Positions 1 to 64,000 of a DNA stretch of 64,000 nucleotides are shown here, one piece after another. The translations under genes and the position numbers were made by a program. The notes under the pieces were generated by a model. It saw nothing but the letters and a program-made list of their open reading frames with translations. It had not been told where the DNA came from and made no database searches. The stretch is from Octopus sinensis. Lineage: Eukaryota. Numbering within the stretch: position 1 is the stretch's first letter; each line of letters opens with the position of its first letter. Location: the NCBI RefSeq assembly GCF_006345805.1, contig NC_042998.1, positions 91,016,001-91,080,000 on the forward strand. The letters are read 5' to 3'.

Positions 1-655
1 GGATCCTCTATCGTCATATGTTGTGGTGTGTGCTATTGCTCCATTCTAGTTTTCTATTCAGGCTAGGTTTATTTTCTATTATATGTGTAGCTTCTGTAAT
101 TTGTCTAATTGTTGCATCTGTTCTATGTGGGACAATATCTTAATCTCTATGTTATTGATTGATCCCCCGTGTTCCTGTTCGGCGTGTTGGTACAGAATCG
201 ATGAGCTTTTACCTTCCTTGAGTTGTCTCCAATGTTCATTCACCCGCTCTCCAATGCTTCTTGCTGTTTCCCCTACGTATGTTACTGTCTTGTTACTGCA
301 TCGTCCTTCTATACATCTTATGTAGTCTATAGTATAAGATGTATAGAAGGACGATGCAGTAACAAGACAGTAACATACGTAGGGGAAACAGCAAGAAGCA
401 TTGGAGAGCGGGTGAATGAACATTGGAGACAACTCAAGGAAGGTAAAAGCTCATCGATTCTGTACCAACACGCCGAACAGGAACACGGGGGATCAATCAA
501 TAACATAGAGATTAAGATATTGTCCACACATAGAACAGATGCAACAATTAGACAAATTACAGAAGCTACACATATAATAGAAAATAAACCTAGCCTGAAT
601 AGAAAACTAGAATGGAGCAATAGCACACACCACAACATATGACGATAGAGGATCC
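1..655. mobile_element. Penelope-like element 3' fragment (GIY-YIG endonuclease) as a head-to-head inverted duplication (palindrome)
   Basis: 1-321 is the reverse complement of 334-655 apart from a 1-nt indel. The + arm encodes VVYSIRCIEGRC..YVGETARS..R..EH..H...H..E..HI....PSLN, i.e. the GIY-YIG plus CCHH pattern of PLE endonucleases. The left arm runs off the window edge. Confidence 0.85.
322..642 (+). pseudogene. PLE GIY-YIG endonuclease C-terminal fragment (5'-truncated)
   Basis: Part of ORF 223..642 from VVY onward; the N-terminal part of that ORF is just the antisense arm of the palindrome. Confidence 0.8.
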
Positions 656-1336
656 TGAAAACATAATAAATACACAGATAAATAAACAGATAGAAATGAA
701 TAACGATATATATGTATATATATCTATGTATGTATATGTGTATATATATATATGTATATGTGTATATATGTGTATATATATATATATATATATTTTTTTT
801 TCCGATTAGATTTATTATTATTATTTCTAATATTGTTGTTATACATACATACAAGCATATGTAATGATAATAATGGGTGGATGTAAACACATGAACAAAA
901 TTAGAACAAAAGCAACAACAACAAAAACAAAATACAAATTACAAGAATGTATATAAACAGAAGATACAAATATTACAGGCATCCCCCCACACACACACTA
1001 AATAAACATAGACGCACATAGAGATATAAGCATGCGCAAATGAAGACATGCAATAGAAATACAAAATGGCTGACGGTTAGTAAGGAGAGACACAAATAAG
1101 TGAGAAGAAAACAAAGGACCACTGATGCGGTCACAGGAGTGTGACGAAAGAACTTTGGCCGAAATAAGATTAAGATTAATGTAAAAAATAAATATCACTG
1201 AAGCAAAATAACACCAAATATATAGTGCGTGTGTTTTTATTGGCTAAACTGGCAATATGACCATTCCGAAATATAACAATATATATATATATATATAATA
1301 TATATACAGGCATAAATTCATACACCTGCATGCACG

Positions 1337-1378
<42 letters not shown>

Positions 1379-2204
1379 TAAAGACATATACATCCTCCAA
1401 TCACACACCTACACCCGCACATATACAAAAATATATACATATCCGTATAAATGAAGGGAACGTGTACATGAAAGTCGCACTTATGCACCGGACACAGTCC
1501 GGACACAGTCTATATAAATATATCTCTTTCAGTTTCTGCCTGCCAAATCCACTCACTAGGCTCTTTGGTAGGTCCGAGGCCACAGTAGAAGACATTTGCA
1601 CCAAGACACTTGCACCAAGACACTTGCACCAAGTGAGACTGCACCAGAGACCAAGCTTCTTATCACACAGCCAGGCCTGTGCCTCTATAGAGAAAGTTTA
1701 AATGAATTTAAATGCATTGACAAGAAGTCTGATGAGGTGAGCGTATGTTATATCCCTCATAGTGACTTAAAAGGTTATCTTTGCAATAAATCCTGTTGTC
1801 ATCATATTTCTATTGAAATAAACGGGCTTCGTTTTAATTTCTTTTTAAAAATTGAAAATTTGGCAAAATAACTTTCTCATTGTTATGCTGGAGTTTGGAA
1901 CAAATAAATGTAAGATTTTGTTAGAAGATTTTAATTTTGTCACTTTAAAACAGAAAGTTTGTGTCATAGAACCAAGATCAGTGTTTAATAAGACTGTTAA
2001 GTCGTACTCGGTGCCTTAGAAAAGAACGGATGGTCACGGACGGAAGCATTTAATCATAGCTTTGCACGGTTAGCAACAACATGGAGCTAAACAACATCAA
2101 CAGCTGGTCATCCTTTTCGTTGAAAAGGAAACATCAAGGATTGATTCAACCAGTTCTAAATCACTTCCTTACCTAAATATTTATTAATATATCAGGACTG
2201 CTAA

Positions 2205-2403
2205 GGCAGAAAATTGCGCCGGAAAAATGCTTAGCGGCATTTCTTCCGACTTTACCTTCTGAGTTCAAATGTCATCGGTGTCGACTTTGCCCTTTGTACT
2301 TTTAGGATCGATAAAACAAATACCATTTGAACACTGGGGTCAATGTAATCGACTAACTCCTTCCCTCGAAATTGCTGGCCTTGTGTCAAAAATTTGAAAC
2401 CAA
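2205..2403 (+). mobile_element. SINE family A, degenerate copy
   Basis: Matches the younger copies: atgcttagcggcatttc...gagttcaaat...gtcgactttgcc...ctggggtcaatgtaatcgact. Confidence 0.75.
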
Positions 2404-2421
2404 TATATCAAGACTCCTGAC

Positions 2422-2472
<51 letters not shown>

Positions 2473-2523
2473 TATATATACATACATACATACATACATA
2501 CATACATACATACATACATTATA

Positions 2524-2562
<39 letters not shown>

Positions 2563-2615
2563 CATACATATATATATATATATATGTATATATATACATA
2601 CATACATTATATATA

Positions 2616-2687
<72 letters not shown>

Positions 2688-5441
2688 TGTGGGCAATATC
2701 AGACAAAATGTCTTACAGTATTTTGTTGTGTCCCTTTACGTTGGAAGTTCATCGAGGTCAATAAAACAGGCACTGCATATCTACTTATTCACTTGGTTTC
2801 AACGGCTGGATACTGTTCCTAACGCCAACCACTTTACGGGGCGTACTTAGTACATTTTCTTGTGGTCCCATTACTAGAAGGATTGTCATGTTCTCAACCA
2901 GGCTAAAAGGTCCTCTCGACTCTATACTTTACAGAATTTGTTTGTAGTATTTTACAAAGATGCTTATCTAGATCCTCTTCTGGTAAACATACGATGATGG
3001 CGAATATGACAGGATTTTAAGAGGACAATCCGAGAACAAAAGAAACAAACGTGAAAACTGTGGTTTCAATCTTTGGTCATGCATCCGTTATACATCTACA
3101 CACACACACATATGCATACAGCGCGGGCATGAATGCGTGGTTAGGAAATACGCTTCGCAACCACATGGTTTCAGGTTCGATCTTACTGGGAGGCACCGTC
3201 AAGAACTGGGGGTCGGCGTAACCTCCGCCTCCCCCACTGAAATGTGACTTTGTGTTTATGTTAGAACGTATTTACTGCGAGGAACTAGAAGAACTAACAT
3301 TTTGTGCGTAGGCTCTTTATCAAGAGAAATAATAGAAAAAAACTTCGGCAGTCATATCAATTTCTCTGTTAATTATTATCCTCTTTTTCCATGTTTTGCT
3401 TCAAATTTCCTCAGCTGAAGAATTCTATTAATATACTTCAAGCAATTAAACTTATCTGAAATGAAAAATAGCAAAACGAGAACAAAGCAACATAAAAAAA
3501 AACCCACCAACAACAAAACAACGACCTCCCAGCTCTCATTCTCCCAAAATCTGTGTGCTGTATCCGAGAATAGATGTAGTCGATTGTTTAACAAATAGCA
3601 TTTAACTTAATTGTTATGTGTGTACTAAAGAAAGGGTGTTAAAAACAAAAGGCAACACCGTGTAGTTGCAAATACTATTGCCATTTTGAAAAATGAGTAA
3701 TGTTTTTAGAGTTGTAACCTACACCCTCAGACAGAATACATAATTTGTGTAGGTAGAGAAATTGTATATTTTCTGCTCTGTAATCTTAAGAACTTCTGTC
3801 TAGCACACATCCTCCGTCGGCAAGGATATTAATCGTATCCGACATTTGGGATCTAATAACATGTTACCTTTCAATAAAAGTTAACCGGAAATACTTTTGC
3901 TATTTATTTCAATGAAAAATGTTTGCCTTCCACTTGTCACTTAACAGCTCCCTACTTGAAAAATCTTGTTCATGCGTTCTCGGTAGAATTTTCTAGGAAC
4001 TATATAACCTCTTCATAAATTGATTCACTCAGAGCCCAGAAATAAGTCTTACTCACTAAAAACACATCATTACATATTCTACTTATCACTATTAGCAGTA
4101 TCTGTATAAATTCAATTGTTATTTTGAAGTTAATAGAAAACTATGGAATGCATAATTTCTTTTGAAACTGTTTCAATATGGAAGCGTTTGGTTTTCTAGA
4201 AGTAGCGAAGAGGCAGTACTGAAGATGAGTCTTAAGAAAAAGCAACTTTAAAAACTATATTCTTGATTATACTCTTGTCGCCCCTCTTTCGTTAAAAGTT
4301 ATCTATTATTTTTCAAACTAGGTAAAAAAGTAGCTTGGTCCCACAATCCATCAAGTTAAGGATTCTGAGATATATATATATCTTAGAATATATAACGATG
4401 CTAGCCGTGATGTTTTATCTCAGAAAAACTTTTCAAAGAGACGTGTGTTGTTAAAAACGCGTATATTTATTAAATGTTGAGGTCAAAAATGAGTGAATGT
4501 TGTGTCTACGGATTTCTGTGCCGGAACGAATATTTTGGCTTAGTTCAGAATGTCTAGTAGCTATTCGTCACTGAGGAAAGCAAATTTATTTGAAATACTG
4601 GTGTTTGACGATCTACTGCTGACATTCTGAGCGAGTTTTGTGTTGTTTTTTTTTTTTAAACGCATAAGACGCTTTGAGAAGATTCACTGAGGCAAAATAT
4701 AACAGCTAGTGCCGTTCTATGTCTGTAGAAGAAACCTCTGTCTCCCTCACTAAATCTTACTCTGTGCTTCACTCACATACAGACACGCATATGACTGACT
4801 ATGACTCGCAAACAAATGGCTATTTTGCTTTTGTTCACTTGCTATTATCGTGAAAGTTTTGATTTTCAAACTCATCAAAATCAACAAAAGATAGTTGTTG
4901 TGGTTATTTTCAGCCAAGTATACCGTGCCGTTGATTATGTGCGTTCGTTTTTCGACGAACAACTTCTGGAGTTCTCTGTGCCTCAGTATAAGGTACCGTT
5001 TTTGGTCAAGAAATCAGATCCAGTCATCCATTGAGAGACCCTACGAAGTATGGTCGTCTGATATTCACGAACACTACATGCTTTGACATGAATACTTTTT
5101 CTACTTTACGCACATACAGAAAGACACACTTAAAATGTAACTTTTGTTCGACTAAGTTTTATCTGTGAAATATCATTTGTGAATTATTTTGTCAGGAATA
5201 TCGATCACAATACACGAGTTGCAAAAATTATGTATTAAAAGATGGTAGGCTTCGCTGGGTGACAGCGACAAATACTGTTGAAAAGACCAAATCTTCACTA
5301 TTAGGAACAAGCAAGAATAAGCAAGAAAATGAAAGAGTGTGGATTAAGGAAGAAAATAGAGATGTTTCTCAAATTTGAAATATTCTGTCTATAATAGCTT
5401 TGACTTTCCTAACTTTACCAAATTGAGAACAGAACAAGCAT

Positions 5442-5520
<79 letters not shown>

Positions 5521-5545
5521 CAAAAGCACTCACCACAGCTACAAC

Positions 5546-5587
<42 letters not shown>

Positions 5588-6479
5588 ATATATATGAATA
5601 CGTACACAGACAAAGCGTTTGACAATGCTTACCAATATATAAATAAAAACGACTTACTTAGAAGGATATAATGTAAAAATTCAACAATAAAATAAAAGAA
5701 ACAGGAAAAATATGTGAAGGAACAGATCGTATGTTCCGTAATAAAATTATAGTGGATACCGTAAGATATGAACAAATTTAAATAAATAGCAATTGATTAG
5801 AACACACATGTTGCGAAAAATAATTTACGAAAAAATGTTTGAACAATTAATTATACAGGAAATACTACTTACATTAAACTTATGGTAGTGTAATGTAAAT
5901 GCATGATAATTTATTCAGGCGAATAAATTATCATAATTGGATACAACTTACCCAACAAAAACTCACTACTTGAATGGACCATAAACAAAACTTGACTTAA
6001 ACAGGATTTAGATAATCCTATCAGGTGGTGCTATTAAGTTAGACATGGCCTGGACCAATCTTTGGTCGAAACATATCTAAGTTTTTAAAGTTTTTTTTTT
6101 TACATTTGCCTTTAACTGTATTTACATAAATACTATGGGTATTGGTTCTGTATCTTTTATCTTTTCACTTGTTTCAGTGATTGGAACTGTGGTCGTGCTG
6201 GGGCTACCCCTCGAAGGTTTTAGTCGAACAAAACGACCCCAGTATATTGGCTACTTATTCTGTAAGTCCTTTTTTTTTATTGAACCGCAGGTTACGGCTA
6301 CGTAAACAGGCCAATACTGGTTGTCAAGCGGTTGTGGTTGATAAATACGCGCGCCCGCGCATGACCGGCTTCCGCATAGTTCTGTCTACCATATTTCCTC
6401 ACAAAGCGTTGGTCGGCTCGGGTCCATTGCAGAAGCACTTGCTAATGCTGCCGCATAGTAGGCACCATTGACAAGTGCC

Positions 6480-6960
6480 TCTTAACAAGTGCTTCTTTGG
6501 CAAAGCTGATTGTGTCTGTGAGTGATTTTACATCAATTAGTTAAATGATTTTTCTCTGGATGCGATTTAGAATGTCTTTGTGTGTGACGGCAGCGTTACC
6601 GTTCCAGATCTGGGAGTAATGTTCCATTGTGGTTGATACGTGGTAGGGAAAAGTTAGAGAGGAATAAGGGGTCGCATCTTCAGCGTAAGAGTGGACGTTG
6701 TCGGACGTGACAGCACGTGGTCATTTATGTATAGATGGAAGAGAAAGGAGAACAAAACCAAACCCCGGAGGTACACCAGATGAAATGTAGGACAGAAAGA
6801 GCCTAGTTCACTCACGTCGCAAGAGTGTGATCTCATAGGGAACTACCGATTCAAGAGAGGAGACAGTTTTAGATGGGAAACTTTAGTAGATGATTCGTAT
6901 GATTCACCGAATTTCTTTAAGGTGAAATCCAATTAGTTGGTGACGTAGAACAGGTCTCCA
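6480..6960 (-). pseudogene. Degenerate non-LTR (CR1/Jockey-like) reverse transcriptase fragment
   Basis: Across frameshifts the minus strand reads GVPRGLVLFSFLFHLYIND...LYAED, matching the GVPQGSVLSPxLFxLYINDL...YADD RT motifs, followed by LNRIQRK-like sequence. Confidence 0.7.
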
Positions 6961-8051
6961 GTGGACAAGACTTCTTTGAAGCTGTACAAGGTCGGATTAA
7001 GACCCATAGAGACCCTAAGCACTTAAAAGATTTTGGTGCCCCTATTTATATGTAATTCAACATATAAATAATAATAAACCATAAAATAAATTTTTGTCAA
7101 AATGAAACAAAACTATCAGTAAGATGGAAAATAATGTTTGTTTTCGTATACTTTCACTTTATTTATACCTGAAAAATTTCCTACTTTTTTTAATTGCAAA
7201 GTTTGTGATCAGATCCTCATTATGATACCATGAACACTTCAAAATTATATTTCTTATATAAACCACTTCGAATATTATTTTAGCATGTTTAAAGTGATTT
7301 CTTTTGTGCCGTAAAACATTTGTCATTTCTGTGATGTCCCTCTCCTTGATGCCCTAAGCATGTGATTTGCTTAATGGTAAATCCAGCAATGAAGCTGTAT
7401 AGGGGATCATTAGCAATGACACGTTCTTCGTAGCTGTACTTATTCACTGAACATTTACTCAATTTAATCCAGTTCTTCATATTAGCGCGATTAAATCTTT
7501 ATGAGAATGGAGTCAGACTTCTTCGCTTCTTTTCTTGTCATTTTGAATCATCTTCATTTTCAATAAATATAATTTAAGTAAGGTACAGGAATATTAGGTA
7601 GAAATAGAATAGTTTGTTTGTGTGTGTGTGAGTGTGGATACAAAGAATACATTATCTCAAGTTGGTTTGACTGAGTGTTGTTTTGGTTATAATGGAGCAC
7701 ATCATAAACAGATTTGTGTCACAATAACGATTAAAAAGAAAACAGAGAGACTGGAAGGCAGAAATTGATTCAGCCGGACACTTTTGTGAAATATTGGAGT
7801 TGGAACTTTTAGAGAAAGAAAAGTTGCAAACAAATAAACAAACATACAAACAAATAAATAAACGAAAAATGGAGGGGAAGACATGTGCTAATTTGCTCGG
7901 TTGACCCTCCCCTCCTCCTTTTCACGCTTCCATGTCACATGTCACGTGATATTGGAAGTGGTTGGATACATGCGCACGCGCAGACGTATATGTGTGTGAA
8001 TGTAATTTATATGTGTATATATATGCGTGAATGTATATGATTATACATACA

Positions 8052-8125
<74 letters not shown>

Positions 8126-8435
8126 TGTGTGTGTAAAAGACAAATTAGATTAGGAAAATTGAACCAAGTACAATATTATTCTCAACATGTGGAAAAAATC
8201 TTTTATCTGATCTTTTAACCGCTTACGATAAAAAACTTTGAGACGTTCAATATGCATTCTCAGGTTTCCTTACGAAATACATTCGTCAAATGAAAATCCA
8301 ATTCTTTCAAAAGTTGCTCCATTATTAACAGCAGCCACATGTGCAGTTTCAAACAATGCAGCATTTAAATTCGAAGAGAAATTTCCAGAATGCTCTATCT
8401 ATTGGTGACAGCTTGTGTTTCTCGGCTTATTATTG

Positions 8436-8993
8436 TGTAAAAGTTTTAAATTTTCATCTCACTAAATTTATCCAGCTTTTGTGTATCTAGTGCACTCTTC
8501 GCCTTGAATGTAATTATATATGAATAATATATGGCGTGTACTGGTACACCGGCGATTATAATTAATTTTATTGTATCGCATTTAACTTTGTTTACATATT
8601 CTCTCGATAAATGTTTGAGCGTTAGACGATATACCACAATTCCCTATTTTGTCGGGTATGTTCTGAGTCTGCGCAGTGTTTTGAATAGTTTAGAAAGAGC
8701 ATTTCAATAGAAGCACATGGGTCTATTAATATGGTCTTCCCATAATTAACAGGAATCTTACTGAAGAGCCAGCCTGAGTAAATAAATATTATTTTTATTA
8801 CTGAATTTGGCGAAACTGCAGTATAAGAAAAGCTAAGTTTGTAAAAGTTTTTAATTTTCATCTCACTAAATTTATCCAGCTTTTGTGTATCTAGTGCACT
8901 CTTCGCCTTGAATGTAATTATATATGAATAATATATGGCGTGTACTGGTACACCGGCGATTATAATTAATTTTATTGTATCGCATTTAACTTT

Positions 8994-8998
<5 letters not shown>
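8436..8998 (+). mobile_element. Non-LTR retrozyme family R2: ~1.4 tandem copies of a 404-bp hammerhead-containing unit
   Basis: Direct repeat with period 404 (8436 matches 8840). Homologous to the 397-bp unit at 25153-27219. Contains a type I hammerhead and ends at ttgttta|(TA)n. Confidence 0.8.
8756..8828 (+). ncRNA. Type I hammerhead ribozyme (canonical core, GUA cleavage after 8823)
   Basis: Stem I UCUUA(8756-60)/UAAGA(8824-28); CUGAAGA 8761-67; stem II GCCA/UGGC plus distal AGUAAAUAAA/UUUAUUACU; GAAAC 8812-16; UGCA loop; GUA 8821-23. Confidence 0.9.
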
Positions 8999-9043
<45 letters not shown>

Positions 9044-9047
9044 TTAT

Positions 9048-9246
9048 AGTTAATCAAACATGAACAAAGAGAAAACACAACAACGCGAGGACGTGGAGCA
9101 AGTGTAGTGTTATTGGACGTTCAAGAAAGGAAAGAAAGAAGGAGGATTTAACGTTTCAAGCGGAGCTCTTCGTCAGAAACATAGAAAAAGGAAAGGTCCA
9201 AGGAAGGGAAGACGGAGAAAGAAACTCGCCAACGATACACACGCGA

Positions 9247-9248
<2 letters not shown>
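9048..9248 (-). mobile_element. Solo ~200-bp PLE pseudo-LTR/3' end with minimal hammerhead
   Basis: Same element with the same boundaries at 42918-43106; same layout as the PLE 3' termini at 13835-14100 and 18760-18965; flanked by (TA)n and (CA)n. Confidence 0.7.
9147..9179 (-). ncRNA. Minimal type I hammerhead (PLE-type)
   Basis: Minus strand: UUU-CUGACGA-A-GAGC(UCC)GCUU-GAAAC-GUU-AAA. Stem III is reduced to the palindromic ACGU typical of PLE minimal hammerheads. Confidence 0.75.
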
Positions 9249-9298
<50 letters not shown>

Positions 9299-9846
9299 AC
9301 ACACACACACAGAGTCCAAGCTGTTGGTAACCAAATAATATCCAATAATAAGCCGGGAAACACAAGCTGTCACCAATAGATAGAGTATTCTGGAAATTTC
9401 TCTTCGAATTTAAATGCTGCATTGTGGCTGTTGTTAATAATGGAGCAACTTTTGAAAGAATTGGATTTTCATTTGACGAATGCGATGTATAAAGTAAACT
9501 GTGAATTTATTTTATACATCGCAAGTTAATGACTTTCCTGTGCCCGATGAGAACTCATTTTATTTTAATAACCATCACTAGTGTCACCATATATGATATA
9601 ATTACTATTATAGGTAAAATTTAGTATGTTAATAATAATTCCCCAGCGACCCCTTGGGGCTGGTACCGTCCACTTTGAGAACCTCTGCCTTAGAGTGTCA
9701 GGATAATCCGGTTGGAAACAATTGATCCACTCTTTTACACGTATATATACATGTTTAAAAGTTTACTTCTCTCTCTCTCTCTCTCCCTCCTTCTCTCTCT
9801 CCCTCCTTCTCTCTCTCCCACTCTGTCTCCTTTCCCCTCTCTCTCT

Positions 9847-10593
9847 GGAAAGACTCCCCCCCCCCATTTTCTCGCAAATTATTGTTTCTTTAAATTTTTT
9901 TTGCCCAAAACCCACAATTTCGGATACGGAGATTCCGGAAAATTGTCAAAAATCGGAATTTTGAAGTTTTTCCCCCCTTACTTCCTTACCTCCAATTTCT
10001 TCATTTTTCACTTTTTTTCCATAACCCTAACCATAAAACCCTAATCCTAACCCTAACTCTAAAACCCTAACCATAACCCTAAAACCCCAACTCCAGCCCT
10101 AACCCTAAAATCCTAACCCTAAAACCCCAATCCTAACCCGAAAACCCTAACCGTAACCCTAACCGTAACCCTAATCCTAAATCCTAACCCTAACCCTAAG
10201 ACCCAAACTTTAATCCTAACCCTAAACCCTAACCCTAACCCTAAAACCCTAGCCCTAACCTTAACCCTAAGTAGAAAAATTTTTTTGAAATATTTTTTCA
10301 GAATCATAATCTCCGTATTTTTCCGCATATTTTAACAACAAAAAAAAAATTGTGAAAAAAAAATTTTACAAATCTTTTTGGAATTTTTTTTTAGAATCAT
10401 AACCTCGGTGTTTTTACGCATATTTTGAAAAAAAATCTCTGAAAAAAGTTTAAAATGAAGAATTTGGTGGGGTAATTTCAAAATGCCGCTTTTTGCCGAT
10501 TTTTTTGCAGATTCGTATTTTCCGTAGCGTGTAGAAAAAAGAATTAAATAAAAATGGGGTGTTTTTTGCGGGGTACAAAAAGAAGTTTTGCCC
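9847..10593. mobile_element. Putative non-autonomous element containing degenerate telomere-like repeats, inserted in (CT)n
   Basis: (CT)n on both sides; internal CCCTAA variants; ~90-bp-period internal direct repeat (agaatcataa...cgcatatttt at ~10300 and ~10393). Confidence 0.4.
10021..10269 (+). repeat. Degenerate (CCCTAA)n interstitial telomere-like array
   Basis: About 250 bp of ccctaa/cctaat/ccataa/ccgtaa/aaccctaa variants. Confidence 0.9.
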
Positions 10594-11654
10594 TCTCTCT
10601 CTCTCTCTTAAAACCATTTTGTCGAAGTAAGGAGACTCTTTAATGTTTATCAATGTTTATAATGAAAGTCTACTGCCATTCCGCGGCTTCATTTAGAGAT
10701 TCACCATCGGCTGTGCAACAACAGAACCACCCCACCCCCTACTACTACTACTACTACCGCCACCACCACCACCACCACTACTACTACTACTACTTCCGTT
10801 CTGACACCTCATTAACTATTGGCAGATTGAATCCGAAATAGCTAACCAATAATAACACACACACACACATACATGCATTTACGTTGGAGCCTTCAAAACA
10901 TCTGTTAAAAACACTATGTAACCAAAAAGAATACAATATTGAAACCCTTTCTCAAATCAACGCGCCTTCTTTCTCTTCTGTTCTATCCATACCCGATATT
11001 TGCTCTCTGCTTACAATACCATGCTGACACAGCTGGAATGCTGTTTATTATGTGTCTTTGTATCATTCATTCCTCTTTTATTAATACCTGATTATGTGCT
11101 CGACCTTTCCGTGATGTTAGATAATCTTCGTGCCATAAGATAACAGTTTAAACTGGAAAAACAGATAAGAGTTGTCAGACAGCAAAAATGGTAATGTAAT
11201 TACGTAAGGGGGGGGGGATTTCTAACCTACAAAATCTCAGTACCCAAATATAACTGCCACCGAAAGCGAAGCCCATAACGAAAAAACAGTAGTATTGCTT
11301 TTGAAATTGCTTTTTCTGGATCTTGAGATTCAGTGGAAAAGTCGACACAGTTAAACGCTTTTGTGGATGCTTGTATTGTACATTTTTACAAGAATGCATG
11401 TTAACACACATACTCGCTCATTCACCCACAGGCAACTCACCCTCACATCTCTCACGCTTCTTTCTTTTCTTGTCCCTGTCTCTGATTATATTATGTGTGA
11501 GTGTGTATGCGTTTAAAAAATAAAGAAAAAATGCAGAGAAGTATGCATATATAGATACATCAACGTTTACTGTATATGTCTATAAATCTATAAATACATA
11601 GCACAAATAGATAGATAGACAGATAGATAGATAGATAGATAGATACATAGATAC

Positions 11655-11693
<39 letters not shown>

Positions 11694-12470
11694 CATCCAT
11701 CCATCCATCCATCCATCCATCCATCCATCCATACATACATACATACATACATACATACATACATACATACATACATACAAATATGCATCTTTATATGTTT
11801 GATCAGTTTCCATGTGTATCTTTCAATATCACATGATTAAATGATAAAGTAAGATACTCATGGTAATAGATTACACGTATAGCTAGAGGTTTATCTTATG
11901 TCTCTCTCTCTCTATCTCTATACATCCCTCTTTCTCTCTCTATGTATTTATGCTTATATCTATCTTCACCCCCCCACACACACACGCACACATGCACACA
12001 CATATACACACACAAAGTCTTTCTCTCCTGGAGACAAAATCCCGCAGCGAATGCTTTTCATGTTCTAGTGTGCAGGGACATATCAAAAATACATGTAGAC
12101 GTCATGATTTTAATCCTCTTTGATTCGTCTTCTTATACTGATTTAATTCCACCTTGCCAAGCTTCAACACACACCAGCGATATTTTGCTTCCAGTTTTCT
12201 ATGAAGTGACAAAAGATCCTGTTTAGTTCCAAATAACCGAATTGATATCTATCGCTGAGGTGGCGAAATCACGACGAAATACCGTGTTTGGAGTCTGCTG
12301 GCGCTGTTTGTATTAATGTGTGTTTTATACAAGAAGTTTTTTTTTTTATCATCTCCGAGACAAATCTCAGTTGCGAATGCTATTCACTTTCCATTCTGCA
12401 AGAATGTGTTGAAAATTTTGAAATATTATTCTTATCCTTGCTGATAAACACATACATGCACATGCTATAC

Positions 12471-12512
<42 letters not shown>

Positions 12513-13464
12513 AGAAGAATTGGGGAGGAGGAAGAGGAGGAAAAGATGAAGGAAAAGTAGAATTAAAATGCATTATCGCATCAATACATATTTACATCTG
12601 TAAATGTAAAGTTTCCAAAGTGAAAGTGCGGAGCTCTCAGATGTTTAGAAAAAGTTCCTCTTCTCGATAAAGACTTCAACTCGAAACAGCATATTTCTCT
12701 ACTTTCTCACAACAAAGTTATTTCCCTTTGTGAACTCTTCGTAGCAATTATTTGCGTACTTATTCGAATTATGTTGTGTCACTTCTATAAACATATATTG
12801 GCTTTATTATCTATTTGACCGAGCTAGCGGAATCGTTAGCACACTGGACAAAATGCTTAGCGGCATTTCGTTCGTCTTTACGTTCTAGTTATAATTCTGC
12901 CGAGGTTGACTTTGTCTTTAATTCTTTTGGGGTCGATGAAGTAAGTACCAGTTGCCCACAGAGGTCGAAGTAATTGACTAGTCCCCCCTCCCCTTAAAAA
13001 TTTCACTCCATGTGCTTAAAGTGGAAAGGGTTATTTATTTGATCTCTATGTGAAGGTTACACTTATTGACATTAAATAATATAACAGATGTAAAATATTG
13101 ATTCCTTATATCTTTGGAGGACAGACTATTTTGGTTAGTTGTTTATTTAAAGAAATATAGATTTTTCCTAGACTTCGTTATGTTTGATATTTTTCATATT
13201 TGAGGTTAATTCGTAGAACTTTTCACACCGTTTATAAAAACTACATTTACAGGATTACTAAGAGCCTCTGTCCTTTCTCAGTACCATCGTTAAATTTTGG
13301 TTTACTTTCATCAAAATTTAATCAAATTTATGTGACGTCACAAGAAAATAAACAGACGATTACCGAGAAATAGTTGTGAAGTTTCCTTCAAATCATTAAG
13401 AAGGGACATACGACCTTATGAAGAGACTATTGGGTGTATGTGTGTGTGGGGTCCTGCCGGTATA

Positions 13465-13698
13465 GGCGGCGAGCTGGCAGAAACGTTAGCACGCCGGGCG
13501 AAATGCTTAGCGGTATTTCGTCTGCGTTACGTTGTGAGTTCGAATTCCGCCGAGGTCGACTTTGCCTTTCATCCTTTCGGGGTCGATAAATTAAGTACCA
13601 GTTACGCACTGGGGTCGATGTAATCGACTTAATACCTATGTCTGTCCTGGTTTGTCCCCTCTGTGTTTAGCCCTTGTGGATAATAAAGAAATAGGTAT
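13465..13698 (+). mobile_element. SINE family A, young full-length copy (tRNA-like head; central domain resembling Meta/MESC-type SINEs)
   Basis: ggcggcgagctggcaga head; gttcgaattcc B-box-like motif; gcctttcatcctttcggggtcgataaattaagtaccag core; tail aaagaaataggtat. More than 15 related copies in the window. Family name is recalled, not searched. Confidence 0.85.
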
Positions 13699-13771
13699 AT
13701 CGGTCCAGGGTTTCGAGAACGAAAGAGGGATCGGGACGATTTGCTACCCCTACCATATTATTATATATATA

Positions 13772-13836
<65 letters not shown>

Positions 13837-13920
13837 AATCCAAAGGGAAACAAAAAAACAACAACAGGACATTACAGTATTATTATTATTAATAGGCGCT
13901 CAGAGATGGAAGCAGGGAGG

Positions 13921-13953
13921 TATGACGTTTCGAGCGGAGCTCTTCGTCGGAAA
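13921..13953 (-). ncRNA. Minimal hammerhead variant (CCGACGA core, GUC site)
   Basis: Minus strand: UUU-CCGACGA-A-GAGC(UCC)GCUC-GAAAC-GUC-AUA; U4 is changed to C and stem I has one mismatch. Confidence 0.65.
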
Positions 13954-14699
13954 CATAAAAAGAAGGAAGAGAGAGGAAAGAAAGATCCCAGAGCGGGCAA
14001 CAGGGAAAGAGAAAAAGACGACTGGTGTTTACGAGTTGCACATGGTGAAGGGCGGATGTTGACGATAACAAGAGCAAAGTGGGTTTTTAAAGGCAAAAGA
14101 GTGGAGACAAGGTTGGTAACCCAACAGATGTGTGTGTATGTGTGAGTGTGTGCATGTGCGTGTGTGTATGTGTGTGTGTGAGGCGAGATGAAAAAACAAA
14201 AAAATATGTGTGTGTTAGTGGTGCGTCTGTGTGTAGGCGTGTGAGGTAGGGCGAGACTAGTGGTCAGCTAGCAGACGAGGTCAGTGCTAAGAAAAGAAGG
14301 AAGGAGGAAGGGAGGTCAGTAGTAAGAAAAAGAAGGAAGGAGGAAGGGAGGGAGGGGAAGGGGTGGGGGCGTATGTAGCGTGCCAGCGTGTGTTGAGTAG
14401 TAGTGTGTGTGTGTGTCCAGTGTCGTGGTGGTATTAATGAGTAGATTGAATGTGTGTAAGAGTGATGTATATATATAGGCAAGGTGTGTATATGTGTGCG
14501 CGTGTGTGTAACGAAAAAAGGGGGGGGGTTAAGGAAAAAGGACTCCAGCTGAGGGGAAGATGGAAGAGTGGTACCGCGGAGACAGGCGTGGAAAAACCCA
14601 ACGACACGCGACGGTCCCAGGAACGGGCGGGAGGTGTCGTCAGGTCCAAGGGCGAGGTGTATGCGACGCGTATGCAACGCGAGCCGCGCGTAAGTGCGT

Positions 14700-16900
14700 A
14701 TGTGCGCGTGCCTGCGAGTATGCGCGTACGTATGTATGTGTGTGGATGTGTGAGTGTGTCTGTGTGTATGTCTGGGTGGCAGTGTGTGCGATGAATGTAT
14801 GTGAGTTGTGTATGTAGTATGTGTGCATAGATGTATGTCCGTGTGTGTGTGTGTATGTGTGTGAGTGTGTATGTATGTACGTGTGGGTGTGGGAAGTGTG
14901 TGTATGTGCATGTGTGTGTGCGTACATACAGGTGTGTGAGTGAGTGTGTGTGTGTGTATGTGTGAGTGTGTATGTATGTGTGTGTCGGATGCATGTATGT
15001 GTATGGGTGTATGTATGCGTGTGTGTATGTTGTATGTATGTGTACGTGCGTGTGTGTGTGTGTATGCGTGTAGGTGTGCGCGTGTGCATGCATGCATGTG
15101 CGTATGTGTGTGTGTGTGTGCATGTGTGTGGGTATATATGTATGTGCGTATATGTGTGTGTATGTGCGTACATGTGTGTGTGTGTGTATGCATGTGTGTG
15201 TATGTAGTGTGTGTAGGCGTGTGTGTATAGGTGTATGTATGTAAGTATGTGTGGTGTGTCCGTGTATGTGTGTGTATGTATGTGTGTGTGTGTATGTAGG
15301 TGTGTGGGCGTGTGTATATGTGTGTGTATGTAGGTGTGTGGGCGTGTGTATATAGGTGTATGTGTGTATGTCTGGGTGTGTCCGTGCATGTTGTGTGTGT
15401 GTGTGTATGCATGTGTATGTGGGTGTGTGTGTACGTGTGTAATGTATGTGTGTGTGCGTGTGTATGCGTGCGTGTGTGTATGTAGGTGCGTGTGTATGTG
15501 GTGGGGTGTAGGTGTGTGTGTGCGTGTGCGTGTGTTATGTTGGTGTGTGCGTATGTGAGTGTGAGTGTATGGGTGTTTGTCATGCATGTGTGTGCGCGTG
15601 CAGGTGAGTGTGTGTGTAAGTATGTGTGTGTGTATGTTTGTGTGAGTGTGTAAGTGTGTATGTCTTTGTGTATGTATGTGCGTATAGGAGTATGTGGGTA
15701 TGTGTGTATGTATGTATATGGGTGTGTGTATGTATGTGTGTGTGTGTGTGCATGTGTATAAGTATATGTGTGTGTGCGTATGTGTGTATATGTATATGTG
15801 TGTGTGTTTATGTATGTGTGTATGTATGTGTGTAGGCGTGTGTGTGTAGATGTATGTATGTATGGGTGTGTGTCCGTGTGTGTTTGTGTGTGTGTAGGTA
15901 GATGTGTGTGTCTGAGTGAGGGTATGGCTGTGTAGGTGTGTGTGTGTATGAATGTAAGTGTGTGTGTATACAAGTGTAATGTATGTATGTAGGTGTTGTG
16001 TGTGTGTGTATGTGTACGTGTGCGTGTGTATGTGTGTGTGTGTATGCGTGTGAGTGTGAGTGTATGGGTGTTATGTCTGTGTGTGTGTATGTCTGAAGTA
16101 GGTATGTGTGTATGTATGTATGTGTGTGTGTGTGCAGGTATGTGTGTGTATGTGTGTGTGTGAGTAGGTGTGCGTGTATGTATGTGGGTAGGGATGCATG
16201 CGAGTGTGTGGGTATGTATGCATACATACGTACGCGCACATCCGAAGCAAGCCCACACACAAAGCGCGCTCACGCACACAACGCACAAGCAGTACAACGC
16301 AAGCCCAAGGGGCCGACCAAGCCCCCAGCGCGCGCCAAGGCGCGCGAGCGCAAAGGCCCTCGAACGCCCCGCTACGCGGGAACCGAGGATCCATCAGCCA
16401 AAACCGGAAAGCAGAAAAGAGGGGGGGCTGCCTGGATGCAAAAAGGTGTATGTGTGTGTGCATTCAGTGTAAGGGTGTGCATGTGTGGGCATGTATGTAT
16501 GTATGTGCCTACATGTATGTTTGCATGTGTGTGTGTGAAGTATGTACGTGCGGTGTGTGTGTGTGTGAGTGTGTGTGTATGTATGTGCGTATGTATGTGT
16601 GTGTGTATGTGTGTATGTATGTCTGTGTGTGTGTGTGTGTGTAAGTATGTATGTGTGTGCGTATGTATGTATTGTGTGTGTATGTGCATGTTGGTTTGTA
16701 TGTTAGTGTGTGCTAGTATGTCTGTAAGTGTGTGTGATTAAATGTGTGATGTATGTATGTACGTAAATGGGTCTGCGTATGTGTGTGTGTGAACAGGCGT
16801 GTGGGAGGTAGGTGGTTGGGTGTGTGTGGGAGGTAGGTGGGTGTGTGTGTGCGTGTGGGAGGCAGGTGGGTGTGTGTGTGTGGGTGGTGTGCAAAAAAAA
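14700..16900. repeat. Long degenerate (GT/GTAT)n array inside the PLE 3' region
   Basis: About 2.2 kb of cryptic GT repeats, interrupted by a GC-rich island at 16230-16440. Source of the HTHT/CVCV ORFs. Confidence 0.9.
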
Positions 16901-16925
16901 AAAAAAAAAAAAAAAAAAACAGATC

Positions 16926-18320
16926 TCAAGAGGAGGGGGCTGTGTTAAGTCCGTGTGGGGTGGTAGTTTGTAGGGTGAAGATGTAGCGTTGCTCCAAGTG
17001 GAGCCTGGAAAGTGGGCGACCTTGGTGGGGGGCGAGACCAAACACTGAGATGTCATCTAGGGAATGGCCGGCCGAACGGAAATGGCGTGCGACGGGAGAA
17101 AGAGAGTGTAGGCGAACGTCCCTTAAGTGCTCAGTGAAACGGTCGGACAACCGGCGTCCCGTCTGTCCTACATACAGCATCCCGCATAGGTTGCATTTAA
17201 TGCAGTAAATAAGGCCAGACGAGGTGCACGTAAAAGAGTGCCTAATGCGTACAGTGTGCAGGTTGGAGCCGGTGACAGCGGTGGTGTTGGTGATGAAGGG
17301 GCAAGTGTTGCAGCGGGATCTAGAGCAAGGGAATGATCCGTGTGGGGCTGAGGGGGAAGGAGAGAGGGTGCTGTGGACCAGGAGGTCACGCAGATTGCGG
17401 GCTCGTTTGAAAGAGGACAGGGGTAGGTTAGGGAAAATGGGGCGGGTGGTGGGATCAAGCTGGAGGCGACGGAAGGCACGTAGTATCTTGCGACGAAGGG
17501 GTAGGGTAGAGGGGTGGAAAAGGAGGGGGAAGGGGGTGCGGTTGGGGGGGGGGGGGGGGGAAGGAGACAGGGCGGTAGTGCGGTCGATGCGACGGGCGGG
17601 GTGAGGGCATCAGAGAGGAGTATGGGTGGGTAACCTCGGAGTCTGAACATGCGGGCCAGGTATTGAGATTGGGTCTCGAAATCCTGGTCGCGGCTGCACA
17701 AACGTCGGAGGCGGAGGAACTGGGAGTAGGGGATGGCTCGTTTGGTGTGGAAGGGGTGGGAGGAAGAGAAGTTGAGATAGAGGTGGGAATCCGTAGGTTT
17801 AAAAAAGGCGGTGGTGGTGAGAGATCTGGAGGGGTGATCGATGCGGAGAGAGATGTCAAGGAAGTTGACAGAGGTGTTGGAGATGGTGGAGGTGAATTGA
17901 AGGAAGGGGTGAAAGTTGGAAAGGAAAGAGATGAATTGGCAGAGAAGTTCACGGGAAAGGGAGGTGGCACCTACGCAGTCGTCGATATAGCGACCGTATA
18001 GTTCGGGGGTCGGCCCAGAGAACTGGGAGAACACTTGGGCCTCAATGTAGCCAAGAAAGAGACTGGCGAAATTGGGGCCCATCCTAGTTCCCATCGCGAC
18101 CCGAGACACCTGTTGGTACGTTTCCCCGGCGAACGTGAAGCAATTGAGGGTGAGGACGAGCTCGGCCAAACGGAGAAGGTGGGGGTGCTGGGGGTGGGGT
18201 CGGGACGACGGTCGAGGAAGTGTTGGAGGGCTAGGAGACCGTCATTGTGGGGAATCACTGTGTACAGGGATTTTACATCTAAAGTGAAGAGGAGGTGTGA
18301 GGGGCTGGAAGGGAAGGAAA
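16926..18320 (-). pseudogene. PLE RT-GIY-YIG polyprotein, frameshifted
   Basis: ORFs 17971..18258, 17168..18169 and 16926..17180 are consecutive pieces of one reading frame. Some frameshifts sit in homopolymer runs and could be sequencing errors. Confidence 0.85.
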
Positions 18321-18563
18321 AGGAATTACATATATATATATATGTGTGTGTGTGTATGTATGTATGTATGTATGTATGTATGTATGTATGTATGTATTAA
18401 AGATGGGCAAGACTAGTTTATGGGATTACTTTAGGTTTCCCGTCCATAAATGGTTTAGCTTTATGGCATATCGTCAGATACCAAAAATCTTTTGGCCCAG
18501 ACTCTTTTACATAATAATACATACATACATACATACATACATACATACATACATACATACATG

Positions 18564-18608
<45 letters not shown>

Positions 18609-18717
18609 ATAAATATATATATATAAATATATATATAATATATTATTATAAATATTAATATATATATATATATTATATATATTATATTAATAGATATAAT
18701 ATATATATATAATATAA

Positions 18718-18756
<39 letters not shown>

Positions 18757-18759
18757 CAT

Positions 18760-20300
18760 AGGGGGAATTCACAAGGAAAACAAAGACGAAGACAGGTGGT
18801 ATAGACAAAAAGCAGATGTATTAGTTTAACGCTCGGAAAGTGAAAAAGTCTTTAACGTTTCGAGCCTACGCTTTTCCACAGAAAGGAACACAGAAAGAAA
18901 CAAGGAGAGAAAATAAAGAATGTGTAGTGGTTAGCGATCTATCATGGTGAATGCCGGACAGAGGGATCCCACAGGAAAGCTCGGAAGAAGTGGTGATAAT
19001 AAGGTAGTGGTGATCCCAAAACGAACGTGCGCGTGCGTATGTATAAGAGAGCATGTATGTGCGTGTGGAAGAGGGCTGGTGACCTTGACGTGTGTGTGTA
19101 TGTGTAGGTATGTGGATGATGGTATGGGACTAGGAAGTGGTCAGTGCTAGTGTGTGCGTGGTGGTGTGATGGGATGTGATATGATGTGATGTGGTGTTGT
19201 GTGGTATGGTGGTGTATGGTGTAGTGGTGTGTGCTGTGGTGTAATGGTATTGGGATGTGGGGGAGGCGAGACTGGAGAAAGCAAGGGTGGGGTGTGGGTT
19301 AGGCTGAGGATGGGGTATGTAAGTAGGTTAAGGGTGGGAGGTAGAGGTAGAGTATGTGGAAGTGGGTGCAAGGGATGGGGTGGGTGCAAGGGATGGATAG
19401 GGAAGGTGGGGTTGAATTGTGTCGGGTGGGGTTACGAGGGAGGGTGACGATGAAGGGAGAGGAGGAAGGGAGAAGGTGGGTAGGAGTGAAGAGAAGAGAG
19501 AAGGAGAGTAGGAGTGAAGAGAAATAGGAGCTGGAGCAAGAGAGGAGAGATGGGTGGGAGGAAGTAGGTGTGAGAGGGAGAAAGTAGAGGGGAAGCGAGT
19601 TGAGCCCATGTGGAGCAAAGAAACGAAGAGAGAAGATTAATCCCTGTTAACGGCGCAAACGGGAGTCCTGCTGGCCCCTCTGCAAGGACAATCCGAACAC
19701 AGACAGGTGTTGCAAAGAGTGACCGGTAGAACGGAAATGGCGCGAGACCGAGGTGTCATTGCCGAGTCGGATGTCTCGGGAGGTTTTCGTGAACTGGTCA
19801 GCCAAGCGGCTGGCTGTTTGCCAGGGTAGAGAAGGGTAGAGAGAGCAGGAGATGCAGTAGATGACATTGGTAGAAGTGCAGGTGAAGGAGTCGGTGATAT
19901 GATAGGGTCGATGATGGGTGCCAGTGAGGAGGGTGGTGTTGGAGAGTTAAGGGCAAGCACGGCAGCGTGGACGGGAGCAGGGGAACGAGACGGGTTAGGA
20001 GGTTGGGTTGGGGAAGAAGCTGTGGACCAAGAGGTCTCGTAGGTTGTGGGCACGTTTGAAGGAGGGGAGGGGTCGGTTAGGGAAGATGTGTGAAGTGGAA
20101 GGATAGGACTGGAGTCGCCGGAAGGTTCGGAGAATGGTGCGTTGGAGACGTAAGGTGGAGGAGTGGTAGGTGAGGGGAGACGGGAGATGGCGGGGCGGGT
20201 GCGGAGGGAGAGAGCAGATGCACGGTACACGGAAGTGCTCTGGCAAGAGCGGTGTGGATACTGGTGCGGGGATATCCACGTAGGATGAAGTGGCGAGCCA
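18760..20300 (-). mobile_element. Neptune-like PLE copy 2 (more truncated and degenerate): RT thumb/linker/EN + 3' region + hammerhead block
   Basis: HFILRGYPRTSIHTALARA; LPSFKRAHNLRDLLVHS; decayed EN ending APHGLN at ~19605. (TA)n at both ends. Confidence 0.8.
18850..18885 (-). ncRNA. Minimal hammerhead variant (CUGUGGA core)
   Basis: Minus strand: CUUU-CUGUGGA-A-AAGC(GUAG)GCUC-GAAAC-GUU-AAAG; A6 is changed to U. Confidence 0.55.
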
Positions 20301-20833
20301 TATATATATATGTGCGTGTGTGTGTGTGTATACACATACATATATATGTATATATAAAACAAACTAACAGTCCTGTTGAGTTTTGAGAGAATCATTGATT
20401 AACCTTACTAAATTTCTCATGGAGTCCCTAATCCATAGTATCTTATACCTGATAATATAAACGGAATGGCCAAGTCTGCACGATTAGAGCTGACTTGGTT
20501 TAAATAACATCAACATAAATAACAAACGAAATCACTTAGTAAATAATGCTTTCTTTACTTACCACAAGAAGTGGTTAGTCTCATGCAGTGGGTCAGAATT
20601 CAAATCTATGTAGTTTGAAGAACGAACTTCTTTACCACAAAGACATGCCTGTGCTAAAAGTCACTGAAAGCACGGGATGAACACAGTTTAAATGCCTTTG
20701 ATCGTATGTCTGCTTTATTGGCGTTGACAGTGTTAAATAGCAACGAGATAGAAAATGATTACTAATAAAATGTTTCATCATTATAAGACAACTCCTATAA
20801 AAGCCCATTTGTAAAGTGATGCGCTACCATGTG

Positions 20834-21360
20834 CAGGGTGTCCCAAAAGCCACTGACAGGTTTCAATTTTTAATAACTTCCTTAACTTTACAAATAAATG
20901 CATGAAATTTTAATATAATATAAAGGACATAATGGAAATTAATATGCACTAGTCAAATTTTGCAACACCACTACAACACATATGAAAACTGACATCGCTT
21001 AAATGGCAGTCATTTTCGGCTCCGCACGCCCGTGCTCTTTCCAAAACTTGCACCATAACACCTTCAAGAGTTTCAGACCCCACTTCTCAGATTTCTCTAT
21101 TGATGTCTCCTTCAGTTGCACCAGGGTCTCTGGTTTGTTGACGTAAACCCTCTCTTTCTGGTATCCTCATATGAAAAATTCACACCGCAAGAGAAACAAT
21201 GTAGTTGCTATGGCAGTGCTTTGGAGAGAGAATAATCTCCCGCAACAACAATGTCAACTGGCCTTCACGTTCCCCAGACTTGACTAGTCCAGATTTTTTC
21301 TCATGGGGCTACCTGAAAGAGAGGGTTTATACCAACAAACCGGAGATTGTTTCTGAAAAA
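20834..21360. mobile_element. IS630-Tc1-mariner transposase fragments in opposite orientations, plus one TIR-like end
   Basis: + strand WPSRSPDLTSPDFFSWGYLKERVYTNKP (21205-21350); - strand GYQKERVYVNKPETLVQLK...HLSD (~20985-21170); cagggtgtcccaaaa at 20834. Confidence 0.75.
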
Positions 21361-21664
21361 GAAATGCACTTACCAGAGGCGCATTCAAACACTGAGCACA
21401 ATGAATTTTAAATGAAAAGTAAAAATCCTCTTAAGTTTCCCTCATACAGGTTCTGCTTAACCAAAGTATAAACTGTCAAAGTTTAATAAAAAGGCCGTGA
21501 GTTGGCAGAATCGTGAGAGCGTCTAACAAAAATGCTTAGAAGCAATTCTTGCAGTTTACGTTTTGATCTCAAAATACTGCTTATGTCAACTTTGCCTTTT
21601 TTAGGTCGATAGAATAAGTACCAGTTGAGCATTGGGGTTTATGTCAAAATTAGAATTAATTAAA

Positions 21665-22112
21665 AATAATCTTTTCTACTATAGGCACCAAGCCCGATAT
21701 TTGCAGGGAAGAGGACTAGTCGATTTCATCAACTCCAGTACTTTACTGGTTCTCATTTTATCGACTCCGAGAGGATGAACGACAGAATCAATCTCGGTGG
21801 AATTTTATCTCAAAATGGAAAGCTGGAAGAAATACCTATTTCTTTACTACCCACAAGGGGCTAAACACAGAGGGGACAAACAAGGACAGACAAACGGATT
21901 AAGTCTAATACATCAACCCCAGTGCGTAACTGGTACTTAATTGATCGATCCCGAAAGGATGAAAGGCAAAGTCAACTTCGGCGGAATTTGAACTCAGAAC
22001 GTAACGGCAGACGAAATACGGCTAAGCATTTCGCCCGGCGTGCTAACGTTTCTGCCAGCTCGCCGTTTAGCATTTAGTCTGGTGCGCTAATGATTCTGCC
22101 AGCTCACCGCTT
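21665..22112 (-). mobile_element. Old SINE-A interrupted by a young SINE-A (21837-22066)
   Basis: The old copy breaks at gaaatacc (21829-36) and its head resumes after the young copy (tttagcatttagtctggtgcgctaatgattctgccagctc). Confidence 0.8.
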
Positions 22113-23477
22113 GAATTAATCAGTAATAATAAAAAGCAAACAGAGAAATAAATTTATTATAACCTAGTATGTGTTTTCACCGCATGAATCACTGAATCTG
22201 TGAATGACTCATTAAGATCATTTCATGATTTAACGGAAATTTTACTTTTTTTTTAACTGGAAGACTGACAACAGTGTTAAGCTGAATCTTTCTCTGTAAA
22301 AGCTGCAGTGGCAAGGCTGCAGCTGTATTGTGCTGTAGACAGTTGTAAAACATATTGTAAAGATGGACCACTCGAGGAAAGTATTGGCGACTACACGAAT
22401 ATATTGTTTTAATCAAACAAATTATTATTGGCTGATCGGGTCGAGAAACGGTTGCAATCTATAAAAAAGAGAACGAAGCATTTAATTAGACTTCTGAAAT
22501 TATTAATTAAAAACTAAATCATAAACTCTTCGATACCACATCGACAAAATTCAGAATCACAATATATTTCTTTACTGCCCACAAGGGGCTAAACATAGAG
22601 GGGACAAACAAAGACAGACAAAGGGATTAAGTCGATTACATCGACTCCAGTGCGAAACTGGTACTTAATTTATCGACCCCGAAAGGATGAAAGGCAAAGT
22701 CGACCTCGGCGGAATTTGAATTCAGAACGTAACGACAGACGAAATACCTATTTCTTTATTACCCACAAGGAGCTAAACATAGAGGGGATAAACAAGGACA
22801 GACAAACGGATTAAGTCCAATACATCAACACCAGTGCGTAACTGGTACTTATTTAATCGACCCCGAAATGATGAAAGGCAAAGTCGACCTCGGCAGAATT
22901 TGAACTTAGAAACGTAACGGCAGACGAAATATCGCAAAGCATTTCGCCCAGCGTGCTAACGTTTCTGCCAGCTCGCCGCTTAGCATTTAGTCTGGTGCAC
23001 TAACGATTCTGCCTGCTCACCGCTTGAATTAATCAGTAATAATAAAAAGCAAACAGAGAAATAAATTTATTATAACCTAGTATGTGTTTTCACCGCATAA
23101 ATCACTGAATCTATGAATGACTCATTAAGATCATCTCATGATTTAACGGAAATTTTCCATTTTTTTTTTTAGGAAGACTGACAACAATGTTACGCTGATT
23201 CTTTCTCTGCAAAAGCTGCAGTGGCAAGGCTGCAGCTGTATTGTGCTGTAGACAGTTGTAAAACATATTGTAAAGATGGACCACTCGAGGAAAGTATTGG
23301 CGACTACGCGAATGTGTTGTTTTAATCAAACAAATTATTATTGGCTGATCGGGTCGAGAAACGGTTGCAATCTATAAAAAAGAGAACGAGACATTTGATT
23401 AGACTTCTGTAATTATTAATTAAAAACTAAATCATAAACTCTTCGATACCACATCGACAAAATTCTGAGTCATAATA
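21829..23477 (+). repeat. Tandem segmental duplication: ~735-bp copies at 21829-22564 and 22741-23477, separated by a SINE-A segment
   Basis: Near-identical blocks with offset 912-913; roughly 95% identical by eye. Confidence 0.9.
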
Positions 23478-23511
23478 AAGAAATGAAAATAAAGATAAAA
23501 CTGCATTTATA

Positions 23512-23878
23512 GGCGCAGGAGTGGCTGTGTGGTAAGTAGCTTGCTAACCAACCACACGGTTGCGGGTTCAGTCCCACTGCGTGGCATCTTGGGCAAGTGT
23601 CTTCTGATATAGCCCCGGGCCGACCAATGCCTTGTGAGTGGATTTGGTAGACGGAAACTGAAAGAAGCCTGTCGTATATATGTATATATATGTATATGTG
23701 TGTGTGTTTGTGTGTCTGTGTTTGTCCCCCTAGCATTGCTTGACAACCGATGCTGGTGTGTTTAGGTCCCCGTCACTTAGCGGTTCGGCAAAAAGAGACC
23801 GATAGAATAAGTACTAAAAGGTGGTGCTCCAGCATGGCCGCAGTCAAATGACTGAAACAAGTAAAAGAGTAAAAGAGA
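23512..23878 (+). mobile_element. SINE family B (tRNA head + CORE-like cttgggcaagtgtctt + composite tail ending aaatgactgaaacaagtaaaaga)
   Basis: Second full copy at 43625-44025; partial copies at ~1505-1690, 3120-3270, 36660-36770, 40308-40473 and 44730-44860. Confidence 0.8.
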
Positions 23879-24151
23879 GTATTATATGTAAAGTGAATTG
23901 GCCGAATCGTCAGAACGTCGGTCTGAGAGAAAAACTAGCTGTATTTATTCTGACTTTCTACGCCCTGTGATCAAATCCCGTTGTGGTCAAATTTGTCTTT
24001 CGCCTCATCTCGGGGTCGATAATAGAATACAAAAATCACGGTAGATTGGTAAAACTATAAGAATGTGGGAATAGCTACCTTGTGATATATGTAGCCCAGT
24101 TCAAATTTCTCCATGGACTAACTGGATAATAGACTTAATCTAGCGCCCTGT

Positions 24152-24277
24152 TTAACACCAAATTCTGGCATCTGTTGCAAGATTTTGGACCAGGTTTGTG
24201 ATTTGAGAATATCTTCCTCCCTCTCTTAAGTTTCGGTAGCCCCTATAAAAAATCATGGACAATGTCTTCCCTCCGGA
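24152..24277 (-). CDS. Candidate terminal coding exon of an unidentified host gene (SGGKTLSMIFYRGYRNLREGGRYSQITNLVQNLATDARIWC*)
   Basis: Acceptor cttatattttag|; phase 0 is compatible with the candidate exon at 28108-28168; no homology recognised. Confidence 0.25.
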   Translation of the reverse strand, partial: SGGKTLSMIFYRGYRNLREGGRYSQITNLVQNLATDARIWC

Positions 24278-25391
24278 CTAAAATATAAGATATTCTGTTA
24301 TGTCTCCGTATGTGACCGAAGGTTCACGAAAGAACATCTACATGGTCGCTCGACTTGCTTGAAATAGTTGATAAATTCCTTCAAATTACATCCTACCGGC
24401 TTAAAAAGTAAGTCCTAGATATACAAAGCTGATGTGCCTTTGATCATAGGCTCATTCAATTGCGACTGACCGAGGGCTAAACAACAATAATAACAAGAAC
24501 ATTTTAAAAGTGAAAATGTTTCTGGAGTAAGAAATTTTTAAAATTTAAAAATAACAAAGGAAAATCCATCACCAAAATTCATCTTTTATAATATCTTACT
24601 CCAAAATATATTTCGTGTACAATAGACTTAGATTTAAACCTTTCATGAGCCCTTGATGTCATAAGGCCGGATTTCAACTTGGTTTCTTTGGCATTTAAGT
24701 GACTGAGATTACAACGTTCCATCCTCGAACGGGACGAAGGTCCGGCGTAGGGTTAACTTCCTATCTACTGCTGTAACTCACTTATAGCTGAGCGGACTGC
24801 AGCAACATGAAATAAAGGGTTTTGCCCAAGGAAACTACGTTCAGTCCGGAAATCGAAACCACGATCATACGATCACGAATACAACAACCCAACCGCTACG
24901 CAACGTGCCTTTACAATGTGAGTACAATGGAGTTAAGGTAAAGTTAATACATGCCGATTTTGATTCAATTTTCTAGTGTGGCTTACTAACAGGAATGAAT
25001 TTTACGAACTAAGAATATGCTAAGATCTGTGAGGTTGACGTTGTGGGGACGGCACACTCAGTGCTGCCCTGAGTGGAACACACCCTAGCTACACCAATAT
25101 TGGTCACTAAAACTATTGTAAATAACATATATATATATATATATATATATATACTGATATATGAAAAATATATGGCTTGTGTTAGTAATACCAGCGATTA
25201 TAATTATTTTTATTTTATCGCAATTTGATTTGTTTACATATTTCTCGATAAATTATGAGCGCCAGGCGTTATACCAGAATTCCCTAGTGTTGTCGGGACG
25301 TTCGGAGTCTGCGCAGTGATATGATTAGTTAGGAAGAGTAAATCATTAGACGCACATGCTTCTAGTGAGTTAGGATCCCAGAAAAACAGGG

Positions 25392-25463
25392 TCTCACTGA
25401 AGAATTCTCCCTGGGCAAATAAATTATCTTTATTGCTGAAAAGAAAGAAACTGCAGTCTGAGA
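25392..25463 (+). ncRNA. Type I hammerhead, unit 1 (GUC cleavage after 25458)
   Basis: UCUCA / CUGAAGA (25397-403) / stem II / GAAAC (25447-51) / UGCA / GUC / UGAGA. Confidence 0.85.
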
Positions 25464-25788
25464 ATTTACCGGTTTAGTAAATGTTTTTATCTTCATTTCA
25501 CTTAATTTATCAAGCTTCTGTATTCCTAGCACATATTTCGCCTTAATGTACTGATATATGAAAAATATATGGCTTGTGTTAGTAATACCAGCGATTATAA
25601 TTATTTTTATTTTATCGCAATTTGATTTGTTTACATATTTCTCGATAAATTATGAGCGCCAGGCGTTATACCAGAATTCCCTAGTGTTGTCGGGACGTTC
25701 GGAGTCTGCGCAGTGATATGATTAGTTAGGAAGAGTAAATCATTAGACGCACATGCTTCTAGTGAGTTAGGATCCCAGAAAAACAGGG

Positions 25789-25860
25789 TCTCACTGAAGA
25801 ATTCTCCCTGGGCAAATAAATTATCTTTATTGCTGAAAAGAAAGAAACTGCAGTCTGAGA
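25789..25860 (+). ncRNA. Type I hammerhead, unit 2 (cleavage after 25855)
   Basis: Identical motif; CUGAAGA at 25794. Confidence 0.85.
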
Positions 25861-26183
25861 ATTTACCGGTTTAGTAAATGTTTTTATCTTCATTTCACTT
25901 AATTTATCAAGCTTCTGTATTCCTAGCACATATTTCGCCTTAATGTACTGATATATGAAAAATATATGGCTTGTTTAGTAATACCAGCGATTATAATTAT
26001 TTTTATTTTATCGCAATTTGATTTGTTTACATATTCTCGATAAATTATGAGCGCCAGGCGTTATACCAGAATTCCCTAGTGTTGTCGGGACGTTCGGAGT
26101 CTGCGCAGTGATATGATTAGTTAGGAAGAGTAAATCATTAGACGCACATGCTTCTAGTGAGTTAGGATCCCAGAAAAACAGGG

Positions 26184-26255
26184 TCTCACTGAAGAATTCT
26201 CCCTGGGCAAATAAATTATCTTTATTGCTGAAAAGAAAGAAACTGCAGTCTGAGA
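26184..26255 (+). ncRNA. Type I hammerhead, unit 3 (cleavage after 26250)
   Basis: Identical motif; CUGAAGA at 26189. Confidence 0.85.
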
Positions 26256-26578
26256 ATTTACCGGTTAGTAAATGTTTTTATCTTCATTTCACTTAATTTA
26301 TCAAGCTTCTGTATTCCTAGCACATATTTCGCCTTAATGTACTGATATATGAAAAATATATGGCTTGTGTTAGTAATACCAGCGATTATAATTATTTTTA
26401 TTTTATCGCAATTTGATTTGTTTACATATTCTCGATAAATTATGAGCGCCAGGCGTTATACCAGAATTCCCTAGTGTTGTCGGGACGTTCGGAGTCTGCG
26501 CAGTGATATGATTAGTTAGGAAGAGTAAATCATTAGACGCACATGCTTCTAGTGAGTTAGGATCCCAGAAAAACAGGG

Positions 26579-26649
26579 TCTCACTGAAGAATTCTCCCTG
26601 GGCAAATAATTATCTTTATTGCTGAAAAGAAAGAAACTGCAGTCTGAGA
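26579..26649 (+). ncRNA. Type I hammerhead, unit 4 (cleavage after 26644)
   Basis: CUGAAGA at 26584; 1-nt deletion in distal stem II. Confidence 0.83.
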
Positions 26650-26974
26650 ATTTACCGGTTTAGTAAATGTTTTTATCTTCATTTCACTTAATTTATCAAG
26701 CTTCTGTATTCCTAGCACATATTTCGCCTTAATGTACTGATATATGAAAAATATATGGCTTGTGTTAGTAATACCAGCGATTATAATTATTTTTATTTTA
26801 TCGCAATTTGATTTGTTTACATATTTCTCGATAAATTATGAGCGCCAGGCGTTATACCAGAATTCCCTAGTGTTGTCGGGACGTTCGGAGTCTGCGCAGT
26901 GATATGATTAGTTAGGAAGAGTAAATCATTAGACGCACATGCTTCTAGTGAGTTAGGATCCCAGAAAAACAGGG

Positions 26975-27051
26975 TCTCACTGAAGAATTCTCCCTGGGCA
27001 AATAAGTTATCTTTATTGCTGAAAAGAAAAGAAAGAAACTGCAGTCTGAGA
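26975..27051 (+). ncRNA. Type I hammerhead, unit 5 (cleavage after 27046)
   Basis: CUGAAGA at 26980; extra gaaaa in the 3' side of stem II. Confidence 0.8.
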
Positions 27052-27267
27052 ATTACCGGTTTAGTAAATGTTTTTATCTTCATTTCACTTAATTTATCAA
27101 GCTTCTGTATTCCTAGCACATATTTCGCTTAATGTACTGATATATGAAAAATATATGGCTTGTGTTAGTAATACCAGCGATTATAATTATTTTTATTTTA
27201 TCGCAATTTGATTTGTTTATATATATATAATATATATATATATAGATATATATATATATATATATAT

Positions 27268-27314
<47 letters not shown>

Positions 27315-27478
27315 ATATAATATATGTATGTATATATATAATGTATGTATATATATATATGTATGTATATATATATGTATGTATATATATATATTATGTA
27401 TGTATGTATGTATTAAAAGTCAGGGTTGGATTATGTTTGCTGTCCACTTTATCATTTGAATAACTTATTTGAATTTTG

Positions 27479-27587
<109 letters not shown>

Positions 27588-27652
27588 ATACATATATATA
27601 CGGACATATACTTGCATAGCAAATGACCTGATCTGAGATCGTGTGCTGATAT

Positions 27653-27721
<69 letters not shown>

Positions 27722-28107
27722 CACATATATATATATATTCTTTTATTCTATTGTGTCTGGGGAGATCATTTTCTTTTTGTGCCTTATAATTTAACACACT
27801 CAGTCACGTTATCTACTCTTATAGGTGTCAGCTATACTTTTCAGTTGGGTGTAGTACATATCAGTGTAAGACGGCAAATTGGCAGAAACAACAGAACATT
27901 GGATTACATGTCTTTACAATATTATTTACTTTAGTTTCTGTATATTATACCATACAATACTGAATCTGAAGTGCAAATCTCAAATCTGGAATGCATTATC
28001 CTTGTAAATCAGTCCAAGTCATTACGAATTGGTTGCATCATCAAGTGTTTGTTTTTCTAAAGATTTTTTCATAACAAAGATCAATATTTCATGCTTTTTT
28101 TTCTAAC

Positions 28108-28168
28108 CGTGAGTATATTTTGGAAAGCGAACATAAAGGTGACACTCGCATCATTGTTCCAAAGATAT
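28108..28168 (-). CDS. Candidate internal coding exon (YLWNNDASVTFMFAFQNILT)
   Basis: Strong acceptor tttcatctttctcttacag|, donor |gttaga, protein-like open frame; product not recognised. Confidence 0.4.
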
Positions 28169-28409
28169 CTGTAAGAGAAAGATGAAATCATTGAAAATTA
28201 ATTTTTGAGAGGTGGGACGACATTGAAGATGTTCGCTCTGCTAAAGGCATGAAATAAGTGGGAATTTAGAAAGAGGGAAGTTCAGACATGTTGGGGTGGG
28301 GGTGGGGGTAAAGAAAAGAAACGAACGCGTTCATCGATAAAAAAAAGTATCCAAACAATATTGGCAGACAGTACATTCAAATGTAATTGCTACAGCCGAG
28401 ACAGTCCGC

Positions 28410-29495
28410 CATGTAAGCCTTATCAGTAGGATAAGATGCTGCTTTGTAAACATAGGCTTATAGCATGACTGATATCCTCACTGTTTGAGAGACATATTAG
28501 GAATAAACTCGTGGTAGATTACAACCATCTTTGGCTAGTTTGACCCTGTTGTGTCAATTTATCTGATTGGTTGACGCAGTTTGTCTCTCTCGACTTATTT
28601 CGCGCCAGTGTGTAAGCCAACCAATCACGGCCTTCGGATAAGATGCTTCATTTGAGCCTACCCCAGGCATTATAAGGCGCCACCATTCACTATTCCAGGT
28701 CTTTGGCTCTAGATCTTCTAAGGTCTAGTCATTGACCACCGAGCTACTCAGCCATGTTCCAGTTCCAGCGACAGACGACCAGCCAGCCAGCCAGCCAGCC
28801 AGCCATGCTCCTGCTCCAGCCATGACGATGCTAACTTACACCAGCGACAGACAGGACGTTCTCCATCTCCGCTACCGTCATCACCATCGTCGTCCTTCAA
28901 CTCTACGTTGTCTTCATCTCCGTCGCCTTCAACAACATGTACACATCAACATCGTCCAGGTTTAGACTCCACGCTGTTTGTGAGTATTTCACCGAGGTAA
29001 AACAGTTCCAGTCTATCTGAAAGAACTTCCTGTATCAAGAGACTCGGCACGGCATTGAAGTCACAAACCGCTGCACGACATGTGCCCAACCGGCAATCTG
29101 CCTCGTGACCCCAACATCCTGTTACAGGACGGTTTGCTATCGTGTACCTCACTTACGAACTGGTAAACTAATTCCATCTTAACTCAATATGCTGAGAGAC
29201 TTATCTTATGCTCTGTATTCTGTTTTATACGCATACACTTTCTGTCGCACACACGAACACACAGACACAAACATGAATGCGCACGCATTCAGACATTACA
29301 CCTTTGCTAGCACCCACACACTCTCTCTTTGTACACTTTGTAAATAAAGTCTTCTCTCTCAAACAGTAGACCGGTTTGTTGTCCCCATTTATTCCTTTTG
29401 GCACTGTATTTTATATCATGTATGTGGCTTCTTATTTTGTTAGGGGCTACCGTGCGGCGTTCAAAAGGAGACATTTGTCACCAACTCCTTACGTA
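28410..29495 (+). mobile_element. Possible solo LTR
   Basis: Begins TGTAAG; CCAAT motifs (~28566, 28621), TATA-like attataag (~28670), AATAAA (29343). No TSD could be confirmed. Confidence 0.35.
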
Positions 29496-31351
29496 CGGTC
29501 GTATTCCCTACAGGCTGAAACACTCTTTCCACGTACAGAGCCATGATCTCACGGGTTAAATAGATATCTCATTAGCAACAGTAGCAATAGCCCAGTATCA
29601 TAACCTTCCTTTCGGATGTAACATTACGTTCATTAAAAGAATTTGGGATCAGCACTGGAACAAAGAACAGAACATAAATATGTTTCCGTGGAGGCATCTT
29701 GTAACACCTGTCATGTTGTTCCTCTCAAAATCCAAATTGATTTTAACCAATATAAAAGTAAAATATCAAATTTATTAAACTACGACAGCTGACACATTTA
29801 TAATAATTTACCACGGAAGCTATCAGTTTATTTAGTCTATACATAAAAGCTTTGTCATTTTCATCGATAGAAAACGAAAAAATGTGACATTGAAACCTTC
29901 ACTAAGGACTTACCAGCATGAGTGAAGTGATTTGCTCACCATTTTTCAATCTATCTTGATGAAATTTTCAACTGAGTAACTACTTCAAGGCAATCACTGT
30001 TCACTATTCTAACCTATACGGCTTCTACACTTAATGTAAGATATTCAAAAGTATAATAACCAGTTTATTAAATACATTCTACATTATAAATTACAAAGTG
30101 AAAATTATATTGTGAATCTTCCAATGAATCTGCTGACAAGTAATAATAAATTTACCAGTTGTAGCCATAGAAATTCCACAATTATTTATAAAATGTAAGA
30201 TGGTTGGAAATGAATAGAGAATCAGGAAATGTATAATTTGTTTTGAAATCGTATTGGTTTAAATCATCTGATACATTAGAGAGACGGTTCTGAGGCCATA
30301 ACGCCACCTGACTATTTAAAAAAAATTATGAGGTAATAAAAACATTATCTCACTTGTGCTCTGGCAGTAGTAATAAGTCTAGCAACAGCAACATATTTAA
30401 ACCGTAAAACAATGCCGTCCAACACAAGCCTAGTGTCGAAGTAGTTGCTAGTCTGTACATATTTGAAAAGTTGTTAGCTCTAAGAAAAAAATTAAATAAT
30501 TAGAACTCTGAATTAGTAAAGAGAAATATTACAGCATTCTATAAAAAATAACTATAATATAGTAAAAAATAATTTTAAAAATCAAATATTGAAAATACAT
30601 TTCATTCTTCTGCTAAACAGGCTTGCAGTCTTTTGGATAGTTAATTGGCAAGCTTCGAGAATAAATCAGCTACTGGACGCAGATCAAAAATGGTATTGTC
30701 ACAGCTGGATCACCAACGATATGTCTTTTCGATATGGCTGAACTGGGACTAAACATCAACAGTATTATCAACAGCACAACTCTTTACTACAGAACACAAT
30801 AACGAACGAACGAGAGAGTTTAAGTGGCCACTCGAATTGCTAGAAATAACAGCAAAATGTTAATCAAACGGAAGGACACATTGGTTAATCAGTCTTAGAA
30901 CACCATGCCTAAAACAACCAGTGAAGTATAATAGTTGGATTTTCAGAAGATGTATTGCAAGACGAGAGATGCGTAATATTGAGCATTAAGAATAATTAGC
31001 AGAAGCACCATAAAGCTAAAGATCAGTGAAAAAGAAAATACCTACGCTGAACTATTGAGAAATCTATAGTTACTCTATCCAGATTACAAGTTCAGGTTTA
31101 AAGCTGTAATTATTTGGGCCCTGGGATATATAACACACTGCTTAAATACCAATCTTGAGAAATTAGGCTTCTCAAAAGCAGAAAGGAGAAAGCTGATTTG
31201 AAGACTACAGATCCAAACCATCACTGGGACTGTAAAAATCTGTAAAACTCTTCAGAACTTTATCATTTAAGTATATATGAATATGTCTAGATATGCAATT
31301 ATATGCATGAGAATACATACATAAAACAAAACATAAAAATCTGAACATATA

Positions 31352-32623
31352 CAGGGGTTGGACAAAATAATGGAAACACCTTATAATTTCAAACAAATTT
31401 ATTTCAATATGGGGTAGGACCGTCTTTGACAGTAATTACAGCTTGAATTCTACGAAGTATGGACTCGTACAAAGTTTGAATTGTTTCCAAAGGAATTTTT
31501 GTTCATTCCCCAGCTTAAACAGTCTCCACTTCTTGTAGTGATGGTAGTGGAGGATATCGACTCCTTGTTTTTCTGAAATGCACCATAAACGTTCAATAAT
31601 ATTAAGACCTTGGGCTATGGTGGCCAGATAAGATGTTCAGCTTCACTAGAATGTTCCTTGTACCATTCAGTAACAACTTTAGCTATGTAAATTAGTGCAT
31701 TATCATCCTGAAAGATTGCGTTTCCCTCCGGAAACAGTTCCGCAACCATAGGATGAATTTGATTAGATAAAATGCTTAAATAGTCTTGACTATTAAGTCT
31801 GCCATGAAGGGAAACCATTGGGCCAGCGGGTTTCCAAGATATAGCCCCCACCCCCCGGTCATCACAGATCCTCCTCCATGTTTAACAGTTGAAAGAAGGC
31901 AGTCTAGGTCAAATGCTTCTTTTGGCTGTCTCCACACGTATACTTGGCCGGTGGTCGGAAATAAGTTAAAGGATGACTCGTCTGAGAAAATAATATTCTT
32001 CCACTGCTCAAGGGACCAATTCTGTAGGTTTTTATTCCACTCTAAACACTTTGCAACGTTTGTTTTTGAAAGTAGTGGTTTTCTGGTTGCAGCCCTCCCG
32101 TGAAATCCGGCATTGTGCAGCTCCCGGCGAACAGTTTTTGTGGAAAGTGGGTTCTCGAGGTGGTCATTAAGCTCTGCAGTAATTTTGGAGCTGTACTTTT
32201 GTGATTCTTTCTAACAATTCACGTAAGAGTCCGACGGTCCCTATCTGAAAGTTTTAGCTTTCTTCTGGAGTTTTGTTTCGACGAGGCGGTTTTTCCCTCT
32301 TTCTCAAAGGCTGTCATTACTTTCGAGACAGTACTTATTGATACACCAAGCATTTCGGCTGTTTTCGTTACGCTAGCGACTGCTATAGAGACACCAACAA
32401 TTCGATCTCTTTGAAAGTCTGATAGATCTGTCATTTAAATCAATTTTAATTACTTTTTTCTGATGATATCTGAAAAGAAACAGCAATTTTAGCAAAACAT
32501 ATTAAGCAACACTAATAATAAATAAAAAAACATAAAAATAATCGAGCTTTTGACGGTTTTATAGATATTTCAAAATTATGATGCTATGATGCTAGGTGTT
32601 CCCATTATTCTGTCCAACCCCTG
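31352..32623 (-). mobile_element. Full-length Tc1-like DNA transposon relic (1272 bp)
   Basis: TIRs caggggttggacaaaataatggaaacacc / ggtgttcccattattctgtccaacccctg, with a TA duplication at each end. Confidence 0.95.
31404..32434 (-). pseudogene. Tc1 DDE transposase pseudogene
   Basis: DLSDFQR HTH region, IFSDES, KHGGGSV, FQDDNA, WPP and ..ERLW motifs; contains stops, frameshifts and a deletion across SPDLNP; ends GPTPY*. Confidence 0.9.
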
Positions 32624-32837
32624 TATATACATACATACATACATACATACATACATACATACATACATACATACATACATACATACATACATACATACAT
32701 ACATGCATGCAAAAATACCCTGTTGTTGATGTTGAAATTCCAATCAAGGAACCTTGGATCTAGGTTAGAAACCGGTTTTTCTCTATTCGCACTAAATCTT
32801 GAAATAAACTGAATAATGACACACACACACACACACA

Positions 32838-32871
<34 letters not shown>

Positions 32872-34780
32872 CATACATACATACATAAGACAGGTGTGAT
32901 ATGAGGGATGATCTGGCTGTTACTATGATTAGCTACCAGGTATACGTTTCGCTCAACCTATCTGTATACATTTGACTGAATTTGTGATTTAGAAGTACAG
33001 ATCTCCAATTTTGTCTGTTTATACCTTAAATATTGGATTAGTGATTGGTCAGTAATATACCATGATCATTTTATGAAAAACATTTGTAACCGATAGCGTT
33101 CTTGTATATTTTTGCTCAGAGTTCCAGCGAGGCAATCACAGTTCAGTGTGATGGTTAGTCATGTATTCTTCAGTTGTTGCTCACAAAATTAGGTAGGCTG
33201 TGTGTGAAAGCTATGACCACACAAAAATTTACACTAGTTTTCAAATATTTTATTAATATACATCGTTTACATTTACAAGCGTACATCTGATAAATAATGT
33301 AATAAAGTACAACGAATATAACAGTTAGGAATCTTTTACAATACACATTGCTAAATAATGTTATGAAAGTAGTGCAAGGAAGTTAAATCACTACATATAA
33401 TTAATATGCGTTACTCGACATCACAAGTTAAGGTTGGTGGTAACATGATTCTACGTCGTAATCAAGTTACATAAGGAAAGTAAGAGAAGAGACCAACGTG
33501 CTAAGACAGAACCATGTGTCAGATTTCTCAAGACAGCTGAGTAACTCCGACCTGAGTTGGAATTTACCAATTTCTATTACTGTAGGCTACCCTTCTAGAA
33601 TCATCGACGAATCTTTTAGGCGGGAAAACTCGTATAGTTCCTTTGAAGTGTGCCGTGTCAACCATTATAAATCAACCAGTGTTGATCGGTTAAGCCATAT
33701 TCACGTAGGTGTTAATACTTTTAGGGTAATACTTATCCTTTTATGTCGATACATTAGGCTGCGGTTCGGACTGAGAAAATCTAAGTGTTATGGTTTTCAG
33801 CAGGATCTTCGCAAGAACTGGTTCACTGTGACTATTATACCAGTATGTGGTTATTATATTAAGATAAATGTTTTCTATAAGACAGTGGTATATCGGAGGT
33901 GTTGTTTACATCTGTAGGATTTCTCCAAGTAAAATAGTAGAATACTGTTTTATATATATAGGACAACTTAGCGCTATGACTGGCTACTTGTGACACAGTT
34001 TCGGTTCTAGCTTGAGCCATTTCGCTTTACTTAACCTTTCCACATATCAGCAATTTTTGGCCTAGAGTCAATAATAGACAGTATCAGGTTAGATTTCCTC
34101 AGACTTACTCTCGAGTATATATATATAGTGATATTGAAATTCATAGTGATATTGATGTACATAAGCGCGCGCACACACACACATTTAGAAGCAAATACAG
34201 AAACACTCATCTCTCTCCTGTGTGTGTGTGTGAATGTGTGTGTGTGTGTGTGTGTATACAGAAACAAATGCATACATTTCTAATATTTCACCGATATATG
34301 TGAGAGACTAAAATCCTTAATTTAGGGAGTTTTAAAATTAATTTTTATATGACTGAGGGCAAAGTTTAGTATTAAAAGCGGCATTAAGTTTAATACCTTC
34401 GTGCCATAAAATGAAAGCAGATTATCAAAATGAAATTTAGCAATTGTGCGCAGTCCTGTACATACTATCTTTCTTGACATTATATTCCTGATGCTCAACT
34501 AGAGCGCTAATTAGTTGTGCTGTATAAGGGGATAATTATCCTATTCATTTCTTCATAATATATATATATAAAAATAAATATAAATATATATATATATATC
34601 CTTTGAAAGTGTTCGCAAATATAATTCAATTGTAGACTGTTTAATCTATTCATATACTTAAACGTTAATTTATTCAATTCGCTAATATAGTGTTGTCTTA
34701 ATTCAGTTCAGTGGTCTAGTTTCAACAATTTATAACTTGTAAGCAAATAAATAAGTAAATAAATGAATGAATATTTATTT

Positions 34781-34996
34781 CTTTACTACCCACAAGGGGC
34801 TAAACACAGAGAGGACAAACAAGGACAGACAAACGGATTAAGTCGATTATATCTACCCCAGTGCGTAACTGGTACTTATTTAACTGACCCCGAAAGGATG
34901 AAAGGCAAAGCCGACCTCGGCGGAATTTGAACTCAGAACGTAACGGCAGACGAAATACGGCTACGCATTTCGCCCGGCGTGCTAACGTTTCTGCCA
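34781..34996 (-). mobile_element. SINE family A, young, 5'-truncated
   Basis: Reverse complement of the 13465-13698 consensus. Confidence 0.85.
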
Positions 34997-35925
34997 TATT
35001 ATAACCCGAATGTGTTTAATTACTTTGTTTCATTACAAAGGCCCAAGTCATGATGGGATGCCCAGGAATAGCGAAGTGGTGGACTCGTTAGAATGGTAGA
35101 TAGAATGCTTCGCAGTTTATGTTCCGTTCCGACTCTGTGAATTCAAATTCCGCTGAGGTTAACTTTGCCTTACATCCCTTCTAGGGTATGGTCGGAGTCA
35201 ATAAAAAAAGTACTTATCCAAGGCGGTGGATTGTAAGAACATTGGGTTAGATGCTTTGTAGTAGTTGTTCCAGCCCTTTGCGTTCTTAGTTCGAATCCTG
35301 CTATTGGCTAACATCAGACACATTGGGTGTCTTTAGCAGAGTCTACTCTGTTGCAAGCATTCGGGTCATGTTTCCGGTTTGAGGATAACTTCCTCCGGTT
35401 TCAAAAGCCGTATAACGTGTCATGGGTATTGCATTCCTTCTGATTAAAAAAATAAAATTTAAAAATCGAACTTGTCTGGCACAACGAAAAAGCAACCAAA
35501 TATGCCGCCGCCAGGCTCTCACCTGTACACCAGCTTATACTGCAGATTGAAAAGAGCCGGCTATGTAAAAACGTCGTCCAGGGTGGACCGTCTCACCACT
35601 CCCCAGCTAGGCTACTAAGCCTAGGGTTAAATAAAAACAACACACAATTTAGAAATCGGTAAAAAAATCCCGAACAAATTGAATTAAATAGCTAATGATC
35701 TTTTTGATACTGTATTTAATTTGTTTTTATTCGTTTACAAAAGCAGTAATGGCTACAAGCTATGTATTTATTTTATGATAAAAATTTTAGTATCAAAAAC
35801 CAACATAGCTTACGCTTCATTAAGTTATTTAATCAAACGAAAAAATTAACTAATTAAAGCAGTTTTATTAATGGCCTTTATATAGATCACAATCTAACGT
35901 TCCCAACTTTGTGTGTAGGCATTAA

Positions 35926-36345
35926 GGCGGCGAGCTGGCAGAAAGGTGAGCTGGGCGAAATGCTTAGCGGTATTTCGTCTGCCATTACGTTCTGAGTTCA
36001 AATTCAGCCGAGGTCGACTTTGCCTTTCATCCTTTCGGGGTTGATAAATCAAGTACCAGTTACGCACTGGAGTCGATGTAATCGACATAATCCCTTTGTC
36101 TGTCCTTGTTTGTCCCCTCTATGTTTAGCCCCTTGTGGGCAGTAAAGAAATAAGAAACGTTTGTATGCCAGGCGAAATGCTTAGCGGTATTTCATCTGAC
36201 TTTACGTTCTGAGTTTAAATTCCGCCGAGGTCGACTTTGCCCTTCATCCTTTCGGGGTTGATACCGGTTGCGTACTAGGGTCGATTTAATCGACAGACCC
36301 CCGCCCCAAATTTTGGGCCTTGTACCTAGGGTAGAAAAGATTATA
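35926..36345 (+). mobile_element. Two tandem SINE-A copies (35926-36154 young; ~36160-36345 older tail subtype)
   Basis: Repeated gcttagcggtatttc...gaggtcgactttgcc cores. Confidence 0.85.
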
Positions 36346-36618
36346 GTTCTTTCGCTGATTTCGATCATTGGACTGAGGCCATGCTAGGGCACAGCCTTGA
36401 AGGGCTTAGTTGATCAAATCGACCCCAGTATTTGTTTTAAGTCAGACACTTATTGTATTGTTCTATTTGGTCGAACTGCAAACCAGCACCGTTGTCAAGC
36501 AGCAAGAGATTAAACACAAAGATGCACGCACACACGTATACGTATACATACATGTGCATGCGTGAGTATATATGTATGTCTCTCTCTCCGCACACACTCA
36601 CACAAACGCGCACGCACA

Positions 36619-36651
<33 letters not shown>

Positions 36652-37586
36652 ACACACACACACACGACTTGGATCCATTTTTGTTCCATCAAATTCACTT
36701 ACACAGATTAGCCAACCCGAGACGACCATAGCAGAAAAGACACTTGCTCAAGGTGCGGCCACACTGTGAGATGTATCAGAGAAGATAGCTTGAATATAGC
36801 TTGCATATAGAACCCCCACTCCATAACATTCATATTTGAAACAATTTTACCTGCCAGATAAGAATGGTGGTCAGTTGAAGAAAAGAGAAAACGCAATGAT
36901 TTTGTACATGCGCATGTGTCTCAATTTATCATATATGCTCTTATTGTTGAGAGCGAGAGAGGTTCAGAGGTTGAACGGGAAAATTCACAAGCCAAAGTTA
37001 TTTACTCATCATTAAAAATAAAATCTTCTTAATTAAGCATGCAATTAATTCTAAAGCAACGAAGAGGAGAGGTGGTAAGTTATTTAAGCTTAAAGAGAAT
37101 ATATAATAAAATATTTGCTACTTGCAACTGTCTGTTTGATAATCTCTCACATCTATTAGGTTCTTTTTTTTTTCCTTTTTTTTTATGTCAGTTAACTATT
37201 TTTCATCATCGTACATAATATAACAACTAACTGTCGGTCGTTACAAATCAAATTGTCTATTTTAGCGACAGCAAATACTTCTTCAATGCGTGAGGTTAAT
37301 ATCATCATCATCATCATCACCACCACCACCACTACCACCACCACCACCACCACCACCATACACCAGCATCACTCACCATCACGACCACCAGCATCATCAT
37401 GACCATCATGACCATCTTCATCAACAACAGCACAAATACACACATATCCACAAAATATTAATTCCACAGCTTTGTACAGAGACTATTCCTGAGAGTAAAG
37501 GGGGTAGTTAATGCGGTTAAGTTTCTGACGTTTCAAAGCATATGCATGTATGCGCGCGCGCGTGTATACATACATACATACACATT

Positions 37587-37657
<71 letters not shown>

Positions 37658-37779
37658 TATACACATATATACATATATGTACGTATATATATACATATAT
37701 ATATACATATATATACATATATAATATACATATATATATATACATATATATATACATATATATATACATATATATATAC

Positions 37780-37824
<45 letters not shown>

Positions 37825-38275
37825 CTCACATATATATATACATACATACAATAAAACAAATGTAATTACATCAATACACTCAAACGAATTATAACATTGA
37901 TTTCTGACATGGAAGACAAAACCCCAAAATTGGTGGGAGGTGGGTTGGAGACGTGAATATTTAAGAAAACCAACCCAACGCTTTACTGGTATTTATTTTA
38001 TCGACTCACGGGAAGAATTCTAAGCGAAAACCAACATTATTAATGTTCGAACTGAGAACGTAAAGAAAGGAAACTAAAATACATTTAGCATTTGATCTGG
38101 CATTCTACTGATTCTACCAGTCTAACTTAAATTATTCTCAATATGTATTAATAAAGTATATTATTATGATATTCATGCATATTGTCAAAAGATATTGGTA
38201 TGCTTCTCTTATGAATTCATCAAAGGAATAACACCATTTGAGGAATTCCCAGAACGTGTGTGTGTGTGTGTGTGT

Positions 38276-38314
<39 letters not shown>

Positions 38315-39928
38315 TTGAAATAGCATGGAAACTAAATTGATCTGGTCATCGTAATCTGTCAGATAAAGCGAGGTGACCTTCAGAATGTAGCAGCTGAACT
38401 GAATTGATAAAAAGTCAGTCAAGATGAGACAAGTATTAATATGCGTGCGTATGTGTGTTTGTGTTTATGTATGTGTGTGTGTGTGTGTGTGTACGCGAGC
38501 ATGTGTGCAATCGATTTAGTTACTTAAATACCAGGATGGTAGAGTATTTCATGATTGCAATAAAAGTATTCTTCTTTGACACTCTTAAAATGCGTCATCG
38601 ATATTTTGAGCTTCGAGACAAATTGGGGATATACCCGCAACAGATGAGAAACGAAATGAGTTGAAAAGAGTAAAGCAAAGAGAGAAGGAAGTCTAATATC
38701 CAAGGATGTTAGCTATAATCAGCGCAGCCATGCATATAACGAACGACTATTAAAATCCATTAAGATAAGGTCTTGAGTTGTGAGAATAGATGATTTCTAA
38801 GTTTTCAAACAAATCGCATAAAAAACAAAGCAAAACACTAAACAAGTATTTTAGAAGGTATATATACGAAAAAAGATCTGTATCCGAAACGTTACAACTC
38901 ATCTATTCTTCCGGCAGGCAATCGTATTATTTTAATGCCGTAAGAGTAACTGAAGAAGGTACATAAATATTTAAGTTAAAGTCCCATAAGGATTAATTTT
39001 GCCATTCATTTTTCTGACGTTGAAAACAGTCGAATATATCGAGTACAAATCCAAAAAGTACCTTTGAGCCTTTTTTTATAAAGCAAATAGAAATAATCGC
39101 TGTTACTAGTTTATCGCACATTTTCGACGAGATACGTACGTACATACATACATACATACATACATACATACATACATACATACATACATACATACATACA
39201 TACATACATACAAATAAATACATATATATTTATAACACACACACGTGCATATATACATATATTTCAATTTTATTTCCTGATGAAACGGCTTCATCTATAT
39301 CATTTAAAGTAATTATAATTATAATTATAATTAATTAATTATGCATTCCTGTATATGAAGTAATTACATTAAAGAGGACGCTCGTATTTCAACCGTTGAA
39401 ACAGCTGTAACGAATCCGATTTAGAATGCTGGGACATAGCGCATGTATTTGCTGAATTTTGCAAATCTCATTGCATTATACTGAGTTTAGTTTCCTACTT
39501 ATGCGCTGATGCAGTATAAAGAAAACACCGTATGAACTACGCACCATAAAATGCATATCAGCGTCAAATCAAACATGTTTATACAGTGAAAGTGAGCTTC
39601 ACTAGTTGCCTTGTATTAAAGAGTTTGTTGCTTTAATATCTATCTATCGTTGAAATTTCGTCGAGATCATCATATTTCCGCCCCCACTCCCCTTTTAATT
39701 TTCATCTGTTACTTGCTTCAGTCGTTGGTTTGCGAACATGCTGCGGCATTGCCCTCAAAGGTTTTTAGTCGATCAAATCGACCCCCATTACGTTTTTTGT
39801 TAATCTGGTACTAATTGTATCGGTCTGTTTTGCCGAACCACTAATTTACAGAGACGTAAACAAACCAACACAAGTTGACAAGCGGTGAAAGGACAGACAC
39901 AAACAGACACGCATACATATATGGAGGA

Positions 39929-40257
39929 GACCCCCTTCGGTCATGAATGACCATGAGATTTCACCTAGAAAGTTGTCCTCCGCGGCACAAGTCCGGGAAA
40001 GATTGCTTGTGGAAGGCCAGCAGTCGCCCATGCATACCAGCCTCCCCTCTCCACGCCATCTGTGTCATCCAAGGGAAAGGCAAAGGCCGATATAGCTTGG
40101 CACCAGTGATGTCACAATTCATTTCTACAGCTGAGTGAACTGGAGCAACGTGAAATAAAGTGTCTTGCTCAAGAACACAACACGCAGCCTGGTCCGGAAA
40201 TCGAACTCACAACCTCACGATCGTAAGCTCGACGCTCTAACCACTGAGCCATGCGCC
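39929..40257 (-). mobile_element. SINE family C (tRNA head ggcgcatggctcagtggttagagcg + CORE-like + tail ending gaccgaagggggtc)
   Basis: A- and B-box-like head on the minus strand; second copy at 51644-51969, degenerate copy at ~24640-24910. Confidence 0.85.
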
Positions 40258-40704
40258 TTCACACACACACACACAAATATATATATATGCACATGTATAT
40301 ATATATACAACAGGCTTCTTTCAGTTTCTGTCTATTCCTCTGACAAATTCCACTCACAAGGTTTCGGTCGACCCGGGGTTATAGTAAAAGACACTTGCTC
40401 AAGATCCCACGCTGTACTATTGAACTCGAAACCATGTGGTCGGGAAGCAAGCTTTTTACCACACAACCACGCCTGTATCTTTATGAATCTACATTTTCGC
40501 ATTTGTCTTTCTCGATGTAAACTTGGCGAATTCAATCAAGGTATACGTAAGTACGAGCGCGCGCACGTACACACGCACGCATGCTCGCGCGCATGCACTT
40601 ATCATCCTTCGTTGGTTTTTATCGAATGAGAGCAAAAATACCCAATACCGTAGCAGAGTGTTATAGTTTATTTTAGTAATAAGAACCCATCGGATCATTC
40701 AATA

Positions 40705-41802
40705 CGAGTTGGTATCAAAACATTTCTGTAGGGCGCCAAAAGATGGCAGCACACGGTTGCGTGTGCAATGAGAGCTAGCAGTGACCTTTATGAGGCAGTG
40801 GTGCCGAGTGACATCGCTGTGTTTACTTCGCAAGTTGGTGAAATTTGTGTTTTTGTGATCACGTGTATACTGTAGTCTGTGATTTTGTCATTGAGAGGAA
40901 GAAAGGGCCAATGTGAAATGTTGAGTTAAACCTGGGAAGTCTGCTACAGAGATATTGACTATGCCTCAGTAAGCTTACGGTTACGGTGACGAGGCAATGG
41001 GTCGTGCGAAACGTTTCGAGTGGAACAGGCGGTTCAAAAGCGGAAGAGCTGCCATAAGCGTCACCCCCAGAAACGTGGTATTGTGCATCGAGCTGGCAGA
41101 AACGTTAGCACGCCGGGCGAAATGCGTAGCCGTATTTCGTCTGCCGTTACGTTCTGAGTTCAAATTCCGCCGAGGTTGACTTTGCCTTTCATCCTTTCGG
41201 GGTCGATTAAATAAGTAGAAAAGTTACGCACTGGGGTCGATATAATCGACTTAATCCGTGTGTCTGTCCTTGTTTGTCCTCTCTGTGTTTGGCCCTTGGT
41301 AGTAAAGAAATAGGTATTGTGCATCGAGAATTCGTCCCCCAGGGCTGAACCGTCAATCGAGATTTCTACTGCAACGTTTTGAAGCGTTTGAGGGAGGACA
41401 TTCGGAGAAAGCGACTGGATCTGTGAAGTGCGAAGAATTGGATTCTTCACGACAGACGTTTCCCACCCATGAGTTTCTTGCCAAAAACAATATGGTATCG
41501 CTTCCACACCCGTCCTAGTCGCCAAATTTAGCATCTGCGGACTTCCATCTCATCCCCCAGAGGAAAATGCAGCTCAAAGGTTGTCGTTTTAACACCGTTG
41601 TTGAGATCCAGAGCGAATCACAGAAAGTTCTCGACTCGTTTACGGAACAACTTCGGATTCCAAAAGTGGCAGGAACACTGGGACCGGTGTATTGCTGCGC
41701 TGCGCAAGATGATTATTTCGAAGGAGATGATGTTAAAATTTAGGTAAATTACTTAATTTTTATTAATTATAACTAGTCCAGGAGCCTTTTGATACCACCT
41801 CG
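40705..41802 (+). mobile_element. Internally deleted mariner relic with nested SINE-A
   Basis: TA|cgagttggtatcaaaa ... ttttgataccacctcg|TA TIRs; transposase remnants GIVHREFVPQG*TVNRDFYCNVLKRLREDIRRKR and PS*SPNLASADF. Confidence 0.9.
41089..41318 (+). mobile_element. SINE-A inserted in the mariner, with target duplication ggtattgtgcatcgag
   Basis: Direct repeat at 41077-41092 and 41313-41328 overlapping both SINE ends; removing the SINE restores the GIVHREF reading. Confidence 0.9.
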
Positions 41803-42742
41803 TATGTGTGTGTGTATGTGTGTGTGTGTGTGTGCGCGCGTGCGTGTGTGTATACACAAACATATGCTGCAACAGAGCTAACGATTTGGGATGGTCTTTG
41901 GACCTAACAAACAAGTACACAGACAACAATTATTTCCTGCTGTCATCGATGCACTCACACTAGTTGCAAGAGCTAACATGGGTGCCTCTATGCTAGTGCC
42001 TCTACCCGAGTGACTCTATATTTAAAACAGTAGCCAAACCTGACTTAAATAAAACCCTATTGTTGTTGCTTGTGATTAACTCCAATTCAGCTTTGATCGA
42101 ACAGATACATGATGAAAGTACTTCAGCGGGGACCATACCACCTTGATTTTTTTTTTCATAGTACACATTGGATTAACCAATGTGTACTTTCTTTAAAGAC
42201 AGCTCAGTGTGAATTTACGAAGATCTGGTAGCTACTATTCCTAATATTTCGACTGACCATGTAGAAAATTATGATTAGAGCAGTGTTTTAATGGGGTTGA
42301 ACTATGAAGGTAAAAATATTAAAAAGGGAGGCAAAATTGCTGTAATGTTTAATAAAATTACGATTGACAAACTCATGGTTTTAAAATTTTAAAATTGCCT
42401 ATTACCATAACGAAGAAAGAATATTAGACATACAATAGAGAGGCAAATTTTCATATCTTTTTTCTGTGGTTAGGAAGAGGGCTGATATTATGAGTCAGAG
42501 AAAAACTCATTTAGAGTCAATGTACAAAGATCAATGGTGTCCATGGTAAAAGAAATGAAAAACGGTTTTTTCGTAAAGTGGCCATTTTAACATGATATTA
42601 TTGACTGAATACATCACCGGTCGTTTACGAGCAATATATGATTGACATAATAGTTCTGAAATAGACAAATTACATACATATATACATACATACATACATA
42701 CATACATACGTGCGTACCGAAAAACCTATATTTTATTGTATG

Positions 42743-42845
<103 letters not shown>

Positions 42846-42917
42846 ATATATGTATGTATATATCTGTGTGTGTGTGTGTGGGTGGGTAATTGTTTGTGTG
42901 TGTGTGTGTGTGTATAT

Positions 42918-43106
42918 AGTTAATCCAAACATGGTCAAAGAGAAAACACAACAACGCGAGGACGTGGAACATGTATAGTGTTATTGGACGCTCAGGAAAG
43001 GAAAGGAAGAAGGAGGATTTAACGTTTCCTCAGAAATGTAGAAAAAAAGAATGGTCCAAGGAAGGGAAGACGGAGAAAGAAAATCGCCAACGATACACAC
43101 GCGGTC
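42918..43106 (-). mobile_element. Solo PLE pLTR (same family as 9048-9248) with hammerhead stem II deleted
   Basis: aacgtttc[~14 nt missing]ctcagaaa at 43021-43036. Confidence 0.75.
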
Positions 43107-43117
43107 ATATATTGAAT

Positions 43118-43213
<96 letters not shown>

Positions 43214-43481
43214 TATATTGAGTACTCAACAGGTATTGAGTAATATTATTTAACGTTTCAGTTATACGGGTTTAAAGGTATGTGACGACGAGATATTGAA
43301 TTACGCATAGCATGGTCTAATACTGACCGAAGCTGAGTTTATCTTCGTTGGTATGTATGTATGTATGTATGTATGTATGTATGTATGTATGTATGTACGT
43401 ATGGATGTATGCATGTATGTATGCATGTTTGTATATGCGTATGTGTTTGTATGTGTGTCTGTGTGTATGTTTGAACGTATG

Positions 43482-43530
<49 letters not shown>

Positions 43531-43624
43531 GTGTGTGTGTGTGTGTGTATGTGTGTGTGTTGTGTGTGTGTGTGTGTGTGGTGTGTGTGTGGTGTGTGTG
43601 TGTGTGCATATATATATATAAATA

Positions 43625-44025
43625 GGCGCAGGCGAGGCTGTGCGGAAAGAAGCTTGCTTTCCAATCACATCATTCCGGATTAAGTCCCACTGCGTGGCAC
43701 CTCGGGTAAGTGTCTTCTACTATAACCTCAGGGTGACCAAAGCCTTGTCAGTGGATTTTGTAGACGGAAACTGGAAGAAGCCTGTTGTATATACATATGA
43801 ATATGTATGTATTTGTGTTTGTGCTTGTGCCCGCACCATCGCTTAACAACTGATGCTTGTGTGTCTACGTTCCCGTAACTTAGCGGTTCGGTAAAAGACA
43901 CCGATAGAATAAGTACTAGGCTTACAAAGAATAAGTCCTGGGGTCGATTTCTTCGACTAACACCCTTTAAGGCGGTGCTTCAGTATGGCCGCAGTCAAAT
44001 GACTGAAACAAGTAGAAAAAAAGAA
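43625..44025 (+). mobile_element. SINE family B, full composite copy
   Basis: Colinear with 23512-23878. Confidence 0.8.
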
Positions 44026-44126
44026 TATACACACATGCATATAGTTGTGTGCATTTATATACGCACGCATATACACGCGTACATACGCACATGTACATGT
44101 GTATGTGGGGAGATATATGTGTGTGA

Positions 44127-44164
<38 letters not shown>

Positions 44165-44551
44165 TATGCATGTATGCATGTATGTGTATGTGTGTGTGGG
44201 GGGGTGTCTGTGTATGTATATACATATATATATGTGTGTATGCATTTTATACATATATGCAGATATATGTGGGCCGTTTTTGTAAGTGCGCGCGCGCTGG
44301 TGTATACACGTCTTTATCTTTCACTTTTTCGGTCATTACATTGCAGCCATGCTGGAGCACCGCCTTTGAAGGATTTTAGTCGAAGGAATTAACCCCAGTA
44401 TTTTTTTTTATTATTCTTAAAGCATGCTATGTATTCTATCCACCTCTTCTGCCTAACCGCTAGGACACGGGGATGTAAACGCACCAATAAAGGTCGTCAA
44501 GCGATGATGGGAGACAAACAGAAACACAAAGACACACACAAACGCACGCAT

Positions 44552-44604
<53 letters not shown>

Positions 44605-45608
44605 TCTCTCTCTCTCTCTTTAATGTAGGATACAATTTTTTCGAAAAAAATTTTTTTCAATGGCCAGCATATTAAAAAATACCTTCAAAGGTTAAATTTA
44701 TAAACATGTATATATATATATATATACCATGGGATTCTTTTCAGTTTCCATCAACCAAATGCCTCGAGGCTATAGTAGAAGACACAAGGTACCACGCAGT
44801 GGGACTGAACCCGGAACCATGTGGTTGGGAAGCAAACTTCTTACCACGCAGCTATACAGACACACATATGTGTGTATATATAATATATAATATATAATTT
44901 ATATATATATATATATATGTACACATGTATATGTGTGTGTGTGTGTGTATGCACACACGCACATGTATACATGTGTATGTATGCATATATGGCGTGCATG
45001 GAGTGGCAACAATATACTATGTTGCATGCAAGGAAAATTCATTAAAATATTAATGTAAACAGCAAGAATCAGGATAATGGTGTTGTACACAATAATTGTT
45101 TAAGGTAGATTGGACTCGTAAATCAATGTGGATCATTTGGGATGACGAAGAATGAGAAGAGTGCGGCAGTTTTGACCAATGGTGTCATCAGCGTAAACCC
45201 GCAATGTAATCAGCCAACAGCAGCAGCAGCATCGTGGTCATCATCATCATCATCATCATCACAATCATCAGCCACAGCAACAGTATAAACAGCAGCAGCA
45301 GCAACAGTGTAAACAGCGGCAGCTGTGATGGTGCGACGGCTGGGACCGGTATAAAACTCTTGCACTGTACCGGCTCGCACAGTCTGCATCTCTCTCACAT
45401 AAAGATTACATTGTTGTCTGCGTGAGGCTTAAGGACATTTGCGAGAACTATTTAGAATATAAAACCAAGAAAAACAAGTTATAAATATATATATATATAT
45501 ATATATACATACACATATAATATAAATATATATTTATTTATTCATTTATTCATTCGTAATATTACGTAAACAGTGAAGTCATCTTTTACATCATCATGGT
45601 AAGGAAAA

Positions 45609-45680
<72 letters not shown>

Positions 45681-45682
45681 AA

Positions 45683-45897
45683 GGCAGCGAGCTGGCAAAA
45701 TCGATAGCACACCGGACAACATGCATATCGGCATTTCGTCCGTTGCTACGTTCTGAGTTCAAATGCCGCCAAGGCCGACTTTGCTTTTCGCCCTTTCGGA
45801 GTCAATAAATTAAGTACTAGTAAGATTCTGGGGTCGATGTAATCGGCTAGTCTCCTCCCCAAAATTTCAGGCCTTGTGCCCTCTAGTAGAAAAGAAT
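45683..45897 (+). mobile_element. SINE family A after an (ATT)n tract (45608-45680)
   Basis: ggcagcgagctggcaaaatcg head and the conserved family A core. Confidence 0.8.
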
Positions 45898-46174
45898 ATT
45901 ATTATCGATGTTGTTTGCTGGGTGAATGTCAGAAAATGGCCAGTGTTAAAGGACCCATTTTGAGTATGCACCTGTGAAAAATAAAAGGGTTCTTGCCCTG
46001 TTGGTCAAGCACCCGAGGCTTTTGTGGGGTTTTCCAGGAGTAGCCTAAAAGTGCCTCCCCCTATGGGGAGTTTTATTTGTTTAATTTTATTTTTGTTAAC
46101 ACGTTTTAAAACCCTTTGTATCGTCCTGTTTTGTCATTTCATGTTGTTTTTATGTTAGCCCTTATGGCCATTAA

Positions 46175-46181
46175 AAGAATA

Positions 46182-46239
<58 letters not shown>

Positions 46240-46490
46240 GAGTGAGAGAGCAGCGGATGCCATCAAAGTGACACTGGGGTAAAATATTCGAAGCCCAATA
46301 TACCCATCATGACTACCCATCTGATAAGGGTACACCAGGCACATGCATCACAACCATATGTGCGCGACATGGTGATCTCATATCAAGATAAACAGCTCAT
46401 GACCTTGTAGGTGGGGCCCAGTTAGAATTTTCTTCAGGTTGAGTAGCCCATTCCGCTCAAAAGGTCCCTGAATAAGGTTGTTTAAGGGGG
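46175..46490 (-). mobile_element. Probable LINE/SINE 3' end with (AAT)n tail
   Basis: Mixed-sequence block abutting a long (ATT)n tract; family not identified. Confidence 0.35.
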
Positions 46491-47033
46491 GGGGCGTTAA
46501 AATAAGTACCACTTATTGAACAGTAAGGTCGATGTAATCTACCAGACCAACCCCCACCAAAAAAAAAAAAAAAAAAAAAATTCAGGTCTTTGTGCCTATT
46601 TTAGAAAGAATTATTACGTTTCCACTTTCATGAATAAATTCTTAGTAACTCTGTTTGAAAATTAAAGAGTTTCTCTCTCTCTCTCATACACACACACACA
46701 CACACACACGCACGCACTGCATACACACATGTGAACATTAGCATGCTAATTCCTTTATATAGATGTACTAACGAGAATAAATTGGTGATAAGTATGTATG
46801 TAAATATATGTGTGTGTGTATGTGTCTGTGTGTGTGTGTGTGTGTGTGTGTAAGGCGTCGAGCTGGAAGAAACGTTAGCACGCCGGGCGAAATGCGTAGC
46901 CGTATTTCGTCTGCCGTTACGTTCTGAGTTCAAATTCTGCCGAGGTCGACTTTGCCTATTTCGTGTCTTATCTATATGTCATATCTATTCGATCTTATCC
47001 ATCTCATCTACCTTAACTTGTATCGTATCAGAG

Positions 47034-47072
<39 letters not shown>

Positions 47073-47121
47073 ATTTTGTATACGAATATATATACACCCA
47101 TACATACAAATATATATCTAC

Positions 47122-47232
47122 GTCACTAAATGTGACTAGGGTGTTAAGAAACACCTACATTGCTAGAAATGCAAGCTTTTCATTTCTCGCAATTTAGGTG
47201 TTTTTTTTAACACCCTAGTCACATTTAGTGAC
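47122..47232. repeat. 111-bp near-perfect hairpin (fold-back MITE-like)
   Basis: gtcactaaatgtgactagggtgttaa ... ttaacaccctagtcacatttagtgac, with inner pairing acaccta/taggtgt and agaaatg/catttct. Confidence 0.85.
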
Positions 47233-47292
47233 AATTATAACTCTCTTTTGCAACCAGCTGTTTATGTGTGTGTGTGGTGTGTGTGTGTGTGT

Positions 47293-47336
<44 letters not shown>

Positions 47337-47432
47337 TGTGTGTGTGCGTGTGTGTGTGCGTGTGTGTGTGCTTACATATATATACATGTATATGTATATA
47401 TGTACATACATATGCACACGTATATACACACA

Positions 47433-47488
<56 letters not shown>

Positions 47489-47786
47489 TACATACATACA
47501 TACATACATACATACATACATACATACATACATGCATACATACATACATACATACATACATACATACATACATACATACATACATACATACATACATACA
47601 TACATACATACATACATACATGCATACATACATACATACATACATACTCCTTCCAATTCTCTATATCTCCGGGTTCCAAACCTACTGAAGTGAACTTTGC
47701 CTTTTATCCTTTCGGGGGTCGATAAGTAAAATACCCGTGATTCTACTTCTTGTTTCCTTCCTCTCTTTCTCTCTCTCCCTCTCTCA

Positions 47787-47827
<41 letters not shown>

Positions 47828-47926
47828 TCTCTCTCTCTTGTGTTTCTTTATCTCTCCCCACCTCTCTCTCTCACACACACACTCAAAGAAATCAGCTGTG
47901 TTCAAACCTGCCAGGTTTTAAATTAC

Positions 47927-47977
47927 CCCACAAAATGCGCTGAAAGTCATAACGGGCCTTTACATCTATACCAGGGT
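47927..47977 (-). CDS. Candidate 51-nt phase-1 exon (xPGIDVKARYDFQRILW)
   Basis: Acceptor ccttctttcctaag|, donor |gtaatt; only one of the three frames is open. Confidence 0.35.
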
Positions 47978-48033
47978 CTTAGGAAAGAAGGCTGTATGTG
48001 TGTGGTTATAGAAATCAATCAATCAATCAATCA

Positions 48034-48113
<80 letters not shown>

Positions 48114-48724
48114 CTGGATATGCATACATCCGTATATATGTCTGTTTCTTTAATATGTATGTATGTATGTATGTAGGTATGTAGGTAGGTAGGTAGGGAT
48201 GGAGGGGGAGGGAGTGAGAGATGAGGATATCCACTACGCAACGCCCCACCCATCTGACAGACTGTTATTTCAAATCAGCTGACTGGTCAGTGCGCTACTA
48301 GTTGTATGCTACTCACACTTAATACACATGCGCACACATCTTTTACCTCCACCAACCCACACATATATTTTGACAAAGTCACTCACACGGACCTTATATA
48401 CAAGCTAGCTAACTTGTTGGAGCTCACCAAGTTTTACGCAATAATTTCTGAATTAAGATAGTTCTTGTGTCTGGGGATTTCTAATTGTCAGTTAGAATGA
48501 ATTGTGTAACTAATTTCTCGCACGTTAATAAAATATGACATTTCCACCCGTGAGTCATAATTCATATTTGTTTACATTATTGATGCTTTTCTATGTGTTT
48601 TTATGTCTTTGTCTCATACAAATATTACAAGACATCAAAGAATTGATGTTACTAATAGAACGGAGGGTGGAACATAAGAGTAACAGGTGTGTGTATGTGT
48701 GTGTATATGTATATATATATATAT

Positions 48725-48815
<91 letters not shown>

Positions 48816-48854
48816 ATATGTATGTGTATATATATGTATATATATATATGTATG

Positions 48855-48907
<53 letters not shown>

Positions 48908-49083
48908 GTACACATACACACATATACATATATATGTATACATATACCTGAAAGTATACTCGCGTAAACATACGTGTGCACACACACACACCTGTGTATG
49001 TGTATGTTTGTATATAAGTGTAAATATACATACATATAGACGTACATACATACATACATGTGTGTGTTTTGTATGTGTGTGTA

Positions 49084-49171
<88 letters not shown>

Positions 49172-49721
49172 TGTTTAGCTAATTTTTCACAAATATTTAT
49201 TAATCATACATATAACAAGGCGTTTCTAAACTTCATGAGTTCAGCAACACTGAAAACGCATTCCAAAGTTTTCTCACGATATATATATATACACTTTTTC
49301 TATACTACACTTTGTGTTTCCTTCCAAGTCTGCTTTCACTGAATAATCTCTTTTGAAAGAAAGTCATTCTGTTTCGAATTTTGATGTTTGCTAAAGTTTT
49401 CTATTACGTCTGGAAATTTTTGTAGCAAAATTGTCTGGTTGATGTTGCAAGCAGACATCGATTGACCGACCGACAGGATTATCTTGACTTTATCCACAGA
49501 CGATAAATAATTACTTTTCCTGTGTCAGGAAACAACTTCATATTTCTTTCTTCTTTTCTATTATATTTCTTTATTTCTCATTATCATCCTTCCTCCTACC
49601 TGCCTGCCTGCCGTCTGTCTGTCTGTTTTTTCCATCCCTTTCTCCTTCTCCCACCGCCTCCCCTCTCTCTCGTACTTTTCTCTGCTTTTAATGTTATATG
49701 CGTTCATCCTATAATTTACAA

Positions 49722-49977
49722 CAATGGTTCTCAACCGGAGTCCTTGTGACCCTTGGAGGTCCACACATTTTATTATTAAAATTTCTGTGCAATAAACTGG
49801 TTATACTTCAGCATTGTACAAAATATTCCAACATTCTTTTTTTTTTTAAATACAATTCCAAATATTTAATTATGAAAATATAATAGGACCTTTCAAACAC
49901 TGAATGGTTAAGAGGGCCCATTTGAGTAAAATAAGAATCAAAGGGGTCCAATGGTTAAAAATGGTTGAGACCCACTG
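49722..49977. mobile_element. hAT-like MITE
   Basis: TIRs caatggttctcaacc / ggttgagacccactg; TSD degenerate. Confidence 0.75.
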
Positions 49978-50474
49978 GTTCACAGGAAAAGCCAATTATA
50001 ATTTCATACAGTTGTGCATGTCAGGTTAGTCTTAAACGAGCAGGTTTTGATCAAAGGTTCTCCAGACATGACTGAAGCGTTACTTTTTATTATCCAACGC
50101 GCCCTTCCTTTTTTCTTTTTAATGACTGTAGGGTGTGATTTAAGGAAGACCTGGTTGCTATTTCTAGTAAGTCGAGCGGTTGCATAAAGCGCAGTTGTAT
50201 TTCTTACGTGTTTTGAGTAGCGAATTGGTGGAATCGTTACTGCGTAGGACAAAATATCTTACGTCATTTTTTCTTTTCTGAGTTCAAATCCCGCCAAGGT
50301 AAACTTGAATTCTTCCCGGATCGATAGCATAAAATAGTAGTCACCTACAGGGGTAGATATGGTCGACTAACCTTTTACCTCAAATTTCTGGCCTTGTGCT
50401 TATTGATAGAAACTTTGTCTAAATATGCGTGCGGAGAAGAGAGCGGAAGAGAGGGAGAGAGAGAGAGAGAGAGG

Positions 50475-50559
<85 letters not shown>

Positions 50560-50696
50560 AAGAAAGTGAAGTCTCAAATACATGTAGATTTGAAAAAATA
50601 TGAAAAATATTATCTCCATGATTCACAATAGATTCTTTTTCTGTTGCTGTTACTGTTATTATTTAGGCCCTAATTGAGTGCGAGTAGTAGATTATA

Positions 50697-50910
50697 CGAG
50701 GTCTGATCAACAAGTATCCGGACTGTTGCCATAGTAACAAATCTAAAGCACGCAGAGTGAAGCCGTTTGGCAAAGATTGACCTTCAGCTTTACTGTGCAT
50801 GCGCAGTAAGTTTTAACGTTCTAGCTCCCTTCTGCAGTTTACAGAAGTGCTTGGAAGGAAGGTGTGTAGCGTGTGATCGTCGCATTGACCATGAGAAAGT
50901 TGTCGTGGCG
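50697..50910 (+). mobile_element. Mariner 5' end fragment
   Basis: TA|cgaggtctgatcaacaagtatccggactg, resembling the TIR at 40705; no right end seen. Confidence 0.6.
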
Positions 50911-51128
50911 ATACCTGCTCAGTGATCTTCTCAGGCTGTGCGCACGCGCGCGTGAGTGTAAGTGAATGAGGAGGGAATGAATAAGAGAATGCGTCAGTGA
51001 GTGAAGTGAGTGAGAAAGTGTATATGAATAGTTCAATAGATAGGTGTGTCAATGTCTGTACATATCTATATGGGAGGGCAAATAAGATTTGTTAGAGCAA
51101 AATAATTGGCATCATTTAGCTACGACAA

Positions 51129-51340
51129 GGCGGCGAGCTGGCAAAATCGTTAGGTGGACGAAATGTTTAGCGGTATTTCGCCCGTCGCTACGTTCTGAGT
51201 TCAAATTCTGCCAAAGTCGACTTTGCTTTTTATCCTCCCAGGATCGATAAATTAAGTACCAGTCAAGTACTGGAGTCGATGTGATCGATTGTTCCCCTTC
51301 CCACAAAAATCCAAGTCTTGTGCCTATAGTAGAAATGATT
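51129..51340 (+). mobile_element. SINE family A
   Basis: ggcggcgagctggcaaaatcg head plus core. Confidence 0.8.
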
Positions 51341-51643
51341 ATTTAGCACGACGTTTCACAATTTGGGTTCAAATCTCGCAAGTGTCTCCTTTGCCTTTCA
51401 TCCAACCGAGGTCGGTAAAATTAGTTCCAGTTGATGAATATTATTTTATTGATCCGCACTGCATTGTTAAAGATGCATATTTTATATTTTACACATCGAA
51501 ACAGATATATATGTTTAATGTTTTGTTCAATAAAAACAAGTCTGTAATTGATACCTCCAGTCTCTGTACAATGTTTCCTAATTTCCTTTAGCATATTAGC
51601 GTATGTATTAAAAGCATAGGTGTGACCCATACATAGGGGTAAA

Positions 51644-51969
51644 GACCCCTTCGGTTACGAATAACCATGGGATTGCACGTAAATACTTCTCCGAGATACA
51701 AATCCGGACAAGGTTGTTTGTGGAAGACCAGTAGTCGCCCATTTATATCAGTTTCCCGCTCTCAATGCCACCAAATATCACTCAAGGGAAAGGCAAAGGC
51801 AGATACAGCTTGGCACCAGCGATGTCGCAGCTCATTTTTACTGCTAAATGAATTGCAGCAACGTGAAATAAAGTGTCTTGATCAAGAACACAAACACAGG
51901 TCGGTCTAGAAATCGAACTCACAACCTCACGATTGAAAACTCGACGCTTTAACCACTGTGCCATGCGCC
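51644..51969 (-). mobile_element. SINE family C
   Basis: Colinear with 39929-40257. Confidence 0.8.
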
Positions 51970-52947
51970 TTCCTATACATATGTCAACATACACTGAACC
52001 AAGATTTAACTAATTCTAAACCAAAGAAAATAATAATGTATATCATTTATGTGCCTCATTGGTTGTTACACAACCTCAAAACGTAGGTTCTTATATTTTG
52101 CAGATGAGAAACGTTGTTTATACATCAACAGGAGACCAGCCTTATTGATTTGGGGCTAGGACGAGACACTCAATTACATTGACCATAGTATAGAGATTTA
52201 TTGGGTATTATTTATAAAAGTGGCCCCAGTTCTACCACGCAAGCATATGTTAGTATTCTTTGCCCGTACACACGACCATTTTTAGGGAGACGACAAAAAA
52301 GCAGTGATGTAGCAAGATGATGCCACCCGGGCAGCCCATGAGTTTGCAGCCCACCCTCATTACTCTGCGCAGTTATTCACGGCACATCCCAGTTTTCTGT
52401 TCCTGTTTACTACCATTCCACTTCACTTAAACCACTATTACATTTGTGGAAAAATACTAATGTCACAGCATCCCATAAAATTCCATAAGTTATTCTAAAT
52501 CGAAAACTTGTGTCCCCACATTAAAAACACTTGTATTTCAATACAATAGACAGGGCTTATACAGCAGACCCAAAAGTGTCGCCCTCATAAAAGCGTCAGC
52601 CGGAGTGGAACGTCCCCGCACCTATACCTGGCTACGCTACAGAGAAGTGTTTTTGAGTGCCAGATGAGATGGCTTTCACTATTTTATTTTATCTACGCTT
52701 TGTATCCAAATGTTGTCCGAATAAACTTTACTTTTCTTCCTATGCTGATAAAATAAATACGAGGCATGCATTAAAAGACATTCTATCAACTAAACCACTT
52801 TGCACATTTGCGACCTTGTGTCAATATAAGAAATCAATGTTTTGTTGGGTAAGAGAGCTGGTTCAGACAGCAGAGCACCATGGGGAACAAACAAAAAATG
52901 ATTAGGAAATTAATTTCAAAGTAATAAAAAGATTTAAAAGTCGTGTT

Positions 52948-52979
<32 letters not shown>

Positions 52980-53304
52980 TTTTTGTAAGAGATCATGGTG
53001 CGAGTGAATTGTTCGACCATCCAGGAACCAATTCTATAATGTAGCTCAGTATCATCCGTTGAAAAGGCAAGGGTTATAGTGTAAGAATTCAATCGGATTC
53101 GGTTATAGTTCTGTTGGGATGAGTGAATTTCACTTCATAGAGACACGAACGTCACAAATCCCATTTATTCTGTATATTTATAAAATTTAAGGATATTAAT
53201 GTCTTATCTAATGGAAATGTACGTTTATGAGTTGAATACTGATATGTAAATTTAGGATTCAATAAATCTTATTGAATACAAAATGTACAGATAATAGTGG
53301 CTTC

Positions 53305-53510
53305 AAATTTTGGCACAAGGCCAACCAGTTTGGGGAAGGGGCAAGTCGATTACATCGCCCCAGTGTTCAACTGGTACTTATTTTATCGACCCTGAAAGGA
53401 TGACAGGCAAAGTCGACCTCAGCGTAATTTGAGCACAGAATGTTAGGACGGACGAAATGCTGCAAAGTATTTTGCTCAGCGTGCTAGCGATTCTGCTAGC
53501 TCACTGCCTT
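53305..53510 (-). mobile_element. SINE family A, older copy
   Basis: Reverse-complement core aaggatgacaggcaaagtcgacctc. Confidence 0.75.
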
Positions 53511-54330
53511 ATGTACAGATAATATTATTTTCTTTCCGTTATGCACAAAATCCATAATTTAATGGGGATGCTGTGACTTTCCTACTTTTATACAAATATA
53601 ACAGTGGTTTAGATGAAGTGGAATGGTGTTTGTACAGGAACAGAAAACTGGTTGTTGAATCGAGTCACACCATATGACTGTGAAGAATACTAGTTTCTAA
53701 GCTTGATACGAAACAATACATTCAAGGAGTGGAATATGTTGATTTAATCAACTACAGAGATATAAAGGACAGAACTCTATTCTGGTGGTATTTGAACTCA
53801 AAACGTGATCAGACATACTTAAATGTCAAAAGGATTATGTCCGACGTTCTATTGATTCTACTGCCCATTAAATTCTAACTTTCTGAAAGTTCTTTAAGAG
53901 ATTAAAACGTAGAACAACTCATATTAGAACAACTCATATCTTAAAAAAAAAGAATGCATATTACGTAGTTCTGGTTATTTCGTTTCGCACCAGCATCACT
54001 CGAGCAGGCCTGTTATAAAAAGGGGTTCTAGATGTGACCATCACGTCTTTTTGTATATTTACCATTACATTATTTTTGTTGACTCATAGAGTTCATGTTG
54101 TTTCTATGCATGTTATCAAAATATTTAGAAAAGTTAAAGCAATGATGTCTACATATATTTTCATAGAATGAAGGTAATTTCAGCGCTTGCTTATTAGTTT
54201 TAAGAAATCTTAGACAAAATTTCGTTTATCGCATCATTTACATTATGGAAACTGTATCTATTTCTGTAAAAATACTTTAATCAGATGAGCTTGTGTGTTT
54301 TATCTGTATCAGTTCCCTAACTTCACCTTG

Positions 54331-54536
54331 TTACGTTAATATTGTATAGTTCCATACAGAATTCACATTTATTGGAGAGAGGAAATGAGATCGTATGACA
54401 TCTATGTAAGCCTTTTTGGAGGTGATTCGTGATATAAGTGATATTACAACTGGAAATTGAAACCGGATGGCGAATAAGGATAGCCAAGAGCTCACTTCGT
54501 GGCACGTGCCATAAAGTTCTAAATATTGGTTTCTTC
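54331..54536 (-). CDS. Candidate exon (two overlapping open frames; product unknown)
   Basis: Acceptor ccttgcag| after a pyrimidine tract; ORFs 54323..54604 and 54331..54648 are both open; no motif recognised. Confidence 0.25.
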
Positions 54537-55162
54537 CTGCAAGGCCTGGGTGCATGATGATCAAGGAATTCAAGGACAGAAAAGTTGAAGTGAAGTTGTA
54601 ACATTGATGCTTTTTTTCAAGTACCTTGCTGGGGTTAGGTAAATGCAAAACCTCAAACTGAAACTCAAAATCAATCCAGGTCAGCGGTCCAGGATCACTA
54701 ACACGATAAACTTAGAAGTCCGTCATGTAATAATGTAGTTCTATACAAACTTTGGCATTAGGGTACACTTTGTAGAGGAAGTGTATAATCAATAGATTCT
54801 ATTTTAATGTATTACTGATATATAGTTGTATCGCTCCAAAATCAAAGAAAAACAAATGGCATCCACGATACTCGAACTCAGAACATACAAGGACAAAACG
54901 AAAACCTGTATGTAATTTAATACACAAATGCTAATAATATCTATGAGGGCGAAAGGATAACAGAATTGTTAGTCCGCCGGGGAAAGTGCTTGGCGGCATT
55001 TCGTCTATCTTTACGTTCTGGGTTCAAATTCTTCCAAAGTAGCCTTTGCCTTTCTTTCTCTCAGGGTCACTGTGATCGACTTACCCACTCCACCGTAATT
55101 TGATGGCCTTGTGCCAAAAATTTGAAGCCGATATCTATGAGGGCGAGAACAGTGACTGTGAC

Positions 55163-55320
55163 TAGTAGCGTAGCTAGGTAGAGGAGACCAGGGGGAGGTC
55201 CGCCTCGAGTGATGCTTATATGGGTTTGCTATATAAGATTGTAAAGGCTTGGGTGGTCGGAGAGTGGGTCAGCAAACTTAAGGACTGCTCCGGGCGGCAC
55301 TCATTCTGGTTACACCACTG
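55163..55320. mobile_element. hAT MITE with 8-bp TSD
   Basis: TIRs tagtagcgtagctag / ctggttacaccactg; TSD actgtgac at 55155-62 and 55321-28. Confidence 0.85.
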
Positions 55321-56326
55321 ACTGTGACAGTAGAAAATTGGGCTGTAGGCTGTATGATTTAATACTTCAGTACGTTACTTGTCACATCCTGCCAGTATCT
55401 AATTATCTAACACCACCGGGCTGGGTAACATAATACCAGTCATGTACTGAGATCGATTATTTTTCCCTTCCTAATAAAACCGTCCTGCTTTATCACCAGA
55501 AATCAATATCCTAATAGAGATTTACTTTTTATCTCTTCGTCATCACCATCATCATCATCATCATATCATCATCATCATCATTATCAAAGGTGGCAACTGC
55601 GCAGAAGCTTAGCTGTGTGAGTTGTTGGTCTTGTAATGTTGGGTATCGATTATACGAGAGCATGAATTATGTCTTATGTGTTGTTTTATTGGATAATGAT
55701 TGATTGTATGTGGTGTTATATTGTTTGGTGATGCTGACTGTGTAGAGTATGTGTAGTGCAAGTATTGTATTATATTATTTAGTAATGATGGCTGTGTTGA
55801 GTCTATAATGAGTAACGTTTGTACAGAATATGTGTTGTGCGTTTTGTATTGTTTTATCAGATGTTGGTTGTGTTGCGTATGTATTGTGCGTGTCTATTAG
55901 GTATTGATTGTATAGAATGTGTTTTGATATATTGTATAGAATATGTGTTGTATGTGTTGTCTAGTGTTATTTTATTGAATAATGATTGCATAAGATACAT
56001 GTTGCTTGTACAAAGTTTACTGTTTGAGTTGTGCTACTCTCTTGCAGGGATGTGGGCTGTGTCAGGGTTATCTATTGCAGTGTGTGAAACGTCTGACTCT
56101 GACATGATTTTGATGTTTTATTCATTTTAAAATTCAAGCCTAGTACTCCAGCGATTAGCACAGTCATGTTCGAATCAGTTAGCAGATATCAGTATGCATC
56201 AGCAAGTAATTTGTTTGATGAAGTTGTAAAAAGGAACGACAAACTATTAGATTCATTAGTTAGGGTCACCTTTGGCTGACGAAACACAATTATATCGAAA
56301 CACCGGATGCCCCAAAGTCTCCTTAC

Positions 56327-56377
56327 GCAAATGAATCGAGTGTGATATGAACACACATTTGTCGGAAAGAAGCTGTT
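56327..56377 (-). CDS. Candidate 51-nt exon
   Basis: Acceptor ttttgtcattgcag|, donor |gtaagg; frame ambiguous (EQLLSDKCVFISHSIHL or NSFFPTNVCSYHTRFIC). Confidence 0.22.
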
Positions 56378-57169
56378 CTGCAATGACAAAACTGAACAAT
56401 GGTTAGCATATTCAAGTTGAATCTACTGGGACATATTAAGAATGAGTATGCTAGTTATCATTATTGTTTTTTACTTTCATGCCCCACATCCTGCTTATTT
56501 AAAATTTAAAATCCATATACTTTGACAGTTTCGATGCCTTTACCAAGGCAATGCTTTATTCGTGGTGTCTGACAGAATACATATATTTTTGTTCCAGTGC
56601 TTGACAATTATATCTGGACTGTTTACTTTGATCTCTTATCAGGCCTGATAGGCATGTCCCATATGCTTACGTTCAGATCATTGTCATGTGCCGTGTTTGG
56701 TACACGCTTACATCACACCCGTTTTCACATCGAAGTATTGTCGCTATTTATTCGATCATTTCTGTCAATATATTCCAACTTGGCAAGGACGTGGTAGTCA
56801 GAAGTGATGCAATGCCTCGTTGTATTGATTACATCGTCTGCATATTTTCCCGATTTTTATGCTTTTATTTTTGTAATTATTCGTGGCTTGGCATCAGCCT
56901 TGTGCTGCTTAAAGCAAATTTTGTTTCTGCTTTTAGCCCGCAGCTTTTGAAATATCGACTTTCGCCCTGGCTAACATCTCTTTTGTTGAGTCTTGCAGGT
57001 TACCATTTTTATCTTGGGAATATTGTGAAACTGCCTTTTGATTATTTTGACTTTTTCATAATTTCTGTTGCTTTTTCCAATTCCTCTTTTTTTCCCAGTT
57101 TGTATTTTACTGTTCATTGTTTCCATTTTTGTAAAAATATTTGTCTGGATTATCATGTGAATAGAGGAC

Positions 57170-57180
57170 TTCTTCTTCTT

Positions 57181-57269
<89 letters not shown>

Positions 57270-57300
57270 ACTACTACTGCTGCTGCTGCTGCCGCTGCTT
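57170..57300. repeat. (CTA)n/(CTG)n trinucleotide tract
   Basis: Direct reading; source of the poly-Leu ORF. Confidence 0.95.
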
Positions 57301-59936
57301 GTTGAAATATACGGACGTCTTTGAAATAGTTAGATTTTACTGGATTTACTTAATGAAGGAAAATAATTTTTATGTCGTATTATTTTGTACAGAAGAGTCT
57401 TCAGAACCTTTGGAGGTCTACAGCATTATATAAAGTAGAGAAAAGTATCTGTCTTATAGATATTTATATTATTTTTTCTAAAAATGCTAATTACTAATAA
57501 TTTAACCTGACTTCTTCCCAGGGAGTGCTGATAACAAACGAAATAGCATTGATTATGCCCCCACCCCACCCCACCCCAAATGTTTTTGAAAACAATAATA
57601 CTGAGTGTAAAAAACAAAGACAAAGAGAAAAAAGAAAAGTAAAGAAAATAGATATATCTGAACATGCAGCACATTTTAACGAATGAAAATTTAATGATAA
57701 ATCTAATAGCTCTTAAGAACAATAGTAATAAACTTGTTAGCTAATCAGAGGGAGGTGATTGATATAGATCAACTCTCGGAAAAGGCAAGAACATGGCAGA
57801 AGTACGTTACATAAGTCTGTACATTCTTGCTCGAGGAATACCTCCAGGGAAAGGCAAGGAGAAAAGTGACATACTTCCGTTTCTTTCAAAAGTAGAGGAG
57901 TGTTTCCATATGTCCTCGAAGGTTCAACTGAAAGAAAACCTGGCTGATGCATGGAAAAACGTGGTTTCCAAACATCAGGGCAGGGCATAAGGGAACATGT
58001 GCTTGATCACTGACAACGATGTGCAAGAGTCACAACCAGGGACATTAGCAAATACTTTTGTTTTTCCATCCCCTTTGCAGTACAATACACGCAGGTGGGT
58101 ATCGCAGAGATGATAGGGAAGGAAAGGTGATCAGGTGGTTCTGTATCGGTGTGTAAACCTTGAATATTCCGGAAGACAACGAAGCTATTTCGAGCTGCTC
58201 TAGATTGTCAGCGGGAAAGGAAACCAATGACATAAGCAGTTCAGAGCAGAAAGGGCAGTTTTTGTACATGTGGGACAAAGAACTACTTGGAAAACAAAGA
58301 ACTACTTGGAAGTTAGAAAACAGAGACAGAAACCAAAAACGGCAGGTACTGGTGGAGGCAACAACGACAACAACAAGCATCAGAAATTAGAAACTGTTGC
58401 TTCCAAAATACCACTGGTCGAAGCTTCGACAATAGAAAAAAATACCTACAAACCGAGAATTCCAAGAGCTGGCGACCACAAGTTATAGTCTGAAAGAGGC
58501 ATAGCGGTTAGTGCAGAATCCGAGGGGAATAGAATATAATTGCCGAGAAGTGAGACAAGTTTGTTGAGTGCCTGAGTGGATGTGGAGTGAGACCAATTAA
58601 TTCCAAAGAATAGAGGCCACATGATTAGCAGTAGAAAAAATCATGAGAAGACACAGCACGGCTATGGGTAAGAGGCTAGAGTGTGTTGGTAAGAAACTTT
58701 GTCATTCAGTTGGCTGTTCTCGTTGTGTGTATGGGGAAGATCTAGGATGTCTGGATGAGTAGCAAGCAGCATTGAATCAGCTGCAGGAACAGTACTTCAT
58801 TGTGCTATACACATGAATAACAAAAAAAAACTTTATTAAAACATTCTGACACTATTTACCCAACTATGTACTGCTGTTGCCTGCAATGTGCCCATGTCTC
58901 TCCTTCAATATAACCTGTCTATTTCTTTACAGAGATGATTGTCCCGGTTGCAAATGTAATGACGTCATATTTCTTAGCTGCTATAACGTCAAGACGTTAA
59001 TTACATAATCAATTCTATGTGTGGCATAAGGCCAGCAGTATTTAGAAGAGGGGGAAAATGGATTGCATCGACTCCAGTACTTGGCTGGTACTTTCTTTTA
59101 CCAACCCCGAGAGGACGACTGGCAAATTTAACCTTGGCGGAATGGAACTCAGATCGTAAAACGCCGCAAGAAATTCTGCTAAGAAATACCATACGCTAAC
59201 GATTCTGTCATCTCGCTACTCTCGATAATTCCATGAATAATAATATAAGCTGTCGTTCGTATTGTTATATTGAGGGATTATATCAAATAAATCCTTAGAG
59301 ATAACTTGGAAATGTCTTCACAATAATAGATGTGTATCGTTCGAGTTGTACTAATTTTAAACGGGACAATAGACGTATTTCTTTCACTGTCTTTGACTCA
59401 ACACCTAAGTTAATGTAATTCCTTGACTTTTCAGCTCACTTCTCTACAGCATTATGATCATTTAGAATTTCTATGTTAAATATTAACACTCAGAATTCTG
59501 AATTAGATTCAGATCAGGTTTGACCGACTCCTTCAATATGCAGTCGGTCATGTAACATGCATAAAAACAACACAAAGCAACTTGAATTTAATATATAGAC
59601 ATCAGAAATTACATTCGTAAAGTAATAGGAAACGTCCATTACTCTAGAAATGCAGACTTTAAAAATAAAAACAGTATTACGAAGCACAATAATATAAATA
59701 CACACACGCGCGCGCACGCACGCGCACGCACGCACACATATGCCTTGTTTGAATGTGAAGCTATATAGAAGTAATTTAACATTGAACTGAACGACCACTC
59801 AGTACTTTTTAATAGAATACATCTTAATCTTTACAAGAAAGGTTGACATTGACTTCGAAGTCTTAGCAGGCCATTATCAGTATGACTGTTTGTTGAAACT
59901 TCGAAATTACTGTTAAACTTTTCCTTGCAAAAATTA

Positions 59937-59969
<33 letters not shown>

Positions 59970-60284
59970 CATACATACATACATACATACATACATACAT
60001 ACATACATGATGGCTGCCCCCTCGCTATCGAGTATGGCCATTTCACGAAGCTTAACTGTTATTAGTGTTGTGATCGAATGTGACTTTTATTTGCTTTTTA
60101 AGGCTACAGCCAGCCATTCAGTTGAGACTCACAGCACCATCAACAATCATAAACAATGTTGTTATCGTGCAATGCCTGTGCAAGAAGATTTTTTTAAAGT
60201 GAGGAAAGGCTGTGCACTGAGTCAATCCCACTCACTAAGCAACAGCAGCCATAATCCGAAAAGAAGAACAAGTCAACATCATCG

Positions 60285-60675
60285 GTAACCACTGAGCCGC
60301 AGGTTTTATGTCGGAGTTATCCCAGTTACCTGAGTTACCTTCTCCTAGAAGGATGCCCTAACAAAGGCTAGGAGTCCTTCACTCCCAATGGTTTAACCGC
60401 GCGATCGGGTATTCAGTCCGATTATTTCTGTCCCCGTGCATGATACAGCCTTAAGCCGTAAGAGAAAAAAAATACACATTTATCGGATGGCCGTTGACTC
60501 TCAAGAGTTCCTCCGCCCTTTGACGGGTTTTGTTTTTCATCCCGCAGGGTGTCCAATAATCACCCTCCTCACCAAGCAAGCTTGATGGGGTTGCCAGTTT
60601 AGTCGCCGACGGCCCGACCTTGCAACAGGTTGTACTGGGTTACATGTTACCAGTAGCACTCGAAAGTGACCTGAC
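60285..60675 (-). mobile_element. Probable RTE-type LINE 5'UTR-like or SINE-like fragment flanked by (TACA)n
   Basis: GC-richer block with aggtcgggccgtcggcgactaaaactggcaacccc on the minus strand; assignment from recall only. Confidence 0.4.
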
Positions 60676-61539
60676 ATACATACATACATACATACATACA
60701 TAATACATACATACATACATACATACATACATACATACAACTCGCACAGACATACATACCTTGTCAAGCTTACTTACAATAACTTCCCCCGACAACACTT
60801 TCATAGTAACCCCAGCCACTTCTGTGACTTTACGGAAACACACACACACACACACACATGCACGCACGCACATAAATCGATAATTTTACTTGGGACACCA
60901 ACCAATTATCATTCGAACACAGTTACACATCATTGTAAAAAAGCAAAGCCACTTTTTTTGCAAATTTTAAAAGAGCCTAATGGAACTATTTCCATAAAAA
61001 GATAGATTCAAGGTTTTTCATAATCTCACAACATCAACTAACGTTGATGCTATTCTGCATGCATACATCAAAATAATTACAAAATCATCGAAGAAAACAC
61101 ATCCTATATTTTAACATTTGAATAAACCAACGCTTACTGGGAGAATCTATAATTATTAAAGGGATGAATGAAACCGCAGAAAGTTCGATAATCTCGCACG
61201 TTGTTCGGCGTTGATTTTGATTTTCGTCTTAATCAATTACATGAAGAACAAATAATATTCAGGATTAGATGCTCGAGCAAGTCGGTAGAGCATCCGTCAG
61301 TTGTACCGTTTTATGCTTATAGCTCATTATAAATAAATACTATAGACGTAGGACGGGCTTACCGTTGTGTTTTCCTTAGTTCTAAGTTTAAGTCTCCCTG
61401 TATCCCGGTTAAGGGAGCTCACTAGAGTTATATATATCTATATATTCTTCATTACGCATCATGTAGATGCTTCATTTACGGAGAGTCAGTCTATAATAAT
61501 TCGTCTTACACAAAAGTTGGAGAGGCGTGTCGTTCTTAC

Positions 61540-62029
61540 TCAAAAGAATGTTAACAATTAGAGATAATCAAATAATGATTGCAAAGACATCTTTTCTGGA
61601 ATTTCCAACCAACCCAAAACATTCATTGATATCTCAATCAAAATCCAATCAATTGCTGCACACTGTCACTGGTGTCGCATAGGTTTTCAATCTTGCTGGC
61701 GTGGTTCTGGTGAACGTTGAGCTCGTTGTAAATAATTTTGCTGGTGATGCGTCACTGTTGGATGACTTCGGTGAGCCACTAAAAATCAATGATGTCGAAG
61801 TGGTGTCCTTTTGCGACATCTCTGATTTTCTATCATTGTACAATCTTAAATGTATAGCGTTTGTGTATAGCATTTTTGGCATAGTATGAGTATACAACAT
61901 TGTCGGTGTGGTATTAGTGTACAACCTCTTAGGTGTTGCATTAGTTTCAATTAATGAATTACCAGTGTACAACATTGTGGCATATGTATCAGTAGAAAAC
62001 GTTATTACTGAACAGTTTTTCACGTATAT
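61540..62029 (-). pseudogene. Thr-rich mucin-like exon with 9-aa repeats and a downstream TM-like segment interrupted by in-frame UGA codons
   Basis: Acceptor ttttgcag|; repeats ATPKRLYTN / TTPTMLYTH / TMPKMLYTN; after UGAs the frame reads DINECFGL..DVFAIII*LSLIVNILL followed by |gtaaga. Confidence 0.4.
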
Positions 62030-62255
62030 CTGCAAAACTTACAATGACGTCAATTACTACTTATGACTATTGGTGTGTATAAAGTCAATGATTATTGTAT
62101 GCGAATTTCTTACGTCATCACTTCATGTGAATTAATGGGTCTGATAATGAAATGATCAAATAAATTGCGGTCACTTAGAAAGTCTGATGATATGGGCACA
62201 GAGTTTTATTATAAATATGATAATTTTTTATATTAATTTTCTTCTTGCCTTATCT

Positions 62256-62625
<370 letters not shown>

Positions 62626-62825
62626 GACACCACCAAAAGTTATTGCAGCATACTGGAAATTACCAGTATTTCCATGGGTTTAAGCGGCTATGGGATACCT
62701 CTTCTTGTGACAGAATGCTAATCTATTACAGAATTTATATCTTTCTAATGAAAGGTTTTACTCGAAAGATTAAGCTTCAAATACTTCTCCTTTACTAGGG
62801 AGCCACTTTGGATATTTTATAAAAT

Positions 62826-63313
62826 ACTAGCAGTATCGCCCGGCGTAGCTCGGATTTGTAAGGGAAATAACTATATAAGCATTTTTAGTGAGTTATAGCA
62901 AAAAAATGCATTAAAAATGGAATAAAAAATTATGGTAATTTTGGTGTCTTCAAGCCATGAAGTCGTTGTTCTAAAAGAACGCTGGTCTCCTTGACAACGC
63001 TTTACGACGTTGAATTCTTTACACTCCCCTCCCCACAGCTTCACGAGGGTGCAGGTGTGACCATGGACACCAACTCCGCCGCCATCGACACACGAAAAAT
63101 TATGCATTAAAATGGAATAAAAAATGATGTTAAATTATTTTTAAAATCGTAGACTCATCGTAGACGCGCGCTAATACTCAGACGGGCTTGATATGAATCA
63201 CGACTATAAGATACTCGAATTTGGTTAAACTGCACCGCAAAATGTGGGAGTAGTTAGGAATCTAAATCGAAGGGGACAGACACTCACACAACTACAGTTT
63301 TATATATATAGAT
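62826..63313 (+). mobile_element. Non-autonomous Helitron/Helentron-like element (Lep1/DINE-like layout)
   Basis: 5' actagcagtatcgcccggcgtagctcgg hairpin; internal repeat atgcattaaaa(a)tggaataaaaaa twice; 3' acagacactcacac...ttttatatatatagat. Confidence 0.65.
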
Positions 63314-64000
63314 ATAATAAAATATCTGACAATTACAAAGTGACAATGAAACTTTGTCTCTTTGGATGATCTGCCTTATCTACGACTGAGTGCTTCAACT
63401 CGTATAACACAAGACAATGAAGAACCTTTACATGACCTTTACATGTTAGGAATAGCATCTAAATCTACCTGAAATCACTACTGTTTCAACACATTGGATA
63501 ATATAGATCTTGAAACGATACACATCTGAAAAATAGACGAGATGATCACAGCTGGATTGCTTTTAATTACATGCTTGTTCGAAAAGGATTAGCTTGAGGG
63601 AAAACAGCAACAATAGTTTAGCATAAAAAGAAACTCTGATGTTACTCCCTGAGGAGATGGTAAAATAAATGATAAAAGACAATGATTTGTTTACTATAAG
63701 CTGATATATTTTAGACCACAACTATTCATTTCTATTGAATCTGCATGTGATTGGAAATGGGAAGGTCTAAAAGTAGAATTCTGAAATTAGCAGGCACATC
63801 AAAAAAAAACCTTAATTCAGAAGAAGCTATTGAAACATTCATTAATTGTTCATTGCTTTTGTCACTTACAATAATGACTTATTTGAAGCTATGTAGATTG
63901 AGCCACAAGAATTCAATGTTGTGATGATGAACTCAACACAACGCCAGCGTCAGGATTCGAACCACTGTTTATTTAACCCCGAGAGTGGCATCCTACCAAT

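What the first reader, a model, noticed from the sequence alone, without database searches (positions are those of the whole stretch)
25153..27219. Hammerhead retrozyme array: ~397-nt units, each with a self-cleaving ribozyme (predicted circRNA element)
Seen: ~5.2 near-identical tandem units, each containing UCUCA-CUGAAGA-(43-nt stem II)-GAAAC-UGCA-GUC|UGAGA, i.e. a type I hammerhead. Predicted cuts after 25458, 25855, 26250, 26644 and 27046 would release monomers of 397, 395, 394 and 402 nt. Established: metazoan non-LTR retrozymes are tandem repeats of a few hundred nt carrying type I hammerheads; they yield circular RNAs and are thought to be mobilised by Penelope-like elements. Inference: this apparent satellite is a recent retrozyme insertion. 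I am not aware of a described cephalopod family but could not check. Caveat: the base of stem II (A-UUCU/AGAA-A) is imperfect in this family.
Basis: partly seen in the sequence, partly recalled or inferred. Interest (0 to 1): 0.95.

Follow-up and report, generated by a model that had tools for sequence, protein, structure and literature searches.

The report
Octopus hammerhead retrozyme tandem insertion
A 2.1-kb block of five near-identical ~395-base repeats is a recent insertion of a small non-coding mobile element whose every unit carries a hammerhead self-cleaving RNA motif. It is a new cephalopod family of the known animal "retrozyme" class, and its ribozyme is a weakened variant whose cutting is untested.

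Summary
Window 25152-27224 holds 5.2 head-to-tail units of ~395 bp at 98% identity. Each unit has a complete type I hammerhead core on the + strand, with predicted cuts after 25458, 25855, 26250, 26644 and 27046.

It is not a satellite. The genome holds 540 intact motif copies, and at least 38 arrays were scored on most chromosomes. In 21 loci the 3' end is fixed (...TTTGTTTA, about 177 nt past the cut), the 5' end is truncated at variable points, and the element lies in (TA)n. One locus shows a ~17-bp target duplication.

An 82%-identical sister family and a third copy in this window (8436-8998) keep the core. They differ by changes on both sides in one helix I pair and four helix II pairs, so the hammerhead fold was selected.

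This family has an A.A mismatch where the sister has G10.1-C11.1. Rfam scores the sister at 30.6 bits and this family not at all. Cleavage, expression and circles could not be tested.

The Penelope-like mobiliser is inferred only: RT+GIY-YIG frames are abundant.

The scan has already noted many other hammerhead repeat families in this genome. Verdict: a new member of a known kind.

The parts
25152..27219 (+). One insertion of the ~395-nt retrozyme-like element. It consists of a 5'-truncated first unit (starting at unit position ~88-90), four full units and a last partial unit that ends at the family's fixed 3' terminus.
   Evidence: TRF; blastn of one unit against the locus.
25392..25463 (+). 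Hammerhead motif 1 (helix I 5' strand to helix I 3' strand). Predicted cut after 25458.
   Evidence: 68.2 bits with the model built from the sister family.
25789..25860 (+). Hammerhead motif 2. Predicted cut after 25855.
26184..26255 (+). Hammerhead motif 3. Predicted cut after 26250.
26579..26649 (+). Hammerhead motif 4 (one A fewer in the distal arm of helix II). Predicted cut after 26644.
26975..27051 (+). Hammerhead motif 5 (5-nt AGAAA duplication in the 3' strand region of helix II). Predicted cut after 27046.
   Evidence: 56.6 bits.
27203..27219 (+). Conserved 3' terminus of the element (...GATTTGTTTA), about 173-177 nt downstream of the last cut site. In internal units the sequence continues CATATTTCTCGATAAA.
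   Evidence: Same end in 18-20 of 21 loci of this family, in 4 sister-family loci and in the second copy in this window.
25127..25153 (.). (AT)13 on the 5' side: the remainder of the (TA)n target.
27218..27738 (.). Imperfect (TA)n of ~520 bp on the 3' side: the target microsatellite.
8436..8998 (+). A second, older insertion of a related lineage: 1.4 units, about 84% identical to the sister family. It has the same GTTTA+(TA)n 3' end. Its hammerhead at 8756-8828 has helix II base G-CCAG/UUGG-C and a GUA cleavage triplet.
   Evidence: 102.8 bits.

Best explanation
The array is one young insertion of a non-autonomous, non-coding tandem retroelement of the animal non-LTR retrozyme type.

Shown: the ~395-nt unit (35% G+C, no ORF above 52 codons) is dispersed over the genome in arrays of 1 to about 28 units. 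Every array ends at the same internal position (...TTTGTTTA, about 177 nt after the ribozyme cut site) next to (TA)n. Each array starts at an arbitrary position of the unit, which is the footprint of target-primed reverse transcription with 5' truncation. Each unit carries a type I hammerhead with all core nucleotides, a 5-bp helix I, a long interrupted helix II and a one-pair helix III whose sequence ACUGCAGU is an 8-nt palindrome. Three diverged lineages keep helices I and II through changes on both sides of the pairs.

Inferred: array transcripts are cut at GUC|U into unit-length RNAs, probably by two neighbouring motifs pairing through the palindrome as a double hammerhead. The monomers are then circularised by a host RNA ligase. 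A reverse transcriptase is primed by a nicked (TA)n target annealing to the UACAUAU stretch of the RNA and copies the circle round and round. This would give internally homogeneous arrays of variable length. Given the (TA)n targets and the abundance of open RT+GIY-YIG frames, the enzyme is most likely that of a Penelope-like element.

In this particular subfamily the G10.1-C11.1 pair is replaced by A.A, and a competing 8-bp helix exists. Its ribozyme is therefore probably slow or conditional.
For: Array and motifs.

Dispersal: 761 first-look candidates, 196 matches in about 38 places at 97-100% identity. There are 540 intact motif copies against 1 for the control pattern.

Termini: the 3' end lies at unit position 175-180 in 18 of 21 loci, with two more at 192/195 inside (TA)n. 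The 5' ends are scattered from position 1 to 358. The 3' flank is (TA)n in 20/21 loci and the 5' flank is TA-rich in 15/21. Locus L044 has a ~17-bp duplication, TATATATATGTATGCTG, on both sides.

The sister family is 82-83% identical over the whole unit and has the same 3' end and truncation pattern.

Pair table anchored on the invariant core:
- Helix I pair 2: C-G versus U-A.
- Helix II 10.2: U-A versus C-G.
- Helix II 10.3: U-A versus C-G.
- Helix II 10.4: C-G versus U-A versus A-U.
- Helix II 10.5: U-A versus A-U versus G.U.

Formal count: 93% of cells are paired, against 41-45% when partners are slid. Seven pairs change on both sides, with 25 such cells against 5.7 in shuffles (0/500).

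Rfam Hammerhead_1 hits the sister at 30.6 bits, E 1.4e-4.

RNAcofold of two 72-nt domains gives the double hammerhead as the minimum free energy structure, -28.5 against 2 x -11.9 kcal/mol.

Array homogeneity: 5 of 18 informative sites are monomorphic within every array, against 0.00 in 1000 shuffles. The window array has a private variant in 4/4 full units.

Penelope-like elements: 5029 first-look GIY-YIG candidates, open frames up to 883 aa, with RVT_1 plus a C-terminal GIY-YIG domain.

Literature:
- Retrozyme definition: PMC7229834.
- Dimeric hammerheads with a palindromic helix III, a short helix I and a large helix II in Penelope-like elements: PMC4209133.
- (TA)n preference of Penelope-like elements: PMC8557442.
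Against: No Rfam hammerhead hit for this family at gathering score or at E<=10.

The 10.1/11.1 position is an A.A mismatch, and the four remaining basal pairs are mostly A-U.

The hammerhead fold is not the predicted minimum for the 111-118-nt context (-9.2 against -19.6 kcal/mol). A competing helix, GAAUUCUC/GAGAAUUU, is preferred instead.

The whole unit folds no better than shuffles, z = -0.52.

No run on record as RNA was listed. The four runs laid are guesses and contain the GTTTA+(TA)n junction, so they are probably DNA.

No sequence similarity was found between the unit and the sampled Penelope-like or canonical-hammerhead loci.

The covariation rests on only three lineages, and the alignment used for the formal count was fitted to the structure.

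Genomic copies show no extra conservation of the core. That is expected for dead-on-arrival copies, but it gives no support either.
Confidence: 0.8

Rival explanations
1. It is the same kind of non-autonomous retroelement, but without a circular RNA stage. Read-through transcripts of genomic arrays end in (UA)n, which anneals to a nicked (TA)n target, and the linear multimer is reverse transcribed with 5' truncation. In this subfamily the hammerhead would be an inherited, largely inactive relic, because cutting would destroy the template.
For: Every array is followed by (TA)n, so a read-through RNA would carry a (UA)n tail. The A.A mismatch, the lack of an Rfam hit and the competing helix point to a weak ribozyme in the most prolific subfamily. 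No RNA evidence for circles exists.
Against: Variants private to one array sit in all of its units: 5 array-concordant sites against 0.00 in shuffles, and the window variant in 4/4 units. This requires a step from one monomer to a multimer. Helices I and II were kept by changes on both sides along the lineages, so the ribozyme fold was under selection. In locus L044 the duplicated target carries an interrupted (TA)n on both sides, so (TA)n is target, not only tail.
Confidence: 0.14
2. The element is mobilised by a LINE-type (apurinic/apyrimidinic or restriction-like endonuclease) reverse transcriptase rather than by a Penelope-like element. That is, it is a tandem SINE-like parasite of a LINE with a microsatellite-type 3' end.
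For: A fixed 3' end, 5' truncation and an AT-rich target are also typical of LINE/SINE pairs. No similarity to the sampled Penelope-like loci was found.
Against: Head-to-tail multimers, hammerheads with a palindromic helix III and (TA)n preference are the published hallmarks of Penelope-like elements and retrozymes. RT+GIY-YIG frames are very abundant and open in this genome. No LINE sharing the 3' end was looked for, so this rival is weakly tested.
Confidence: 0.05
3. It is ordinary satellite DNA expanded by unequal crossing-over, in which a hammerhead-like string occurs by chance.
For: No Rfam hit for this family. Unit folding is unremarkable.
Against: Dozens of short arrays lie on most chromosomes with identical 3' ends, variable 5' ends and a target duplication. 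The core is kept, with pair changes on both sides, in an 82%-identical sister family that Rfam does recognise. The pattern control gives 1 hit against 540.
Confidence: 0.01

Closest known systems
Metazoan non-LTR retrozymes (coral, mussel, axolotl; Cervera & de la Pena 2020, PMC7229834)
   Same: Head-to-tail units of 150-450 bp with one type I hammerhead each. Low G+C, non-coding, no LTR/PBS/PPT. Many dispersed arrays from dimers to large multimers. Target duplications longer than 4 bp.
   Different: The host group is a cephalopod, and no such family was found in the papers searched. Helix II is 43-44 nt long and interrupted. This subfamily has A.A at 10.1/11.1. Expression and circles are not shown here. 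The fixed internal 3' terminus and the (TA)n target are not described in the passages I read.
Minimal/dimeric hammerheads of Penelope-like elements (Cervera & de la Pena 2014, PMC4209133)
   Same: Short helix I (4-5 bp), larger than usual helix II, and a small palindromic helix III that allows a double hammerhead. Low activity is expected as a single motif.
   Different: It is not located in a pseudo-LTR of a coding element. No sequence similarity to the RT+GIY-YIG loci or to the canonical GUAC-CUGAAGAG-ACCC... hammerheads of this genome.
Amphibian satellite 2 / axolotl HHR_Amex1 and HHR_Amex2 retrozymes
   Same: [quoted passage not shown] Amex2 has a U.U mismatch at the base of helix II and still cleaves weakly. 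That is the closest precedent for the A.A seen here.
   Different: The sequences are unrelated. The amphibian motifs have short helix II hairpins and conserved loop 1-loop 2 contacts, which I could not identify here.
Other hammerhead tandem families of this same genome noted by this scan (units of 172-599 nt)
   Same: Same genome, same class, (TA)n targets and Penelope-style insertions. One was reported with an unusually long stem II.
   Different: They have different unit lengths. No note was found for this ~395-nt family by place or by sequence. Those notes are unchecked leads.
Plant LTR retrozymes
   Same: Non-autonomous hammerhead-bearing retroelements thought to move through circular RNA.
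   Different: They have type III hammerheads in LTRs, a PBS and a PPT, 4-bp target duplications and high G+C, and are mobilised by Gypsy elements.

Membership tests
Hammerhead ribozyme, type I | Conserved core C3 U4 G5 A6 N7 G8 A9 ... G12 A13 A14, the A15.1-U16.1 pair, and H17 before the cut, in type I strand order | tested here: met
   CUGAAGA ... GAAA-C-UGCA-G-UC in all five units. Within the family only N7 varies (A, U, C; G in one contig of run X6) among motif-positive copies. That count is circular, because the pattern required the core.
Hammerhead ribozyme, type I | Helix I formed by the sequences directly 5' of C3 and 3' of the cut | tested here: met
   UCUCA/UGAGA, 5 bp. The second pair is C-G here and U-A in the sister and third lineages, with one U.G intermediate copy.
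Hammerhead ribozyme, type I | Helix II starting with a Watson-Crick 10.1-11.1 pair (usually G-C) next to the core | tested here: not met
   A.A in this family, and G-C in the sister and third lineages. The next four pairs are present and differ between lineages on both sides.
Hammerhead ribozyme, type I | Score at or above the Rfam RF00163 gathering threshold (34 bits) | tested here: not met
   No hit at gathering score or at E<=10 for this family. The sister family scores 30.6 bits, E 1.4e-4, also below 34. Canonical hits exist elsewhere in the genome.
Hammerhead ribozyme, type I | Self-cleavage at H17 | not testable with these tools
   Needs transcription of monomer and dimer constructs.
Metazoan non-LTR retrozyme | Head-to-tail repeats of a few hundred bp, each with a type I hammerhead, in many dispersed arrays | tested here: met
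Metazoan non-LTR retrozyme | Low G+C, non-coding, no LTR/PBS/PPT | tested here: met
   34.8% G+C, and the longest ATG ORF in a trimer is 52 codons. Flanks are (TA)n or unique DNA with no terminal repeats.
Metazoan non-LTR retrozyme | Insertion hallmarks of retrotransposition (target duplication above 4 bp where visible) | tested here: met
   Fixed 3' end and variable 5' end in 21+5 loci. A ~17-bp duplication in L044. In most loci the (TA)n target hides any duplication.
Metazoan non-LTR retrozyme | Expressed as unit-length linear and circular RNAs | tested here: inconclusive
   No run on record as RNA was listed. Contigs of four runs hold the unit with a 395-nt "goes back" joint, which tandem DNA gives as well, and they also hold the (TA)n junction.
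Non-autonomous derivative of a Penelope-like element | Sequence homology of the unit to the pseudo-LTR or 3' end of an autonomous RT+GIY-YIG element of the same genome | tested here: inconclusive
   No similarity to 8 GIY-YIG loci (+-1.5 kb) or to 10 canonical-hammerhead loci. That is a tiny sample of more than 5000 candidates.
Satellite DNA | Long arrays at few loci, expanded in place, without insertion boundaries | tested here: not met
   Short arrays of 1 to about 28 units lie at many loci with defined ends.

The most novel reading that the evidence does not exclude
The genomic footprints would be the record of rolling-circle reverse transcription of a unit-length circular RNA. Synthesis would always start at one internal site (UACAUAU, about 177 nt past the ribozyme cut) by microhomology with a nicked (TA)n target. 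It would then run across the religated cut site for up to about 28 rounds.

The most prolific subfamily would carry a natural hammerhead with A.A at 10.1/11.1 plus a competing helix that works as a conformational switch. The motif would cut as a double hammerhead in multimeric transcripts and stay silent in the circle.
Probability: 0.3. Interest if true: 0.6.

Novelty: new member of a known kind. Interest (0 to 1): 0.45.

Why it matters
Animal retrozymes are a recently defined class, and how they are copied is still argued. This family gives unusually clean genomic footprints:
- a fixed internal 3' terminus;
- (TA)n targets;
- 5' truncation;
- array-wide private variants.

These footprints bear on whether the template is a circle or a linear multimer, and on which enzyme does the copying.

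The family also offers a natural pair of ribozymes, G-C versus A.A at 10.1/11.1, with fully compensated neighbouring pairs. That makes a ready test of how much hammerhead activity a retrozyme needs in order to spread.

For genome annotation, it shows that these "satellites" in cephalopod assemblies are young mobile elements.

Tried and rejected
- Rfam on the window at gathering score, and on 25000-27400 at E<=10, gave no hammerhead; the only hits were microsatellite-driven miRNA noise.
- A first pattern with a gap of 4-34 missed the motif, because helix II is 43 nt.
- Single-strand folding: the hammerhead is not the minimum free energy fold of the 111-126-nt context, and neither the domain nor the unit folds better than shuffles.
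- My first constraint for a double hammerhead with helix I in cis was a crossing structure and gave meaningless energies. The unconstrained cofold result is the one used.
- Per-column variation in 82 genomic units shows no extra conservation of the core. This is uninformative for dead-on-arrival copies.
- RNA evidence: none was listed among runs on record as RNA. The one read-laying run showed contigs only, with no starts or ends, and probably DNA.
- A partner element was sought by blastn against 10 canonical-hammerhead loci and 8 GIY-YIG loci. Nothing was found beyond an 18-nt chance match.
- MAFFT misplaced the single gap in helix II. I therefore used core-anchored numbering and a model-based alignment.
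- Pfam on five window ORFs found nothing.
- Satellite DNA was rejected as an explanation (see rivals).
Full report
**The observation**

Tandem Repeats Finder reports one array at 25152-27224 with period 395, 5.2 copies and 98% matches. The sequence shows five copies of UCUCA-CUGAAGA-(43 nt)-GAAAC-UGCA-GUC-UGAGA on the + strand.

A pattern for the core with a long helix II matches exactly five times, ending at 25458, 25855, 26250, 26644 and 27046. Chance expectation is 0.07, and none of 100 shuffles reaches five. The unit lengths of 397, 395, 394 and 402 nt follow from those positions.

**Not a satellite but a dispersed, young family**

One unit finds 761 first-look candidates in the 2.72-Gb assembly. 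The 38 that were scored give 196 matches at 97-100% identity on most chromosome-scale contigs. A stricter motif pattern finds 540 intact copies, against 1 for the control pattern.

I fetched 20 further arrays and mapped their ends:
- In 18 of 21 loci the array ends at unit position 175-180, counted from the predicted cut. The sequence there is ...GATTTGTTTA, followed by (TA)n. Two more alignments run to 192/195 inside the microsatellite.
- The 5' ends fall anywhere in the unit (positions 1, 20, 54, 58, 61, 88, 96, 104, 109, 162, 203, 238, 243, 253, 254, 286, 331, 356, 358).
- The 3' flank is (TA)n in 20 of 21 loci, and the 5' flank is TA-rich in 15 of 21.
- In locus L044 the string TATATATATGTATGCTG stands directly before the element and again directly after its GTTTA end. 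This is a target-site duplication of about 17 bp.

A fixed 3' end with variable 5' truncation is the footprint of target-primed reverse transcription.

Within the window array, substitution divergence among the four full units is 0.13%. Between arrays it is about 1.6%, so the window insertion is recent. The unit is 34.8% G+C and has no ATG ORF above 52 codons.

**Is the hammerhead real?**

Taken alone, this family's motif is doubtful:
- Rfam gives no hammerhead hit at gathering score or at E<=10.
- Positions 10.1/11.1 are A.A instead of the usual G-C.
- The hammerhead fold (-9.2 kcal/mol) loses to a fold in which GAAUUCUC pairs with GAGAAUUU (-19.6 kcal/mol).

The genome-wide pattern search changed the picture. 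It revealed a sister family with the same core and the same helix III, but with helix II base G-CCUA...UAGG-C. Its units of 399-404 nt are 82-83% identical to this family over their whole length. They have the same GTTTA+(TA)n end and variable 5' truncation. A third lineage lies in this very window at 8436-8998.

Numbering the pairs from the invariant core, independent of any alignment, gives this table:

| Pair | This family | Sister | Third lineage |
|---|---|---|---|
| Helix I, pair 2 | C-G | U-A | U-A |
| 10.1/11.1 | A.A | G-C | G-C |
| 10.2/11.2 | U-A | C-G | C-G |
| 10.3/11.3 | U-A | C-G | C-G |
| 10.4/11.4 | C-G | U-A | A-U |
| 10.5/11.5 | U-A | A-U | G.U |

One sister copy has the U.G intermediate in helix I.

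A formal count was made on a model-based alignment of 43 motifs, 24 of them distinct:
- 93% of cells are paired, against 41-45% when partners are slid by 1-3 columns.
- Seven pairs show changes on both sides.
- There are 25 such cells, against 5.7 in shuffles (0 of 500 shuffles reach the observed value).
- All five basal pairs of helix II change on both sides.

Rfam Hammerhead_1 does recognise the sister motif over the full model at 30.6 bits, E 1.4e-4. That is just under the 34-bit threshold.

Two caveats apply. There are only three lineages, so few independent events. The alignment used for the formal count was fitted to the structure, whereas the core-anchored table is not.

I conclude that the hammerhead fold was under selection in this superfamily, and that the motif in the window is a true homologue of it.

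**What kind of hammerhead**

Helix III is a single C-G pair on top of A15.1-U16.1, capped by UGCA. Together, ACUGCAGU is a perfect 8-nt palindrome. Metazoan type I hammerheads and those of Penelope-like elements are described in just this way: a short helix III with a palindromic loop, a short helix I, a large helix II, poor activity as a single motif, and activity as a dimer in tandem repeats (PMC4209133; PMC7229834).

RNAcofold of two 72-nt domains of this family returns the double hammerhead as the minimum free energy structure. It has an intermolecular 8-bp helix III, with each core facing the other copy's cut site. The energy is -28.5 kcal/mol, against -23.8 for two separate monomers.

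The axolotl HHR_Amex2 motif has a U.U mismatch at the base of helix II and still cleaves weakly. An A.A here therefore does not exclude activity, but it predicts a slow ribozyme.

**How the arrays were probably made**

Every array runs through the predicted cut site, and the 3' end is internal to the cleavage-defined monomer. The template was therefore either an uncut multimer or a religated circle.

Informative variants are array-wide. At 5 of 18 sites with a minor allele seen twice or more, every array is monomorphic, against 0.00 in 1000 shuffles. The window array carries a private variant at unit position 207 in all four full units.

The same holds for variants seen in the pattern search. 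For example, all six motifs of the array at C1:208432154 share a change seen nowhere else in the list.

A change that arose once and now sits in every unit requires a step from one monomer to a multimer. Rolling-circle copying of a unit-length circle provides that step.

The junction reads GTTTA-TATAT where internal units read GTTTA-CATAT. A (TA)n primer annealed to UACAUAU with one mismatch would give exactly this junction. Two loci retain CATAT or CGTAT.

The block around this site is the best conserved part of the unit between the two families, at 90% in the 161-200 bin, with 24 invariant nt.

These steps are inference. A linear read-through transcript ending in (UA)n remains a rival.

**Who copies it**

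The genome has more than 5000 first-look GIY-YIG candidates, many with open frames of 780-883 codons. Two that I read carry RVT_1 followed by a C-terminal GIY-YIG domain, which is the canonical Penelope-like architecture.

(TA)n is a reported preferred target of some Penelope-like clades (PMC8557442). A 2026 preprint argues that animal retrozymes derive from the pseudo-LTRs of these elements.

I found no sequence similarity between the unit and the few such loci sampled. The partner is therefore not identified.

**RNA evidence**

None. No run on record as RNA was listed for two queries.

Contigs of four runs under four organism labels hold the unit at about 98-99% identity as 426-428-nt cyclic contigs with a 395-nt "goes back" joint. 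Tandem DNA gives the same picture. The runs also contain the GTTTA+(TA)n junction, and one contig ends in a transposase adapter. I read them as probable DNA.

They do show that the family occurs, nearly identical, in samples filed under several organism labels. The major form in run X8 has CUGAUGA and equals a subfamily that forms a ~28-unit array in this genome.

**Comparison and novelty**

All genomic features that define metazoan non-LTR retrozymes are met. The RNA features could not be tested.

I found no cephalopod retrozyme in the papers searched. However, this scan has already noted many other hammerhead tandem families in this same genome, with units of 172-599 nt. None was shown for this ~395-nt family by place or by sequence.

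It is a new member of a known kind. The points of some added value are the clean termini, the array-wide variants and the natural G-C versus A.A pair of ribozymes.

Noticed in passing
window 8436-8998: A second insertion of a related retrozyme lineage. It has 1.4 units, is 5'-truncated at unit position ~18, and has the same GTTTA+(TA)n 3' end. Its hammerhead at 8756-8828 has a GUA cleavage triplet and helix II base G-CCAG/UUGG-C.
   Followed up: yes
window 8238-8435 and 9343-9524: Inverted repeat with arms of about 190 nt (82-98% complementary) that encloses the older retrozyme copy, its (TA)n and about 300 nt of other sequence. The left arm abuts the 5' end of the insertion. It could be a foldback or TIR element that was hit, or an inverted target duplication.
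   Followed up: partly
window 22025-23025: A 184-bp unit repeated twice (22565-22931, 89%), flanked on both sides by two-copy 44-bp repeats of one related sequence (22025-22109 and 22938-23025). This looks like a composite repeat or SINE-like structure. Not examined.
   Followed up: no
L036/L037 (G000:C16:25146363 and 25146794): Two Rfam-positive canonical type I hammerheads (GUAU-CUGAAGAG-ACCC...GGGUC-GAAAC-AUGU-GUC) lie 431 bp apart inside a 96%-identical direct repeat. This is another tandem hammerhead family, unrelated in sequence to the one studied.
   Followed up: partly
L038 (G000:C5:69975879-69975986): An Rfam Hammerhead_1 hit at 34 bits that spans 108 nt because of a ~66-nt insertion in helix II, with the palindrome ACGAUCGU as helix III. 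A long helix II is therefore not unique to the family studied.
   Followed up: no
L034 636-1830: A 1.2-kb perfect-palindrome-like inverted duplication (99%) around a canonical hammerhead locus. This is the head-to-head layout described for Penelope-like insertions.
   Followed up: no
L045 (G000:C3:29734031-29734762): The only array of 21 that does not end at the usual 3' terminus. It stops one base before the predicted cut site (…ACTGCAGT), followed by unrelated sequence. The same unit has a mutated core (CCGAAGA).
   Followed up: no
L071 and L072, 400 nt downstream of the RT+GIY-YIG frames: Both Penelope-like copies are followed by a shared low-complexity stretch rich in CCACCAC and CTGCTGC. 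No hammerhead motif was found there by a simple pattern.
   Followed up: no
run X16, contig laid at window 25872: The contig ends in CTGTCTCTTATACACATC, which I recognise from my own knowledge as a transposase (Nextera-type) adapter. The run is a tagmentation library, and its adapter was not trimmed before assembly.
   Followed up: no
window 14733-16186 and 62254-62625: A long imperfect (TG)n-type microsatellite of 1.45 kb, which creates a spurious 677-codon ORF, and a (CTA)125 array.
   Followed up: no
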